Source: an uncultured Nitrospiraceae bacterium (GTDB lineage: Bacteria; Nitrospirota; Nitrospiria; Nitrospirales; Nitrospiraceae). Taken from it: 64,000 bases of DNA. The notes under the pieces were generated by a model. That model ran no database searches. It worked only from the letters and a program-made list of their open reading frames with translations, and had not been told where the DNA came from. This document shows, piece after piece, positions 1 through 64,000 of this stretch (positions within the stretch are counted from its first letter, which is position 1; every line of letters starts with the position of its first letter). The stretch covers positions 992,001-1,056,000 of the forward strand of contig CAWJWJ010000001.1 in NCBI GenBank assembly GCA_963846575.1, in the 5' to 3' direction. A program made the translations under genes and the position numbers.

Positions 1-538
1 ATAGGGGTTTCCCCGTCACCACACCCTGCACGGCGTAACCGACTTGCTGGCTGTAGGTGTCCATGATCCAGGCCATCACCTGTTGATCCGTCCCCACGTC
101 CGGTGCAGGGACATCCTTATCCGGTCCGATCAACGGGAAAATTTCCGAGGCATAACGTCGGGTCAGGCGCTGTAGTTCACCGCGACTTAATCGCTTGGGG
201 TCCACTTTCACGCCGCCTTTGGCACCGCCGTAAGGAAGGTCTGCCAGGGCGCATTTCCAGGTCATCCACATGGCGAGGGCTGCCACTTCGCCGAGGTTCA
301 CATCCGGATGATATCGAATGCCGCCTTTGGATGGACCACGGGCGGAGTCGTGTTGAACTCGATATCCGGTAAATACTTCCACGCGGCCATCGTCCATCTT
401 GACCGGGACGCTGACGATCAACGACCGCTGCGGCAATTTCAGCCGTTCGCGCAGGTTGGGGTGCAGCTCCATCGTCTCCGCCGCTTCGTTGAATTGGGCC
501 ACGGCGAGGCGAAAAGTATGGGTATCAAGTTCCGTCAT
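1..538 (-). CDS. gdhA: Glu/Leu/Phe/Val (glutamate) dehydrogenase, 5' part, truncated by window edge
   Basis: Manual translation [16 protein letters not shown]...[21 protein letters not shown]...[18 protein letters not shown]; not in the ORF track because it has no stop in the window. Confidence 0.9.
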
Positions 539-542
539 TACG

Positions 543-1370
543 TCACTCCTCCTGGCTGATTCGTGCGTTGACTGGACTGGTCTCCAGCGGAGGCGCCGGG
601 GTTCTCAAAAAAGAGTCCAGACTCTCCGGCCCGATGGCATGCGTCCAGCTCAGATCGAATTGTTCGCCAAAGCTGGCGGTGATCCGCTGCTGAACCGCGT
701 ACATGTCCGGGACGGTTCCTAAGAGAGATTCCATGGAGGTGACCCGGCAGTCGGCAATGCCGCAAGGCACGATATGAGAAAACGGAGTCAGGTCCATGGA
801 GACATTCAGCGCAAAACCGTGCGTGGTGATCCCTTGAGCAATGCGCACCCCGATAAAGGCGATTTTCGAAGGACGGCTCCCCCCGACCCACACGCCTGGC
901 AGACGCTCGCGGCGATGGCCGGTAATGCCCCATTCGGCCAGTGTGGCGATGAGCATCTCCTCCAGCCGGTACACATACGCTTTGGGCCCCGCGCAGTAGT
1001 CGGGCAGGCGGAGGATCGGGTAACCCACGGCCTGACCCGGTCCATGATAGGTGATGGACCCGCCCCGTTCTGTTCGAATGATGGGAATGTCGGTGTGTTG
1101 CGCGAGTTCTTCCTCTCCGGGCCAATGGCCGTCCTGCGTCGTACGCCCGAGGGTAAAGACGGCAGGATGTTCCATGAGCAGCAGGAGATCAGGGCGGCGG
1201 TCGGCTGCCCGCTCGGCTCGGAAGGTACGCTGGAGATCCCAGGCGTGGCCGTAGGGCACTTGCCCGCAAAGGACGACGATGCCTCTGTGGGAAGGTTCCA
1301 TGCGTCCCGGCGTGCTCGTCGCCAGGGCGGATGCTGTCGGTTCAGGATGTGCAAGGTTATTGAACGCCAT
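543..1370 (-). CDS. lipB: Octanoyltransferase (lipoate-protein ligase B)
   Basis: [41 protein letters not shown] motifs; start inferred at ATG 1370. Confidence 0.93.
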
Positions 1371-1372
1371 CG

Positions 1373-2446
1373 TTACGGCTGTGTCGGGCTTGATCGCGAG
1401 ACCGAGATCGTGGTTGTGCCGGTGTTCCCTTGTGCGGTGACCTGAAACACCATCTGGTCGCCCGCGCCCCAGACCGCGTGCCAAAAGTCCCCGATGTTGA
1501 AAATCTGACGGTTGTCGATTGCCGTGACCACGTCCCCGGACTGCAAACCGGCCCGGCCGACCGGTTTCGAGGGGTCTACCTGCAGGGCCAGAATGCCTCG
1601 ATCACTCTCCAGGTCGAAACTCGCGGCGACGCTCGGGGTGACGGTCACGGGAATCAGCCCAAGATCCGGCCGCAGCACCGATCCGCGGACCATCATAGAC
1701 TGAATGTGGGGAATGATGGCCTCCATGGCGATCGCGTAACTGATGGCCTGAGCGGAGGGAGCGATCGCCACGTTGATGCCGATGACCTGGCCGTACCGAT
1801 CTACGAGCGGGCCGCCGCTGTTGCCGGGGTTGATGGCGGCGTCCGTCTGGAGCAAATCGTAGAGTGTCTCTCCTTCCGGAGTGAGGACGGACCGGTCAAG
1901 CGCGCTAATGACACCCACCGTGACCGTCGAACCACCTTTCAGCGCCAGCGGGTTGCCGATGGCAATGACGGTTTCCCCGATTTCGATGGGCGCGCGACGG
2001 TTCATCTCCGCAGCGACCAGGTCCGGCGCCGTAATCCGGACCAACGCCAGGTCGAGAAGAAAATCACGGGCAACCACCCGGCCGGGGGTGAGGCGGCCGG
2101 TTGACAGCCCCACCACCACGCTGGTCACTCCTTGCACCAGATGGTTGTTCGTGAGGATGTCTCCGTTGGAATTCAGGATGACGCCTGAGCCGGAGCCCGG
2201 GGGAGCTCCGTGCTGGGATCCGCCCGAAGGGACGCCGCGTGTGAGGACCGTCACGACCGAAGGACGAACCTTCGCCACCACGGCCGGCACCGACAATTCT
2301 TTTTGCGAGGAGTCTCCAGCCTTGGGCTGGTCCGAACTAAGGGATGGACTGTGAAAGACGGCCAGGAAAAGAGAGATGAGCCCCAGGGCCAGGAACCGCG
2401 TCCGGAAGCGATGGGTAGCAATGTGCCTGGGGGAGCCTGGTACCAT
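1373..2446 (-). CDS. HtrA/DegP-like trypsin serine protease with PDZ domain
   Basis: GSGSGVI, LTNNHLV, DLAL, QTDAAINPGNSGGPL; signal peptide; C-terminal PDZ. Confidence 0.9.
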   Translation of the reverse strand: MVPGSPRHIATHRFRTRFLALGLISLFLAVFHSPSLSSDQPKAGDSSQKELSVPAVVAKVRPSVVTVLTRGVPSGGSQHGAPPGSGSGVILNSNGDILTNNHLVQGVTSVVVGLSTGRLTPGRVVARDFLLDLALVRITAPDLVAAEMNRRAPIEIGETVIAIGNPLALKGGSTVTVGVISALDRSVLTPEGETLYDLLQTDAAINPGNSGGPLVDRYGQVIGINVAIAPSAQAISYAIAMEAIIPHIQSMMVRGSVLRPDLGLIPVTVTPSVAASFDLESDRGILALQVDPSKPVGRAGLQSGDVVTAIDNRQIFNIGDFWHAVWGAGDQMVFQVTAQGNTGTTTISVSRSSPTQP

Positions 2447-2513
2447 GGGAGAACACGTTCCTCCGTCGACGCATTCTCTCACAATCCTGGCAGGCGCGAA
2501 AGCGCGCCCGACA

Positions 2514-2547
2514 CAAGGCGGGCGAGATTACGATCCCGCCCGCCTTG
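2514..2547 (-). terminator. Hairpin downstream of the sigma factor gene
   Basis: CAAGGCGGGCG...CGCCCGCCTTG 11-bp perfect stem about 27 nt past the stop. Confidence 0.5.
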
Positions 2548-2573
2548 CAATGCCGGGCCGTTGCATGCCGCTG

Positions 2574-3833
2574 TCACTTGAGGGCAGCAAACATCTCTTT
2601 GACGAACGGCGTCTTGAGCTTCTTGAGGGCTTTGGCTTCAATCTGGCGAATCCGCTCCCGCGTCACCGACAGATGTTGCCCGACCTGTTCGAGCGTACGG
2701 GCCTGATCCTCGCCGATACCAAACCGCAAGCGGATGACCGTTTGTTCTCGAGGCGTCAACGTGCCAAGAATTCGATCCATTTCCCGCGTAAGTTCCGTGC
2801 GATTCACCAGCGCATCCGGCGGAACCGCTTGATGGTCGGGTAACAGTTCACCGAGTTCGGTCCCGCCATCACCGACCCGGTGCTCCAGCGCGACCGGTTC
2901 CTGAAACGCCTGAATGGTTTCATGCAGGCGATCCGGCCGCATGCGCATGGTAAACGCCACTTCTTCCAGCCGGGGCTGGCGCCCCAACTGCTGGACGAGG
3001 CGACGGGACGTTCGCAGGATCCGGTTCGACGCTTCTGTTTGATGCACGGGGATCCGGATCGTTCGCGACTGATCGGCCAGCGACCGGGTAATACCCTGTC
3101 GAATCCACCAGGTGGCGTAGGTGCTGAATTTGAATCCCTTGCGGTGCTGGTACCGCTCGGCCGCCTTCATCAATCCAATGTTGCCTTCCTGCACAAGATC
3201 CAGCAGCGTGAGCCCGCGTCCGGTGTAATGTTTCGCGACGTTGACGACTAACCGAAGGTTGCAACGCACCAACTCGTCCTTGGCGGTTTCCAGGGTGATC
3301 CGGGAACTGTGCAATTGGGCCAGGGAAGCGCTCAGGTCCTTGTGCACGGACGCGCCGGATTTCCCACTGGCGGCGGCCTCCTGTCGCAGGTTCGTCAACG
3401 CAATATCCGCCTGGTTGAGCACGGTTGCTGAGAATCCGCTCAGGCGGCGCACGGTCTGCAATGTTTGCACATGTTCCGTGGTGGCGGGCGTCCGTTTCAG
3501 GCGGCCGGCGGTTTTAGCCGCCTGCTGCAGCGTCTGGCGAATTTGTCTGGTGCCGAGGTCGAGCTGCTTGGCCAAGGCGATTTCCTCGTCACGTTCGAGG
3601 AGTCCGCGTTCACCGAACGAACGAAAATATAAGGACTCTAAAAGAAACGGCGAGGAGGCCGACCGCGTAATCTTCGCAGGCACCTCTGCCTCAGGTTCTG
3701 TTTCCGGCTGATCGTCCGCCTCTTGAGCGATGCTATCCAGCAACCCGCTGGCTTCAGAATCGTCAGCATCGGGGTCAACCTGGGAGATCACCGTGGTTTC
3801 TGTATCGTCTTGAATCGCGAGAGCCTGTTTCAT
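2574..3833 (-). CDS. RpoD/SigA-family sigma-70 factor (apparently lacking canonical region 1.1)
   Basis: [42 protein letters not shown]...[14 protein letters not shown]; purine-rich RBS before ATG 3833. Confidence 0.92.
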
Positions 3834-4119
3834 CGTCGTCACCCCTCTTCCCCATCTCGGGGAGGTTGGCTGTCTGGCGTTCGGAAGAGGCTTATCTGTA
3901 CACACTACGTTGGAGACACGGAGCAGCAAAAAGGATTCACTCGATCACGGGCTTGCCTTGTGGCGTTATGAATACTACGGGTCTGACGGGGTTCTGGATT
4001 TTCACTCTTTCGAGATAAGGACGCGCGTCGAACTGTCAAGGCGCCGGACGTGGTCTTGGTGCGGTGGTGTGGTTGGACTCGTTCGCAGGAAGGCCTCGCG
4101 CGGCGTACGGGCCGTTCGG

Positions 4120-4149
4120 TTGAAAAAGCCGTCGGCAGTCTCCTAGAAT
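4120..4149 (+). promoter_or_regulatory. Putative sigma-70 promoter for trmI operon (possibly leaderless transcript)
   Basis: TTGAAA-N18-TAGAAT ending 8 nt before ATG 4158, no Shine-Dalgarno. Confidence 0.35.
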
Positions 4150-4157
4150 GCCGAACT

Positions 4158-5036
4158 ATGTCACAACTGAAAAACGGCGAGCGTGTACATCTGGTGGACA
4201 AGAAGGGCCGGCACTATGCCCTGACCTTAAAAGCCGGGGATATCTATCACTTCAGCGGCGAAACCATTCCGCACGATGAACTCATCGATAAGCCGGACGG
4301 CTCGATCGTGACGCTGTCAAAGGGGAAACGATTCCTGGCGTTGCGTCCGACCTTCGGGGAGTACGTGCTGAAAATGCCCCGCGGCGCGCAGGTGTTGTAC
4401 CCGAAAGACCTGTCGTTGATTCCCATGTGGGCGGATGTCTATCCCGGAGCGAGGGTATTCGAGGCGGGTACCGGGTCCGGGGCGCTCACGATGGCCCTGC
4501 TGCGAGCGGTAGGGCCGACCGGGCTGGTGGTGACCTACGAAGCCCGCGACGATTTCGCACGAACGGCCCTGACCAACATCGAGCGATACATGGGGCCGGT
4601 TTCCACCCTGATGCCCTGTCGAAAGAACGCTTACGAGGGGATCGACGTGCTCGAAGACGGGCGTCTTTTTGACCGTCTGGTGCTGGACTTGCCGGAACCG
4701 TGGCAGGTCGTCCCGCATGCGGCATCGGTCTTACGCTCGGGAGGCATCTATTTGAGCTTCGTCCCGACGGTGCCGCAGGTCATGCAAACGGTCGAGGCGC
4801 TCGAACGGACCGCGGTCTTCGGCATGATCGAGACCTTTGAAACGCTGCTCAGAACCTGGTCGATCCAGGGACGCAGTGTTCGCCCGGACCATCGCATGGT
4901 GGCGCATTCCGGTTTTCTGACCGTGGCCAGAAAGGTGGAAGCCGGCTGGTGGTCGAACAGCACCAAGACGGCGGTGCCCGAGTCGGCAGTCGAGACGGAC
5001 CACGAAGAGGGCGAAGGGGAGGAGCCGGGAACATGA
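4158..5036 (+). CDS. trmI: tRNA (adenine-58-N1) methyltransferase
   Basis: MPRGAQVLYPKD, EAGTGSGALT, LDLPEPW, VRPDHRMVAHSGF. Confidence 0.92.
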   Translation: MSQLKNGERVHLVDKKGRHYALTLKAGDIYHFSGETIPHDELIDKPDGSIVTLSKGKRFLALRPTFGEYVLKMPRGAQVLYPKDLSLIPMWADVYPGARVFEAGTGSGALTMALLRAVGPTGLVVTYEARDDFARTALTNIERYMGPVSTLMPCRKNAYEGIDVLEDGRLFDRLVLDLPEPWQVVPHAASVLRSGGIYLSFVPTVPQVMQTVEALERTAVFGMIETFETLLRTWSIQGRSVRPDHRMVAHSGFLTVARKVEAGWWSNSTKTAVPESAVETDHEEGEGEEPGT

Positions 5037-5794
5037 ATCGCTTACAGGGAAAGGTGGCCATTATTACCGGTGGCAACGCTGGAATCGGGGAAGCGATTGC
5101 GAAGCTCTTCGCGGATGAGGGCGCGTCGGTCGTCGTGACGGGCCGCCGCAAGGACGAACTCGATCGAGTGGTGAAGGGCATCGGGGTCAACGGCGGAAGG
5201 GCTCTGGCGGTCGCCGGCTCAGTCACGGATGAGGCCCACGTCAAAGAGGTGGTGGCGCAGACGACGCGCACCTTCGGAAAGCTGCACATTCTGGTGAACA
5301 ATGCCGGAATAGGTGATTTTGGAAAGCGTCTGCATGAGACCGACGATGCCACCTGGCTGAACATGTTAGACATCAACCTGACGGGAGTCTTCAGGATCAC
5401 TCGCGCGGCGGTGCCGGAAATCATCAAAAGTGGAGGCGGGGCGATCATCAATATCTCCTCGGTTGCCAGTTTAATCGGAATTCGCGGCCTGCCGAGTTAT
5501 GCCGCGTCCAAAGGCGGGCTGGATTCTCTGACCAGAGCCATGGCAGTGGATTACGCGCAGGACAATATTCGCTGCAATGTGGTGAATCCCGGCTTGATCG
5601 ATACTCCCATGGCGGCTCCGCTGATGGCGAATCCCGCTGCCCTCCAGCCGATCATGGCGCAGTACGCCATCCAACGACCTGGAAAGCCGGAGGAAGTGGC
5701 CAAGATGGTCCTGTACCTGGCCTCCGATGATGCGACCTGGGTAACCGGCGGGACGTTCCCTATCGACGGGGGCATGACGATCAGCAAGGGGTAG
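5033..5794 (+). CDS. SDR family oxidoreductase
   Basis: TGGNAGIG, NNAG, YAASK; ATGA overlap with trmI. Confidence 0.92.
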   Translation: MNRLQGKVAIITGGNAGIGEAIAKLFADEGASVVVTGRRKDELDRVVKGIGVNGGRALAVAGSVTDEAHVKEVVAQTTRTFGKLHILVNNAGIGDFGKRLHETDDATWLNMLDINLTGVFRITRAAVPEIIKSGGGAIINISSVASLIGIRGLPSYAASKGGLDSLTRAMAVDYAQDNIRCNVVNPGLIDTPMAAPLMANPAALQPIMAQYAIQRPGKPEEVAKMVLYLASDDATWVTGGTFPIDGGMTISKG

Positions 5795-5848
5795 CCGGGC
5801 ACGATCCGGATACAGGCAACGTTGCGCAGGACGTAAAAGGCATTGGCC

Positions 5849-6706
5849 ATGGACATCACCGTTCAGACTCAGTGGTGCGGCATCATCGGCAATCCGGTGG
5901 AGCATTCGCTCTCGCCCGCCATTCATAATGCGGCCTTTAAGGAACTGGGCCTGGATCTCGTCTACCTGGCTCTTCGCGTGGAAAAGATCGGCGACGCGTT
6001 GAACGGGGTGCGGGCGCTGGGTAACGCGCGAGGGTTCAGCGTGACCATCCCGCATAAGGTCGCCGCGATTCCGTTTCTGGATGAAGTTGAACCCACCGCC
6101 AGGCACATCGGCGCCATCAACACCATCGTCGTCGAGGACGGCAAGTTAAAAGGGTACAACACGGATGCGTCCGGGGCGTTGCGCGCGCTGAAAGAGGGAG
6201 GGGCCTTGCTGGAAGGTCACCGCGTCCTGGTGCTGGGTTCAGGCGGAGCGGCGAGGGCGATTGCCTTCGCATTGGCCTCGGGGACCGGCATCGCGGGCCT
6301 GACAATTTTAGGCATCGAAGAGGCCGAGCGGCAGAAACTCGTGAAGGACCTGCGAGGGAAGACGGGGATTCCCATCGAGGAGGGACCGCTGTCGTTGGAT
6401 ATGCTGCGCAACTGGGTGCCGCACGTCCGCACCTTAGTCCACTGCACGCCGGTCGGCATGCATCCTCGCGTGGACGAGTCCTGTGTGCCGACGAACCTGT
6501 TCCGGCCGGAGTTGACGGTGATGGACATCGTCTATAATCCCCGCGAAACGAAATTGCTGCAGGAAGCCAAGGCCGCGGGATGCCGGACCATTTCGGGACT
6601 GGAGATGTTCCTGAATCAAGCGGTCCAGCAGTTTGAGCTCTGGACCAAACAGCCGGCTCCGGCCGATGTGATGCGCCAGGTACTGGAGTCGCGCTTTGGA
6701 GCCTGA
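5849..6706 (+). CDS. aroE: Shikimate dehydrogenase
   Basis: GNPVEHSLSPAIHN, SVTIPHK, GYNTD, GSGGAARA, DIVYNP. Confidence 0.95.
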   Translation: MDITVQTQWCGIIGNPVEHSLSPAIHNAAFKELGLDLVYLALRVEKIGDALNGVRALGNARGFSVTIPHKVAAIPFLDEVEPTARHIGAINTIVVEDGKLKGYNTDASGALRALKEGGALLEGHRVLVLGSGGAARAIAFALASGTGIAGLTILGIEEAERQKLVKDLRGKTGIPIEEGPLSLDMLRNWVPHVRTLVHCTPVGMHPRVDESCVPTNLFRPELTVMDIVYNPRETKLLQEAKAAGCRTISGLEMFLNQAVQQFELWTKQPAPADVMRQVLESRFGA

Positions 6707-7289
6707 AGCCCCGGCCCCTGCGAAGCCACCCTCGCAAACAGCCTCTCCTGCTGCGTTCCTGGATTCCCGTCAGAATCTTGTCTTGATCGGCTATCGCGGC
6801 ACCGGAAAGAGCGCGGCGGGAAAGTTTCTGGCCCGCGAGCTGCGCCGGCACCTCGTGTCGACGGATGCGGAGGTGGTCCGGCGGGCGAAGCTCTCCATCC
6901 CCGAGATTGTGGAGACATTCGGGTGGGACCACTTTCGGGATTTGGAATCGGCAGTCTGCCGGGATTTTGCGGGGCGGGACCAGCTCATCATCGACACCGG
7001 GGGCGGCGCCATCCTGCGGCCTGAGAATGTGGAGGCCCTGCGACGCACCGGGACGCTCGTCTGGTTGACCGCGTCGGTCGAGACCATCGCGCGCCGCATC
7101 GGCGGCGATACGCAGCGTCCCTCATTGACCGGCACGAAGTCGTTTACGGAAGAAATTCGCGAGGTCCTGGCGGAACGGATGCCAAAATACCGGGCGGCGG
7201 CCCACCATATGGTGCCGACCGATGGCGTTTCCACGGCGCAGGTCGCCGCGCGCATCATGCAGCAGCTCTCGCACAAGCCGGCCGGATAA
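6696..7289 (+). CDS. aroK: Shikimate kinase
   Basis: P-loop GYRGTGKS, FRDLE, TGGG, RPSL. Confidence 0.93.
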   Translation: MEPEAPAPAKPPSQTASPAAFLDSRQNLVLIGYRGTGKSAAGKFLARELRRHLVSTDAEVVRRAKLSIPEIVETFGWDHFRDLESAVCRDFAGRDQLIIDTGGGAILRPENVEALRRTGTLVWLTASVETIARRIGGDTQRPSLTGTKSFTEEIREVLAERMPKYRAAAHHMVPTDGVSTAQVAARIMQQLSHKPAG

Positions 7290-7373
7290 CACCCCGGACA
7301 GGCGGCCGGCTCACGAGCGGGACGCCTGGCATTCTTGACAACGCCTGCGGAACAATGGTTCTTATACCGGCGC

Positions 7374-7450
7374 GCGCCCGTAGCTCAATTGGATAGAGCA
7401 TCGGACTTCGGATCCGAGGGTTGGGGGTTCAAGTCCCTCCGGGCGCACCA
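7374..7450 (+). tRNA. tRNA-Arg (anticodon TCG)
   Basis: Acceptor GCGCCCG/CGGGCGC, D-arm GCTC/GAGC, anticodon stem TCGGA/TCCGA with loop CTTCGGA, GTTCAAGTCC T-loop, encoded CCA; TTGACA at 7335-7340 upstream. Confidence 0.96.
7406..7450 (+). repeat. attL core (3' part of tRNA-Arg from anticodon loop to CCA)
   Basis: CTTCGGATCCGAGGGTTGGGGGTTCAAGTCCCTCCGGGCGCACCA identical to 16067-16111. Confidence 0.95.
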
Positions 7451-7453
7451 GAT

Positions 7454-7466
7454 AATCAATAGGTTG
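7454..7466 (+). promoter_or_regulatory. IHF-like binding site beside attL
   Basis: AATCAATAGGTTG matches WATCAANNNNTTR. Confidence 0.6.
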
Positions 7467-7496
7467 CATCTTTTCTTCCGTTTTCTCCTCTTGGCT

Positions 7497-7519
7497 GGTC
7501 ACGGTTTTGGTCACGGTTC
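7497..7519 (+). repeat. Putative integrase arm-type sites (2 copies)
   Basis: GGTCACGGTTTT GGTCACGGTTC, identical 23-mer recurs at 15902-15924. Confidence 0.75.
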
Positions 7520-8552
7520 CAGCCAGACTTCCTCGATTCACGGCGTCCCGAAGATGTCCTGGGGCGAGGTGGGCATATCGGAGCGTCGTCTCAATATCGC
7601 GGTGCCCGAGGATCTCCTTCACCGACACGAGATCGACCCCTGCCATGACACGGCGACTAGCTGCGGTATGTCGGAGTGAGTGCCAGCACGCCCCGGTAAT
7701 CCCCGCTCGACGCAGGCCAGGCTCAAACGCGCGCCGGAGGAAGGCCCGGCTGTCCATCGGGTGAGTCACGTCCTTTAATCCTGGAAAGACCCACGCCGAT
7801 CGAAGGAACGAGTCAAATGACCTCAGAATCGGTCTTGGCTCCTTCGCTCAAGGGCACATGCCGGGTTTTTCCTCCCTTCGGCATGGGGAGGGTCAGGACC
7901 TCGTTCTCCAAATCGACCTGGTTCCACCTGAGCGAAAACTGTTCTCCTCGTCTCAGACCCCGTCTCGACGGCGAAGGCCACCAATTTCCACTCCTCCGGG
8001 GTCATCACGCCCCTCAATCGGTCAAGTTCCTCACTGGTCAGGAATCGCGTCCGGTTCGCTTCAGGGAAGAACTTGAGGCTGGAGACTGGGTTCTTGGTGA
8101 GCTTGTCGTCTTTGACGGCTAACATCAGCACATGACGAAGGAAGGCAAAATGCCGGTTGATCGTGGCATCCGCCCACAGTCGTTGCGGTTCCTTCTTGCT
8201 CACCTTCATTTTGGCTCGCATTCTGGCCTGAATGCGCCGGAGATCGTCTACTGAAATCTGGGTGAGCACGCGATTCCCGATGAGCAGCGACCAGCGTCGC
8301 CCATAGAGCACTTCACCTGGCTTGTTGCGGTTGACAGATCCTTCGAGATAGCGATTGATCCACGCCCGAAGCGTAATGTCCTTTCGAGGGGCGAATTTCT
8401 CCGGGAAAAATGTCCCTTCCCGAATGTCGGCCTTCAATCGGCCATACAGGGCCTTGGCCTGTGATTTCGTATCACACCGAAACCAGCGCTCCCGACCGTG
8501 GACGTAGAGGCGCACCCACCAGCCTTCACGGCCTTTCCGCTGCGTGATGCCT

Positions 8553-9219
8553 CTATCCTTTCCCGCTTTTCTTGCCACGATGGCTCTCCTTTCGCTCCCC
8601 GGTCTTCTGGGCCTCGCGCCACTTTCTCGCCGCGACTCGGTTCTGGCAGCGCGGCTGGCAGTATACCTGGTCGCGCCGGATGGCTAAATAGATCGTCCGC
8701 ACTCGGGGCAGCGACGAATGTAGTCCCCGGACTGGACCAAGAGGTGCACAAAGCGGTACTCAAACTCCTTCGCCTTGCGCTTCGCGCTCACGAAGATTGT
8801 TCCGGTCTCGTCGGAGAAGCTGCCCGGCGATACTCACGACCAGGGTGAACTGCGGAAAGGTGAAGGCGGTGTATCGCTTCATGCCAATAGAGTTCCAACT
8901 GCTCCAGGACGGCGGCCTGAATCTCCTGGGCTTCTTTGCGACTGGGAATCGTCTGATAGTTCTTCGCGTTGGGCACCGCTTCCACGCTCCAGCCACTTTC
9001 GGGGGCCACCATCCCACCGTATCGGTCTCCCGTCTCGTCGACAAAGGCCGCGACCTCAAACGCTACCAGCGTCCATTCCGTGGGCGTCAGAGTTTCTAGA
9101 TCGACCTGTAAAAAGCGGAGCACCCACCCGACGGCGCCATCCGGCATCGTGCGGATGCGCTCGATGGCTTTCTGATACTCCTGTTGGAATTCCTGCTCGG
9201 CCTTCCCCTGTGCGCTCAT
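8553..9219 (-). pseudogene. CGNR-type zinc-finger protein (about 221 aa reconstructed), three frameshifts
   Basis: Reconstructed C-terminus IRRCPECGTIYLAIRRDQVYCQPRCQNRVAARKWRE; AAAGGAG RBS; stop overlaps int start. Confidence 0.7.
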
Positions 9220-9424
9220 GCCTTCGGCTCCTTTCTCATGCCGAACCCTCCCCGTATTCCTGATCCCAACACCACCGAAAAAAGTGTCGTGCGGAAGGGC
9301 CGTCTCCACCTGAATTTGTTTGGCAAGTGTACCTCCGCACTTGATAATGGCTGTCAAGAGTCATCACGCCTAAAAAATAAGACGCGTGATCATTTTCCAA
9401 ACCATTCTTCCAAGGAGGTGCCCG

Positions 9425-9634
9425 ATGGTCCCAGTACAAAATTGATCACCATTCGAGAAGCGGCCGAACCGGTTAGGTCTGAAGGAAAGCACGATCAGGA
9501 AATACATCCTGAAACGGCAGATCGCCTATGTGAAGCCGTCGGTGCGAGCGGTGCGGATTCCCATCGAGGAATTGGAACGGATTCTCTCTGCCGGTCTGAG
9601 GCCGGCGATCCCTCAGGGGGAGGGTGCCCGATGA
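9425..9634 (+). pseudogene. Excisionase-like MerR/HTH_17 protein, at least one frameshift
   Basis: Reconstructed KLITIREAAERLGLKESTIRKYILKRQIAYVKPSVRAVRIPIEELERIL; AAGGAGG RBS at 9412-9418; ATGA overlap with next gene. Confidence 0.8.
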
Positions 9635-10346
9635 GCCGCTGGAAGGAGTTTCGGCGCGAACCAGTCGCCGGCGAATGGAGCAGGAAGCAGAAGCGGGGCT
9701 ATCACCGCGTCCGGTCGCTCCTGTGGTTCTGGGAGTCCCATCAGTTCCAGGTGCTCTGGGTCACGCTGTCTACGGCAGAAGGCGGGGATGCGGAGAAGCT
9801 CACCTATCACCACAAGCAACTGCGCCAACGGATCGAACGCCAGCTCGGCTTTGCAGGGTTGGAGTATTACCAGGTGCGGACAGATGAAGGGCATGGCGTG
9901 CTCCATATCTTCTGGGCCTGGCGGGTGCCGGATGGGGAACGCGCTCGCCGGTTCTGGATCTCGCAGGAATGGCTCTCGTCACAATGGGAAGCCCTCCACG
10001 GGGCTCCGGTGGTCTGGATCAAGGCCTACCAGCCCAGCCATCGCTCAAGGAACCGGTTGAGTCGCTACGTCATCAGCCAGTACGTCCAGGATCAATGCTG
10101 GCTACGTGAATATGTGTTGGTCGTGGAAACGGTCGCTTGGGGTTCCCCATCGGGAAGATGTGGGAAGAGATGCGGAACCAATGGCAGACCCAGAATGTCT
10201 ACCGACGCATACGGAAACAGATCGAAGTTCCTCGCATCGTCTTTCTCAAGACCTGGGAGGATCTGCTGTCTGGGCACCCCATCTGGTTCAGTAACACCAT
10301 TCTCCAACTCGTCCTGGGCAAAGGCCTCGTCTGGAGTCCGCTATGA
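9631..10346 (+). pseudogene. Putative rolling-circle replication initiator (HUH-like, about 237 aa reconstructed), two +1 frameshifts
   Basis: Motif I-like WVTLST, motif II-like EGHGVLHIFW, conserved W in SSQWEALHG, motif III-like LSRYVISQYVQDQ; position after xis. Confidence 0.62.
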
Positions 10347-10598
10347 AGAGCCCCCCATACCTGTGTCATCCAAATTAACAGTCTGTTGGGCCTCACGTGT
10401 TGCGGCAAGCCTGCCACGCTCTATGACCGGGCCAGAAAGGACTGGATTTGCACGGAACATCATCGGGAGCGTCTGTGCGAGTTCTGTCAGTGTGAGCGGG
10501 CCTGGGGGCGCGTACAGATGCGCTCTCATCTCTATGCCGCGCCCTGTGAGGTGTGGCTCTGTGCGTCATGTGCGGGAATACGGGACGGTAGGACCTGA
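10343..10598 (+). pseudogene. Small Cys/His-rich (zinc-binding) protein, 84 aa reconstructed, one +1 frameshift in a C6 run
   Basis: MKSPHTCVIQINSLLGLTCCGKPA...ICTEHH...CEFC...WLCASC; ATGA overlap with rep. Confidence 0.6.
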
Positions 10599-10812
10599 GA
10601 TCACGGCGGCCTGCTCTCATCAATCTCACCCTGTCACCCGTCCATTATCCTAACGGGTGAGAGGGGAATAGGGTGACCTCATCCTACCAGATGGCGGCGA
10701 TGCGTCAGCTTGGCCGTCCATCTGCTCTGTCGATACCTCGTTGCGTGAAGGAAAAGAATGAATGCAGACTAGGAGGAAAGAAGTCACGCAGGAAGCTTAC
10801 CCCAAGGACCCG

Positions 10813-10890
10813 CCGGCCGCTCCGGACCAATCGGACCGGACGGCCGGGGGGTTCGGGGGCAGAGCCCCCGCTTCACTTGATTCATATGGT
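10813..10890 (+). other. Candidate double-strand origin: two GC-rich hairpins followed by CACTTGATT
   Basis: IR 10813-10825/10836-10847; CGGGGGC-AGA-GCCCCCG 10854-10870; ACTTGAT at 10875-10881. Confidence 0.4.
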
Positions 10891-11563
10891 CAAAGTAGGA
10901 AACTTGGCTACGGTGTTTAGCGGGACCACTTCACTCTGATCCAACTCGCTGCTGACAAGCCCGATGCCGACGGCTTCTCTCGAAGCACGATCGAGCTTCT
11001 AAAGCCTGTCTATAATGGCGCGAGTTTAGTGAGAATAAGGGTTAAGGGACAACCAGTACGCTTGACGGGATTCTCCCTTGAACAGATGTGGATCGAAATG
11101 CCGCTAGAAAACTGTAGAGAACTGGTGTTTAAAACATCCCCACCCCCAGAAACTAAGGACCGTGATCGAGGACCGAAAGCTAATTAAACCGCCGTCCCCG
11201 CCAAGCGGATTGCCGTAGAAATTGGTTTGAATGTCACAATCTTCCTGGAGAGGATGGAGAGGTCAATACACCGGCCGCTCAGGTCCACCATCACTATCTA
11301 TACTCTCCTCTGCGTGCCATCAATAAAGCAGCGGAAGAAACCTATTAGTACTGTCCTGATCTCTGACTCCTCCGTATTCCCAAATCACCGCTAACATTCG
11401 TACCTCATACCTGAGACCTTTGTTGATCCTTGCCTGGTGATCAACTCGTGCCTGACTCTGAAACTGGCGTACGACTTGTAGCCGTGGTTCAGCGAACAAG
11501 ATGCGCAACATCTAAATAACGCTCAAGGTCCATCGGTTCCATCCTCTAGACGCACTCTGTTCG

Positions 11564-11599
11564 GTATCTCTTTAGATACGACTAGTATCTCTTTAGATA
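11564..11599. promoter_or_regulatory. Tandem palindromic operator/enhancer sites
   Basis: GTATCTCTTTAGATA twice with 21-bp period; first copy is the palindrome GTATCT-N4-AGATAC. Confidence 0.55.
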
Positions 11600-11660
11600 T
11601 ACTCTGAAATTTTTCGCATTCATGACTATTCGCTTTTTTAAACTGGCACGCAGAAACACG

Positions 11661-11676
11661 TGGCATGTGGTTTGCT
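11661..11676 (+). promoter_or_regulatory. Sigma-54 (-24/-12) promoter
   Basis: TGGCATG-TGGT-TTGCT with canonical GG/GC spacing, 50 nt upstream of ATG 11726. Confidence 0.65.
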
Positions 11677-11725
11677 CGTACTAGTATAGTAGCCGCAAGT
11701 TACGCACATTCAGCAGTCACCTGCA

Positions 11726-13336
11726 ATGGAGGTAACAGTGAAAGCCATCTATAACAAGAGATCTTATGTATCGGCAGTAGGGCTAACGTTGGGATGGCCA
11801 TTCCTTTTGGCCTCAACAGCCGTGGCGAGCGGGTATGAAGAATGTAACCAAATACTCACCCAGGACATCTTTAACAAGGTTCTAAAAAGTGATGTAAGCA
11901 CCGCGTCAGCGTCGGAGGCATACCAGTCGGCATATTTCAAGTCGAACGCCACAGCGGCATACAATGAATATAAGACGGCACATAAAGAAGCGCAGAAAAA
12001 AGGGACAAAGCTTGAGGTTGGAGGTAACTACGGTCCGATTGGTGCGAAGATGGGCCTAGAGTTGACCTCCGAGAAACTCGTTGAAAAAGAAGAGTTCGAG
12101 AAGGCATTTAACAGTGTGCAAAGTCAGGAGTCGGGATCGCAATCCTCTAGTTCCTCCTCAGCTCAATCCCTTGTAAATACATATGCTACATATGTCCGAG
12201 ACCCTGTAACCGTGTCTGCATGGAAAGATTGCGTCTCTCGGACGAAGGACACTAACCTCTACGCGTATGCAAGCCGTGATGGGAAGCGTACATATGTAAA
12301 CGTTATGTGGGTTCCGGGCGCCTTGGCTGGCATGCTACCTTCCATTCCAATAAGCTTCGTAACGCACGACTCGGACATTGTAATTGAAGCGAAATCAGTA
12401 GAACAAATCGCAATAGGGAGCGGTCGGAATTTTGTGGTGACTTGTAGCAAATCTTGCGACAAGGGCTTTCTGGTTACTGTCAACGGGAGCCTGAAAAATT
12501 CCACCGGCGCTCTCGGAGGCTCTTTCACTGCCACTGTGCAGGTACCTCCTAAGCGGTTACCTGTTCCGAAGGCTCCGGGAGTAGTAGCGTCCGTAGATCA
12601 CACATACATTTATGGGATCAATAACAACGGTGAAATGTTCTGGTATGAAAACGATCGACAGACTGATGATAGCCTTGAATGGGCCAGCGATGAGGGAAAG
12701 CTGGTCGGAACAGGGTGGAACTTTGATCAGGTCTTTTCCGGCGGCAATGCGGTTATTTATGGGGTCAAGGATAACGGCGATTTGCTGTGGTATCGCCATG
12801 ACGGGCGAAACGACGGAACGATGAAATGGTCTCCCCAATCTCGATCGAAGGTAGGCGATGGATGGCATTTCAAGCAAATATTTTCGATCGGCAATGGTGT
12901 CATCTACGCTATTAAGGAAAATGGCGACGTGTACTGGTATCGCCATGAAGGGCGAAATGACGGGAGTCTAAGATGGGCCAAAAATTCTGGGCAGCGAGTG
13001 GCCAGTGGGTGGGATTTTAAGCAAATTATTGCTGGCGACAACGGTGTGATCTATGGCGTCACTGACAACGGCGACGTACTTTGGTATCGCCACGAAGGAT
13101 GGAATGATGGTGGCTCGAGTTGGGCAAAAAAGTCCGGAACCAAGGTAAATTCTGGATGGAACTTCGAGAAAGTCTTTTCAATCGGCGGCGGTGTCATCTA
13201 TGGCGTCAAAGATAACGGCGACTTATTTTCATATCAGCATGAAGGACGGAATGATGGTAGCCCGAAATGGGCACCCAGCGATGGACAAAAAATGGGTGAC
13301 CGCTGGAACTTTAGGCAAGTCTTTGCGGGAAAATAG
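11726..13336 (+). CDS. Secreted protein with C-terminal tachylectin-like beta-propeller repeats
   Basis: Signal peptide; five approx. 51-aa repeats (WxFxQvfsgGnGVIYGVKDNGDLLWYRHxGRNDG...W). Confidence 0.85.
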   Translation: MEVTVKAIYNKRSYVSAVGLTLGWPFLLASTAVASGYEECNQILTQDIFNKVLKSDVSTASASEAYQSAYFKSNATAAYNEYKTAHKEAQKKGTKLEVGGNYGPIGAKMGLELTSEKLVEKEEFEKAFNSVQSQESGSQSSSSSSAQSLVNTYATYVRDPVTVSAWKDCVSRTKDTNLYAYASRDGKRTYVNVMWVPGALAGMLPSIPISFVTHDSDIVIEAKSVEQIAIGSGRNFVVTCSKSCDKGFLVTVNGSLKNSTGALGGSFTATVQVPPKRLPVPKAPGVVASVDHTYIYGINNNGEMFWYENDRQTDDSLEWASDEGKLVGTGWNFDQVFSGGNAVIYGVKDNGDLLWYRHDGRNDGTMKWSPQSRSKVGDGWHFKQIFSIGNGVIYAIKENGDVYWYRHEGRNDGSLRWAKNSGQRVASGWDFKQIIAGDNGVIYGVTDNGDVLWYRHEGWNDGGSSWAKKSGTKVNSGWNFEKVFSIGGGVIYGVKDNGDLFSYQHEGRNDGSPKWAPSDGQKMGDRWNFRQVFAGK

Positions 13337-13590
13337 GACCTGATTCAGGCACATCCACAGAGTCCAGTGATGGTCTTTGAGAGGATTATGTGACGCTAAC
13401 CATGAAACTTCACTGAATTGGACACGACCACCTCGGGAATTGATGACTGGGACGCCATCCAAAATCACAGGGTATCTCAGAGTTCAGACGATCACGACCA
13501 CAGACATGACAAAGTAAACTCACCGCTGGACTCAGATCGAGTCCGTCCGATCTTGTTTACCTTTCACAAGCCGAGTTGCAGGAGATACCA

Positions 13591-14433
13591 ATGTTTGTAC
13601 GATTCTATTTGATGATGGGAATCTCTTTGGTGTTTTTCTGTCAGGCGACTCCGTTACTTGCTGAAAATGTCCTCGAGTGGAAGGGTTTTAAAGGGGACAA
13701 TAAGCTAAAAGATGCAGCCAACCTCGATTCCGCTCACATAAAGCAGGGAGATCGGGGACCGCATGTCAGCAAGATACAACACTCTATAAAATTCCTGGAC
13801 TCCGCTTTCATCAGCCAAGAAGAAATGGACACACAAACATATGGTCCATCAACGGCTAAAGCTGTGCTGGGCTACAAAACTTCCCGAAAGATTATTAACC
13901 AGAAATACCAGTCAAAACCTGACAGCATTGTAGGGAAAATGACTATGGTGGCCTTAGATCGCGAGATGAGCCAAAGAGCCATGGAACGCTTTGAAGATCT
14001 CAAATTCCCTGCAGCAATGGAACCTTTCCCAAGTAACGAGGCGAAAGCTCCAGACGGCTTTTCTATCCCAATTCCCAAAACCATTACACGTTCTGGCAAT
14101 ATTATCTCTCTCCGGGGAGCAAGAGTAACAGTGACAATGGGGCCAGAACGCGCCAGTTCATGTAAATATCGCATGGTGATTGATAATGTTCCTCCGGAGA
14201 CTCACAACGACGCGCAACTAGCAAGTGAAGCAGCAGACCATCTGGTTGAAGAAGCCGCGTGGGCGGTAATACTTGATAAAGCAGCAGCCGCTATCACGTT
14301 TGGTTCCACAAAAGTAGGCATCGGTGTATCAGCAGCAGCAGCTTTAATTGTACCATCTCCAATTCTCCGAGAAATTGTGTGGCATGCTGATGTCGATGGG
14401 AGGAAGGTTTGCTACCTATTGGTAACCCAGTAA
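13591..14433 (+). CDS. Secreted peptidoglycan-binding domain protein
   Basis: Signal peptide; IKQGDRGPHVSKIQ...YGPSTAKAV...PDSIVGKMTMVALD; AGGAGA RBS. Confidence 0.75.
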   Translation: MFVRFYLMMGISLVFFCQATPLLAENVLEWKGFKGDNKLKDAANLDSAHIKQGDRGPHVSKIQHSIKFLDSAFISQEEMDTQTYGPSTAKAVLGYKTSRKIINQKYQSKPDSIVGKMTMVALDREMSQRAMERFEDLKFPAAMEPFPSNEAKAPDGFSIPIPKTITRSGNIISLRGARVTVTMGPERASSCKYRMVIDNVPPETHNDAQLASEAADHLVEEAAWAVILDKAAAAITFGSTKVGIGVSAAAALIVPSPILREIVWHADVDGRKVCYLLVTQ

Positions 14434-14760
14434 TCTTACCTCACCGTAGTTTTCAGTTGAAGCCCGCGATCAGCCTGATAGCTACAGATGACACTAGCTT
14501 GAGAAGCCGTTTTAAGGCGAGGGTAAGAGGTTCAATAACTTCGGGCCTATCGAACAGCTCTAAAGGCGTTGATAGGAAAACTGTAATGTTCGACATGAGA
14601 ACAGCTCGGGGAGCCATTGCTTTCATCGAACCATTTGAGGCGGAGTCATTTCAAATCAAGCGTTGCTATTTCTGCTCGCGATGACGCTTAAGGCTTAGGT
14701 TGAACAAGAGGCCGGCCTGTAGGTATCAGCGACTAGCAGCATTTGCGCCATCAAGCTATA

Positions 14761-15495
14761 CTATTGGATAAATGGGGTCGAACCCGATTCGTGGAATTGC
14801 TCTATCAATTGCCCTGCGCACTTGTTCCCAGCAATCGCGAGTTGCTGCACCATAAATATCATGCCCCATTCGGCTTGTTCTCGCCATTCGGACCGTACGT
14901 CCAGTGAACCAACAGAGCATTGACCCTGCCAAACCACCGTGGAGTCCTTGAGTCGAATGAGACGGGCACGTGCCTGATAGTAGAGGTTGAACTTCTTGCC
15001 CAAGACGTTAAACATGCCAGCGTCGGATATCCACAAGCTTGACACCTCAATGTTGAAGGGGTCGCGCTCGTGTAAAAATGCTTTACGTGATGTAAAGTCC
15101 AACACATAGCCATCACCGAAGGTTTCCCCTAACTCTGTTATTCCCTCTCGAATGCAACAAGATCGCGTTAATGACCACCGGTGTCGCCACACCACAGGTA
15201 TGGGCACGGATCGTATATTGGTAAGACCGGCTTGAGCCATCAATTGGGAAGACACCTGCTCTTTTATGATGTCGATAGGGTCTGATAAAAGCAGTCCGTG
15301 CGTGGAAGCTAGACCTGGTGCATAGGACACAAAAATACCGTCGCCCTGGCGCCAATGGACTGCTTGAATCAGTGGGATGTGCTGGAGCTCAGCCCTCTGC
15401 TGGTCCGATAGATTAAGCCGCCCAGTTCCCCCTATACATCCAAGCGTGCTCACTATGAAAAGGACGACAATCAGTCGCAATGCGATTCTAAACAT
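14761..15495 (-). CDS. Hypothetical lipoprotein
   Basis: Long ORF with MFRIALRLIVVLFIVSTLGC lipobox. Confidence 0.65.
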   Translation of the reverse strand: MFRIALRLIVVLFIVSTLGCIGGTGRLNLSDQQRAELQHIPLIQAVHWRQGDGIFVSYAPGLASTHGLLLSDPIDIIKEQVSSQLMAQAGLTNIRSVPIPVVWRHRWSLTRSCCIREGITELGETFGDGYVLDFTSRKAFLHERDPFNIEVSSLWISDAGMFNVLGKKFNLYYQARARLIRLKDSTVVWQGQCSVGSLDVRSEWREQAEWGMIFMVQQLAIAGNKCAGQLIEQFHESGSTPFIQ

Positions 15496-15901
15496 CAGAT
15501 TTCCATGTACGAGGGTGTGAAGCATCTGGTGGAGATCGGAAAACGGGGCAGTCTTGAGCTCGAGTCACAGTTGTGGAACGGCCCGCTAGCAGATGTTTCA
15601 CAGCTCGGGTAGTCGCACGCTATCCCTCAACATCCTAGTTAAATGGATGAATAATGCTAGGGAAAGTTGTAAATGGTCGTGCGGCGCCATCTGGGAGATT
15701 TTCCCGAGCACGATCGGCGCGTCCGGTTTAGTCTAGGGATTGAGCCGTTTCGATGATCAGGTAATTCTTTCGGGAGGAGGTCGCTCTATCGCTAACAGCA
15801 TAGAAGATGGCCGTCGCGATTGGGTCGAAAGCCGGAAAGCTCTTGATCCGCTCTATGGGCAATCCGGTTCACACGGAAGGAGCATATTGGACGGCATTCT
15901 C

Positions 15902-15947
15902 GGTCACGGTTTTGGTCACGGTTCGGTCCCGGTTTTGGCCCCGATTG
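15902..15947 (+). repeat. Putative arm-type sites (4 tandem copies, 2 degenerate)
   Basis: GGTCACGGTTTT GGTCACGGTTC GGTCCCGGTTTT GGCCCCGATTG. Confidence 0.75.
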
Positions 15948-15989
15948 CTAATCTACCCTCATCGTCACTGGTCGCACCGTTGAATGCTC

Positions 15990-16002
15990 TAATCGATTGA
16001 TT
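15990..16002 (-). promoter_or_regulatory. IHF-like site between arm repeats and attR
   Basis: Reverse strand AATCAATCGATTA matches WATCAANNNNTTR. Confidence 0.55.
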
Positions 16003-16066
16003 TGCAAAACTAAAATCACGTTCTGTCACCACCAATCGCTGTCAGTCTCTATGTCACTTTGTGAGC

Positions 16067-16111
16067 CTTCGGATCCGAGGGTTGGGGGTTCAAGTCCCTC
16101 CGGGCGCACCA
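16067..16111 (+). repeat. attR core (duplicated tRNA-Arg 3' fragment)
   Basis: 45/45 identical to 7406-7450. Confidence 0.95.
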
Positions 16112-16232
16112 TATAATCAATCGGTTGCATCTCCCCATCTCGTTTTCCCTCTTCACCGGTCACGGTTTCAGCGGGACTGCTTCGACTCACTTCGTCCCGA
16201 AACTGCCTCGTGGAAGGCGGGCGTATCGAGCG
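16112..16232 (-). pseudogene. Remnant 3' end of a second, related integrase
   Basis: Aligns with the sequence following attL; translates RYARL / FRDEVSRSSPAETVTGEEGKRDGEMQPIDY vs RYAHL / LRDAVNRGSLAGTVT...EEKMQPIDY. Confidence 0.75.
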
Positions 16233-16516
16233 GAATCGGGCGTCCTGCTGCGGGTGGGCCTGGTGACGGTGGCTGAACGATTGACCGGCCTGGCCGATCA
16301 ACTTGCGCTCTCAAATTCAAGACGCCAGCCGGAATGGGGAGGATCGGAAGGGTGCAGCTTGTGCAGCCGATCCTGCCTCTTTTGTGCTCTGCCGGACCGC
16401 GTCAGGATCGACGCAACACACCTTCCAATCTGTAGCATCCGTGAGCAGGCGTCGGTAGACAACGCTCCGCGTGGTTACGTAGAGTCGCCCGGATTCATTT
16501 TTCTCAGGGTTGACTC

Positions 16517-16915
16517 GTGCATCTCTCACATCGCTCCCTCCATGTGCTTCGTCGATCGAGCCGGGCTTCCAGCCTGCTGGTCCTGATCGCCTGCCTGCTC
16601 ATCGGCATCCGGTCCGTGGCGGGATTCGTCTGCTACACCTGTTTCACGGATCTCGAGCGCCCCCTGTCGAGGAGTTTCCACCTCCATGCCGGGGGAGACG
16701 CGAACCCGTGCCACCACGGCAGGGTCGACGCCAGTCCGCTGAAGCAGTGGGCCTGCACCGTCACGCAGGACGATCCGGGCTATGTCCTGCCCGAGATTCC
16801 CCGGCTGCCGGTCGTCGGGTCGCTCTCCCTGCCGCTGATCCTGCTGCTGGTCTACTATCGAAGGCGCTTTCCGATCCCCGCCATCGGGCGGGGCCCTCCC
16901 GTCCTCGCCTCCTGA
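16517..16915 (+). CDS. DUF2946/CruR-like leader protein (CxxC, His-rich, C-terminal RGPP)
   Basis: Hydrophobic N-terminus, CYTC, HLHAGGDANPCHH, ends GRGPPVLAS; upstream of a TonB-dependent receptor. Confidence 0.7.
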   Translation: MHLSHRSLHVLRRSSRASSLLVLIACLLIGIRSVAGFVCYTCFTDLERPLSRSFHLHAGGDANPCHHGRVDASPLKQWACTVTQDDPGYVLPEIPRLPVVGSLSLPLILLLVYYRRRFPIPAIGRGPPVLAS

Positions 16916-17123
16916 TCTCAACACACCACCATTTTGAACCATTACGAGCCGGACACCCGCTGCGTCCGATGGGGTCTGTGTGATGCCGCCGGTCCTGCCT
17001 GGGGCTTCGAGGCGATGCCTTGGCCCAGGCCCGGTCCACGCGGAGCCTCGGGCCCGGCTGCAATGAGCCCGGCTTTCGCGACGTCTGCGCGCCATGCGGC
17101 CGTTGTCCGCAGGAGAGGAATTC

Positions 17124-19487
17124 ATGTCGATGTCATCCGTCCGTCTGTCCCGGTCCCTCCGCCACAGCGATCACCCGCGCTCAGGTCCCGGGCATTCATG
17201 GGCCACGCCGATAGCGGGCGCCGGAAGAATGCTGGCCGCGCTGCTCTGCCTCGCGACCTTCACCGCCTGCATCGGGCCGCAGAAGCCGCCGCTCGCGCCG
17301 GAAACGCAGGAAGCTCCGCCTCCGGATGCGGAAGCTGCCAGCCCCTCACCGCCAGCCGGGCCGGTCGAACCCGACGCGCCGGTGGGACTTCCCCTGCCGC
17401 TTCCCCCCGCGCCCGACCGTGAGCGGCCAGCCGGGCCTCCTTCGCCGACGGCATCGGACGTGCCGGTCGTGGATGTCGAGCCGGTGCATGTGACGGCGCA
17501 GGCCGAGACCTATCAGGTCACCCATGCCACCACGGCGACCAAGACCGATACGGCCATCATGGACACGCCGATGTCGGTCAAGGTCGTGCCTCAGCAGGTC
17601 ATGCTCGATCAGCAGGTCGTCCGGGTCGATCAGGCGCTCAAGAACGTCAGCAGCGTCATCAGCGGGGCGGAAGGCGATATGCAGTTTAATGTACGCGGGT
17701 TCGACCAGTTCAATTTCTACCGCGACGGCTACCCGTTCCAGAGCCAGTGGTTTCACGCGGAGGACCTCACCAACATCGAGCAGGTGGAGGTCCTGAAAGG
17801 GCCGGGCTCCATCCTTTATGGACGGACCGAACCGGGCGGCGTCATCAATTTCGTCACCAAGCAGCCGCTGGACCAGCCCTCCTACAGCCTGCGCCAGCAG
17901 GTCGGATCCTATGGATGGTATCGCACCAACGCCGACCTCACCGGCCCTCTCACGGAGGATCGCCGTGTGTCCTACCGGCTGAACATCGGCTATCAAACGA
18001 ACCACACGTTCCAGGAATTCGGCAGCCAGGAGCGGCTGATCGTCTCGCCGCAGGTGCGATGGAGAATCACGGACCGGACCACCTCCACGGTCAAATACGA
18101 GTACAGCGATATCTCGCTCAACGGACGCGGCAACGTTCCCCTGTTGGGCAATCGCCCCGCGCCCATTTCACGGGAGCTCAACCTGGGTGAACGATGGAAC
18201 CTGCAAAACGACCGGTATCACCTGGTCTCGGTGTTGACGGACCATGCCTTCAACAAGGCCTGGACGCTCCGCCATCGCTTCAATTTCAGTCATCATCAGT
18301 TGACGATGACGGGTCAAAACGTCACGACGGCGGCGGCCAACGGAGACGTGAGCCGGTTCTTCTTCGCGCAGAATACGGACGGGAAAGACTATACGCGCAA
18401 TTTCTTTAATGCCCTCGAACTGACGGGCCGCCTGTCGACAGGGCCGGTCAAGCACACCCTCCTGTTCGGGGGAGATTACTTCCAGAGCGACATCCGGGCG
18501 ACGATGGCCTTCTCGCCGGCATTGGATGCCGGGATCAACCTGTTCAACCCCATCCATTCGGCGGGGCCGCCGGTGATCCAACCGGGAGACGTGACGACCT
18601 TCAATTGGTCGCTGCCCTGGTTCGGCCTCTACGCGCAGGATCAGATCGAGTTGCCCTACCATATCCATCTCCTGGCCGGACTCCGGTACGACAACGCGAA
18701 GACCTCGACCGCGAATGAGAACCTCGGCGTTCGAACGGACCGGATCAAGGATACCAACGACCGGATCTCACCGCGTGCCGCCTTGTTGTGGCGGCCCATT
18801 TCGGAGTTGTCGCTCTACGGCAGTTACACGGAGAACTTCGGCGCGTCGAACACCTTCACGGCCGCGAGTCTCACACCGCTTCCGCCGCAGACGGCCCAGC
18901 AGTGGGAGCTGGGGGCGAAGACGGAACTCTTCGGCGGGCGGTTTACCGGCACCCTCGCCTATTTCAACCTGACCAAGCAGAACCTGCCGGTGTTTTTCCC
19001 GACTGAAACCAGGGCGGTCGGTGAGGGGGAAAGCCGGGGACTGGAACTGGATGTCAGCGGAGAGATCCTGCCCGGCTGGAGCGTCATCGGCGCCTATTCG
19101 TACATACCCTTCGCCAAGACGACCAAGGACGATCCCGGCCTCGGGACGATGGGAAAGCGCTTGAACAACGCCCCGGTCAACAGCGGCAGCCTCTGGACGG
19201 TCTATCAATTTCAGCAGGAGGACCTGCGAGGACTCAGGGTGGGAGCCGGGGTACAGGGGGTCGGCGAACGGCAGATCGGCTTCGGCGAAACGGCCCAGGC
19301 CCCCGGGTACGTGATCGCCAACGCGATGGCGAGTTATCAGTGGCGGGTTGGAAGGGTCAAGTACATTGCCCAGCTGAACGTGGATAATCTGTTTGATAAG
19401 ACCTACATCGGGCACATCTTCTTCTATGGGCCCACGTATTACGGCATGCCCCGGTTTTATACGGGCTCGATCCGCGTGGAGTTCTAA
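17124..19487 (+). CDS. TonB-dependent (siderophore-type) outer-membrane receptor
   Basis: TATKTDTAIMDTPMSV plug, IEQVEVLKGPGSILYG, PGGVIN, NLFDKTY, C-terminal F; AGGAGA RBS. Confidence 0.95.
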   Translation: MSMSSVRLSRSLRHSDHPRSGPGHSWATPIAGAGRMLAALLCLATFTACIGPQKPPLAPETQEAPPPDAEAASPSPPAGPVEPDAPVGLPLPLPPAPDRERPAGPPSPTASDVPVVDVEPVHVTAQAETYQVTHATTATKTDTAIMDTPMSVKVVPQQVMLDQQVVRVDQALKNVSSVISGAEGDMQFNVRGFDQFNFYRDGYPFQSQWFHAEDLTNIEQVEVLKGPGSILYGRTEPGGVINFVTKQPLDQPSYSLRQQVGSYGWYRTNADLTGPLTEDRRVSYRLNIGYQTNHTFQEFGSQERLIVSPQVRWRITDRTTSTVKYEYSDISLNGRGNVPLLGNRPAPISRELNLGERWNLQNDRYHLVSVLTDHAFNKAWTLRHRFNFSHHQLTMTGQNVTTAAANGDVSRFFFAQNTDGKDYTRNFFNALELTGRLSTGPVKHTLLFGGDYFQSDIRATMAFSPALDAGINLFNPIHSAGPPVIQPGDVTTFNWSLPWFGLYAQDQIELPYHIHLLAGLRYDNAKTSTANENLGVRTDRIKDTNDRISPRAALLWRPISELSLYGSYTENFGASNTFTAASLTPLPPQTAQQWELGAKTELFGGRFTGTLAYFNLTKQNLPVFFPTETRAVGEGESRGLELDVSGEILPGWSVIGAYSYIPFAKTTKDDPGLGTMGKRLNNAPVNSGSLWTVYQFQQEDLRGLRVGAGVQGVGERQIGFGETAQAPGYVIANAMASYQWRVGRVKYIAQLNVDNLFDKTYIGHIFFYGPTYYGMPRFYTGSIRVEF

Positions 19488-19756
19488 CCGGGCCATGCTT
19501 GAAGACGCTTCCATCGCCACCGGGTCGCATCGCTTAGGAGGTACGTCCTGAATCTATACGGGTAGAGCCGTATCTATCATCGCTGTTCGCTGTCGGTCTC
19601 CAGGGCACCCGGTAGGCCTTCGAACCTGGGAGCGGGCGTCAAAGTTTCTCCGGTCGGACCACGGCTCTTGCCGGCCAACCGGGCAGCCGTCCCCGGTCGA
19701 ATGGTTCGCCGGGCGAGTAGCCACCCCGTTTCCAAAGGCCGTCCGATTTGGTATGC

Positions 19757-21178
19757 ATGGAGATGCTCTCAAGAGGATCCCCTGCGGCTGCACTGTGCCT
19801 GCTCGTCGGGTCGTTGTTTGCCCTCGTCGTTGGGTTCTACCGGCTGCAAGGTAACGGGGCGACATTTTTTTCGACGGGTTGGACATGGGTGATTCTAATC
19901 ATCCTTGTCAGCCTCCAGGTCTTCGCTGGCTACTCCCTCGTCTGCCACTCCCGGCATGCAAGACGAACCGGCTCGAAAGAATGTCGATTCGTCCTTTGGA
20001 CAGCGGCCGTTGCCCTTGTCTTGTTCTTCCTGATTGGAGAGGTGCTGCTACGAGTCGTTGCGGAGGAGACTCCGGAGGGACCTCTCCTGGGAAATGTCAC
20101 CTTGTTGCCGAGAGACTGGACAAGCGTAGTCAGCTATCGCCGGTCCCTTTGGGAGAGGACCTCGCGGGAATATGGCGTCTTTGTCCCGGATGAGGCGCTT
20201 GGGTGGACGGTCGGTCGCAATCGACAGGGCGTCGGGCCGTACGGCGAAACGTACCTGAGCAACGAAGACGGGCTGCGCACCGGGCAGAACGGGCCCACCA
20301 TAAAGAATGATCCTGCCGGCCTTCGGATCGCCATTCTGGGAGATTCCTATACGTTTGGCGAAGACGTCAGCTACGGAGACACGTGGGGACATCAGCTGGA
20401 AATGCTGATGGGGCCTGGAACTCAGGTGCTCAATTTCGGAGTGCCTGGCTATGGCATTGATCAGGCCTACCTGCGGTATCTTCGCGACGTGCGGGACTGG
20501 CATCCCCATGTCGTCATCCTGAGTTTTATAAGCCACGACTTGGTGAGAAGCGGGATGACCTATTATTGGATCGGTTTTCCGGGAGCCGCGGTTCCGGGAG
20601 CCAAACCCCGATTTTCCTACGTAGACAACCAACTCACCGTGCTCAACTACCCGCTGCCTGCTCCGGAGCGGATTTATTCCACCCCGGCCATCGAGGACCT
20701 GCCCTTTGTCCGGTCTGACAGCGCGTATCGTCCAACCGACTGGGATCGGCACCTCTATCAGTATTCGTATCTCTTGAGATTCGCGATTTCCTGGAATCCT
20801 CCGCAGCTGTCGTCGAGCTACGAACTCGACCAAGACGTTCAGCGGATTGACGAACGGATCCTTCAGGCGTTTGTCCGCGATGCAGCGGCGGCGAAGTCTC
20901 GTCCTCTGGTCGTGTTTCTCCCCGAGTACCGGGAGTTTCGAAACGCATCCGGACCGCTTTCAAAACGTGATCGTCTTGGAACGCGCGTGGCTCAAGCAGC
21001 CGGCGTAGAATTTCTTGATCTGACAGCCTGTTTGGAGACCGTCGACAACCACGATCGTTTTACGTCCGGATGGCACTACACGCGGGCGGCCAATGCGGCT
21101 GTGGCGCACTGTCTCCACAGAGGTTTGACGCGAAGCAATGCTGTGATGAGGCAGCAGGAGCCGCGTGCCTCTCGTTAG
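19757..21178 (+). CDS. Membrane-anchored SGNH/GDSL hydrolase family protein
   Basis: N-terminal TM helices, ILGDSYTFGE, NFGVPGYG, GWHY. Confidence 0.8.
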   Translation: MEMLSRGSPAAALCLLVGSLFALVVGFYRLQGNGATFFSTGWTWVILIILVSLQVFAGYSLVCHSRHARRTGSKECRFVLWTAAVALVLFFLIGEVLLRVVAEETPEGPLLGNVTLLPRDWTSVVSYRRSLWERTSREYGVFVPDEALGWTVGRNRQGVGPYGETYLSNEDGLRTGQNGPTIKNDPAGLRIAILGDSYTFGEDVSYGDTWGHQLEMLMGPGTQVLNFGVPGYGIDQAYLRYLRDVRDWHPHVVILSFISHDLVRSGMTYYWIGFPGAAVPGAKPRFSYVDNQLTVLNYPLPAPERIYSTPAIEDLPFVRSDSAYRPTDWDRHLYQYSYLLRFAISWNPPQLSSSYELDQDVQRIDERILQAFVRDAAAAKSRPLVVFLPEYREFRNASGPLSKRDRLGTRVAQAAGVEFLDLTACLETVDNHDRFTSGWHYTRAANAAVAHCLHRGLTRSNAVMRQQEPRASR

Positions 21179-21387
21179 CCGAATATTTCCCGCCACCTGG
21201 ATGATAGTTGCCTCCTATAAAAGATCTGTTCCATCGGATATTGCACCACCTGCCGGAGGCCTGGTTCATAAGCCATTGAATTGATTGGTCGAGGCCGCCG
21301 TCGTGGCGTCGGGCAGGGCTGCGCGTGCCGAATGCTATAGTTGTAATGTCAACACAGGTCACACCCCAGCACGAAGGAGCATGGTTC

Positions 21388-22176
21388 ATGAGGTATTCTG
21401 GCGCATCGCAATTGATCGTGGGCGGCATGGCAGTCGTCCTTTTAACGGCAGCCGGATGCAGCAGCATGAAGTGGTTTCAGTCGGGGTCGGATGAGGGGGC
21501 TGTCGCAGGGGCCGGGCAGCCGGGGTCCGAGGGCAGGTCTGCGATGAAGGGTGGCCAGGCAGGATCGGGTGACCTGTCCGAAGGAGCCACTCGCGGCTCA
21601 AATGGCGGTCTCGCAGGGGAAGAACAGATGCACGGCGGGACCTATCCTTCCCTCGGGCGGCAAGATGGCGCCGGTGAAGCCGAGGGCGGTCGATTGCGAG
21701 GCATTTCCCCTCTGGTGAACGGTCAGATTTCCGGCGAGGAACGACTCAGTCGGAGCGGCATGGGCGGCATGTCATTGTCAGGTGACCGGGACGAGCAGTG
21801 GCGCGCCCAGGTACGCCAGGAAGAAGCTGCGGCGATGGAAGCGGGCCTCAAGGATGTGTTCTACGGGTATAACCAATATAGTGTCTCAGAAAATGACGGC
21901 ATCGCGTCGCTGACGACCAATGCCGGCTGGCTGAAAGAGAATCCCACGTCACTCCTCAAGATTTCCGGACATTGCGATGAGCGTGGCAGCCATGACTACA
22001 ACCTCGTGCTCGGAGAAAAACGAGCGAAGGCCGCCAAGAGTTTTCTTGTCGATCTGGGTGTGAGCCCGAAGCAGGTGGCAATCATCTCCTATGGCAAGGA
22101 TCGCCCGTTCTGTGCCGACCATGACGAAGTCTGCTATCAGCAGAATCGGCGGGGTCATATGATGTTGCGCAAATAG
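21388..22176 (+). CDS. Pal/OmpA-family peptidoglycan-associated lipoprotein with Gly-rich linker
   Basis: Lipobox AAGC; GHCDERGSHDYNLVLGEKRA; SYGKDRP; QNRR. Confidence 0.9.
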   Translation: MRYSGASQLIVGGMAVVLLTAAGCSSMKWFQSGSDEGAVAGAGQPGSEGRSAMKGGQAGSGDLSEGATRGSNGGLAGEEQMHGGTYPSLGRQDGAGEAEGGRLRGISPLVNGQISGEERLSRSGMGGMSLSGDRDEQWRAQVRQEEAAAMEAGLKDVFYGYNQYSVSENDGIASLTTNAGWLKENPTSLLKISGHCDERGSHDYNLVLGEKRAKAAKSFLVDLGVSPKQVAIISYGKDRPFCADHDEVCYQQNRRGHMMLRK

Positions 22177-22185
22177 GCGAGAGGT

Positions 22186-22215
22186 CCCGGCGCCTTCCCG
22201 TGAGTGGGCGCCGGG
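22186..22215 (+). terminator. Hairpin after pal-like gene
   Basis: CCCGGCGCC...GGCGCCGGG 9-bp stem 10 nt after stop; no U-tract. Confidence 0.4.
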
Positions 22216-22485
22216 GCAAAGTTAGCGCGCTGGTGGCTAATTCGGACCATCCGGCCTTCTCCCAATCCCGTCCTCCCCGATGACTTGCATCCGTCAGACA
22301 CTCCTCGCTATGAGTTGAGGATGCCCCCATGCCGGGAGGCCCGATAGGCCTCGTGACCCTGCCTTGATCGCTACCGCCGATCCCTTCCCAGTATCCTAGG
22401 GTGACAATGCTCGCGAGCTTGTGGTATCTGAGCCACAGCAGGTGACAGCCTTTTCGACGCCCATCTCGTACGAAGGAGTGTAATT

Positions 22486-22650
22486 GTGAACCAGCGCTTT
22501 GGGATTACCGTGAAGTTTCTCATTTCCGCCGACTCCCCAGAGGAGGCCGAAGAGATCATTGAGTCGGCTTGTGAGAAGATGGCCGCCTCGATCCATGAAG
22601 GCGACGTCAGTTACGAAGGCATCGAGGACATAGAAGAGGAAGATGAGTAA
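22486..22650 (+). CDS. Small acidic hypothetical protein (54 aa)
   Basis: GAAGGAG RBS, GTG start, MNQRFGITVKFLISADSPEEAEEII...EDIEEEDE; below ORF-track cutoff. Confidence 0.65.
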   Translation: MNQRFGITVKFLISADSPEEAEEIIESACEKMAASIHEGDVSYEGIEDIEEEDE

Positions 22651-22774
22651 TGAAGCCCCTGGTCCTTTCCGCGTCGGGTACGCCCGGCATCCGGACTCGC
22701 CTGTGGCGTGGAGAGGATAGGGTGAGGGTTGCATACGCGGTCAGGCCCCGCCGGACAAACAGTGGAAGGCCATA

Positions 22775-24163
22775 ATGGATCCCGTCAGCTCCACCGAAAC
22801 CGATATTCGCCCGCCGGGTTTTCTGAACCGGATCCATCAGTCCAACAAGCAATATCTTCCGCAGTGGCTCGGGGTTCCGGCGCACATTCACCACCTCGCC
22901 TACCGGATGGCCAATCCGCCGGTGGAGCGGCCCAATAGCCGTCGCGAGTTTCAACACCTGCTTCAGGCTCTCGAGATTTCCGAGGGCGCCGTCGAGGAGC
23001 GATTCGGCTACGGATTCAAAGTGGCGTCGAATGGAGACCGGCTGGTCGTGGTCTGGGAAGCCCACACGGAATATTACAGCTACCAGGTGTGGCATGTGGG
23101 CAGCGAGGCGACGAGGGAGCTGGATTTCGGCCCGATTACGTTTCCCGGGTATATGATGCCGCTCTGCCCGCTCGGTCTGCGCGTGAATGCCCTCGACCTG
23201 TTGTGTCTGCCTCAGGAGTTGCCGCTTGAGCAGGAGCTTCCCGCTCGACTGCCCGGTGCCACGGTTTATGGCAGCCGTATCCTGAGCGACGACATCGTGG
23301 CTGTGACCAGCTTCACGCCGGATGAGCATGACCGGGAACGGTATCTGATCTGTTCGACATCGGAGCAGTCGCTCAGGCAGCAGGTCGCGAAAATTGTCGA
23401 CACGATCGTCGCCATCGAAAATTATTACCATCTGGTCATGTTGCCGATGAAGGCGTTTTCACGCGCCGTCGACCAGATTCACGATTACGAGCAGCGACAT
23501 CTCTACCAGAGGGCCGTCTTGATTGAACAGCTTGGCGAGACCCCGCCCCAAACCATGCAGAAATGGTTGACGGTGTTGACTCAAGATCTGCTGCAAGTCA
23601 GCCGGTTGGCCGAGTCGATGCGGTATCGGCTGTCCGCGTCGGTGCCCTACGACCGGATCGTTCAGAGTAATCTGGCTGCGTTACAGGAACGACCCTATGC
23701 GCCGCTCCGTCAACTCTCGGAATATGTGAGTTGGAAAATTACCGGGGTCACGGACGGCTATCAGCAGTTGCTCCGGCGAATCGATGCCATGGAAAAGGAC
23801 TTTGAGGCCACGGTGGCGGTGCTCCGCACGCATATCGAGTTGCGGCTGCAGGAGCAAAACATCGGACTGCAGGATCAGAATATGAAACTGCTGATCAGCG
23901 TGGATTCCACGACGCGGGCCCAGGCAATCCTGCAGCGCACGGTCGAGAGCCTGTCGGTAATCGTGATCACCTACTACCTGACCGGCTTGGGAAGCTATGT
24001 GATCAAGGCCTGTTATGAGATGGGGTGGCTGAAGAACGCCAATGTGGCGACGGCGATTTTCGTCCCGATCGCGTTCGGCATTTCCTTTGCCTTGATGACC
24101 GTCGGCAGGAAAATTATTGTGAAGCGTATGGCGAACCCGCCGAAGGATGAGGCGGGTCACTGA
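22775..24163 (+). CDS. DUF3422-like membrane-anchored protein
   Basis: VWEAHTEYYSY, IENY, LQRTVESLSVIVITYY, two C-terminal TM helices. Confidence 0.8.
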   Translation: MDPVSSTETDIRPPGFLNRIHQSNKQYLPQWLGVPAHIHHLAYRMANPPVERPNSRREFQHLLQALEISEGAVEERFGYGFKVASNGDRLVVVWEAHTEYYSYQVWHVGSEATRELDFGPITFPGYMMPLCPLGLRVNALDLLCLPQELPLEQELPARLPGATVYGSRILSDDIVAVTSFTPDEHDRERYLICSTSEQSLRQQVAKIVDTIVAIENYYHLVMLPMKAFSRAVDQIHDYEQRHLYQRAVLIEQLGETPPQTMQKWLTVLTQDLLQVSRLAESMRYRLSASVPYDRIVQSNLAALQERPYAPLRQLSEYVSWKITGVTDGYQQLLRRIDAMEKDFEATVAVLRTHIELRLQEQNIGLQDQNMKLLISVDSTTRAQAILQRTVESLSVIVITYYLTGLGSYVIKACYEMGWLKNANVATAIFVPIAFGISFALMTVGRKIIVKRMANPPKDEAGH

Positions 24164-24260
24164 CTTTCTCTTCCCCGGCCTCCCGACTTGTCACCGGCCG
24201 TCCCCCTCATCCAGGAAGGTCAGCATGGGCCGGACGGGGCGGCAGTTTCAGTGATCCCTG

Positions 24261-24623
24261 TTATGCGGCGGCGAGTTCCCGCCGGTCGGTGCCAGCCTCG
24301 ACGACCGGGTCAGCAAGCAACGGACGAATCAGCTGCTGAATGCGGCGTTGTTCATCTCGCCGCACCCGGATAAATTCAATACCGACCTTCTGCCGCGTGG
24401 CCCATCGTACCTTCGCGAGCTCCACCGCGAGCGGCCGGGCCTGATCCGGCGCCATGACCTGCAATTCGAGATACTCACCGGGCTGAATGGGAAGGTCGGT
24501 CTCTATTGCGCAACCGGGTATGGAGAGGTTGACGACCATCCCCTCGCCCCTGATCGAATCACTGGAAAGCCGGACAGGGTAGGTGACCGCGGCGCGTGTC
24601 GATGAACGAAGATCCGTGTCCAT
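24261..24623 (-). CDS. PilZ domain protein
   Basis: RSSTR...NLSIPG c-di-GMP motifs; AAGGAGG RBS. Confidence 0.88.
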   Translation of the reverse strand: MDTDLRSSTRAAVTYPVRLSSDSIRGEGMVVNLSIPGCAIETDLPIQPGEYLELQVMAPDQARPLAVELAKVRWATRQKVGIEFIRVRRDEQRRIQQLIRPLLADPVVEAGTDRRELAAA

Positions 24624-25010
24624 AAGGGCCTCCTTGCCTTACCCTGATTCCCGGGGCGTATAGGTGTTTTCGGTAGGGTTTCTCCTGAACTTTAGGGGGG
24701 GATGAGGAAAAACCACGATCAATATCGCATAGGCGCAGGTGGTGGGCAGAACCCGATGGTCACCATCATGGGCTCTCCGGTCGGTCGTTCGAGGCTCCGG
24801 TCAGGAGCGGGCCGGGTTGCCGGGGCGACAGATGCCAGTGTGGCGGCGTCTCCCTACCGACAGCGCTGCGGAAGCGTTGCGGATCGGTGAACACAAGCCC
24901 ATCCGTGAAATGGGTGACCGCGGAGAGTGACCGGTTGATTTCGGCTGCGGAACAGCGTATCCCTTTTTGAAAGCGGGTGGTTCCGAACGCATTGATGGAT
25001 TCAGAAGAAG

Positions 25011-25337
25011 GTGGCCGTGGAGCGTCGCGACAGTCCCCGGTATGAAATCGAGGTGCCTCTGACCTTTTCCGGCGGTGATATTGCCGGGAGTGGTTTGATC
25101 ACGAGTCTCTCCCATGAAGGCTGTCACGTCGTGAGCGAGGAATCCTTGCCTGCCCGCGCCTGCCTGTCCCTCCATGTGGAATTTCCTGCTCCCTATGAGC
25201 CGCTCACCGTCGAAGTCGCAGAGGTCCGTTGGACGAATGCCGTGGGCTTCGGCCTTGTCTTTGTGCATGTGCACGCCGAAGAGACCGCGCGGCTGCAACG
25301 ATTTATCGATTGGCTGAAACGGACACACAACAATTAG
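25011..25337 (+). CDS. PilZ domain protein
   Basis: RRDSPR...SLSHEG, AEVRW, FGLVF. Confidence 0.85.
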   Translation: MAVERRDSPRYEIEVPLTFSGGDIAGSGLITSLSHEGCHVVSEESLPARACLSLHVEFPAPYEPLTVEVAEVRWTNAVGFGLVFVHVHAEETARLQRFIDWLKRTHNN

Positions 25338-25377
25338 CCTGCGGGATTTCCGAGGCGAGCGAGGTCTCAATCGAGGC

Positions 25378-26310
25378 TTACTGCGCGGGAGTGGGGACGT
25401 CTACATGGACCGCGATGTGCGCGTCCCGGGTGCCGGCCGGGAACCGGGGAAACGGATGGGCATTGATGACGGCCAATAGGGCAGCCTGATCCAATTCGGT
25501 ATCTCCGGAGCTGCGTTCCACTTCCACCAGCTGGGCTTCGCCGTTGGAATAGAGGCGAAAACCGATACCCGGAACTCGTTGGATGCCCCGGTGCCGATAG
25601 GGCGCCGCCTCCTCCTGCATTCGCCGATGAATGAGCCGCTGCAGCATTTTCCAGTACCCCTTCTCCCGCGACAACCTGCCCTCCCCCGGGAGTTCTTCTT
25701 CCTCCACACGGTCCTCCAGCGCCGGAACGGACGCTGCGTCTGCTGTGTGTGAGGAGCGGTCGGGCATGTAATTTGAGAGGTCGGTGATGGTGGTCCGATG
25801 GTCCGCATATCCGGGAGTGGCGATGGTGAACACGACGGTGCGCTGCGCGAGTGGCTCCACGTGCGGCCCGCGCCGGCGGGCGATTTGAATCTGAATGGGT
25901 GTGGCCTTGGGGGGAGTCCCGATGGTCGTCGACAGCCGACCGAGGTCCACGGTGGCAGAATAGCGGTGCCGAACGGGATCCAGGTCCATCGGGATGGTCT
26001 GAGACGCAAAAGCCGGACTTTCGAGCATGACAAGGAATGGTTCGCTATGACGAGACGGTGATTCAGGGATATGGACGGAGACGGTGAGTCCTCGATTCAC
26101 GGGCAACGACCCGAACAGGCTATCGGCGGGCAACTCGATCAGCACATCCTGTGGCAGAAGCGAGGGCGGAGTACCGTCGGCCCACGTCGCGGTTCCGAAG
26201 CAGGCGGCGGTCAGCAAGAGGGCCGGAAACATTTTGCGCCGTGTCTGCTTGGGAACGACTCGTCCAGGCAACAGTGAAGGCGAGGGAGATCGAAAGGATG
26301 AGAACATCAT
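25378..26310 (-). CDS. Exported protein with TonB C-terminal domain
   Basis: Signal-like segment; VERSSGDTELDQAALLAVINAHPFPRFP; start uncertain. Confidence 0.7.
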   Translation of the reverse strand: MMFSSFRSPSPSLLPGRVVPKQTRRKMFPALLLTAACFGTATWADGTPPSLLPQDVLIELPADSLFGSLPVNRGLTVSVHIPESPSRHSEPFLVMLESPAFASQTIPMDLDPVRHRYSATVDLGRLSTTIGTPPKATPIQIQIARRRGPHVEPLAQRTVVFTIATPGYADHRTTITDLSNYMPDRSSHTADAASVPALEDRVEEEELPGEGRLSREKGYWKMLQRLIHRRMQEEAAPYRHRGIQRVPGIGFRLYSNGEAQLVEVERSSGDTELDQAALLAVINAHPFPRFPAGTRDAHIAVHVDVPTPAQ

Positions 26311-26475
26311 CTGGGCGAATTTCCAACTGGGTTGCCGGCTGATGATTCATCATCAGTACCACGGGCACGGCAGATCGCCTATTCAAATGGACAATCCAGC
26401 GCAGTCGAGCGCGGAGGTTGCGATGCAAGGAAGGGATCAGGCAGGATGGCCCATGCTCATTAAAAGGTGCGGGAT

Positions 26476-28008
26476 ATGACGACGGAAAATCTCATGTCAG
26501 ATCTGGCCCAGTTGCGAACGCCGTGCGTGATGGTCATTTTCGGCATTGATGGCGATCTCGCAAAGCGAAAACTGTTCCCGGCTCTGTACAACCTCATGGC
26601 AGGCCGGTTTCTTCCCGAGCGATTTTCAATCGTGGGTTTGGATCGGGCGGAAAAAACTACGGCGGAGTTTCGGGAGAAACTGGACCTGGGCATCGGAGAG
26701 TATCTTCCGGACGACGCGGACCGGACGGTGTGGCAGGCGCTGTCGGAGCGGGTGCATTATCTGGCGGGAAACTTCCAGGACGGTCTCACCTATCGGCGGT
26801 TGAATGATCTGCTTCAACAGGTTGATGCGGAGGCCTGTACGGGCGGCAATTACATCTTTTATTTGGCGACGATCCCCGGGTTATTCGGTCAAATCGTGAC
26901 GCACTTGGGAGAGTACGGACTCACGGCTGAACGCAACGGCACCTGGCGCCGTGTCGTCATCGAAAAACCGTTCGGGCATGATTTGGAATCGGCGCGGACC
27001 CTCAACCACGAACTGCAGCGTGTGTTGCAGGAGCGTCAGATCTACAGAATCGATCACTATCTGGGCAAAGAAACGGTTCAGAATATTCTGGTGTTCCGGT
27101 TTGCCAATGGCATTTTCGAACCGGTCTGGAATCGGCAGTATATCGACCACGTCCAGATTACGGTGGCCGAGAGTTTGGGGGTGGAACATCGGGGCCGCTA
27201 CTATGAAGAGGCCGGGGCCTTGCGGGACATGGTGCCGAATCACCTCTTGCAACTGCTGTGTTTTCTGGCGATGGAGCCGCCCAATTCATTTGCCGCTGAT
27301 GCCGTGCGGGATGAGAAAGCGAAGGTGCTGCGGGGAGTGGTGCCGTTCAGTTCGCTGGATGTCCTGCGGTTCGTCGTGTTTGGTCAATACGGTGCGGGTA
27401 CCGTCTCGGAAAAACCGGTGATCGGGTACAGGGAGGAGCCGCACGTACATCCCACCTCCATGACCGAGACATTTGTGGGGATGAAACTCTTCATTGACAA
27501 CTGGCGTTGGGCCGGAGTTCCCTTCTACCTGCGGACCGGGAAGCGCATGGCGCGGCGGTTGACCGAAATCGTCGTGCAGTTCAAGCGGGCCCCGTTCATG
27601 TTGTTTCGAAAAACGGATGTCGATCGATTGGTCCCGAACGTGCTCGTCATCCGCATTCAACCGGATGAAGGGATTTCCCTGCGTTTTGATGCCAAAGTAC
27701 CGGGGCCGACGGTCCGGATCGGGACGGTCGACATGGATTTTCAATATGCCGACTATTTCGGCAATGCGCCAAATACGGGCTATGAGACATTGCTGCATGA
27801 TGCGATGGCGGGAGATGCCACGCTCTTTCAACGGTCGGATAACATCGAATTGGGTTGGTCGGTCGTGCAAATGATTCTGGACGTCTGGAAATCCCTCCCC
27901 GGGCCCGCGGTTTTTCCGAATTACCAGAGCGGAAGCTGGGGACCGGCGGAGTCGGAGGCCCTCTTGCGGCGCGAGGGCCGCGAGTGGTGGAACGGAGGCC
28001 GGCCGTAG
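26476..28008 (+). CDS. zwf: Glucose-6-phosphate 1-dehydrogenase
   Basis: [41 protein letters not shown]. Confidence 0.97.
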
Positions 28009-28122
28009 CGACAGCCGAAGCAAACAGGCTCGTAGCCGCGGTGGTGAGACAAGAGGATTCAACCAAACCAGGCCGGTGAGGCATCTTCTCACGGGATGGT
28101 TCAGCGTGAGACGAGGTGAGTA

Positions 28123-28668
28123 ATGGCGCAGGCAAGGACAGAGATCGCGACCCTGGGAGGCGGATGTTTTTGGTGTCTCGAAGCCGTGTATGACCAGGTC
28201 AAAGGGGTCCAGTCGGTCGAGTCCGGATACATCGGAGGGCAGGTGCCGGCGCCCACCTACGAACAGGTGTGCGGCGGTCGGACCGGACATGCCGAGGCGG
28301 TGCGGATCGCGTTTGATCCTCAGGTGATCAGCTACCGCGACCTGCTGGATATCTTTTTCGTCATCCATGATCCCACGACGCTCAATCGACAGGGCAATGA
28401 CTCCGGAACACAGTATCGATCCGCGATTTTTTATCACAGTCCTGAACAGCAGCGGATGGCCGACGAGGTAATTGCCTCACTCACCCAAGAAGGCGTCTAT
28501 CCGAATCCCATTGTCACCGAGGTGGTGTCCGCGCCCGAGTGGTTCGAGGCCGAGTCCTACCACCAGGAATATTTCGCCCGCAATCCGTCCCAGGGCTACT
28601 GCACCTATGTTGTGGGACCCAAGGTGGCGAAGTTTCGGCAGCACTTTGCCACGCTCCTGAAGGCGTAG
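28123..28668 (+). CDS. msrA: Peptide methionine sulfoxide reductase A
   Basis: GGGCFWC, TGHAE, HDPT, AESYHQEY. Confidence 0.97.
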   Translation: MAQARTEIATLGGGCFWCLEAVYDQVKGVQSVESGYIGGQVPAPTYEQVCGGRTGHAEAVRIAFDPQVISYRDLLDIFFVIHDPTTLNRQGNDSGTQYRSAIFYHSPEQQRMADEVIASLTQEGVYPNPIVTEVVSAPEWFEAESYHQEYFARNPSQGYCTYVVGPKVAKFRQHFATLLKA

Positions 28669-28692
28669 TGCCCGAACGATTGACATGATTTC

Positions 28693-29127
28693 CTAAGAAG
28701 GTTTGAAGAGTCGGCGCAGGTTGTCGGTCAGGTCGTGAAGTAGGTTCGGTTGCTGGTTAATGTGGTGGCGCTTGACGAGAAGTTCAGCTTGCGGAGGGCA
28801 GAACGGCCACTCGACAGTGCTCTTACCCTGCATTTGAGCGATGATGTCGTCGTTCGGTCCTTCTGGCGGGGAGTGGGTGACGATCAGGGGGTCCTTCGGA
28901 TCGAGCACACAGGTAGACTCATATCCGATTTCCCGGTATCGATCAGGTTGAAAAAGCAGCACCTTGTGGGAACCATTGGAGAACACCGTATCGCCTTCGC
29001 GAATGGGTCCATCCGGTGCGATTGAAAAAAGCACCATGGGGGTCAGCAGAATCACGGCGGCCGCCAGGGCAATTGACCATAAGGGAGGTTCCGCGTCGCG
29101 TCGCTGGATCTGGTTGGGTCTGCTCAT
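28693..29127 (-). CDS. Hypothetical membrane-anchored protein
   Basis: ORF with one TM helix, fills gap between msrA and next gene. Confidence 0.65.
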   Translation of the reverse strand: MSRPNQIQRRDAEPPLWSIALAAAVILLTPMVLFSIAPDGPIREGDTVFSNGSHKVLLFQPDRYREIGYESTCVLDPKDPLIVTHSPPEGPNDDIIAQMQGKSTVEWPFCPPQAELLVKRHHINQQPNLLHDLTDNLRRLFKPS

Positions 29128-29241
29128 GTTACCGGGCGGCTCCCTTCCAACCGAAGGACTTGCGTCCGCATACAAAGTTCTTCACACTTACGGCCATCTC
29201 GCATCCTGGTAACGGTCTCCTCTAGAGACGGAGAAAGGTTT

Positions 29242-29400
29242 GTGGCGACAGTCGCGATGGTCTATTGCCCCATGTGCTCCGGTAGTGCCAAACGGGTGAG
29301 CCGCCATGGCTGGCGAGATTTCCTCATGCAAGTCATCGGGTTTTATCCCTTTCGCTGTACGATCTGCCTCTATCGCTTCCGTCTCAGGCGTCGAACGTAA
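29242..29400 (+). CDS. Small zinc-ribbon protein (47-52 aa)
   Basis: YCPMC...YPFRCTICLYRF; GGAGAAAGG RBS; below ORF-track cutoff. Confidence 0.7.
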   Translation: MATVAMVYCPMCSGSAKRVSRHGWRDFLMQVIGFYPFRCTICLYRFRLRRRT

Positions 29401-29783
29401 CGAAGATCGCTCACGTGTCCGGGTGCCCGCGAAGTAGACACGCCCGACTCTCGCATCTCACAAGCTAGATCCATAATCTGGACGCAGAGGCCCGTCATCC
29501 GTCTCCACGGACTTGCAACGTCCCGGGAGGTTTTCGTAGCATACACCATCCTGAAACTGGGCCGGGGCCAGTCTATCGCCGAGCAGGTGGGTTCCCGTCA
29601 TGTCTTTTTGTGGTAAGTGTTCCGGATATACGAAGCGGTCTCGTCGCCAAGGACTCCTCGATTTTCTCTTCTTTCTCGTCGGCTACTATCCCTATCGTTG
29701 TGTGCGGTGCGGTCGGCGGACCCATCTTCGCCAACGCGTCTGACCAACGTGGCTCCCTCTCCTCCGCTTTCTTCCGAATAGCC

Positions 29784-30659
29784 TTACAGCAGATCGTCTT
29801 CTGAATCCGGCAGGCCGGGCTCTTCGGTGATGGCGTCGCTTCGGAGGGCCGAGAAGTCGAACAGCCGGCGATCAAGGAGCAGGGGCGGGGCTACATTGGA
29901 AAGGGCCGCGAACATACTGTCATTGGAGCCAGGAAATCGCTCGTTCCACTCGTGCAGCAACGTCTTTACCTGTTTCCGTTTCAAATCTTCCTGAGAGCCG
30001 CATAGGTCACAGGGGATGATCGGGAATTCGAGCAAGGCCGCATATCGCGCTAAGTCCGCTTCCTTGACATAGGCCAACGGCCGGATCACGAGATGACGAC
30101 CGCTTTTGGAACGCAGCTTCGGCGGCATGGCTTTCAGCTTGCCGGTAAAAAACATGTTGAGCAGGAGTGTTTCGAGAATGTCATCACGATGATGGCCCAG
30201 GGCGATCTTGGTCGCCCCCAGTTCCGTGGCGAGTCGATAGAGATGGCCTCGCCGAAGACGAGAGCAGAGTGAGCAGGTGGTCTGGCCTTCCGGAATCAAA
30301 CGTTTCACGATCGAGTAGGTATCGCGGGTCTCGATGTGGAATGGCACGCCGCGGCGGGTGAGATAGTCCGGCAGGACATGGGCGGGAAAGCCCGGTTGTT
30401 TTTGATCCAGGTTGACGGCGATGAGGTCGAAATGAATCGGTGCACGGCTGCGCAACGACAGGAGAATTTCCAGGAGACCGTAACTGTCCTTTCCCCCTGA
30501 AAGACACACCATCACCTTGTCGCCCGCTTCAATCATGCGGTAATCGGCGATGGCTTGTCCGACGAGACGACACAGTTTGGTTTCAAGCTTCTCTCTCTCT
30601 TCGGTGGGGGAGAGCGGCTGAACCAGGCCGGGAGAAAGTGGCGCGGGGGTATTGGACAT
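29784..30659 (-). CDS. ttcA: tRNA 2-thiocytidine biosynthesis protein
   Basis: [32 protein letters not shown]. Confidence 0.96.
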
Positions 30660-30887
30660 GCGGCATTGTATCCGAAGCAGGGGAGCGAATGGCACCCCTC
30701 ACGTACGTCCTCGTGGACGGGATCGACGCGAGATATGGCGCGGTGGGTTACGGGTTTCCGAAACTGACTGTGCTGCCTGCTCATGAGTCCCGGCCGGCGG
30801 GGCAGGACGTTCGGCAGGATTTTTAAGCCATGGTATAGTTAATTAGAGGCAAAATGGCGTCGGACCCGGCTTTTTGGTCGTCCAGCG

Positions 30888-31949
30888 ATGGGGCATACAC
30901 AAATACAGAGGCGGGGGAAGGCGTGCAGGCCCGAGGCGACAGCAGTCTGGGCGGACTGGACTGATGAGCAACTGCTGGACCTGCGCATGTGCGACCTGCA
31001 TGTCGACCTGGTGGGCAGCTTCTATGAGGAGCCGATTGTCCAGCTTCAGCGCGAATTGGCCGCGCGTGGACTTGTGTTCAAGCCCCATGTCTGGATCTCG
31101 GATGAATGGTTCACCCCGGATGGTGTACCCGGCATCGCCGTACCCTTCTACCTCGCGCATCCGCGGTTGGCGAAGTTGGAAGCCATGCAAATGTTGGAAG
31201 TCGAGGGAGGCACCCCTGACTGGTGCATGCGGATCCTGCGGCACGAGGCCGGTCACGCCATTGAGAACGCGTATTTGCTGCGCCGTCTCCGCCGCCGGCA
31301 GAAATTATTCGGCCGATCGTCGCAGCCGTATCCCACGTTCTACACTCCGCGTCCCTATAGCCGGAGTTTCGTGCGCCACTTGGATGTCTGGTATGCCCAA
31401 AGCCATCCGGACGAGGATTTCGCGGAGACCTTTGCCGTGTGGCTCGATCCGCAGTCACTGTGGAGGGAGCGCTACCGCGGCTGGCCGGTGATGAAAAAGC
31501 TGGAGTTCATGGAGCGGCTGATGGGTGAACTGGCCGGGGCCAGCCCGATTGTGACAGGGCGGCGGCAGTTGGATCCGCTCCGTCGCATTTACAAGACCCT
31601 TCGAGATCATTATGACGAGAAGCGAACACACTATGGGATTGGCGGCATACCCTCCTACGACAAGGATTTGAAGAAGGTGTTCTCCGACGCGCCGGCCTAC
31701 GTGAAAAATCAAACCGCCGCGTTGTTTCTCCATCGGACGAGGAAAGAGATTCGCCGACGGGTGGCCGAATGGACAGGGGAATATCAATACACCATCAATC
31801 AAGTGTTGGACGGCATGATTGAACGGTGTCAGGCGATGAATCTGCATCTGACCACGCAAAAAGAGCAGGCCAAGTTGGATTTTGCGATTCTGCTGACAGT
31901 ACAGACCATGAACCATCTTCACAGCGGCCGACATAAGGTGGCGTTATGA
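30888..31949 (+). CDS. Putative zinc-binding metallopeptidase
   Basis: LRHEAGHA (HExxH), YAQSHPDEDFAETFA. Confidence 0.85.
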   Translation: MGHTQIQRRGKACRPEATAVWADWTDEQLLDLRMCDLHVDLVGSFYEEPIVQLQRELAARGLVFKPHVWISDEWFTPDGVPGIAVPFYLAHPRLAKLEAMQMLEVEGGTPDWCMRILRHEAGHAIENAYLLRRLRRRQKLFGRSSQPYPTFYTPRPYSRSFVRHLDVWYAQSHPDEDFAETFAVWLDPQSLWRERYRGWPVMKKLEFMERLMGELAGASPIVTGRRQLDPLRRIYKTLRDHYDEKRTHYGIGGIPSYDKDLKKVFSDAPAYVKNQTAALFLHRTRKEIRRRVAEWTGEYQYTINQVLDGMIERCQAMNLHLTTQKEQAKLDFAILLTVQTMNHLHSGRHKVAL

Positions 31950-32968
31950 GGCGATTGCGCATACTCGTGTTGATGCATAAAGACCTTGTCCCTCCCGAGC
32001 AACTCAACGGGCATGATCCGGAGGTTGCGGCATGGAAGACGGAATACGATGTGGTCTCGACGCTGCGAAAGCTAGGCCACGAGGTGCGGGCACTGGGTGT
32101 GAAGAGCGATCTGGAAGTGATTCGTGCCGCAGTCGAGGATTGGAAGCCACACATTGCCTTCAATCTGTTGGAGGAGTTTGACGGCAGGGCAGTCTACGAC
32201 CAGAACGTGGTTTCCTACCTGGAACTCATGCACATCCCGTACACCGGGTGCAATCCCAGGGGCCTCATGCTGGCGCGTGACAAGGCTCTCGCCAAAAAAG
32301 TCATGTCCTACCATCGCATCCCATACCCCGAGTTCATGGTGGTGCCGCTCCATCGCATGGTGCGTCGACCTAAATACCTGCCCTTCCCGCTCATCGTGAA
32401 GTCGATCAGCGAAGAGGCCTCATTGGGCATTTCACAGGCCTCCATCGTGGAAGATGATGAAAAACTGCGTGAACGGGTGGCATTCATTCATGCCAATCTC
32501 GGTACCGGCGCGATGGTCGAGCGTTATATCGAAGGGCGTGAACTCTATGTCGGGGTCATGGGCAATGCGCACCTGCAGGTCTTTCCGGTCTGGGAACTGG
32601 TGATGGATAAGATGCCGGACGAAGCCAAGCGGATTGCCACTGAACGCGTGAAATGGAGCCGCAAGTACCAAGAGAAGTACGGCATCCGGTCCTGTGAGGC
32701 GAGGAACTTACCGGAGGGGGTCGTCGATCACATTCAGCACCTGGCCAAACGCGTCTATCGGGCATTGGGGCTTAGCGGCTATGCACGGATCGACATGCGG
32801 ATGGATAAGGAGGGTGTCGTCTATGTATTAGAGGCCAATCCGAATCCCCAAATCGCCACCGGGGAAGACTTTGCCGAATCCGCCGAAAAAGCGAATCTGG
32901 CCTACAAAGATCTCTTGAAGGAGCTGCTGCACGTTGGGCTTCGATGGCGCCCGGTCAAGGCCGCCTGA
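31946..32968 (+). CDS. ATP-grasp ligase, D-Ala-D-Ala ligase-like
   Basis: IPYTG, DKALAK, FPLIVK, EASLGI, YARIDMR, LEANPNP; ATGA overlap. Confidence 0.88.
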   Translation: MRRLRILVLMHKDLVPPEQLNGHDPEVAAWKTEYDVVSTLRKLGHEVRALGVKSDLEVIRAAVEDWKPHIAFNLLEEFDGRAVYDQNVVSYLELMHIPYTGCNPRGLMLARDKALAKKVMSYHRIPYPEFMVVPLHRMVRRPKYLPFPLIVKSISEEASLGISQASIVEDDEKLRERVAFIHANLGTGAMVERYIEGRELYVGVMGNAHLQVFPVWELVMDKMPDEAKRIATERVKWSRKYQEKYGIRSCEARNLPEGVVDHIQHLAKRVYRALGLSGYARIDMRMDKEGVVYVLEANPNPQIATGEDFAESAEKANLAYKDLLKELLHVGLRWRPVKAA

Positions 32969-33259
32969 CGGATGTCGAGACGGATTGGCTGCGAAGTAGT
33001 CGTTCCTCTCACAACATCGACTCCAACCCTAGGCCGGCGTTTCGCTCTTCGGGGCACCGTTTGAAACGCGGTTGAGGCGGCGTCGTCCCCCTCTCACTAG
33101 CCTGCTCAGTGCTGATCCACCCGATACGTATTCGCCGGCTCCGATCGGGGAGTCACGCTCTTGGTCCACGGCCGGGTTGCCACGTCTGATGGCGGAGGCC
33201 GGCGGGTGGTACGGCGACTCCCCGTGCTCCGGATTGCACAATAACTGCGCAGGAGTTCG

Positions 33260-33823
33260 TTAGGGCCCCCATCGGATGCCAAACAGGAGCGCGACGCTAG
33301 AATTGTCATTCGGCACGGGTGCGGAGAGCGTGATGTGGTGCAGGTTCACCATGAGGGTGGTGGCGAAAGCGATTTTTGGTCCGACCTGGTATTCCAGCGA
33401 CATGCCGAGTGGAATGAAATGGCTGGTATCATTGCGATCGATCTTCGATGGGCCGCCGCCGCGGTTCAGGTCAGCGTGGAGAAAGCCCAGCCCGGCGAAC
33501 GGCACGAGATTGTACCCGCTGTTGAGTCGAAGGTGATACTTGGCCACGGCAGCCAGGCCGATCTGCGTCAGATCGCCGACCGGCGTGAACAGGGCCATCC
33601 CGCCGAACGAAAAGTTCTGGTCCATGTAGTAGTCGAGTCCGAAACCCATCGCGAACGTGGTGTTGTTGGTGGTGCCGGTCCAGAGGCCGAGATCTGTCGC
33701 GAACCCCCAGCGCGCCTCTTGCGTCTCTGCAGGTCTCGCCGGGTCAGCTGAGAAACACGCAAGGCAGAGGAATACGAGACAGGCGAAGCCTGTGGGCGGC
33801 AGCCGATGGTGTGCGGTGTTCAT
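33260..33823 (-). CDS. Outer-membrane beta-barrel protein
   Basis: Signal peptide, alternating aromatic/Gly strands (PFAGLGF, LGMSLEY, FGIRW). Confidence 0.75.
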   Translation of the reverse strand: MNTAHHRLPPTGFACLVFLCLACFSADPARPAETQEARWGFATDLGLWTGTTNNTTFAMGFGLDYYMDQNFSFGGMALFTPVGDLTQIGLAAVAKYHLRLNSGYNLVPFAGLGFLHADLNRGGGPSKIDRNDTSHFIPLGMSLEYQVGPKIAFATTLMVNLHHITLSAPVPNDNSSVALLFGIRWGP

Positions 33824-33965
33824 GCGTACCATATAAGTAGTGTGGCGCGGACTGTAGCATAGGCCTCCGAGGACGGACAAGACTCAGCGGCACATTCCGG
33901 CAGGTCCACAGTTGTCAGTGCGCCTGCACCTGCAGTATCCTTCCGCTTCTTGCGGGAGGAGACGT

Positions 33966-34460
33966 ATGACCAATCAATCGATGACCCCGAATGAAGCCGC
34001 AGAGGCCTTGTATAAACTGATGCCGCGACGGATCTCCGTGGAGATAATGGGCGAGTACGGTATTGACGTGTCAGAAGAGCAGTCGAAGGATCTTACCCGG
34101 GAGTTACTCTCCTTCACGCTCTATTGGGTGTCGGCCGCGATTAATGCCCATATTCCCAGGAAGTACCGCGAGCTGTTGTTTCAGCGGATTCTGGACTTCA
34201 TTCATGAAGATTGGGCCAATGAATTCAGGCTCGAGGCACTGAAGTGGGAGGACTACCTCGTGGAAATGGAAGCCCGGCGGGCGTTCTATTCTCAGGTGGG
34301 GGACTTCGAAGGGGGGGCCATCGCGGCGTCCGAAGAGATCTCAGACCTGCTCGAAGAGCAGGGGCTTATCCAGCCGGAGGATCGGCCAAAATTGCTGGTG
34401 TTGCTCCCCGATCTGGTCCCGCTGGATAAGTATCAGACGTTGCTGGGTGAATGCGCCTAG
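33966..34460 (+). CDS. Hypothetical protein
   Basis: GGAGGAG RBS, 164-aa acidic helical ORF. Confidence 0.75.
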   Translation: MTNQSMTPNEAAEALYKLMPRRISVEIMGEYGIDVSEEQSKDLTRELLSFTLYWVSAAINAHIPRKYRELLFQRILDFIHEDWANEFRLEALKWEDYLVEMEARRAFYSQVGDFEGGAIAASEEISDLLEEQGLIQPEDRPKLLVLLPDLVPLDKYQTLLGECA

Positions 34461-34480
34461 GCGATAACCGGCCCGACCCG

Positions 34481-35086
34481 TCAGAGATACCGGTGCGACA
34501 ACACCTTCCCGTTGCTGTCCAGTTCATACAGCAGCGGCGCGCCGGTCGGAATGTTGAGCTCCAGCACCTGCTCCCTGGTCAACTGTTCGAGTTGCATCAC
34601 CAGGGCTCGCAGACTGTTTCCGTGGGCGGCAATCAGAATGGTTTCACCCTGTAGGACCGACGGCTTGATGCGGCTGTCATAATAGGGAAGGACCCGCTCG
34701 GCGGTATCCTTCAAGCTTTCCCCTCCAGGCGGACGCACGTCATAACTTCGCCGCCAGATCTTGACCTGTTCATCTCCGAACTTCTTGGCCGTTTCGGCCT
34801 TGTTCAGTCCCTGCAGTTCTCCATACATGCGTTCGTTGAGCGCTTTATCCTTTTCAATCGGAATGTTCGTCTGTCCGGTTTCTTCCAAAATGATGCGCAG
34901 CGTTTCGTTGGCCCGGGCCAAGACCGAGGAGAAGGCTCGATCAAAGGTCATCCCCGACAGTTTCTTGCCAGCGGCCTTCGCTTCTTCTATGCCCTTCGGA
35001 GACAGCGGCACATCCACCCACCCGGTAAAACGGTTTTCCAAATTCCACTGCGATTCGCCGTGACGAATGAGAATCAGTTTGCTCAT
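34481..35086 (-). CDS. gpmA: 2,3-bisphosphoglycerate-dependent phosphoglycerate mutase
   Basis: [32 protein letters not shown]. Confidence 0.97.
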
Positions 35087-35270
35087 CGTGTCTCGTCTCC
35101 TTATCCGAAGGGATGGGAATGTGTGGGGACAGGTTACGCGATTTCCCCTTCACCCTGTCAAGCGCGTTGAGCAGACCGGAGCGATCCTCGACCACGTCGT
35201 GCCCGGTTGCAATCACCTTAGGCAGCCAGTACCATGCCGCCGAATCCCTCATCATCCGCGGAGTGTGTCA

Positions 35271-36101
35271 ATGGCTGCTCATCTGCCTTCAGAGTGGGTT
35301 CCCTTGCAGGAGTGGTGGCAGGCGATGGGCCGTCGCCTCCAGGTTGAAGACCGGGTGGAGGCATTTTTCCGGCGAGCGTTCGGGGTCAGTCAGGCGCTGG
35401 CAGGGGTTGCCCAAGTCGGGGGCCAGGTCGAATACGTCCTGTTTGTGCTCGTGCGGTACTGGATTCCCGTCGTCTTGCCGCCGCCTGGTCGTGAACGCGC
35501 CTCTAAAGGTGATCCCGACTATTGGCTCGAGTCCGAGCAGATTCTCAAGACGGCGGCGGCGAGGCTGCGGGAGCTCAAGCCCTTGATCGAGCTGCTCACG
35601 GCGACCAATCCCTTGAATCAGGGGGCGGCCGATCCTGTTCCGACGCAGCCTCGGGTCGTCGAAGTGGAATTAGCCAATATGTTGCAGGGCATTGCCGAAT
35701 CTGCCGGAAGTTATGGTGGCCCGGACTATACATCGGTGATCAAGACCTTTGATCCGGTTCCCCTGCGGCAGACCCAGCCCTTCAAACACAATAAAAAGAA
35801 TAGCGCCGAGCTCTGGGTGATCTTTTTGCTCCGCGAACATTTTCGCAGTCTCAGTGTGGGTAAGGACCGCTATTGGCCGCTCGTGGCCGGTCTCTGTTCG
35901 GCCGCAGGCATCACCAACCCCAATGGGCAACCGTATAGTGCGGATGAATTGAAATCCTGGTGGCAGAAGAACTGGCCGCGCACCTACACGCAACTCGAAC
36001 AAACCCAAGCGGCGCCAGACTCCAGTGGCGCGGCCTATCAGCAGGATTTTGAATGGTTCGTAGCCTGGATCGAATGGCAGCGGCAGCGCATGTCGGAATA
36101 G
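35271..36101 (+). CDS. Hypothetical protein
   Basis: 276-aa ORF, host-like composition, GGAG upstream. Confidence 0.7.
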   Translation: MAAHLPSEWVPLQEWWQAMGRRLQVEDRVEAFFRRAFGVSQALAGVAQVGGQVEYVLFVLVRYWIPVVLPPPGRERASKGDPDYWLESEQILKTAAARLRELKPLIELLTATNPLNQGAADPVPTQPRVVEVELANMLQGIAESAGSYGGPDYTSVIKTFDPVPLRQTQPFKHNKKNSAELWVIFLLREHFRSLSVGKDRYWPLVAGLCSAAGITNPNGQPYSADELKSWWQKNWPRTYTQLEQTQAAPDSSGAAYQQDFEWFVAWIEWQRQRMSE

Positions 36102-36702
36102 CCTTGTGGTCGTTGACGAGGCGGAGCGGAGAGAGGGGGTTCTTGTTAAGCAATAGAGTCCTGCAATCGCAGCCTGTCAGTTACAGGTCGAATGAGTACC
36201 GGCGGTGGTTGCATGCCGAAACCCTGGCGCACGTGGCATCTTCTGGTTAGAGATGGCCAAAGCCTATCTTCTGGTGAAGGAACTCTACGTTGCGGGAAGC
36301 GTGTGCGCGACATGAGATCGGTACTCCCGCCACGCGAGACCTGATCGCAAGAGCTTGAACTGCTCGGTAGCCCCGGCGCGTCCTGTCTCACCTCTCGCGT
36401 TATGCTCAGACTAGGGCGGAGGTCGTTTCCGAGTTCGGCTGGCGCCAGGGATCGATTGAATGCCGGAGACCGGCGTGCCGTTCGCCTGAGACCGGCGCGG
36501 CTGAATGAAGGTTGATGAGAGGAAGGGAGGCGCGCCCACCTTGAAAATGAGGGATGAGATTCGGGAATCCTTCAGAAATCACGTGTCTCATAGTTGAGAG
36601 CTGCTAACCCGTCCAACAGAATGGCTCTCTCGCAGAATGTAAGCCTCAGAAGACTCGCAACTCTTGTCGGGACGCTGGGAGGACCCGGCGACGGCGGCTT
36701 GC

Positions 36703-37356
36703 CTACACGTGCGTGAGACTTGCAGGGTGTGGCTTGGCCGGGGGCCCCTGCGGCCCGTCCGGCGGACCCTCCTTGATCATGGCTACCACGAGTCCGATCT
36801 TTAACACGAGCAGGCCGACGCCCACCCAGACCACATATGGCTGCACACCCCCCAGTTCACCCACGAGCTGTTGTCTGGCTTCTCCCCCCGTCGTGCGCTC
36901 ACTTTTGATCTTCGCGAGCTGTTCCTTCGCATGCCAGAAGTAAATATAGTTGGCGCTGGCGCCGGCGATGATCCGCCAGATGATGTCGGCGGAGAGGTCC
37001 TGGGTGATGTAGAAGGCCATGGCCGGCCCGATGGCATAAATCAAGGCATAGACATACATCTTCCGGTACAGAAACCAGAGGAACGGTTCGAAGATGAAGG
37101 CTGGCCAGTGCCAGGTAAGAGCGAACTGAGGTCCTCCCGGCCCGGTGAATTTCTTGAATGTCGTGAGGTAACGGTCGGCATTCGGTCCGATGAACGCCTT
37201 CCAGAGATCCGCATCAGTCTGAGGTTCTGGCGGCGGTGAAGATGGTGCCACTTCCGCCGCTGTCACCTGCTGCTCAAGGGTCAAGGCGCCACCGCATTGG
37301 TGGCAAAAGCGCGCGTCGTCCCGATTTTGTTGCTGGCATTGGGCGCAAGGCTTCAT
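36703..37356 (-). CDS. Zinc-ribbon plus DUF2628-like membrane protein
   Basis: CAQC...FCHQCG; WHWPAF...WFLYRKMY; ANYIYF. Confidence 0.85.
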   Translation of the reverse strand: MKPCAQCQQQNRDDARFCHQCGGALTLEQQVTAAEVAPSSPPPEPQTDADLWKAFIGPNADRYLTTFKKFTGPGGPQFALTWHWPAFIFEPFLWFLYRKMYVYALIYAIGPAMAFYITQDLSADIIWRIIAGASANYIYFWHAKEQLAKIKSERTTGGEARQQLVGELGGVQPYVVWVGVGLLVLKIGLVVAMIKEGPPDGPQGPPAKPHPASLTHV

Positions 37357-37528
37357 ACCTTCACCTTATCCCACCCGCCGTCTCTTCCCGTCAAGGACGA
37401 ACGAGAGGATGATGCCCTGTGTCGAGGCGCACGCTCGCCGCGCTGGGAGCTACTAATGGGCTCTGGTTTGGTTGCTTTCAACTTTCCCCTATGGTAGCTT
37501 CGCCGACTCATGCTGGGAGAGGTGTGTC

Positions 37529-38734
37529 ATGCCGACGGGTGAGTTACGTCTCGATGCCGACCAATATTTGATGAATACCTATACGCGCCAGCCGATTTCG
37601 ATCGTGCGGGGGCAGGGTACCAAGGTTTACGACCTGGAAGGACGGCAATACGTCGATTTTGTGGCCGGCATCGCCGTGAATCTTCTCGGGCATGGGCACC
37701 CGGATCTGGTTCTGGCCATTCAGAAGCAGGTACGCCACCTAATTCATACCTCGAATTTATATTATACCGAACCGCAGGTCGCGCTGGCCCGGATGCTGGT
37801 CGAGCATTCCTTTGCCCAGAAGGTTTTTTTCTGTAACAGCGGCGCAGAGGCGAATGAAGCGGCGATCAAGCTGGCCCGAAAGTATTCGTACGACAAGTAT
37901 GGAGCTGACCGCTACGAGATCATTACGATGAAGAACTCCTTTCATGGCCGTACCCTGGCCACCCTGACGGCCACCGGCCAGGAGAAGGTGCAAAAGGGAT
38001 TCGCCCCGCTCGTGCCCGGGTTTTCCTATGTGACGTTCAACGATCTGTCGGAGATCGAACGGGCTATGACGTCGAAAACCGCCGCGGTCATGCTCGAGCC
38101 CATTCAAGCAGAAGGCGGAGTCTACGTGGCGGATCGAGGCTACCTCCAGGGGTTGCGGGAGCTGTGCCGAGAACGCGATGTGCTCCTTATTTTTGATGAA
38201 GTGCAGACTGGCATGGGCCGGACCGGCACTCTGTTCTGTTACGAACAGTTCGGCATGCAACCGGATATTATGACCCTGGCGAAGGGCCTCGGAGGGGGTG
38301 TGCCGATCGGTGCCTGCCTGGCAACGGACGCAGTCGCGCACGCGTTTTCTCCCGGGACCCATGCATCGACGTTTGGCGGCAACCCCCTGGCCTGTGCGGC
38401 CGGCTTGGCGGTGCTGCGGGTGCTGCTGGATGGAAAAGTTCTGGAACGGGGCCGACGGGCGGGCGAAAGTCTGGCCAAGGGCTTGGCCGTGCTCAAAGAG
38501 AGACATCGTCTGGTGAGTGACGTCCGTGGTCTCGGTCTGTTGCAGGCTATCGAGCTGAGCATCGACGGCAAAGCCGTGGTTGCCGATTGTCTTGCCCGCG
38601 GGTTGTTGATCAACTGCACGGGTGATCGTGTCCTGCGCTTCGTTCCGCCGCTTATTATCACCGAGCCCGAGATTGCCCGCTTGCTGAACGCGCTTGCCCT
38701 GATCCTGAGCCAGCGAGCCACCTCAACCCATTAA
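37529..38734 (+). CDS. argD: Acetylornithine aminotransferase
   Basis: NSGAEANE, FHGRT, FDEVQTGMGRTG, LAKGLGGG, HASTFGGNP. Confidence 0.96.
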   Translation: MPTGELRLDADQYLMNTYTRQPISIVRGQGTKVYDLEGRQYVDFVAGIAVNLLGHGHPDLVLAIQKQVRHLIHTSNLYYTEPQVALARMLVEHSFAQKVFFCNSGAEANEAAIKLARKYSYDKYGADRYEIITMKNSFHGRTLATLTATGQEKVQKGFAPLVPGFSYVTFNDLSEIERAMTSKTAAVMLEPIQAEGGVYVADRGYLQGLRELCRERDVLLIFDEVQTGMGRTGTLFCYEQFGMQPDIMTLAKGLGGGVPIGACLATDAVAHAFSPGTHASTFGGNPLACAAGLAVLRVLLDGKVLERGRRAGESLAKGLAVLKERHRLVSDVRGLGLLQAIELSIDGKAVVADCLARGLLINCTGDRVLRFVPPLIITEPEIARLLNALALILSQRATSTH

Positions 38735-38748
38735 CCCTAGTGGCCCAT

Positions 38749-39747
38749 ATGTCCCGCCGTTCTCGTCCAACAACAGGCCCGCCCGGTCTCGGGAAAGATT
38801 TCCTGGATCTGCTCACGATTTCCAGTGTGGAACTGACCGCGCTGCTGAAGTTGGCTGCCCAGCTCAAAGTCAAACAACGTCGTGGGATACCGCATCCTCT
38901 TTTGCCTGGACGTATGTTAGGTCTTCTCTTTCAGAAGCCTTCGACACGCACCAGGGTGTCTTTCGAGGCAGGGATGAACCAGCTCGGCGGACAGGCCATG
39001 GTTTTGCCGATGGGCGACATCCAGTTGTCACGCGGAGAGAGCGTGGCCGACACGGCGCGCGTCTTGTCACGGTATTTAGACGCGATTGTTGTGCGGACCT
39101 TCGACCACGCCACTGTGGAGGAGTGGGCTCGCGAGGCGACCATTCCTGTGATCAATGGCCTCACCGATCTGAACCATCCCTGCCAGGCATTATCGGACCT
39201 CCTGACCATTCAGGAGAAAAAGGGACAGCTGAGAGGACTGAAGATCGCATATGTCGGGGACGGCAACAATGTGACGAACTCGCTGATTGAAGCTGCGGCC
39301 AAAATGGGAATGACGATTGCCGTGGGGTGCCCGCCGGGGTACCAGCCGGATCAGCATATTGTGGATTTGGCCCGTGTGGAGGCGCAGCGTACCGGTTCGG
39401 TCATTGAGATTGGCGCGGACCCGCTCGTGGCGGTTAAGGATGCCGATGTCGTGTACACCGACGTCTGGATCAGTATGGGGCGTGAGCGGGAGCAGGCCAG
39501 GCGGTTGAAGAGCCTTGCTCCCTATCAACTGAATGCGCGATTACTGAAGCGTGCAAAGCCGGACGCCCTGGTGATGCATTGTCTGCCCGCCCATCGCGGG
39601 GAGGAGATCAGTGCCGACGTGCTGGATGGCCCGCAGTCGGTCGTCTTTGATCAGGCTGAAAATCGACTGCACATGCAGAAGGCTATTTTGGTGAGGCTCT
39701 TAGCCCAGAAGGCAAAGCGCAAGATTGTTAACCGTTCACGTCGTTGA
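38749..39747 (+). CDS. argF: Ornithine carbamoyltransferase
   Basis: [22 protein letters not shown]. Confidence 0.97.
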
Positions 39748-39755
39748 GGAGTCGC

Positions 39756-40973
39756 ATGAGTCGGTCATCGTATAAAAAAGTGGTGCTGGCCTATTCGGGA
39801 GGTTTAGACACTTCCGTCATTTTAAAGTGGCTGGAAGAAGTGTACGACTGCACGGTGATCGCGTTTTGCGCTGACCTGGGGCAGGGCGAGGACTTGAAGG
39901 CTATCAAGGCCAAGGCCCAGTCGCTGGGGGTGAAGAAAGTGTATGTGGAGGATCTGCGAGAAGTTTTTGTGAAGGACCATGTGTTTCCCATGTTGCGCGG
40001 GAACGCGGTCTATGAAGGCAGTTACCTGTTGGGCACTTCGATCGCGCGGCCATTGATCGCGCGACGGCAGGTTGAGATTGCCGCCAAGGAAGGCGCCGAG
40101 GCGGTGTGTCATGGAGCGACCGGAAAGGGGAATGACCAGGTTCGGTTTGAGTTGACCTATATGGCGCTCCACCCACAGATCAAGATCATTGCGCCCTGGC
40201 GGGAGTGGACGATGCGTTCACGCCGGGAGTTGATCGAATATGCGGAGCAACACGGAATCCCGGTCACCGCTACCAAGGCCAAGCCCTACAGCATGGACAT
40301 GAACTTGTTCCATACGAGCTACGAGGGCGGCATTCTGGAAGATCCCTGGGCAGCGCCTCCGGAAGAGATTTTTGTGATGTCGGTTTCGCCGGAACGGGCA
40401 CCCGGGAAAGCGCGTGAGGTGGCGATCGAGTATGTTGCGGGCGATCCGGTGGCGGTGGACGGAAAGAAAATGAGTCCGGCCACGCTGCTTGCCCATCTCA
40501 ATAAGTTGGGTGGCGAACACGGTGTCGGTCGCGTCGATTTGGTTGAAAATCGCTATGTCGGCATGAAGTCCCGCGGGGTGTATGAAACACCGGGTGGGAC
40601 GATCCTTCATATGGCCCATCGTGGGTTAGAGTCGCTCACGATGGATCGGGAGGTCCTGCACTTGCGGGATAGTCTGATCCCCCGTTATGCCGAGCTCATT
40701 TACTACGGCTATTGGTACGCGCCGGAGCGGGAGATGCTTCAGACTGCTCTGGATGAAGCGCAACGTGATGTGACGGGAACGGTTCGCGTCAAGCTGTACA
40801 AAGGCAGCTGCACGGTGGTAGGCCGGAAGTCCTCCCGGTCACTCTACCGGCTGGACATGGCGACATTCGAGGAAGACGACGTATATCGTCAGAAGGACGC
40901 GGAAGGGTTTATTCGTCTGAATGCCCTTCGACTGGCGATCCGGGCGCAGCGCAAAAAGAGATCGACGAAGTAA
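39756..40973 (+). CDS. argG: Argininosuccinate synthase
   Basis: [32 protein letters not shown]. Confidence 0.98.
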
Positions 40974-42427
40974 TGGCCACGCCAAACCCTGGCGCCCCTC
41001 GTGCGCGCAAGTCTGCTACTTCGAATTCATCAGCCAATCGTACGTTGCCCAAGGGAAAGGCCTGGGGCGGTCGATTTGCTGAAAAGACCGATCGGCTGGT
41101 CGAGCAGTTCACCTCGTCGCTCGCCGTTGATCAACGGCTTTATCCTTACGACATTCAAGGCAGCATTGCGCATTGCAAGACACTTGAGAGGGCAGGGGTG
41201 CTGACACCCCGTGAGTCATCCCGGCTTGTGCGAGGATTACGGGCGGTGAAAACGGAGTTGGATGGAGCGAGATTTCCCTTCTCACCGCAGGATGAAGACA
41301 TCCATATGGCGATTGAACGCCGACTGACGGAGTTGATCGGCCCCTTGGGCGGGAAGCTGCATACCGGACGCAGCCGCAACGACCAGGTGGCGCTGGATCT
41401 GCGTTTGTTTGTGCGAGATGTTCTGTCGACCATGATGGGCCAGATTGAGGAGTTTCGCCGGGTCTTGGTGGCGCAAGCGCGCGCGCATCTGGATGTCGTC
41501 ATGCCGGGCTATACGCATTTGCAGCGAGCTCAGCCGGTGCTGCTGGCCCACCATTTCTTAGCCTATGTGGAGATGTTCGAGCGAGATCGGAGCCGCCTGT
41601 ACGATTGCCGTAAGCGGCTCGATGTGATGCCCTTGGGGTCAGGAGCGCTGGCCGGATCGAATTATCCCGTCGACCGGCGGTACACCGCCGAGCTGCTGGA
41701 TTTTCCTTCGGTCACGCAGAATAGCCTCGATGCCGTGTCGGACCGCGACGGGGTTGTAGAGGTGCTGAGCGCGTTGTCACTCATTATGATGCATCTCTCA
41801 CGTATGAGCGAAGAGTTAATTCTCTGGGCCTCCCAGGAGTTCCGATACATCGATTTGCCTGACAGCTTTTGCACCGGCAGCAGCATGATGCCGCAAAAAA
41901 AGAACCCGGATGTGCCGGAATTGGTTCGTGGCAAGACCGGGAGGGTCTACGGTCATTTAATAGGAACCTTGACAGTCCTTAAAGGGCTGCCCCTGAGTTA
42001 TAATCGGGATCTTCAAGAAGACAAAGAGGCGCTGTTTGACGCCGTGGACACAACGGGGCAGTCGCTGGTTCTTTGCACGGAATTGATCCGACGTTTGGTG
42101 GTCAATCGGGCGGTGCTTGCGGCGGCTGCCGAAGGGGGCGGGATGCTGGCGACGGAATTGGCGGATTACCTCGTGACGAAGGGGGTGCCGTTCCGGGAGG
42201 CCCATTCCATTACTGGACAGATTGTGCGATCCTCGATGGAGAATCAGCGATCGCTTCAGCAGTTAACGCTGCAGGATCTGCGGGGCTTTTCCACGCACTT
42301 CGACCAGGATGCGCTGGAGTGTCTCACCGTGCAGGGAGCGATCGATCGTAAGCGCCAAATCGGTGGGACGTCGCGACGCCGGGTTGAGGCGCGCATTAAA
42401 GAACTGGAAAAGGTGTTGAACGCATGA
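40973..42427 (+). CDS. argH: Argininosuccinate lyase
   Basis: WGGRF, HTGRSRNDQ, GSSMMPQKKNPD. Confidence 0.98.
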   Translation: MATPNPGAPRARKSATSNSSANRTLPKGKAWGGRFAEKTDRLVEQFTSSLAVDQRLYPYDIQGSIAHCKTLERAGVLTPRESSRLVRGLRAVKTELDGARFPFSPQDEDIHMAIERRLTELIGPLGGKLHTGRSRNDQVALDLRLFVRDVLSTMMGQIEEFRRVLVAQARAHLDVVMPGYTHLQRAQPVLLAHHFLAYVEMFERDRSRLYDCRKRLDVMPLGSGALAGSNYPVDRRYTAELLDFPSVTQNSLDAVSDRDGVVEVLSALSLIMMHLSRMSEELILWASQEFRYIDLPDSFCTGSSMMPQKKNPDVPELVRGKTGRVYGHLIGTLTVLKGLPLSYNRDLQEDKEALFDAVDTTGQSLVLCTELIRRLVVNRAVLAAAAEGGGMLATELADYLVTKGVPFREAHSITGQIVRSSMENQRSLQQLTLQDLRGFSTHFDQDALECLTVQGAIDRKRQIGGTSRRRVEARIKELEKVLNA

Positions 42428-42726
42428 TGGCCGCCTGCGAGTGCTCGCCTGCGGCCCATGGCCGTGTAGCGAGCGTGCTCCTATTTGTCATTGGGCTGGG
42501 TGGCTGCGGAGTGCTGGGCTCCCCGATTCCTCCAGAGGATGTGGGCGTGTCTCCCGTTATAGAGCGGCAACTGAGGCGTGAAGGACTCCTCCCCCCCGGT
42601 GCCAGCGTATATGGTTCTGCTTCGAGGCCCAATGCTCCCAGTGGGATTACTATCGAAGAATCTCCAATTCCAGCCGAGCCGGTGCCTTTGCCGGTCCCAC
42701 CGCTCAGGCAAATGGGAACACGCTAG
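42424..42726 (+). CDS. Small Pro-rich lipoprotein (LptM/YifL/LppL-like position)
   Basis: Lipobox LGGC followed by GVLGSPIPPE; between argH and lysA. Confidence 0.65.
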   Translation: MMAACECSPAAHGRVASVLLFVIGLGGCGVLGSPIPPEDVGVSPVIERQLRREGLLPPGASVYGSASRPNAPSGITIEESPIPAEPVPLPVPPLRQMGTR

Positions 42727-42855
42727 GAGCCGAATGAGGGTATCGAGCAGCACGAGAGATAGTAGCTGCTGTTCCTATCGCTTTACGCCAGACTGTCCGG
42801 AGATTTGAGTGGCGGTTGTTTTCACGCGAGTGATGTTATACCGAGGATCGAGACC

Positions 42856-44118
42856 ATGAATGATTTCCACTATCGACAGGGCGAACTGTATTGCGAAGAT
42901 GTGCCGCTTTCACGCATCGTGAAAGAGGTGGGAACTCCGTGTTACGTCTACAGCCATCAGACACTTGTTCGGCACTTTCGTGTCTATGACGGTGCATTTG
43001 GGAATATTCCACACCTCGTCGCCTTCGCGATGAAGGCTAATTCCAATCTCGCCGTGCTCCGCCTTATGGCCAAGGAAGGCAGCGGGGTAGATATCGTGTC
43101 TGGGGGGGAACTCTTCCGTGCCCTGAAGGCGGGAGTCCCGGCCTCGAAAATTGTGTTCGCTGGCGTAGGGAAGAAGGCTGACGAAATCCGTGAGGCATTG
43201 AAGGCTGATATCTTGATGTTCAACGTGGAATCTCCCGCGGAGTTACATGCCATTAACGACGTGGCAGCCTCCATGAAAGTCAGGGCTCGGGTTGCCCTCC
43301 GGATTAATCCGGATATCGATCCCAAGACCCATCCTTACATATCCACCGGTTTGAAAAAGAGTAAGTTTGGGATTGCCGCTGATCGCGCTATCGAAGAGTT
43401 CAAGATTGCGGCCTCTTTCGATCACATCGAGGTAGTCGGCCTGCACGCGCACATCGGCTCTCAGTTGACCGAAGTGACACCGTTTGTTGAGTCGTTGAAA
43501 AAGGTGTTGGCAATGGTGCAAACCCTGACGGAGCAGGGAATCCCCATCCGCTATATTAACATTGGAGGGGGGTTGGGGATTACGTATTCCGATGAAACTC
43601 CTCCCGAACCGAAGGACCTGGCTGAGGCCATCGCTCCCCTGGTTCGCGATTTGAAGTGCGTTCTCATCATGGAGCCTGGTCGTGTGATTGTCGGCAATGC
43701 GGGTGTGCTTATCACCAAAGTACTCTACACGAAAGACGGCGAGGCCAAACGCTTCTTGATTGTGGATGCGGCCATGAACGATTTGATCAGACCAAGCCTC
43801 TACGACGCATATCACGACATCAGGCCCCTCTACGAAAACGTGACCCGTGCTCCAAGGAAAGCGGTCGATGTTGTCGGGCCCGTTTGCGAATCCGGAGACT
43901 TTTTGGCCAAGGACCGCGTTATGCCAGAAATGAACGCTGGTGATCTGATGGCGGTTATGAGCGCGGGGGCCTATGGATTCGTGATGTCCTCGAACTACAA
44001 TTCGCGGCCTCGTATACCGGAGGTGCTCGTACACGAAGACCAGATTCATGTAATTCGATCCCGTGAGAGCTATGATGATCTGGTGCGAGGGGAGCAGATA
44101 CCGGAATTTCTCTCCTAG
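42856..44118 (+). CDS. lysA: Diaminopimelate decarboxylase
   Basis: FAMKAN, HIGSQ, EPGR, GPVCESGD, GAYG...SNYN. Confidence 0.97.
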   Translation: MNDFHYRQGELYCEDVPLSRIVKEVGTPCYVYSHQTLVRHFRVYDGAFGNIPHLVAFAMKANSNLAVLRLMAKEGSGVDIVSGGELFRALKAGVPASKIVFAGVGKKADEIREALKADILMFNVESPAELHAINDVAASMKVRARVALRINPDIDPKTHPYISTGLKKSKFGIAADRAIEEFKIAASFDHIEVVGLHAHIGSQLTEVTPFVESLKKVLAMVQTLTEQGIPIRYINIGGGLGITYSDETPPEPKDLAEAIAPLVRDLKCVLIMEPGRVIVGNAGVLITKVLYTKDGEAKRFLIVDAAMNDLIRPSLYDAYHDIRPLYENVTRAPRKAVDVVGPVCESGDFLAKDRVMPEMNAGDLMAVMSAGAYGFVMSSNYNSRPRIPEVLVHEDQIHVIRSRESYDDLVRGEQIPEFLS

Positions 44119-44153
44119 CCTCCGGCCTCTACTGTCATTTTATGGAGTATCCG

Positions 44154-45026
44154 ATGTTTAGTGGTTCTCTGGTTGCCATCGTCACGCCGTTTAAACGTGG
44201 AAAGCTGGACGAGCGGGCCCTCGGCGAACTTATTGAATGGCAAATTACCAGCGGTACTCATGGGATTGTTCCCTGCGGAACCACTGGCGAGTCAGCTACG
44301 CTGACGCATGCCGAGCACGAACGTGTGGTGGCCTTTACAGTGGAAGTTGTGAGGGGCCGCGTCCCCGTGGTGGCAGGAACTGGGTCCAATAGCACAGAGG
44401 AAGCCATTGCGCTGACTAAGCACGCAAAAGCTGCAGGAGTTGACGGTGCACTGCTGATCACTCCGTATTACAACAAGCCCACCCAAGAAGGGTTATTTCT
44501 CCACTACAAGGCAATTGCGGAGGCCGTGGATCTGCCGCTGGTACTCTACAATATCCCGGGACGCACCGGCGTGAATATGATGCCGACTACTATTGCTCGA
44601 CTTACGGCATGCCGGACAATCGTCGCCGTTAAGGAAGGGAGCGGGGCTGTTCAACAGGCGTCCGAGATCATTCAGCTTTGCGGCGACCGGCTAGCTGTGC
44701 TAGCAGGAGATGATGCACTGACTCTACCGGTGATGGCCGTGGGTGGCAAGGGGGTGATCACCGTCACGGCCAATGTGCTCCCGGGTGAAATGGCCGAGCT
44801 AGTCAATGCGTTTCTCTCAGGACGTCTTGAGGCCGCTCGCGCGATGCATTACCGCCTGTATCCGCTCTTTATGGCATTATTTTATGAAACAAACCCCATT
44901 CCTGTGAAGGAAGCACTCCACATGATGGGGAAAATTGAGAGCGATATTCGTTTGCCACTCTGCCCGATGGGCCAGGACAATAAAGAAAAACTCTTGCGTG
45001 TGATGAAAGCAGCTGGACTGGTATAG
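44154..45026 (+). CDS. dapA: 4-hydroxy-tetrahydrodipicolinate synthase
   Basis: CGTTGES, PYYNKP, LYNIPGRT, ETNPIPVK. Confidence 0.97.
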   Translation: MFSGSLVAIVTPFKRGKLDERALGELIEWQITSGTHGIVPCGTTGESATLTHAEHERVVAFTVEVVRGRVPVVAGTGSNSTEEAIALTKHAKAAGVDGALLITPYYNKPTQEGLFLHYKAIAEAVDLPLVLYNIPGRTGVNMMPTTIARLTACRTIVAVKEGSGAVQQASEIIQLCGDRLAVLAGDDALTLPVMAVGGKGVITVTANVLPGEMAELVNAFLSGRLEAARAMHYRLYPLFMALFYETNPIPVKEALHMMGKIESDIRLPLCPMGQDNKEKLLRVMKAAGLV

Positions 45027-45056
45027 ATCGGTCTGTCGCTGCCAAAGGTTGTTGTA

Positions 45057-45860
45057 ATGATCAAAGTTGTCGTAACTGGGGCTGCCGGAAGGATGGGATC
45101 ACGCCTCGTGTCCCTGATAAAAGATTCCGGATCCATGACCCTCGCGGGCGCGGTCGAAAGCAAAGGACATCACGCCGTGGGGCAAGACTGCGGTGAGGTG
45201 GCAGGCTGTGGACGCACGGGCGTGGCGATTGCGGATGACCTCTCGCGGGTAATGGAACATGGCGAGGTCGTTGTCGACTTTACAACGCCCTCGGCGACGC
45301 TAGAGCACTTGAGAATAGTGGCGGAGCATCGGCGAGGAATCGTGGTGGGGACTACTGGATTTTCTTCTTCTCAGTTGGAGGTCCTTCGAAGTTTCTCCAG
45401 AGAGGCTCCCTGCGTGTTCTCTCCCAACATGAGCGTGGGCGTCAACGTGATTTTTAAAGTGATTGCGGAAATGGCCAAGACGCTCGGCGAGGACTACGAT
45501 ATTGAAGTGATAGAGGCGCATCATCGTCTAAAGAAGGACGCCCCCAGCGGCACCGCGTTAAAAATGGCGGAAGTGCTCGCGCGCGCGCTCGATCGAGACT
45601 TTGAGCAGGTCGGTGTTTATGCGCGGAGGGGACTGATCGGTGAGCGTAAGAGGGGAGAAATTGGGATTCAAACCATCAGGGCGGGTGACATAGTCGGAGA
45701 TCATACGGTTTTGTTTGGAAGTATGGGTGAGCGCATTGAGGTTGTCCACCGAGCCAGTAGTCGTGACACATTTGCTCATGGAGCACTACGTGCCGCTCTG
45801 TGGGTCGTCAAGCAGCCCCCAGGACTCTACGATATGCTCGATGTGCTAAATCTGGGATAG
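45057..45860 (+). CDS. dapB: 4-hydroxy-tetrahydrodipicolinate reductase
   Basis: GAAGRMG, EAHHRLKKDAPSGTA. Confidence 0.97.
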   Translation: MIKVVVTGAAGRMGSRLVSLIKDSGSMTLAGAVESKGHHAVGQDCGEVAGCGRTGVAIADDLSRVMEHGEVVVDFTTPSATLEHLRIVAEHRRGIVVGTTGFSSSQLEVLRSFSREAPCVFSPNMSVGVNVIFKVIAEMAKTLGEDYDIEVIEAHHRLKKDAPSGTALKMAEVLARALDRDFEQVGVYARRGLIGERKRGEIGIQTIRAGDIVGDHTVLFGSMGERIEVVHRASSRDTFAHGALRAALWVVKQPPGLYDMLDVLNLG

Positions 45861-46170
45861 GTTGATTTGGTCGTTTGTACATGCATACCTACCTGGACCG
45901 CGGTGGATCCGATATATATAGCCTGAGGATTCGTTAGAAACAAAGAAGCAAATCAAGCAGAGTAAAATAACAAAAAAAGCGGGTAGTCTTCCCTGATTTG
46001 GGGGAGAAAAGGGTTGGGAGATCGGACTCAACGAATGGGCGGGAGGCGAAGTTTACAGCAAAGCGTAGGAGTGACTTTTTCCATCGAGGTTGATGAAATT
46101 TCAAGAATCACGAGAAACAGTCGTCGTCTCAGGACAACGAATGTCTTGCGTGTTATGTCACCAAAACGGT

Positions 46171-46323
46171 TTAATGGCGTGAGGTGATCGGTCTTGGTTC
46201 TGCATCAGCTGCTTTTCGTCGTCCACAGTTCAGGCAAGCAAGTACTGTGATCGCCAAACCAGCATTCAGGTCAACCGCCCGCTCAGGCAACATTGTTCCG
46301 CGGCATTTGTCACATTTATGCAT
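46171..46323 (-). CDS. Small zinc-ribbon protein (50 aa)
   Basis: MHKCDKCRGTMLPERAVDLNAGLAITVLACLNCGRRK...; below ORF-track cutoff. Confidence 0.65.
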   Translation of the reverse strand: MHKCDKCRGTMLPERAVDLNAGLAITVLACLNCGRRKAADAEPRPITSRH

Positions 46324-46553
46324 GTATTGCTTATACCATTCGCTAAGCAGGAGAAACCATCCACCTGAAGTACTGTATAAAGCGAGGGAAAAGGACCTGG
46401 TAAGTACGAATGTATCTGGGCCGTTTGGCCCTGCCGCTACCCCTTACGGGCGTAGGCGGTCCTGGCAAGAATCCCAGGTGGAATTCCTTGGACCTGACAT
46501 CCAATCCACGATGTCCTAGATTTTTTCGGAGCGGCTATCAAGAATGAACTTCT

Positions 46554-46814
46554 ATGTATAAGGTAATATTGATAGTAGGGTTATTGATCCTGCTCTACTA
46601 TTTCCTTCAGAAAGCCATCCACGGACGAATCGAAAGTCCTGGGGGTCGTGATGGTTTGCAGGGCAGCGGTTCTGGGAACAATATGGTGCAAGATCCGTTT
46701 TGCCGGGTCTTTGTTCCACGCGGAAGCGCATTTTGTGACGAAGTTGGAGGTCAGACCTACTTCTTTTGTAGCCAAGCCTGTGCCAAGGCATTTCAGAAGC
46801 AGCTCTCGAGCTAG
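46554..46814 (+). CDS. YHS/TRASH domain membrane protein
   Basis: TM helix; MVQDPFC...YFFCSQAC. Confidence 0.85.
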   Translation: MYKVILIVGLLILLYYFLQKAIHGRIESPGGRDGLQGSGSGNNMVQDPFCRVFVPRGSAFCDEVGGQTYFFCSQACAKAFQKQLSS

Positions 46815-47113
46815 CAGCCTGAGTATGTCGAATCAGAGACCGTGTCGTCTTTGTCGAAGATCAGAGTCATTTGGCATTCAATAGCTTGAAAATTAAGTAA
46901 CGGTGGGCCTGCTTTTCCGCCCGCAATTCGGTTGTAGGTCCATTTCTCCCCTCCGAAAAATCGGGTACTACGGGCCTCCGGTGTGCCAAGCTCTTTTTCC
47001 ACCCAAACCTTGTCCTTCCCCTGATAGCGGGTAAGAGAGGCGTCCAAATAAGGGTTGTGGCTGCAGGCACCTGCCGTAACGACGATTGCTAATACCCAAA
47101 ATAATTTTCGCAT
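46811..47113 (-). CDS. Small lipoprotein (SmpA/OmlA-like fold)
   Basis: Lipobox AGAC; ELGTP...EKWTY; AGGAG RBS. Confidence 0.75.
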   Translation of the reverse strand: MRKLFWVLAIVVTAGACSHNPYLDASLTRYQGKDKVWVEKELGTPEARSTRFFGGEKWTYNRIAGGKAGPPLLNFQAIECQMTLIFDKDDTVSDSTYSGC

Positions 47114-47307
47114 GGTGAGGTTTCTCCTGGCACCGGAAGCGACGCGAACTCGAACTTGTCACATTTCCTATAGAAAATCCAGACACCGATGCCCGTCGTT
47201 CTGAGAAGTAGATGCCAGTAGTTGACTGGTTGCCTTGTTACTCAGTAGCCCCTAAAATAAGAAGCAAGCTGTTACTGCTGGGAAATTAGCGACGAAAGGA
47301 TTCTTTC

Positions 47308-47955
47308 ATGAAACTCTATCTCGACACCGCGAATGTAAAGGAAATCCAAGAGGGCGCAAGTTTGGGACTGATCGATGGCGTGACGACCAATCCCTCTCTA
47401 GTAGCCAAAGAAGGACGTAGCTTTAAAGAAATGCTCCTGGAAATTTGCAAAATGGTGGATGGCCCCATTAGCGCAGAAGTGGTGGGTATCGAATCCGACG
47501 GTATGATAAAGGAAGGTCGTGAACTGGCAAAGATCCACAAAAACATCGTGGTGAAGGTCCCGCTTATCCCCGAAGGTCTTCGTGCTACCAAAAAGCTTTC
47601 CTCCGAAGGTATTCGGGTGAATGTGACCTTATGTTTCTCTCCTACCCAAGCGTTACTCGCGGCCAAGGCCGGGGCCTGGTGCGTGTCCCCCTTCATCGGT
47701 CGCTTGGATGACGTCAGTTCAGACGGAATGGAATTAATTAGGCAGATTGTGACGATTTATGACAACTACGATTACAAGACACAGGTTTTAGTCGCCAGCG
47801 TACGCAGTCCGCAACACGTAGTGGAGGCGGCATTGGCAGGAGGCCATATCTGTACAATGCCCTACTCTGTATTTCAACAACTAGTGAAGCATCCATTGAC
47901 GGATATTGGCCTGCAGAAGTTTCTCGCAGATTGGGACGCGATGGGCAAAAAGTAG
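47308..47955 (+). CDS. fsa: Fructose-6-phosphate aldolase / small transaldolase
   Basis: [34 protein letters not shown]. Confidence 0.93.
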
Positions 47956-47966
47956 TCGCGTGATGT

Positions 47967-48668
47967 TCATCGCCCTGACGGAGCGTGGTCCAAAAGACAG
48001 CGCTTGGCATCGAAAAAAATCCGATGGAACATCGTTCTCGTCAGTTTGCCGGTGAAAGTATTTTGTTGGCTCGGATGGTATGAGGCAATAAGGGTTTTAC
48101 CCCGAGGTAACTTGTAGATGGCCCCGTGACCGAATTTGGGGAGCGGCCGCGGTATATTTAGTCCCAGTTCTCTGCACGCTCTGAGGTAGTGATCGAAGGC
48201 GACCTTTCCTAATGCCACCACCGCTTGCACCCCTTCAAGTGCACGTATTTCACCTAATATAAACTGTTGGCAGGCTGCAAATTCCTGTGGTGTCGGTCTA
48301 TTAGCCGGCGGGGCACAACGTACTGCCGCGCCAATGTAACAATCGGCGAGGGTGAGGCCGTCATTCACATCAGTGGAAGAGGCCTGATTCGCGAAGCCGA
48401 ATTGGTGCAATGCCTCGTATAGCCAATCTCCACTGCGATCCCCGGTGAAAATGCGTCCAGTGCGATTCCCTCCGTGTGCGGCTGGGGCAAGCCCCAGCAC
48501 GTAGAGTCGAGCAAGTGGGTCACCAAACCCAGGAATCGGCTTTCCCCAGTAAGTGCATCCTCGGTACTGCCGTCTTTTCGCCTCAGCTATAGCTGTACGG
48601 TAGGCGACTAATCGGGGGCAACGCGTGCAGTTGACGATGTCGGAGTTGAGAAGGGCGAGGGTATTCAT
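47967..48668 (-). CDS. Family-5 uracil-DNA glycosylase (UdgB-like)
   Basis: CTRCPRL, GLAPAAHGGNRTGRIFTGD, YHPSQQNT. Confidence 0.93.
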   Translation of the reverse strand: MNTLALLNSDIVNCTRCPRLVAYRTAIAEAKRRQYRGCTYWGKPIPGFGDPLARLYVLGLAPAAHGGNRTGRIFTGDRSGDWLYEALHQFGFANQASSTDVNDGLTLADCYIGAAVRCAPPANRPTPQEFAACQQFILGEIRALEGVQAVVALGKVAFDHYLRACRELGLNIPRPLPKFGHGAIYKLPRGKTLIASYHPSQQNTFTGKLTRTMFHRIFFDAKRCLLDHAPSGR

Positions 48669-48761
48669 GCGGCGAAGTGTAGCAAACCCACGACTTCCTT
48701 GTCGTCTCAAGCTCTTGTTGATAGCATAAACTTTCAGGTGCGACGAAAGGACCATAAACGC

Positions 48762-49841
48762 ATGCGGAACAATGACTGGGGAATTCGGACCGGTAGAATG
48801 ACGGTGGTGTTGGCTCTGGGGCTGACGGCCGTGTTGGGGAGATACCAGGTCGAGTCGAACGCGGCGACAACGTTTCCCCCCAACTCGAATGAGGTCAGCA
48901 GTCTTCCAGACCAGGAAGGCAGCTCTGCTCCCGGCCTGACCGAGCCGGAAGCCGGATCCGATCTTGAGGATCGCCTGGTGATCCTTCCTGAAATCAAGCG
49001 CGAAGGGGAGCGCTTTTTCTTGAGTTCATTCAAGTTGCCGGACAAGCTCACCTTTGCGGGACAATCGATTCCATTGGATAATTGGCAAGTACGTGAGCGC
49101 GTGGAATACGAATTTTATCAATTCCTCGAGGACCAGGGAGAGAGTATCATACTGGCAAAGCGGACTGGACGCTGCTTCGCCCCAGCCGAAAAACAACTGG
49201 CCGATGCCGGCTTGCCAGATGATTTGAAGTATATGTTGTTGGTGGAGAGCAAATGCATCGCCGCCGCCTACTCGCGGGCCAAGGCTTCAGGACCATGGCA
49301 ATTTATCAACTCGACCGGGCGACGCTACAAGTTGCACAATGAACGGTGGCTTGATGAGCGGCGCAACCTGGAGATGTCTACGGAGGCCGCCATTAAGTAC
49401 CTGCGCTACCTTCGCGACCTGCAGCAGGGAGATTGGTTCCTCGCTATGGCCTCATACAATGCTGGCGAGGACCGGATACGGAAGTTGATCAAGGAACAAA
49501 ACGTGAAAGACTACTGGCGTATGCATGGCCCGCGGGAGACCATGCGATATGTCGCGCGGATCATTGCAGCCAAGGAAATCTATTCCCAGCCTGAGAAGTA
49601 TCTAGGGCTGACCAAGAAAGACCTGTATCCTCCCCTAGAAACCGAAACGGTGACGGTAACAATTAAGGAACCGCAGCGACGTCTCACCGTGATCGCCGAG
49701 GAATATGGAACATATTTTCTAGAATTGAAAATGCTTAATCCAGAGTTCACTAAGGACTACTTGCCAAAGGGAACTTACCAGGTTAAGGTGCCTCGACAGA
49801 CTTGTCCAAATCGCTGTTTTAAACAGGACAAACTGCCATAG
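48762..49841 (+). CDS. Lytic transglycosylase (MltD-like)
   Basis: LVES, ASGPWQF, DERR, ASYNAG, ETMRYV. Confidence 0.9.
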   Translation: MRNNDWGIRTGRMTVVLALGLTAVLGRYQVESNAATTFPPNSNEVSSLPDQEGSSAPGLTEPEAGSDLEDRLVILPEIKREGERFFLSSFKLPDKLTFAGQSIPLDNWQVRERVEYEFYQFLEDQGESIILAKRTGRCFAPAEKQLADAGLPDDLKYMLLVESKCIAAAYSRAKASGPWQFINSTGRRYKLHNERWLDERRNLEMSTEAAIKYLRYLRDLQQGDWFLAMASYNAGEDRIRKLIKEQNVKDYWRMHGPRETMRYVARIIAAKEIYSQPEKYLGLTKKDLYPPLETETVTVTIKEPQRRLTVIAEEYGTYFLELKMLNPEFTKDYLPKGTYQVKVPRQTCPNRCFKQDKLP

Positions 49842-49846
49842 CTCCA

Positions 49847-51186
49847 ATGATAAAAGTCGGCGTATCGCAGCCTGGAGCGCGAGCGCACCTCACCCAATTG
49901 TTCCAAGCGGCACTACAGGCTGTCGACCCGTATGAGGCCGTCTGTCGCCAGGTCAACCTGCGGCGTGGGCGGCTGATCATCGGTTCACAGCACTATCGGC
50001 TTCTTCCACAGCAACGAATCGTAATTGTTGGAGCGGGTAAGGCATCGGCCCGCATGGCCCAGGCCCTGGAAAAAAAGTTGGGCCCGCAAATCGACAGCGG
50101 ACTGGTGGTGGTGAAGTATGGCCACGGTGCCGCCACAAACAAGATTCGTATCGTGGAGGCGGGACATCCGGTTCCGGATGAGGCTGGGGTCGACGCCGGT
50201 CGGATGATCATGGAGGTCGTCGGAACCTTGACGGCGGATGATCTGCTGATTGTGCTTCTTTCGGGCGGAGCGTCGAGTCTCCTCCCTGTACCGGCCCAAG
50301 GCATTAGCCTCAAGGATAAACAACAAACCACTCACCTGCTGCTACGGTCCGGTGCGACCATTCAAGAAATGAATGCAGTTCGCAAGCATCTGTCGCGCGT
50401 GAAGGGCGGGCAACTTGCGGCTGCCACTCCCGCGCGGGTGGCGAGTGTTATCCTGTCAGACGTGATCGGAAATGATCTGGGGACGATCGGATCCGGTCCA
50501 ACCGCCCCTGATCCAACTACATTTCGAGAAGCCTGGACGATTCTGAAACGATATGGAGTCTCCGCGCGTCTTCCGAGTTCAGTACGACGGCGGATGGAAG
50601 CGGGTATTGGCAAGGCTGTGGCGGAAACGCCAAAACCAGGCGCCGCTCTCTTTCGCCGTGTGGGAAATGTGCTTGTCGGAGACAATCAGGCGGCGGTTGA
50701 TGCGGTCGCCCACGCTGCGAAGGTGCAAGGACTCCGGAGCCTGGTTCTTTCGACAACTGTCACCGGTGAGGCCCGAGAAGTTGCCAAACTGTTTGGGGCG
50801 ATGGCTCGAGAAATTGTGTCCAAGGGACGGCCCATCAAGCGCCCATGTTGCGTCATTGCGGGGGGGAGACCACGGTAACGGTGCGTGGAGAGGGGCAGGG
50901 CGGGCGGGCCCAGGAGTTTGCACTGGCCGCGGCGTTGGAGATAGCAGGCTTGTCTAAGGTATGGGTGGCGGGTTTTGCCACCGATGGCACTGATGGCCCG
51001 AAACCGGTGGCCGGAGCAGTTGTCGATGGTGAGACCGCTGCTCGGGCAGCGCGTTGCCGGCTGGATTTGGTCCGCGCACTGCAGGAGAACGATGCCTATC
51101 CAGTTTTCAGAAAGCTGAAGGCTCACATCGTGACCGGTCCTACCGGGACCAACGTGAACGATCTTTACCTCCTTCTCGTACTCTAG
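49847..51186 (+). CDS. Glycerate kinase type 2 (MOFRL family), one -1 frameshift in a G run at 50860-50866
   Basis: GAGKA, SGGASSL, GSGPT, GG|ETTV, TDGTDG, TGTNVND across two ORFs. Confidence 0.88.
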
Positions 51187-51202
51187 GTACTATCCCAACT
51201 AC

Positions 51203-53833
51203 ATGTCTGCACCACTGATGCTTTCCCTTGAGGAGAGTCGTGATCCGTCCTTCGTGGGCGGAAAAGCCGCGGGGTTGGCAATCCTGATCGACGCCGGCTT
51301 TCCAGTGCCCCGAGGGTTGTGTGTCACCACGGCTCTCTATCACCATTGCCTGAAAGCCGGAGGAATTGATGAGGCGGAGGTGTGGAAAAAGGTTCGACTC
51401 TCGTCAGATGAAGAGCGAACTCATGAATCGGAGAAAATTCGAGCGGTGTTGTTGGACCAGGAATGGCCGGAGAGATTTCCAGCCGATTTGACAATGCGAC
51501 TTGCCACTTTCACCCAAGACCCTACGATCCGGTGGGCGGTTCGTTCCTCTGCAACCAATGAAGACGGGGCAAAGGCGAGTGCGGCCGGGCTGTACCGGAC
51601 GACACTTGGGTGCTTATCCCACGAGATTTTGCCGGCGATCCGTGACTGCTGGATGTCATTGTGGGACGAGCAGGTGCTCCAATACGTGCTCAGAACTCGC
51701 GCCGACCTACCCGATCCGGCGATGGCTGTGGTGGTTCAGCCCATGCTGGATGCGAAGGCTGCGGGTGTCGCCTACTCGATTCATCCTGTGACAGGACGAT
51801 CTTCCCAAGTCACCATCAATGCCGTACCCGGCCTCGCGGCACCGCTTGTCAGCGGAAGCATAACCCCGGATCAATATATGGTGGAAATGAGGGGGGATCT
51901 GCTCCGGCCTCTGCGTATTCGTCGACGAATCGTTGTTCCCAAGCTTCAGAAGCTGCTCCTCAGGGCCGACGGACTTCGAACGGAACCGATCGCGGAGGCA
52001 GACCAACAGCAATCCTCCTTGACCGATGAACAACTCCTTGAGCTTGCCCGATTGGCCAAAGAAATCGAAGCCGCGTTTAAACAGCCAGTCGATTTCGAAT
52101 GGGTGTGGGATGTCAAGGGACTGTGGGTCGTGCAGGCACGCGCGGTCACGGCCGTGCGGGCATCCGACGAACTGACTGACGAGGAATGTGAATGGACGCG
52201 AGCAAATTTAAAAGAAACCATGCCGGAATTGCCAAGTCCGCTCGGACTCTCCTTTCTTCAACGATTCATGGAGGCCTATATCGTCACGCCCTATCGGCGA
52301 CTTGGTTGTGCGGTGCCGCCGAAGCTCTCATCGGTTCGTGTGTTGCATGGACGACCCTATCTCAATGTGACCTTGTTTTATTCGTTGGTGGTCCAACTCT
52401 ATGGAAATCCTGCATTTATTACCGAGCAGATGGGGGGGCCACGTTTGACCTTTATGCCGCCTGTGCAGCCGCTCGGGCCGGTCGCCTTCCTCAGGGCCGG
52501 ATTGGTCATGGTGCGGGAATGGCGCAGGGTGACCCGTCAGGCGCCTACTAATTTTGCCTCGATGAAACGGATGTCGGACACGTATCAGCCCGGATGCATT
52601 CAGCACTGGTCGCGGCAGGACTTGACTGAGGCCCTCGAGAAGCTCAAGCGGTGGCTTGACGAGCATGAAATCACCTTTGGGATCGCTGCAGGCGTGGCGC
52701 AAAGCCTCCAGGCCTTGGGGACCTTTCTGCCTGGTTGGCTAGGGCCGGACTGGCGGGAATTGCTCAATGCTTCCGTGCAAGGCCAGGGAACAGTGATCAG
52801 CGCGCAGCAAATTGTTCGATTGGCTGAACTCGTAGAAGCCGCGCGTAGGGAAGTGGTGGTCCGACAGTGGTTCCTTTCGGAGCCCTCACCAGCACAAGAT
52901 TTTCGAGAAACCCTCGTTGGAACGGTATTTCTACGGCTGTTCGAGCAGTATCTGGAGGAGTACGGGCATCGGGCTGTCGGTGAATCCGACGTGATGACTC
53001 CACGCATAGGGGAGCAGCCGGAAAATATTCTAAATGTGCTTCGGACGCAGGTTTCTTCAGATGCAACTCCATCTCCGACTGAAATCGCATCACGTCAGGC
53101 ACACCGGCGAGAAGCGGCGCTCGCCGAAATACACGAGCGATTCGGTTCACGGCTTCATCGGCGGATCATATTTGGATGGTGGTACAGGCGACTCTGCCGA
53201 TTCAGTGTTCTGCGAGAGGCAAATCGTCACCATTTGATGTACTACTCCACGGCGGTGCGCCATCTGCTGCTCTGCTTGGGAGAGCGATTGGTAGGGCAGG
53301 GCACAATGACATTGCGCGAAGACGTGTTTTACCTGACGCTGGACGAATGTGACGCAATGGGTCAGGCACCAGGCCGAGACTGGCGAAAGCTGGTACAGGA
53401 TCGTCGCGAAGAAAGGGCCCGAAACCAGGGTCTGCAGGTTCCTGACATCATCCAAGATTGGGAAGAGGCCGTTTATCGGACAGATCGAGCGGAACGTGGC
53501 GTTTCAGATGGAGATTTACGGGGCATTGCCATCAGTGCCGGGACGGCCAGCGGACCGGTTCGAATCATACGATCCACGGTGGATTGGAAGGGAGTTCAGG
53601 CCGGGGATATCCTCGTCGTGCCGGTAATCGATCCCGGTATGGCGCCGCTTTTTGGCATGGCAGCCGGCCTGGTGGCAGAGATGGGGGGCACACTCTCTCA
53701 TGGTGCCATTATTGCCCGGGAATACGGCCTCCCGGTTCTGGTCAATGTGCCCTATGCAACCAGTCTTTTGTGCCAGAATGAGCAGGTCCAAATCGAGAGC
53801 GAAACGGGCACAATCAGGCGGTTGAACTCTTGA
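51203..53833 (+). CDS. PEP-utilizing phosphotransferase (PPDK N-terminal, large central domain, C-terminal His swivel)
   Basis: VGGKA, AVRSSATNED, VQARAVT, GGTLSHGAIIAREYGLP. Confidence 0.88.
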   Translation: MSAPLMLSLEESRDPSFVGGKAAGLAILIDAGFPVPRGLCVTTALYHHCLKAGGIDEAEVWKKVRLSSDEERTHESEKIRAVLLDQEWPERFPADLTMRLATFTQDPTIRWAVRSSATNEDGAKASAAGLYRTTLGCLSHEILPAIRDCWMSLWDEQVLQYVLRTRADLPDPAMAVVVQPMLDAKAAGVAYSIHPVTGRSSQVTINAVPGLAAPLVSGSITPDQYMVEMRGDLLRPLRIRRRIVVPKLQKLLLRADGLRTEPIAEADQQQSSLTDEQLLELARLAKEIEAAFKQPVDFEWVWDVKGLWVVQARAVTAVRASDELTDEECEWTRANLKETMPELPSPLGLSFLQRFMEAYIVTPYRRLGCAVPPKLSSVRVLHGRPYLNVTLFYSLVVQLYGNPAFITEQMGGPRLTFMPPVQPLGPVAFLRAGLVMVREWRRVTRQAPTNFASMKRMSDTYQPGCIQHWSRQDLTEALEKLKRWLDEHEITFGIAAGVAQSLQALGTFLPGWLGPDWRELLNASVQGQGTVISAQQIVRLAELVEAARREVVVRQWFLSEPSPAQDFRETLVGTVFLRLFEQYLEEYGHRAVGESDVMTPRIGEQPENILNVLRTQVSSDATPSPTEIASRQAHRREAALAEIHERFGSRLHRRIIFGWWYRRLCRFSVLREANRHHLMYYSTAVRHLLLCLGERLVGQGTMTLREDVFYLTLDECDAMGQAPGRDWRKLVQDRREERARNQGLQVPDIIQDWEEAVYRTDRAERGVSDGDLRGIAISAGTASGPVRIIRSTVDWKGVQAGDILVVPVIDPGMAPLFGMAAGLVAEMGGTLSHGAIIAREYGLPVLVNVPYATSLLCQNEQVQIESETGTIRRLNS

Positions 53834-53927
53834 CGTTTCCAGGCGTTTCTCGTAGGCTCTACGCGATTTCCCTACGGAAGCAGGTGAGCAAATACCAACC
53901 ATTCTGAATACCCGTAGGGAACCGCCC

Positions 53928-55343
53928 ATGATCGACCTTGCTTCTTCGACATTTCTGATCGGCGCCGCAGTCGGCTTGATCGTGGGGCTCTCCCTGGCTG
54001 GCTGGTGGGTGACGTTCCGTGTTCAAGGGCGGTTCCATGCGGAGTTGATGGAGGTTGGCGAGCGCGCGCAACGAGCCGATGCACTGGCTGCCATACTACG
54101 GCAAGGTCGGGAGGAGCAGGATGCCGAAATGGAGCAGTTACGGCAAACCCTGGTCGAGTCTCAAGCAGGCCGGACAAAGGCCGAAACGCGTATGGAAGAA
54201 GTCACGCGCAGCTTGGAAGACCAACGGTCCATGCTGGCACAGGCGCGACAGGAGCTGCATCAATCATTCGAGGCCCTTTCCGGCCAAGCTTTAAAACAGA
54301 ATAACGAAGCCTTTTTGAATCTCGCGCGCACTTCGTTTGCGGCATTGCACGCGGAAGCCAAGGGCGAACTGTCGCAGCGGCAACAGGCCATCGATGAGCT
54401 GGTTAAACCGCTGGAGGAATCCTTGCGGCGCTATGAGGAGCAACTGAGTCAAGCCGAGCAGATCCGGCAGCGAGAGTATGGGGGACTCGATCAGCAGCTC
54501 AAGTTTATGGCGGAATCACACCAACGGCTTCAGCAGGAAACCAGCAATCTGGTGAAAGCTCTACGATCCCCGTCCGTGCGCGGCCGCTGGGGAGAGATGA
54601 CCTTGCGCCGAGTGGCCGAACTTGCGGGCATGGTCGCCCATTGTGATTTTCTCGAGCAAGATACGGTAGGATCAATGGAGGGTCTCTTACGTCCTGACAT
54701 GGTCGTGTGTTTGCCGGGTGGACGTCAGATTGTGGTGGATGCGAAAACAGTGTTGGCCGCCTATCTTGATGCCTATGAAACGCAGGACGATCAGCAGCGG
54801 CAGGCTCACTTACGTCGCCATGCCGGGCAAGTGCGGGCCAGGATGGAGGCGCTGAGCCTGAAGGCCTATTGGACGCAGTTCCCACAGACCCCGGAATTCG
54901 TGGTGCTGTTCCTGCCCGGGGAGCAATTTCTTGGGGCGGCGCTCGAACAGGATCCGACCCTGATCGAAGACGGCTTCGCTCAAGGAATCGTGGTTGCGAC
55001 CCCCACTACGCTGATGGCGCTCCTACGGGCAGTGGCCTACGGCTGGCGGCAAGAGCAGCTGACCGAGCATGCCGAGCAGGCGGGCCGGTTGGGGAAGGAT
55101 CTCTACGAACGAATGGCAACCTTGACCGACCACCTGAGCGAAATCGGGCAGGCTCTCGGGAAGAGCGTCGGCGCGTATAATAAGGCAGTAGGGTCGTTGG
55201 AGAGCAGAGTGCTGCCGGCTGCGAGAAAATTCAAGGATCTCGGGATTTCATCGGACAAAGACATTACCGTGCTGGAAACCTGCGAGATCGAGCCAAGAGC
55301 TGGACTACCTTATGCTGCCGAAGGTATGAGGACCGTGGGATGA
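53928..55343 (+). CDS. rmuC: DNA recombination protein RmuC
   Basis: TM plus coiled coil, RGRWGEMTL, RPD, VDAK, PEFVVLFLP, TPTTL. Confidence 0.93.
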   Translation: MIDLASSTFLIGAAVGLIVGLSLAGWWVTFRVQGRFHAELMEVGERAQRADALAAILRQGREEQDAEMEQLRQTLVESQAGRTKAETRMEEVTRSLEDQRSMLAQARQELHQSFEALSGQALKQNNEAFLNLARTSFAALHAEAKGELSQRQQAIDELVKPLEESLRRYEEQLSQAEQIRQREYGGLDQQLKFMAESHQRLQQETSNLVKALRSPSVRGRWGEMTLRRVAELAGMVAHCDFLEQDTVGSMEGLLRPDMVVCLPGGRQIVVDAKTVLAAYLDAYETQDDQQRQAHLRRHAGQVRARMEALSLKAYWTQFPQTPEFVVLFLPGEQFLGAALEQDPTLIEDGFAQGIVVATPTTLMALLRAVAYGWRQEQLTEHAEQAGRLGKDLYERMATLTDHLSEIGQALGKSVGAYNKAVGSLESRVLPAARKFKDLGISSDKDITVLETCEIEPRAGLPYAAEGMRTVG

Positions 55344-55771
55344 TGGATCCCCAGGCAATGGTGGAGGAATTTCACCGCAAATTTGAAATTGCTATTGGTC
55401 ACACGCCAAGCGTGCCAGGGGATGGAATCCGTGAGCTACGAGTGCGGCTCATTCAGGAGGAGTTTGATGAGCTCAAAGAAGCGATGGCCACCCAGGACCT
55501 TGCGGGCGTGGCTAAAGAACTGGCCGATCTGCTGTATGTAGTGTACGGAACGGCCGTCGCCTATGGGATGGATATGGATCCGGTGTTCCGGGAAGTTCAC
55601 CGATCGAACTTGAGCAAGGTGGGCGGCTATAAGCGCGCTGACGGCAAATGGGTCAAACCGCCGACCTATTCTCCGGCGCAGGTAGAACCGCTGCTTGAGG
55701 CCCAGTCGGCAAGACGACCCGTGGCATCAGCCGCACCGGATGCGGGAAGGATGCAGGAGCCAGAATCGTAG
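55340..55771 (+). CDS. MazG-like/PRA-PH NTP pyrophosphohydrolase
   Basis: LIQEEFDEL, KELADLLYV, EVHRSNLSK, DGKWVKP. Confidence 0.88.
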   Translation: MMDPQAMVEEFHRKFEIAIGHTPSVPGDGIRELRVRLIQEEFDELKEAMATQDLAGVAKELADLLYVVYGTAVAYGMDMDPVFREVHRSNLSKVGGYKRADGKWVKPPTYSPAQVEPLLEAQSARRPVASAAPDAGRMQEPES

Positions 55772-55772
55772 G

Positions 55773-56282
55773 ATGAAAGAATTGCATTGTCCGGCGTGCG
55801 GCACGCCGTGTGTCAGAGTATCCGCCAGGTCGGGTGTCATTGAAAAGGCATTCAATTGGCTGAATATCTTTCAATTCCGCTGTCAGCTCTGCACCACCCG
55901 TTTCCAGGCTCGAAGGCCCGGGAATCGACAAACCTCGCAAGAATTTGATCGCCGCGAATATCGACGGTTGCGCACGAACCTTGCCGCGTCGTTGGTCTTG
56001 GACCCCCCGGCCGTGGACGGCCTGGTATCAGACATCTCGATGGGTGGCTGTACCCTGCAAGCTGCCACCTCGCTTCCGAAGGGTACGTTTGTGAAGGTGT
56101 TGCTGCACGTGCCAGGAGGACAACCCGATATCAAAGTCGAGGCGGCCATGATCTGTTCGATTCAACCTCTCTCGGTCGGTGTAAAATTCTTGGAATTTCA
56201 GCCCCAGGATAAACAACGCATGGGCGAATTAGTTTTGGAACTCCTCGCCTATGAAACTACAGCTCCCAGAGTCAGCGCCTAG
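55773..56282 (+). CDS. Zinc-ribbon-PilZ fusion protein
   Basis: CPAC...FRCQLC then RREYRR...DISMGG. Confidence 0.85.
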   Translation: MKELHCPACGTPCVRVSARSGVIEKAFNWLNIFQFRCQLCTTRFQARRPGNRQTSQEFDRREYRRLRTNLAASLVLDPPAVDGLVSDISMGGCTLQAATSLPKGTFVKVLLHVPGGQPDIKVEAAMICSIQPLSVGVKFLEFQPQDKQRMGELVLELLAYETTAPRVSA

Positions 56283-56387
56283 CCCTGGCCACGTGCCCCA
56301 CTAGCTATCTATAGAGACAGGCCCCGACTCGGCTGAGCCGCACCTTGAGCCATGCGATCGATCCTACCGAGATCCTGAGAAACCACT

Positions 56388-57245
56388 CTAGATTTTTCCT
56401 CGTACCGAGACCAGCCTGTTGTCGAGCAAGCGTACCGATCCGATACGAAGCGCGCCGAGCAGCGCGACCCTACGGTGGACCATTTTTAGTGGTTCAAGAG
56501 ACTGGGGATCGCACACCGCCAAGTATTCCGGAGTGGCCAGGGATTCTCGTCTCAAAACTTCAGCCATGGTGCGTTGGACTCGTGTGGCCTGCCGCTCTCC
56601 GGCACGAATGGCTGATGCACCTGCCTCCAGCGCCCGATAGAGAGCTGGCGCGGCCTGACGTTGAGGGGGAGTGAGATACACATTACGCGAACTCAGCGCC
56701 AGCCCATCCGGCTCCCGCACGGTGGGGTGGATGATTAGTCGACCGGGGAGGTGAAGGTCTTTGAGGAGTTGCTGGACAAGCACAGCTTGCTGATAATCCT
56801 TTTGACCGAACCAGCTGATGTCGGGCTGGACCAGGCCTAGCAATTTGGTGACGATGGTCGCCACGCCCTGAAAATGATGCGGTCGCGCTTCGCCTTCCCA
56901 TAGGCGGGCCAAGGCCGGGACCGAGACAATGGTTTGAGCGTCTGGAGGATACATCGCATGACGCTCCGGGGCGAAGACCACATCGACGCCCTCCGCGCGG
57001 CAGAGGGCCCGATCGAGACTCAGCTGGCGGGGATATTTCTCGAGATCTTCCGACGGGCCGAACTGCGTCGGGTTCACGAAGATACTCACGACCACCGCAT
57101 CGCAGGTCAATCTGGCGGCACGGATCAGGGCGCGATGGCCTGCGTGCAACGCTCCCATCGTCGGGACGAACCCGATGGTCACACCCTCTCGACGTAGCTG
57201 ATGGCTCCAAACAGCCATGGCCATTGGCTTGCGGATAATGTTCAT
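56388..57245 (-). CDS. panC: Pantoate-beta-alanine ligase
   Basis: VPTMGALHAGH, FVNPTQF, GQKDYQQ, SSRN. Confidence 0.97.
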   Translation of the reverse strand: MNIIRKPMAMAVWSHQLRREGVTIGFVPTMGALHAGHRALIRAARLTCDAVVVSIFVNPTQFGPSEDLEKYPRQLSLDRALCRAEGVDVVFAPERHAMYPPDAQTIVSVPALARLWEGEARPHHFQGVATIVTKLLGLVQPDISWFGQKDYQQAVLVQQLLKDLHLPGRLIIHPTVREPDGLALSSRNVYLTPPQRQAAPALYRALEAGASAIRAGERQATRVQRTMAEVLRRESLATPEYLAVCDPQSLEPLKMVHRRVALLGALRIGSVRLLDNRLVSVRGKI

Positions 57246-57805
57246 GCGTGGGGCTCGGTTGCCAAAGGAGCATTGCAGGTTGGTTTCGATCCGTAGCGGG
57301 AGCTGGGCTGGGGGTTGAGGAGTCGTACGATCGAGTCGTCAGTCACCTGCGATAAAAGCTCTCGCAGGCTCAGGCCGATCACCGGATGTTGCCGGTCAGG
57401 AGCCAGATCGGCCAGTGGCGCGAGGACAAATCGCCGCTCATGCAGCCGGGGGTGGGGGATCGTCAAAGCGGGATCTTCAATGACGCAATTGTCGTACAAC
57501 AGCAAGTCGAGGTCGAGAGTCCGAGGTCCCTTGCGGTTTTCAGGGTCGCGCCCGAGGGCGCGTTCGATCTCACGGCAAACCTCCAGGAGACTGTTAGGCG
57601 CAATATTCGTTTCGATCTGAACGACGCCGTTGAGGAACCAGTCTGGTCCCGGTGCCGCTCCGTCATTGACTGGCTCGGTTTCATACAGTGAGGACACCCC
57701 GTCGAGGCGTGAATGTGGGAGGAGACTCAGCAGAGTCACGGCACGGTCACAAAAGTCGATCCGGTTACCGAGGTTGGACCCAAAACCGATGAAGGCCGTT
57801 GCCAT
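57242..57805 (-). CDS. folK: 2-amino-4-hydroxy-6-hydroxymethyldihydropteridine diphosphokinase
   Basis: GSNLG, PRTLDLDLL, PHPRLHERRFVL. Confidence 0.96.
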   Translation of the reverse strand: MATAFIGFGSNLGNRIDFCDRAVTLLSLLPHSRLDGVSSLYETEPVNDGAAPGPDWFLNGVVQIETNIAPNSLLEVCREIERALGRDPENRKGPRTLDLDLLLYDNCVIEDPALTIPHPRLHERRFVLAPLADLAPDRQHPVIGLSLRELLSQVTDDSIVRLLNPQPSSRYGSKPTCNAPLATEPHA

Positions 57806-57907
57806 CGCACTCCTATTCCTGCTTAGTGCTCACGGGCTCGGAGTCTCGAATCAAGGCCTGGAGGCTGTCAAATTTCTCAAATGCGCAGTTGGCGCCCATC
57901 AGTCTCA

Positions 57908-59083
57908 TCAGAATCCAGTCTTCTTGATGCGCTCCACTGCTTCTGCGAGTCGCTCCTTTGTGGTGCACACGGTCATTCGGATGTAGCCTTCACCAGGCGC
58001 CCCGAAACCATTACCAGGAGTCGTGACAATGCCCGCCTTTTCCAGAAGGTGAGCCGTGAATGAGGCTGAGGTGTAGCCCTTCGGCACCGCGACCCAGATA
58101 TAGAACGCAGCAGGAGGCGGGTCGACTTCGAGGCCCAGTTTCTTCAAGCCAGGAACCAGCGTGTCCCGTCGTTCCTGGTAGACCTTCCGAAGCCCATCGG
58201 TGACGGGGTCGTCCAGCTCCAGCGCCGTAATCGCGGCCGCCTGCACTGCCTCAAACACGCCGGAATCCAGATTGCTTTTCACCTTACCGAGTCCGGCCAA
58301 GACGTCCTTATTGCCAACGACGAACCCGATACGCCAGCCCGTCATGTTGTAAGTTTTTGAAAGGGAGTGAAACTCCACCCCCACGTCCTTGGCCCCATCC
58401 ACTTCGAGAAAACTAGCCGGACGCTTCCCGTCGTAATATATTTCCGAATAAGCCGCGTCATGGCAGACAATGATGTGGTGTTCCTGCGCAAATTCGACCA
58501 CACGCTTGAAATAGTCTTTGCTCATGATGACGGAGGTGGGATTGTTCGGCGAGTTGAGCCACATGAGTTTGGCCTTGTTCGCCACGTCTTTCGGAATTGC
58601 GTTCAAATCTGGAAGAAACCCATTCGCCTTCGTGAGCGGCATGATGTGGGATATGCCGCCGGAGAAGCTTGTGCCGACAGGGTAGACCGGATAACCCGGG
58701 CTGGGCACGAGAACCACGTCCCCCGGATCAACAAAGGCCAGGTGGACGTGTCCAATGCCTTCTTTCGAGCCGATCAAACTCAGCACTTCGCTGGCCGGAT
58801 CGAGCGTCACATGGAACCGGCGCTTGTACCATTCCGCAACCGCCTTGCGATATGACAGCATTCCTTCATAGGAGGGGTATTGGTGGTGCTTGGGGTTCTT
58901 GGCGGCGATAGCCAGACTCTCGATGATCGGCGTTGGGGTGGGGAGATCAGGATCACCGATGCCGAGATTGATGATATCGACGCCGCGCGCGAGGGCTTCC
59001 TGTTTCATCTTGTCGATGGCGGCGAACAAATAAGGGGGCAATGTCTTGATACGGGTGGCGTATTCGATCGGAAAACCGGACAT
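57908..59083 (-). CDS. dapL: LL-diaminopimelate aminotransferase
   Basis: LPPYLFA, GIGDPD, GSKEG, PNNPT, HSLSKTYNMTGWRIG. Confidence 0.85.
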   Translation of the reverse strand: MSGFPIEYATRIKTLPPYLFAAIDKMKQEALARGVDIINLGIGDPDLPTPTPIIESLAIAAKNPKHHQYPSYEGMLSYRKAVAEWYKRRFHVTLDPASEVLSLIGSKEGIGHVHLAFVDPGDVVLVPSPGYPVYPVGTSFSGGISHIMPLTKANGFLPDLNAIPKDVANKAKLMWLNSPNNPTSVIMSKDYFKRVVEFAQEHHIIVCHDAAYSEIYYDGKRPASFLEVDGAKDVGVEFHSLSKTYNMTGWRIGFVVGNKDVLAGLGKVKSNLDSGVFEAVQAAAITALELDDPVTDGLRKVYQERRDTLVPGLKKLGLEVDPPPAAFYIWVAVPKGYTSASFTAHLLEKAGIVTTPGNGFGAPGEGYIRMTVCTTKERLAEAVERIKKTGF

Positions 59084-59453
59084 GCGTGAGGGCTCCTTTG
59101 TTGGCCTGAGCGTCGGCGCTCAGCAATGTAGAATGCATGAGCGGCGAGCAGCCGTCAGCAGGGTTTCATCCAGAGGTTAGGGTACCGCAGGAGCACCATC
59201 GCAATCAACGGAGTCGCTGCGGGCAGCCCATCGCGCATTGGTCTCGCGTGAGCAAACTGTGGGCAACGGCGCATCTGGTTGGATGCCATACGACTCCGGC
59301 CACATTACTGGCCGGAAAAAATCTACTTTCCCGCCAGTTCGTTCTGTACCGTGGAGGCGGCAGTTGACAGGGCATGAGTCTCTGCTTACAGTTCGACGGA
59401 GACGTTACAGACTGTCCTTCCGGGAGATTACTGTTTCGCGCGATCTGGTGGGT

Positions 59454-59906
59454 ATGTCAGCGTTTTCCCAACTCGACGCTTTTTGTCAGACGATTCGACC
59501 ACGAGTGACGATTCCAGTGCTGCTGGGACGGCCCGATGCGGCGGTTCCAGGGCTCTATGTCTGGCCCTGGCGCATGGAGCCCGAGGCCGAACTGTCCAAC
59601 AGACCCGGTACTCCGTCTGGTGGCAGACCCGAGGCATCCCTCAACCAGCCGATACTCAGCATCCGGATACTGATAATCCCGGTTCCTGCGCTATCCGCCG
59701 AAAGCGTGGCGAGCCTCGAGAATGCTCAACTCGCTCTCCACGACCATCCGTTGTTCACGGCCGGTGAAACAGTCTCGCGCGTAGTCGCGGATAGGGCGCT
59801 TTCGGTCGGTGACTTGTCGGCCCTGTTCGCCGCTGCGCAGCTGCCATTTTCACTCTGTGCTGCGTTCGTGCTCTCGGGCCAGGCGAGGCGACTGGTTAAC
59901 CCGTGA
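59454..59906 (+). CDS. Hypothetical protein, DUF4255/Pvc16-N-like
   Basis: LYVWPWRMEP...SN, LSIRILI, LHDHPLF, LSVGDLSALF...FSLCAAF pattern. Confidence 0.55.
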   Translation: MSAFSQLDAFCQTIRPRVTIPVLLGRPDAAVPGLYVWPWRMEPEAELSNRPGTPSGGRPEASLNQPILSIRILIIPVPALSAESVASLENAQLALHDHPLFTAGETVSRVVADRALSVGDLSALFAAAQLPFSLCAAFVLSGQARRLVNP

Positions 59907-60068
59907 ACTATAAAAACCATGTGAAAATGCTGAGATGATCAGGTCAGACGGCAGAATGTTCTCAGGCGGGAGGATAAACGTTACGCGGAGATGCCTCAAC
60001 CCTCTCGCGTCTGCGCGGGACACAGTCAACAAGTTTGGACCGAGAGCCGAGCCTCGGGAGAGCGCTCG

Positions 60069-60425
60069 ATGAAGCAATTAGCGCCTTGTTCCTCAAGCCC
60101 TAATTGTGTGTCCACCCAAGCAAGAGACGCGGATCACGGGATTGCGCCGTATCCTTTCCAGAAAAGTCTGGCTGAAGCCAAAGGCGCGCTCAAAGACATC
60201 GTGCTGTCCATGCCCCGCACGACTCTGGTTTCGGAGGATGTATCCTATCTCCATTTCGAATTCACCAGTCTGTTGTTGAGGTTCGTCGATGACGTAGAGT
60301 TTGTGTTTGACGACGCCACGCGGACGGTGCATTTCCGATCAGCGTCCCGAGTAGGTTACAGCGATCTTGGCGCGAACCGTCGGCGTATGGAGGAGATTCG
60401 GCGACGAGTTGAGAGACAACTGTAG
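60069..60425 (+). CDS. DUF1499 domain protein
   Basis: LAPCSSSPNCVST, FVDDVEF, RSASRVGYSDLGANRRR. Confidence 0.9.
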   Translation: MKQLAPCSSSPNCVSTQARDADHGIAPYPFQKSLAEAKGALKDIVLSMPRTTLVSEDVSYLHFEFTSLLLRFVDDVEFVFDDATRTVHFRSASRVGYSDLGANRRRMEEIRRRVERQL

Positions 60426-60610
60426 ATGGAGACTTTAGCAGCTGCCTGGTGTGGAGGGCTGCGACAGTGCACAATGAACGCGGTACTACGCTCACGTAGT
60501 CTAGCAAGGTCTCTGAAATTTTAATGTTGAAATGCCCGCGCTAAGGCGTCAGTATAAAAACCCCTGACGCGACGTGTGCACGGTAGGGCTCCAGAAAGTC
60601 TGGAAAGCGC

Positions 60611-61141
60611 ATGATGACGACTCGTATATTTCACGTTTGTGCGATTATGGCCCTGATGTTTTCAAGCGGCTGTGTGTCGATCCATGTCGATCCTCTCACC
60701 GGGGACTCGTTTGAACCACGCGCGGGGCAGGATAACATCACGACCTTGCAGCGTGAACCAAACCGCGGATATGTGCAGATTGCCCGCATTGTGGCCACCA
60801 GTGAATATGCCAGCGAGGAGACACTGCGAGACCGTATCCTTTCCCAGGCGAAAGAATTGGGAGCTGATGCAGTAGTGCTTGGAGAGGCGGATGTGCGTCG
60901 CCTTGCGGATCGTGGCCCAGTGTTCCAGTCGACCATGGGGTCCGGGATTCAGGGGGCGACCGCGGCCAATAATTCCTATCGCAGCGGGTATTGGAATCCA
61001 TTCCGGATGGACGCCTGGAGCTTCAGCCAGGCAGCGGGAGGCGGACAAGGTTGGATGCTCCATATGTCCGGCTTGGCCATTCGTTATGTTTCGGACGAAG
61101 AACGGCCCGCCGCTCCGAAGCCTAAACCCGTCGCACCTTAG
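60611..61141 (+). CDS. Hypothetical lipoprotein
   Basis: Lipobox SSGC; AKELGADAVV...GLAIRY. Confidence 0.75.
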   Translation: MMTTRIFHVCAIMALMFSSGCVSIHVDPLTGDSFEPRAGQDNITTLQREPNRGYVQIARIVATSEYASEETLRDRILSQAKELGADAVVLGEADVRRLADRGPVFQSTMGSGIQGATAANNSYRSGYWNPFRMDAWSFSQAAGGGQGWMLHMSGLAIRYVSDEERPAAPKPKPVAP

Positions 61142-61312
61142 CCTGAGTCCCGCTTGCAGTGACAGGGATGTCGAAGTCTCCCGCCTGTTATTAACGCAGC
61201 ACCATCAGACCAGTCTCCGGCCCATGTCTCGGCCATTTTTCTTGAGCGTGCTCTGGATTCGAATGTCACGGGATGTGAAGAATGGCGTTCTTCTTGACCG
61301 TATGGTGTAAGT

Positions 61313-61340
61313 TTGGCATAAAAATACTTCCTGCTAGAAT
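61313..61340 (+). promoter_or_regulatory. Putative sigma-70 promoter for wzm-wzt
   Basis: TTGGCA-N16-TAGAAT with extended -10 TG. Confidence 0.35.
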
Positions 61341-61546
61341 TCAGGCGATGACGCGAGCGGTGCCGGCGAGGCTGCTCGCAGGGCGCCTATGAAAAATCTG
61401 ATCGATCGCCACCGAGGGCGAATGACTGAGGCAGACATCGTGCTCCGGGGATTGCGCACCCTGGTTGTGAAACATAATCCCTGAGGTATAGGGGGGGCGC
61501 GGCGTTCGGACGCGTTTCATCCGGCAGGATTGACGGGAATGGATAC

Positions 61547-62410
61547 ATGGCAATGTCAGCGTTGAATTTCAATCAGGAGCGTCAGGCTCTCCTCCCCCAC
61601 GTTCGCATCCGTCCAATGAAAGGCTTGTTGGATTTAGATCTAGTGAGCCTATGGCACTATCGGGAGCTCGTTTTTATTCTCGTGTGGCGCGATGTGACGG
61701 TCCGGTATAAGCAGACCCTCTTGGGCGTGGCGTGGGCCATGTTTCAACCGGTTGCGACCATGCTTATTTTCACCGCAGTCTTCAGTGTCATGGGGAAAAT
61801 TCCCTCGGATGGGTTTCCTTATCCCGTTTTTCTCTACGCGGGGCTGCTACCCTGGTTGTATGTGTCCCAAGCATTGAGCCGGGGCGGCAGCAGCTTGGTC
61901 GGCGAGGCGCCGCTCATCAGTAAGGTCTATTTCCCCAGACTTATTCTCCCGCTGGCGGCCACGATTGCGCCCTTAGTCGATCTGTTATTGGCATTTATCG
62001 CATTTTTGGGGCTCATGGTCTGGTTCGAAGTCATGCCGACCTGGCGCATCCTGCTGTTGCCATTTTTCGCCTGCCTGGCCGGTTTCGTGACTCTGGCAGG
62101 CGGACTGTGGATCTCGGCGCTCTATGTGAAATATCGCGACGTGGGTCACATTCTCCCGATGTTCATTCAGCTCGGGATGTTCGTGTCACCCATCCTGTAT
62201 CCGGTCAGCAAAGTGCCTGAATCCTGGCGAGTATTGTACGCATTGAATCCGGTCGTGAGTGTAGTCGAAGGGTTTCGATGGGCGCTTATCCCAGGGTTTC
62301 AAGTGGACTTCATGATGTTCCTGCCGAGCTTGGCGATTGTTTTTGTGGTGCTCGTCGGGGGATTGATTTATTTTCGCTCGATGGAGCGAACATTCGCGGA
62401 TGTGATCTGA
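61547..62410 (+). CDS. wzm: Polysaccharide ABC exporter permease
   Basis: RYKQTLLG, KVYFPR, YRDV, LNP...VEGFR, FADVI. Confidence 0.9.
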   Translation: MAMSALNFNQERQALLPHVRIRPMKGLLDLDLVSLWHYRELVFILVWRDVTVRYKQTLLGVAWAMFQPVATMLIFTAVFSVMGKIPSDGFPYPVFLYAGLLPWLYVSQALSRGGSSLVGEAPLISKVYFPRLILPLAATIAPLVDLLLAFIAFLGLMVWFEVMPTWRILLLPFFACLAGFVTLAGGLWISALYVKYRDVGHILPMFIQLGMFVSPILYPVSKVPESWRVLYALNPVVSVVEGFRWALIPGFQVDFMMFLPSLAIVFVVLVGGLIYFRSMERTFADVI

Positions 62411-63690
62411 TGGGATCTGTCGCAGTTAGAGCAGAGGGCTTATCGAAGTACTACCGGCTGGGAGCCGCGAAAGCTCAGCATAATACACTTCGCGACCATG
62501 TCATGCACGGCCTCAAGGCTCTTACGCGATGGGACGCGGGAGATAAGAAATCGGACCCATCCTTCTGGGCATTGAAGGATGTTTCATTCGAGGTCAAACA
62601 AGGCGAGGTGTTGGGGATCGTTGGGCATAATGGCGCGGGGAAAAGTACCCTACTCAAGATTCTTTCCAGGATTACTCACCCGACAATAGGGACGGCGGAT
62701 ATTTATGGGCGCGTAAGCTCGTTGCTCGAAGTGGGAACGGGGTTCCACTCTGAACTGAGCGGGCGCGAGAACATTTTTTTAAATGCCGCGATGTTGGGCA
62801 TGCGACGGGAAGAAGTGCAGCGAAAATTCGATGAGATCGTCGATTTCTCGGGGGTGGAAGAATTCATCGATACGCCGGTCAAGCGGTATTCCAGCGGCAT
62901 GTACGTGAGACTGGCATTTGCGGTAGCCGCGCATCTCGAACCAGAAATCTTGATTGTGGATGAAGTCCTGGCCGTAGGCGATGCCAGCTTCCAGCAAAAG
63001 TGCCTCGGGAAGATGGAGGAAGTCAGTCGGAGCGGGAGGACGGTCTTGATCGTCAGCCACAATATGACGCTCATCGAAGGCCTCTGCGAACGGGCGATTC
63101 TTCTGGAGAAGGGCACGATTGTCAAAATCGGCAAGACGCAGGAGGTGGTGGAGGGTTATGCCGATGCCATCCGGAGTCAGGCCGGGACGCCAATTGATGC
63201 GCGTCAGGACCGGATTGGCATAGGAGACATTCTCCTTACCCGAATCGAATTGCTGGACAGTGACCGGCATTCTGTCGCGGCGGGGATCACCGGCAGAGAT
63301 ATTATTATCCGTTTGCACTACCGCTGCACGAAAGGGAAAGAGTTCCGCAATTGCCGGGTGAGTATTTCCGTGAACGGGCGGAAAGGGCAAGACCTCTTCG
63401 TATTGTCCACGGATATCGTGGATCCGACCCCATTAACCCTGCACGGAGAAGGCTATATCGATTTTATCGTTCCCCGATTGCCATTGACGGGCGGAGCATA
63501 TTTCTTTCAATCATATTTCGAATCCAATGGACATGCGCAGGATTGGATCAAAAACGTCGCGCTGTTCTCCGTCCTCGATGCCGATTATTACGGTACTGGC
63601 AAGCTGTGCCCCCCGGGTTGGGAAGCAAACGGTGTGCTGTTACAGTACCGCTGGGAAGCCGGTGCGCGGCAATCTGTCATTCCGTCCTAA
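62410..63690 (+). CDS. wzt: Polysaccharide ABC exporter ATP-binding protein with Wzt C-terminal domain
   Basis: GHNGAGKST, YSSGM, DEVLAVGD, C-terminal Ig-like extension. Confidence 0.92.
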   Translation: MGSVAVRAEGLSKYYRLGAAKAQHNTLRDHVMHGLKALTRWDAGDKKSDPSFWALKDVSFEVKQGEVLGIVGHNGAGKSTLLKILSRITHPTIGTADIYGRVSSLLEVGTGFHSELSGRENIFLNAAMLGMRREEVQRKFDEIVDFSGVEEFIDTPVKRYSSGMYVRLAFAVAAHLEPEILIVDEVLAVGDASFQQKCLGKMEEVSRSGRTVLIVSHNMTLIEGLCERAILLEKGTIVKIGKTQEVVEGYADAIRSQAGTPIDARQDRIGIGDILLTRIELLDSDRHSVAAGITGRDIIIRLHYRCTKGKEFRNCRVSISVNGRKGQDLFVLSTDIVDPTPLTLHGEGYIDFIVPRLPLTGGAYFFQSYFESNGHAQDWIKNVALFSVLDADYYGTGKLCPPGWEANGVLLQYRWEAGARQSVIPS

Positions 63691-63851
63691 TCCCGTTGCT
63701 TCCCTTCACAACACCCACAGTGTCGTTTCGCTTTGAGGGTGTGCCTGTCGTGCAGTCCCTGTCGAGTAATCATTAATCGCTCTGCAATCCGCAAAGAGTG
63801 GGTTACGATTCGTCCTCAGATTGCCGGACGACGGTCGACTGAGGCGCATGC

Positions 63852-64000
63852 ATGGGTTTCGGGATTCAGGAGGGACGACAGCCGCAGCTGGAATTGGATG
63901 GGTTAAAGCGCGCGTTGGAATGGACAAACATTCAGCGCGAACAGCTGTTGGATCGACTGGATCTGTTGCGTTTGGACAATCAACGTTTGCAAGGGCGGGT
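63852..64000 (+). CDS. Coiled-coil protein, 5' part truncated by window edge
   Basis: MGFGIQEGRQPQLELDGLKRALEWTNIQREQLLDRLDLLRLDNQRLQ; GAGG upstream. Confidence 0.5.
   Translation, partial: MGFGIQEGRQPQLELDGLKRALEWTNIQREQLLDRLDLLRLDNQRLQGR

Follow-up and report, generated by a model that had tools for sequence, protein, structure and literature searches.

An integrase gene of Nitrospira elements that spans its own attP, with a candidate clamp tether on the free tail of sister elements

The window, that is, the whole 64,000-nucleotide stretch of Nitrospiraceae DNA analysed here, carries an integrated element whose integrase gene (int) spans its own attP, and integration at the anticodon of tRNA-Arg swaps the C-terminal tail of the enzyme. 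In most sister elements the piece lost in this swap resembles a clamp-binding motif, which we regard, with somewhat more confidence than doubt, as a likely tether to replication. Under the mechanism that we propose, the integrase made from the circle would be held through this motif on clamps sitting on newly copied DNA, and the tether would favour integration, or the persistence of the integrase in an incoming or excised circle; an effect on integration would be expected because stronger clamp binding raises transposition (PMC4549789). Integration would remove the tether and damp the resident enzyme, as in Mx8, and the integrated tail would be whatever the host tRNA supplies. The interesting part of this system is to be found in the sister elements and not in the window copy: as assembled, the integrase of the window cannot act because it is frameshifted, and its tail swap changes only an acidic tail that bears no sign of selection.

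The element, its attachment sites and the integrase frame

The target of the element is tRNA-Arg(TCG), the single tRNA gene of the window, which is rebuilt at the left junction (7374 to 7450, plus strand) and is present in only one copy in the host genome. Alignment places the left copy of the att core at 7406 to 7450 (plus) and the right copy, which is the displaced 3' part of the tRNA, at 16067 to 16111 (plus); from the opening base of the anticodon loop (7406 and 16067) onward the two are identical, and they bound an element of 8661 bp with a low-GC cargo. Putative arm-type integrase sites are seen as direct repeats within the integrase 3' end (7497 to 7519, plus) and in the far arm (15902 to 15947, plus), and genome-wide the 18-mer of the arm repeat occurs only at the repeats of 7497 to 7519 and at 15902. 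Scored against what we take to be the IHF consensus, one match at 7454 to 7466 (plus) is overprinted by the integrase frame and another lies in the far arm at 15990 to 16002 (minus); the element holds three such matches, all in the arms or the scar described next, and the 4.2 Mb genome holds 87. Beyond the right core lies the scar of an older related element (16112 to 16232, plus), made up of an IHF-like site at 16115 to 16127, a single arm repeat and what is left of a decayed integrase gene at its 3' end, and the DNA 3' of the tRNA in five element-free relatives is unrelated to it. Together, the core, the two-arm repeats with predicted IHF-like sites and an excisionase-like gene form a lambda-type layout at a tRNA anticodon. 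The relatives of the element are Nitrospira. A scan of 7200 to 7700 for promoters and terminators returned no site, where only 0.1 and 0.3, respectively, were expected.

In this assembly the integrase is spread over three frames, all on the minus strand: an N-terminal piece (7958 to 8578) whose intact relatives are 404 residues long and 90-96% identical, a middle piece with the first catalytic Arg (7831 to 7959), which occupies another frame between two +1 frameshifts near 7956-7961 and at about 7830, and a C-terminal piece with the HxxR and Tyr motifs (7362 to 7829). The two frameshifts cut the tail-bearing piece off from the first catalytic Arg and from the N-terminal domains. From the catalytic domain (Pfam Phage_integrase), the frame of 7362-7829 runs without a stop through the arm repeats, the IHF-like site, the core and the whole of tRNA-Arg(TCG) to a stop at 7362-7364, as an earlier note on this DNA had it when it placed the att core inside an integrase frame antisense to the tRNA. 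All catalytic motifs of the integrase lie upstream of the core and the crossover falls about 57 codons past the catalytic Tyr, which the note also put upstream in both forms of the enzyme. The note overlooked that the integrase of the window copy is broken by the two frameshifts. A PDB sequence search returned generic tyrosine recombinases only.

In the integrated state the tail consists of 14 residues and a stop (7362 to 7406, minus) drawn from the tRNA 5' half and host DNA. In the free state it would consist of 13 residues and a stop from the far arm (16026 to 16067, minus), the stop standing at codon 14, where sister elements have eight more codons. Joining the ends into a computed circle gave this same 13-residue tail with each of the three crossover points tried, and the computed free and integrated forms of the window integrase differ in their C-terminal sequence; the proposal that integration swaps the tail is thus borne out by the reconstruction, down to the free tail originally noted. 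The remnant of a second integrase at the right end (16205-16068) matches integrase residues 341-390 at 62% and does keep the same frame. Its frame had also been offered as support for genuine read-through, which we reject: what remains there is the scar of an older copy and contains no gene, so that its frame is inherited and says nothing about selection.

An unrelated integrase of the host genome at tRNA-Val (G000:C1, about 852113-852284, plus) likewise reads antisense into its tRNA, in the same G-x-E-P frame, and two paralogues of it, at tRNA-Arg(CCT) and tRNA-Thr, stop before their tRNAs. Since an unrelated enzyme of the same genome also reads through, a single case of read-through is weak evidence.

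The other core genes of the element share the damage seen in the integrase. Upstream of int lies a conserved, frameshifted gene (8556 to 9300, minus), whose intact relative has a weak match to the CGNR zinc finger, below the cut-off; it is followed by an excisionase-like HTH_17 gene with a frameshifted 5' end (9410 to 9631, plus, the left coordinate being approximate) and by a frameshifted Rep/relaxase-like gene (9631 to 10343, plus) with an HUH-like motif recognised by eye. The Rep-like protein is conserved and 237 residues long, and neither it nor its relative (L021:2962-3672) has a Pfam or PHROG match. The low-GC cargo (11726 to 15525) encodes a protein with tachylectin repeats along with two others that have no Pfam match; the first of its genes (11726-13336) specifies a secreted-looking protein with four tachylectin-like repeats of 49 residues, with a period of 147 bp. 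Single-base indels, predominantly insertions and for the most part not in long runs, shift the frame of all four core genes (7830-10137), and the flanking host genes aroK and pal are whole. Over 2.9 kb aligned with a 90% identical relative (L198), 10 insertions and 2 deletions of one base are counted. This pattern looks like long-read error, but it could be decay.

The read-through frame among relatives

In a search with the N-terminal piece, which lacks the tail, 477 proteins were found. Leaving out the window's own, the best 119 comprise 70 that enter tRNA-Arg in the same frame, 17 of the Gln type, 12 with another ending (among them four near-identical proteins whose stop comes right in front of the tRNA) and 20 fragments. 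Further relatives were the best 80 of 244 from a metagenome scan and the best 80 of 106 from a genome scan, ranked against a tail-bearing query. Keeping rows with a recognisable catalytic motif and a downstream tRNA T-arm reduced 183 loci to 151 rows and 134 distinct spacers, two of which (L187 and L077) were reassigned to Gln by their anticodon. Among these best-ranked relatives, 102 of the 107 distinct Arg-targeting spacers (anticodons TCG, ACG, TCT and CCG) read through, in one frame, and the other five stop before or inside the core; the genome scan alone (its best 80 of 106) gives 36 of 40. The 27 distinct Gln-targeting spacers behave differently, 19 stopping before the anticodon and eight reading through in another frame. 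Judged from these alignments, the open frame is kept across the Arg clade, with exceptions, and read-through is a trait of the family; it is the family data that put it above chance. The comparison of stop positions in homologues thereby upholds the original suggestion that the read-through is real.

The distance from the catalytic Tyr to the T-loop tells a similar story. One length is common to 70 of the 107 spacers; over the whole set, 13 different lengths are multiples of three and five are not, each of the latter a singleton. Non-modal lengths stay in frame in 12 of 17 cases (binomial p 0.002), or in 10 of 15 when repeat-unit deletions are removed (p 0.009), where lengths are counted as events instead of being mapped on a tree and kin are not independent. 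Within the variable spacer, which is nine codons long, 32 copies less than 85% identical contain no in-frame stop against 4.5 expected, and in the other two frames stops occur in eight and seven of the same copies. The same 32 dereplicated copies show no codon-position bias, and the sequence is otherwise unconstrained. Every read-through copy conserves the stretch that is not swapped, which consists of the IHF-like site and the 3' half of the tRNA, and the IHF segment of this stretch also shows no codon-position bias (0.355/0.268/0.333).

In a second branch, which targets tRNA-Gln (L077, L085, L087, L088, L108, L187, L193 and L197), the core is read through in a different frame, and in L108 the free and integrated tails are distinct. 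Given the frame of this branch and the L108 tails, tail swapping may have arisen twice in the integrase family. A contig from a viral collection (L198:1915-4410) carries an integrase whose frame crosses the tRNA core and enters a second element, one that has an integrase of another family; this gives a third kind of tail.

Free tails and the clamp-like motif of sister elements

Past the core, integrated tails run for 1 to 62 residues as set by the host sequence, and their ends are heterogeneous, the commonest being CSIH (31), SLEG (23) and RAPV (11). Neither integrated nor free ends carry a shared tag or degron of the ssrA kind, and the idea of a common degron on the integrated tails was dropped as no common end was found. 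Free tails were derived from the sequences of 63 distinct far arms (eight Gln and 55 Arg); contiguous free-type forms also exist naturally (L164, L101 and P0205). Of the 55 Arg tails, 54 are 9-21 residues long and 50 are net negative. The earlier note had read a functional contrast into the acidic free tail and the basic integrated one. That contrast turned out to be weak: read in the homologous register, six of the eight Gln arms are acidic too, though the integrase there stops earlier or arrives in another frame, and because these arms are untranslated in that register, acidity is poor evidence of selection. Moreover, the motif-less Arg arms (36, or 24 after dereplication) show no codon-position bias (0.487/0.541/0.601) and avoid stops no more than their column frequencies predict, which leaves the acidic tail unsupported as a selected trait.

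The picture changes in the sister elements, where the free tail mostly has Gly, not a stop, at codon 14 and closes with Q[MLI]D[MIL]F.L*. Arms came from two sources that did not select for the motif, namely the integrase loci and a search at the DNA level through 371 family genomes, 21 of them positive, and 20 of the 24 distinct arms of the window's lineage carry it; the four without it are one scar with a mutated core and an F-to-L change and the arms of the window itself, L041 and L014, which stop at codon 14. Across 19 motif-matching arms, divergence by codon position is 0.053/0.000/0.209 in the motif and 0.247/0.279/0.233 in the next 60 bases downstream. In a hand tally, six of seven possible synonymous transitions are seen, a stop-to-stop swap included, against two of 17 non-synonymous ones (Fisher p 0.0013), and the remaining changes are among M, L and I. 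These arms are close kin from one genus and thus not independent. Homologous untranslated Gln arms (n=5) drift at all positions (0.275/0.225/0.400); Q is lost in four of them and the full motif can be read in one. This substitution pattern indicates that the motif is conserved at the protein level. Since one Gln arm keeps the motif and Gln and motif arms are 69% identical, the DNA at the motif, which overlaps the AT-rich flank of an IHF-like site, must be under some constraint itself or have been shared recently. An integrase free of stops accompanies 12 distinct motif arms (17 loci).

What might such a motif bind? With Q at position 1, hydrophobic residues at positions 2, 4 and 5 and a place near the C-terminus, it fits the beta-clamp consensus QL[S/D]LF given in PMC11417375 and PMC3971601. 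Among the stop-ended frames of the host genome, 164,849 in all, a single one has the motif at its end, and it encodes uracil-DNA glycosylase; the motif pattern had no match in the viral contigs. In that host glycosylase (L286:287-967, minus, G000:C2) the clamp-binding-like motif follows a low-complexity linker, which suggests that this form of the motif is the host's own version of the clamp motif. In order to model the contact, a 35-residue core-plus-tail peptide of the sister genome G001 was predicted in complex with DnaN of the same genome, using alignments made for the purpose. The complex scored 0.67 against 0.00 for the best control, on a scale whose mark 116 of 157 solved pairs attain and only 2 of 215 mismatched ones; at least 52% of contacts recur between runs and the pLDDT of the partner is at least 43. 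Contacts are confined to tail residues 27-33 and involve clamp residues 151, 176-181, 252, 257 and 370-375 among others, which we take to be the usual peptide pocket. The motif peptide is therefore predicted by the model to dock in the pocket of the host beta-clamp, and because clamp-peptide complexes have already been solved, the pass may reflect memory or likeness only.

A quick tree was built from 111 of the 134 rows, chosen for having 300 or more upstream residues. In it L041, the closest relative of the window element, is nested in a clade of motif-bearing elements, and because the base of the tree was left open, the tree does not polarise gain against loss of the motif. We put forward, as a serious but tentative possibility, that this lineage evolved a clamp tether out of an attP arm by reading through one stop beyond the crossover, so that recombination toggles the integrase between a replisome-tethered form that integrates and an untethered resident form, and would itself turn a contact with a host protein on or off.

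Alternative readings and known systems

The clamp reading leaves the frame in motif-less Arg elements, the window's included, without explanation; it does not account for the clade-wide frame because the motif-less arms lack codon bias and stop avoidance. In those elements the frame may owe its upkeep to an effect on stability or to some role of the unswapped stretch. The stability effect would take the form of a proteolysis switch, the second option of the earlier note, in which the integrase is shielded by its acidic free tail and becomes a target for degradation once it bears the host-derived one, much like the ssrA-like tag swap of the BPs repressor (PMC9262239). Such a switch would account for the frame without the motif, is consistent with free tails that are short and nearly always negative, and fits with charged C-termini being known to stabilise proteins, but integrated ends of 1-62 residues share no common tag, the acidity tracks DNA repeats and the 13-residue tails lack a selection signal, and we consider it quite unlikely. 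If it is instead the unswapped part that matters, the residues from the IHF site and the tRNA 3' half would form a structural strand, or translation antisense to the tRNA would shield the int mRNA, with the swap incidental outside the motif lineage. This would explain both the conservation of the stretch in all read-through copies and the avoidance of stops, the latter with no need for a selected free tail; that conservation is, however, fully expected from tRNA and IHF-like DNA, the IHF segment is without codon-position bias and Gln-targeting relatives do without the stretch, all of which makes this explanation very improbable.

The frame could also be kept by neutral overprinting, with the attP arm packed into the end of int, the arm geometry keeping the frame, the tails inert and the motif a by-product of the IHF flank. 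We judge this unlikely, given that the variable spacer holds no stops where 4.5 are expected, that length changes stay in frame (12 of 17 non-modal lengths, or 10 of 15) and that the motif varies almost only at third codon positions. It is nonetheless in keeping with neutral overprinting that the arm repeats and IHF-like sites lie within the frame, that a single length prevails among the spacers, that untranslated arms are commonly acidic as well, that the spacer has no codon-position bias, that read-through has its exceptions and that the unrelated integrase of the host genome also reads through.

Among known systems the closest is Mx8, where attP lies within int and integration replaces the C-terminus, leaving an enzyme that is less active but not dead (PMC4701971 and PMC6070905; Islander, PMC4383910); the parallel had been proposed from the outset and stands. 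Mx8 and the window element share a tyrosine integrase, a tRNA-gene target, attP within int and a replaced C-terminus, and the core downstream of the catalytic Tyr, the two C-termini and an arrangement conserved among relatives are likewise found here. The two systems differ in that Mx8 swaps 112 residues for 13, whereas the Nitrospira elements swap only 9-21 residues; in addition, the Nitrospira element is a small island and not a phage, its tail is overprinted on the DNA sites of the arm, and what the sister lineage loses is a clamp-binding-like motif. We see the Nitrospira case as a form of Mx8-type tail swapping in which integration probably deletes a clamp tether.

Other precedents resemble this case less closely. 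The suicidal integrases of archaea (SSV1, pTN3, pT26-2) also have att inside the integrase gene and a tRNA target, and they split into two inactive halves (PMC8371274), whereas the Nitrospira catalytic domain stays whole; with every catalytic motif upstream of the core, an integrase of the SSV type was rejected. In mycobacteriophage BPs, recombination at a tRNA attB similarly removes a short C-terminal linear motif, but that phage has its attP in the gene for the repressor, and what it loses is a degron of the ssrA kind (PMC9262239), unlike the attP in int and the clamp-tether-like motif seen here; a degron swap of the BPs type was set aside, as neither form bears a trace of an ssrA-like tag. 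Clamp-binding transposases (IS families, Tn3 TnpA and Tn7 TnsE) share a QL[S/D]LF-like motif that is often C-terminal and easily lost or made anew (PMC3971601 and PMC11417375); their motif is permanent, whereas that of the Nitrospira integrase would be removed by recombination. In the literature covered by our search, mainly outside the subscription journals, we found no tyrosine integrase with a clamp motif, nor a clamp motif removed by recombination.

An attP within int has been described as rare, and here it runs through a large integrase clade. In Mx8 integration edits the integrase tail and the literature consulted names no partner for the swapped piece; for one Nitrospira lineage a candidate partner can be named, since the piece exchanged there is a motif of five residues, which makes the switch testable by point changes. 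If the reading is true, site-specific integration would be linked to host replication, a link so far known for transposases, directionality would be controlled without an extra protein, and the motif would have been born from an overprinted DNA-binding arm. Annotations of integrated copies would miss the functional C-terminus.

Some further observations concern the att arms. In the genus relatives L010, L012 and L015 only the last 100-200 bases of int, the attL arm, stand beside the tRNA, followed by other genes; these are integrase-less derivatives. The Gln(TTG) far arms of L068, L070, L192, L225, L227 and L228 resemble the motif-bearing Arg(TCG) arms more closely, at 69%, than does the arm of the window element, at 55%; an exchange of arms between elements with different targets is suggested. 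Finally, a motif-bearing arm of the Arg(TCG) type with an altered core lies in tandem at a tRNA-Arg(TCT) island (L072:4884-6129), possibly as a secondary-site insertion.

Follow-up and report, generated by a model that had tools for sequence, protein, structure and literature searches.

What kind of mobile element occupies a tRNA gene of this uncultured Nitrospiraceae bacterium, and how could so small an element replicate and renew its cargo? The window (the whole stretch of 64,000 nucleotides that was analysed) carries, at positions 7406-16111, an 8.7-kb mobile element inserted in a tRNA-Arg(TCG) gene. The anatomy of this element, the family to which it belongs, a shared origin motif, a sharp cargo boundary, nested foreign att sites and chimeras between elements are established. 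The mechanism that we consider probable is as follows: Int and Xis likely release this tRNA-integrated element as a circle, CACTTG/AT is the predicted site at which Rep nicks it for rolling-circle replication, and sibling elements likely trade cargo across the segment that runs from the origin to the right end.

Anatomy of the element

The backbone and the ends comprise the following features:

7362..8578, minus strand: tyrosine integrase, reading through attL (PF00589; +1 indels near 7830 and 7956)
7374..7450, plus strand: tRNA-Arg(TCG), integration target (ARAGORN)
7406..7450, plus strand: attL core, 45 bp, starting at the 7-nt anticodon loop (exact direct repeat)
7497..7519, plus strand: left arm-type repeat, tandem GGTCACGGT (identical copy at 15902-15924)
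8553..9219, minus strand: CGNR-like zinc-finger regulator (weak zf-CGNR; indels near 8696, 8834 and 8876)
9320..9391, no strand: divergent control region with sigma70-like site (9320-9348) and palindrome (9363-9391)
9425..9634, plus strand: xis, HTH_17 excisionase family (indels near 9432 and 9466)
9631..10346, plus strand: Rep, modelled HUH fold, pRQ7-related (motifs TxEGxGVLH and YxxxQYxxxQ; +1 indels near 10099 and 10138)
10343..10591, plus strand: 80-aa double zinc-finger protein (C-C-C-H plus C4; indels near 10349 and 10584)
15902..16066, plus strand: conserved right end with arm-type repeats, 165 nt before the attR core
16067..16111, plus strand: attR core, 45 bp (exact copy of 7406-7450)
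16112..16205, no strand: scar of an older relative (left arm and integrase 3' end), outside the element

The 45-bp att repeats of the preliminary description are thus exact. The attL copy is the 3' half of the tRNA from the anticodon loop on; crossover likely takes place at this 7-nt loop, where the att cores at Arg(TCT), Cys, Gln and Lys sites also start. The arm-type repeat at 7497-7519 is kept in relatives at several sites and likely serves as an integrase arm site. Beyond attR, the scar is 86% identical to the attL flank and, at the amino-acid level, 62% identical to the integrase tail. The empty attB proposed earlier exists: an unoccupied allele (L268) has the same flank as that found 3' of attR in an occupied one (L120). 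With int, xis and the att repeats, the element has an integration and excision module of its own, as do integrative mobilizable elements (IMEs).

Both divergent operons are arranged as first described. In the leftward pair, the 3' piece of int matches Phage_integrase (E 2e-11; E 4e-26 for an intact relative), and the integrase pieces are 87-98% identical to an intact 404-aa relative; the Cys-rich regulator overlaps int by 26 nt, its zf-CGNR match (E 0.02) lying below the cut-off. Two subtypes of this regulator co-vary with two operator palindromes (34/34 and 20/20); the protein is likely a repressor and the palindrome at 9363-9391 its likely operator. The sigma70-like site is the single promoter match, at chance level. 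In the rightward trio, xis, rep and the Cys-rich gene are coupled by ATGA overlaps at 9631 and 10343, and xis of an intact relative matches HTH_17 (E 5e-9) and TIGR01764. The double zinc-finger gene adjoins rep in all cases within the Nitrospira element family. Its product, with eight ligands invariant across 27 sequences, gave a model of pLDDT 87.6 with weak LIM/treble-clef matches (Z <=3.7) and no named family above 0.9 in the Atlas. Capsid, terminase, Zot, T4SS and primase found no match among the element ORFs scanned, in keeping with the claimed absence of virion and conjugation genes.

The backbone had been described as frameshifted, and its genes indeed carry about 11 single-base indels, which are probably assembly errors of the Arg(TCG) copy. 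It is conceivable, if somewhat unlikely, that this copy has truly decayed, all five backbone genes being inactive and the family description inapplicable to its present activity: the ~11 indels fall within 3.2 kb, compared with no frame change in 32 host genes (11,961 aa), and 7 of the 30 loci at the Arg(TCG) site hold decayed or int-less copies. However, neither an in-frame nonsense codon nor excess amino-acid divergence shows in the correctly aligned pieces, short-read contigs align without gaps over 1.3 kb of cargo, and other repeated mobile elements of the host genome look frameshifted too, presumably because polishing failed where a sequence has many near-copies in the community. Among the sequencing runs searched, none held the exact element (best share 0.14).

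Rep and its relatives

The Rep model (pLDDT 83.6) has an HUH-like fold, that of HUH endonucleases, as the preliminary description had supposed. Its top solved match is SIRV1 ORF119 (Z 10.2, rmsd 3.8, 113 residues aligned; next row Z 7.7), which also came first in a second structure search (Foldseek E 0.014). Parvovirus, AAV, Helitron and geminivirus Reps score Z 6.0-7.5, amid unrelated ferredoxin-like folds; 66 BFVD matches include microvirus initiators, and the Atlas neighbour is PF23343 (0.97). Rep found no Pfam, PHROG or NCBIfam match above cut-off and no sequence match to solved structures.

By sequence, Rep is homologous to the Rep of the Thermotoga rolling-circle miniplasmid pRQ7 (26% identity; tblastn E 6e-6; hhalign 98.3%, E 1e-14, 169 columns), and this homology would place it with the pRKU1-like Rep cluster (PMC6668415). 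That HUH cluster of Kazlauskas et al. comprises 25 proteins, and one Nitrospira accession looked up falls in the pKH9-like column, in the available part of the study (PMC6668415).

The catalytic motifs are altered. Motif I (UUTU) is present as W/F-x-T/D/M-L-T/S at residues 43-47, with L46 in 133/144 sequences, and aligns with FLTLT of pRQ7. Motif II (His-hydrophobic-His) retains H92 (148/148) and lacks the second His: position 94, which aligns with that His in pRQ7, is L/F/V/I/Y in 145/148; T84 and E86 (each 147/148) may substitute for it. Motif III is neither YxxK nor YxxKY; YxxxQYxxxQ (Y146 148/148, Q150 140/147, Y151 144/147, Q155 134/148) aligns with YMMKYLSK of pRQ7. The missing His and Lys count against the proposed mechanism, and nicking and rolling-circle replication are likely functions predicted from sequence. 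The family, counting 871 representatives at 50% identity, is large and unnamed and combines altered catalytic motifs with a cognate origin and a cultured relative in pRQ7. Charybdis elements and Rep-Arvir, considered as kin from abstracts, were judged unrelated.

Origin region

Two features lie downstream of the zinc-finger gene:

10627..10724, plus strand: conserved hairpin block (z -5.7; aligned in tyrosine- and serine-type elements; kept in int-less derivatives)
10813..10901, plus strand: predicted double-strand origin with two GC hairpins

The hairpin block is a candidate single-strand origin, terminator or packaging signal. The 1.1 kb of hairpin-rich non-coding DNA described earlier holds up for ~300 bp only: structured DNA is confined to 10610-10730 (z -5.7) and 10800-10905 (z -4.9), and six smaller windows across 10905-11730 (z -1.8 to +1.2) cover unstructured, unconserved cargo DNA. 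The motif TTCACTTGAT-N7-GTCA (window 10872-10892) is common to the element and pRQ7, and the nick is predicted between 10879 and 10880 (CACTTG/AT). In distant Reps the motif appears as 'SLD' in the N-terminus; [SPL]LD occurs in 36/93 N-terminal extensions compared with 9/677 background windows. Rfam gave nothing on four loci (L001, L026, L035, L051), so the hairpins and site 'X' belong to no known RNA family, and plasmid and phage collections searched with the origin region gave no meaningful match.

Conservation ends ~20-22 nt past the nick, where the information content drops from 2 bits (+19) to 0.3 bits (+23), and the 184 origins lead into 131 different cargo starts. Since the sequence upstream of the nick is conserved and that downstream variable, an IS91/ISCR-like reading, with variable DNA 5' of the nick, was rejected; a short inverted repeat 3' of the nick was dropped at ~0.1 bit (+25 to +29). 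None of these origins yielded a cassette that starts at the nick or a post-nick-only module. Second copies of the origin within an element are uncommon (L041, L086, L158) and whole in each case, and they reveal no recombination site repeated at every cassette junction, as integrons have.

A family of elements in Nitrospira

Matches to rep occur in 25 of 36 same-genus genomes, with up to 6 per genome. As predicted from the single locus, backbone synteny with variable cargo recurs elsewhere: 52 distinct complete elements reside at 7 integration sites; they are related by descent, so such counts are not independent. The dN/dS of the family is 0.02 over 945 pairs, and rep DNA identity is 88.5% within and 88.2% between sites. 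Fold, pRQ7 homology and motif, synteny and the empty allele together bear out the original view that the element is integrative and minimal, with a Rep of rolling-circle type, an origin and a slot in which cargo can be exchanged. The family is apparently undescribed, given the literature searched (few subscription papers, and 12 of the 14 supplement files of PMC6668415, the cluster accession list aside). Nitrospira are key nitrifiers in wastewater plants; the elements occupy several of their tRNA sites, and a native replicon equipped with site-specific integrases offers a basis on which genetic tools could be built.

Transfer between cells would need a helper. Unlikely, and compatible with the mechanism favoured here, is that the elements are satellites of their hosts' filamentous prophages, the ssDNA circles made by Rep being packaged via the conserved hairpins. 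The host genome has four Zot/pI loci (~5.5 kb, 83-91% alike), Zot is present in 15/25 rep-positive compared with 3/11 rep-negative same-genus genomes, and VirB4 (PF03135) in only 4/36; the small size (4.7-11 kb), the strong hairpins and the int-less derivatives that retain hairpins and origin would also suit a packaged circle. The element itself, however, lacks the pI/Zot ATPase and coat proteins of an inovirus prophage, the Zot matches lying at those four other loci, with which it shares only tRNA ends and 15-mers. One single-contig genome (G001) holds three elements and no Zot match, the phage collection gave no match, and IMG/VR yielded one contig with rep and none with the origin pattern. 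ssDNA is under-sampled in IMG/VR. TLC is another filamentous-phage satellite, and satellites such as RS1 use the host XerCD; the element, in contrast, has its own integrases, and no genes or signals in common with the filamentous loci of its host were found, although packaging signals can be structural. Like the element, RS1 of CTXphi is a small rolling-circle replicon without virion genes in filamentous-prophage hosts (PMC11389934, available part).

Cargo and its likely exchange

The cargo of the Arg(TCG) copy comprises:

10902..14616, no strand: origin-proximal cargo block (not found in relatives; ends at nested att site)
11726..13336, plus strand: 536-aa predicted secreted protein, tachylectin beta-propeller (PF14517, E 7e-36)
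13576..14433, plus strand: 285-aa predicted secreted protein with possible peptidoglycan-binding N-terminal part
14502..14536, plus strand: tRNA-Lys-att-like sequence (homologous place in L029 is a junction with a Lys-type arm); weaker call than the 14571-14632 site, as one of three shuffle controls reached its score
14571..14632, plus strand: nested attR-like site of serine-recombinase (tRNA-Asn) siblings (profile match)
14761..15525, minus strand: predicted lipoprotein (3 homologs besides itself)

The three cargo genes, described at first as secreted, do have signal-peptide-like or lipobox N-termini, judged by eye. The tachylectin gene holds five 147-nt repeats, and residues 34-141 of the 285-aa protein weakly match PHROG endolysins (E 0.002-0.004). 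In a short-read contig, other DNA stands in place of 10902-14616, yet 14610-15936 is shared; this origin-proximal block is likely the newer one. The att-proximal block with the lipoprotein gene, 98% identical and gap-free in short-read contigs, is likely older. The nested site between them has a P arm, CG at 14607-14608, a tRNA-Asn 3'-end mimic and a conserved right half, and is the best profile match in the whole genome (31.7, next 13.9).

Such serine-type att-like sites occur in 16 of 48 tyrosine-integrase elements, the Arg(TCG) copy (14571-14616) included. All 16 have one orientation; the highest score is 9.1 on the reverse strand and 4.1 in shuffled sequence. Among their arms, no pair agrees at 30 of 36 positions. 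Chimeras show the exchange, with the origin on the left and the nested att site on the right. In L158 a tyrosine-type backbone runs to -80; beyond it come cargo and an att arm that match those of serine-type L187 at 96% over 2.77 kb and 97% over 78 nt, respectively. Post-nick positions differ between the two elements, so the left crossover is resolved to a 100-bp block and not to the nick. L151 and L180 agree at 98.8% over 977 nt and then diverge at the CG crossover, each continuing into a right end of its own. A half-site motif occupies positions 21-25 of P arms and positions 16-20 of the internal right half, an offset that agrees with the 5-bp shift known from serine integrases (PMC3783163, available part); the motif is degenerate (CTTCA in 6/16 internal right halves) and was noticed post hoc. 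The siblings with serine recombinases carry ImmA/ImmR-like regulators. Across the family, cargo includes anti-phage defence genes and a chlorite dismutase module.

The exchange could proceed in the following manner: The CGNR-like protein would repress the divergent promoters at the palindrome 9363-9391. Upon induction, Int and Xis would form the circle, and Rep would amplify it by rolling circle. A sibling circle, mostly of the serine-recombinase type, may enter the tRNA-Asn-like landing site near the right end of the resident. The two near-identical 100-bp origin blocks may then recombine, via cutting and joining by Rep or via RecA, deleting the old cargo together with the integrase of the sibling. 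The product would contain, in order, resident backbone, origin, new cargo, foreign attR, old-cargo remnant and own attR, which is the order found in the Arg(TCG) copy. For tyrosine-type siblings, cargo may also be swapped through two homologous blocks flanking it.

More tentatively, the elements may form an exchange network in which serine siblings land on the tRNA-Asn-mimic pad, the resulting cointegrate is resolved by the single-His HUH Rep acting on the two origin copies, and cargo is shuffled between elements. If true, as many as six resident copies in a genome would pass defence and metabolic cargo, chlorite dismutase included, among themselves; the process would be integron-like but would combine two unrelated recombinases with a replication initiator. 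The renewal of defence cargo in small integrated elements is a largely unexplained question, which breakpoints mapped on both sides and named enzymes make testable in vitro.

The sharp cargo boundary could mark only the limit of selection. Rather unlikely, in our judgement, is the broader reading that there is no dedicated exchange, the boundary being the end of selection on the origin and the nested sites relics of one or a few old captures, reshuffled by ordinary homologous recombination. In many elements the internal site keeps a constant place, ~55-58 nt ahead of the first arm repeat, and it is often degenerate; the lack of post-nick-only modules fits, and cargo arms diverge by point mutation too (78-92% between related starts). 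However, recent chimeras join exactly at the crossover dinucleotide (L151/L180, L158/L187), and the 16 arms are all different, some matching particular genuine serine-type elements. No intact, unoccupied internal attB was recognised, which leaves repeated use of one landing site unexplained under dedicated exchange. The attP circles suggested earlier did not appear: contigs from four runs of relatives gave no attP junction, attR-to-attL joint or cointegrate among 15 of 26 joints, no fetched locus had terminal repeats, and 80 annotated metagenome loci showed none of these features.

Relation to known systems

Streptococcal IMEs (PMC5704250) and 'integrated plasmids' (PMC6668415), as far as the available parts of these sources go, resemble the element in combining a tRNA-end integrase, xis, regulators, a rolling-circle initiator and cargo, in lacking mating-pore and virion genes, and in decayed derivatives and accretion at att sites. 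The IMEs differ in their Rep family, in having a TcpA coupling protein and in host, which here is a Nitrospirota; their accretion is tandem at the same att, whereas in the element foreign att sites are nested in the cargo 3' of a fixed origin. That the element is strictly an IME, its Rep doubling as relaxase and its origin as oriT for the conjugation pore of a helper, is improbable: overall anatomy is the same as in streptococcal IMEs, some of which have rolling-circle-initiator relaxases and 35/118 of which have no coupling protein (PMC5704250, available part), and mating-pore genes are likewise missing, all ORFs being accounted for and T4SS families unmatched, but the element encodes no coupling protein, and PF03135, one class of VirB4 only, is found nowhere in the host genome and in 4/36 of the genus.

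Pipolins (10.1101/2024.05.22.595293), in the part available, share with the family a minimal core, large defence-biased cargo, a tyrosine or serine recombinase at a tRNA and integrase exchange. Their core is a primer-independent PolB instead of an HUH Rep, no piPolB or other polymerase ORF being present in the backbone, and no fixed origin boundary or landing site is described for them there.

The closest relatives of the replication module are the Thermotoga plasmids pRQ7, pRKU1 and pMC24, with homologous Rep and the same motif. Rolling-circle replication has been reported for pRQ7 (PMC3398313, available part). It is a free 846-bp one-gene plasmid, whereas the Nitrospira element is integrated; its Rep has the canonical HMH and YMMKYLSK in place of TxEGxGVLH and YxxxQYxxxQ, and its motif lies within the 5' end of rep, whereas the origin of the element follows rep and the zinc-finger gene.

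Organization of the element

The only tRNA gene in the window is a tRNA-Arg(TCG), and an exact second copy of its 3' 45 nt delimits the element on the other side. tRNA calling, repeats and ORFs bear out the anatomy proposed in the preliminary description (45-bp att repeats, gene order, cargo):

7374-7450: tRNA-Arg(TCG) gene
Between the att copies, leftward: integrase and CGNR-like gene
Between the att copies, rightward: xis, rep and Cys-rich gene
Between the att copies, after the rightward genes: non-coding DNA and three cargo ORFs
16067-16111: second copy of the tRNA 3' 45 nt

GC content is 45-51% across most of the cargo, down from about 60%, and rep occurs in one copy only in the genome. 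The roughly 1.1 kb of non-coding DNA had been called hairpin-rich; it folds better than shuffled sequences at 10610-10730 and 10800-10905, and not elsewhere. The integrase reading frame passes through the att core (window 7362-7450 and 16026-16111), so that excision would change the C-terminal tail of the enzyme. The right flank (window 16517-19487) holds a small Cys/His-rich membrane ORF and then, by eye, a TonB-dependent-receptor-like gene.

The backbone had also been described as frameshifted, and about 11 one-base indels indeed affect all five of its genes. Correctly aligned, the indel-bearing pieces contain neither nonsense codons nor excess divergence; frame-changing indels were absent among 32 host genes, and 39/40 relatives have an intact rep. 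These comparisons suggest that the indels are probably assembly errors.

Among relatives, the regulator occurs in two subtypes, about 55% alike, each with its own palindrome before xis (34/34 and 20/20 distinct cases); linkage alone could produce such a pairing. Since both sequences are palindromic and adjoin the promoter region, repression is the likely role of the CGNR-like regulator, a predicted repressor.

The Rep family and its origin

The HUH-like fold first proposed for Rep is consistent with a structure model of an intact 237-aa relative (pLDDT 83.6), for which SIRV1 ORF119 is the best solved match by two methods; lower-ranked matches mix HUH proteins with unrelated folds. The SIRV1 Rep is an HUH-fold nicking enzyme according to PMC6668415. 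A profile search collected 871 Rep representatives, and the motifs TxEGxGVLH, QxWLSxxWxxxH and YxxxQYxxxQ are conserved in 148 aligned sequences (139 new ones among the best 150 of the 871, plus nine earlier ones). The only plasmid matches were Thermotoga pRKU1 and pRQ7, with homology confirmed by hhalign; the pRQ7 Rep is a member of PF23343. It carries the canonical HMH and YMMKYLSK, whereas the aligned family residues are H92-I-F and Y146-Y151. This alignment makes the family HUH-initiator-like with departures from two defining motifs, and from sequence and model it is a predicted HUH-type initiator. The median dN/dS of rep is 0.02.

The non-coding block with the highest conservation among relatives, 10813-10901, includes the predicted nick CACTTG/AT (10879/10880). 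Both phiX174 and pC194 are nicked at CTTG/AT. The 10-mer TTCACTTGAT, which was derived from the Nitrospira elements, is present in the 846-bp pRQ7, with GTCA 7 nt later in both; the combined pattern TTCACTTGAT-N7-GTCA was written after viewing both element and plasmid, and its shuffle control is therefore not independent. In pRQ7, the motif lies within the 5' end of rep, where it is translated as SLD, whereas the origin of the Nitrospira elements is displaced. The tripeptide [SPL]LD occurs in 36/93 N-terminal extensions of distant Reps vs 9/677 background windows, and in three loci (L040, L105, L114) the origin motif directly precedes the Rep core. Presumably the elements descend from an origin-rep minicircle, with cargo, att and integrase inserted straight after the origin.

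Plasmid pRQ7 is reported to replicate by rolling circle (PMC3398313). Many distant Reps (P0041-P0126) lie on contigs of 1.1-2.3 kb with the origin within their 5' end, and some of these contigs may be free miniplasmids like pRQ7.

Distribution, integration sites and cargo

A backbone recurring across Nitrospirota with variable cargo had been anticipated. With the first 155 Rep residues as query, 25/36 same-genus genomes had a match, with as many as six per genome and identities mostly of 85-97%; so did 1/24 other genomes of the order. Named genomes contributed 54 loci: 38 carry a Nitrospira or Nitrospirota title, ten are distant relatives (Bathyarchaeia, Thermoplasmatota, Verrucomicrobiota, Proteobacteria), and six are short contigs in other bins that carry near-identical Reps and may be misbinned. 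The locus sample comprised 40 of 61 Rep-matching places and at least 120 metagenome stretches found by origin pattern, 80 of them with flanks. Among the matches listed, 70 complete elements reduced to 52 distinct ones with variable cargo at seven sites.

Distinct elements per integration site, among the matches listed
Arg(TCG): 16
Arg(TCT): 9
X: 8
Gln: 7
Cys: 5
Asn: 4
Lys: 3

At tRNA-Asn, a large serine recombinase, a Peptidase_M78 protein and an HTH repressor replace int, CGNR and xis (serine-type, as opposed to tyrosine-type, elements). The core of site X (L026, L035, L052, L055, L157) spans about 50 bp; ARAGORN does not call it a tRNA, and it matches no Rfam family. Across 30 loci at Arg(TCG), the integrase is intact in 9, a remnant in 7 and without trace in 9, with 5 uninformative. 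An unoccupied attB, also sought, is found in L268, where the next 50 nt beyond the site are those downstream of attR in L120.

Many of the 119 cargo proteins of at least 140 aa carry defence-type domains (Schlafen, SIR2, STAND and KAP NTPases, Abi_alpha, reverse transcriptase, MmeI, GmrSD, HEPN, PIN, RES); 58 had no Pfam match at 1e-5. The literature search found no description of this Nitrospira family. The family is not categorically new, since integrated rolling-circle replicons have been described before; what sets it apart is that its Rep motifs are altered, its origin is displaced and a probable cargo exchange has been mapped on both sides.

Several derivatives (L162/L182, L148, L250, L251, L256) lack int or rep but retain the attL arm, the hairpin block, origin, cargo and attR; they are possibly non-autonomous passengers. 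In L021 (10631-13787) and in related elements at tRNA-Cys and tRNA-Asn (L039, L041), cargo also occupies a second slot, located between the zinc-finger gene and the origin: a two-component system and a gene for chlorite dismutase (PF06778, E 1e-31). This slot is found in tyrosine-type as well as serine-type elements. Six loci (L023, L032, L059, L078, L125, L192) have in common the last 1.04 kb of cargo, an att-proximal block with a RelB/YafQ-like toxin-antitoxin pair (by eye) and an internal arm remnant ahead. A proteobacterial relative at tRNA-Arg(CCT) (L114:5923-11390) combines an integrase and a Rep of the same family with a small OB-fold-like gene (phrog_4994) and an AlpA-like gene, without virion genes. 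In Bathyarchaeia (L107-L112), Reps of the family adjoin integrases or tRNAs and have TNEGNGVLH and a single Tyr of motif III.

Probable cargo exchange

Enough flank was available for 184/193 origin copies, with 131 different cargo starts among the matches listed. Among these matches, information past the nick drops from about 2 bits at +17 to +19 to only 0.3 at +23, and beyond +26 it is close to 0; positions -16 to +13 of the profile are partly set by the search patterns. Rep similarity between integration sites equals that within sites, and the nearest rep neighbour is at the same site in 19/49 cases. Junctions were mapped on both sides. Up to -80, L158 is of the tyrosine type; beyond that point it continues with cargo and arm of the serine-type L187, a relation repeated by L078 and L044 over 601 nt; L151 and L180 have cargo and arm in common at 98.8% and diverge after CG; L159 carries cargo and attR of the X-site L140 within an Arg(TCT) right end. 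A short-read contig matches the window element at 14610-15936 (98%), with different DNA from its origin to 14610.

Among the matches listed, 8/52 distinct elements have a foreign att core within their cargo. A serine-type attR profile built from six genuine ends (leave-one-out scores 17-53) matched 16/48 tyrosine-type elements with scores of 17-55, in one orientation throughout, and 19/48 have any nested att when foreign tyrosine cores are included (both among the matches listed). The nested site at 14571-14616 is the top profile score genome-wide, and the joint is at CG in 13/16 nested sites. A CTTCA-like motif occupies positions 21-25 of P half-sites and positions 16-20 of the internal right half, an offset equal to the 5-bp shift between serine integrase attP and attB reported in PMC3783163. 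Siblings might exchange cargo via landing sites built into resident elements, as a landing-pad network, a reading to which we give somewhat less than even probability. Against it, the CTTCA-like motif is degenerate, and neither cointegrates among the collected loci nor an intact empty landing site among the collected elements were seen.

Possible transfer partners

VirB4 (PF03135) had no match in the genome (G000; contigs C1 and C2). The genome does contain Zot/pI genes at four loci, in which ORFs resembling Rep_trans and coat proteins were recognized by eye. Zot matches occur in 18/36 same-genus genomes, 15/25 rep-positive vs 3/11 rep-negative, a weak association confounded by assembly quality. 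The four loci of the genome are filamentous-prophage-like elements, each about 5.5 kb long and 83-91% alike, which lie beside different tRNAs and have different integrases:

C2:2085400-2090900: filamentous-prophage-like element
C2:1344400-1351400: filamentous-prophage-like element
C2:435500-441500: filamentous-prophage-like element
C1:1-6400: filamentous-prophage-like element
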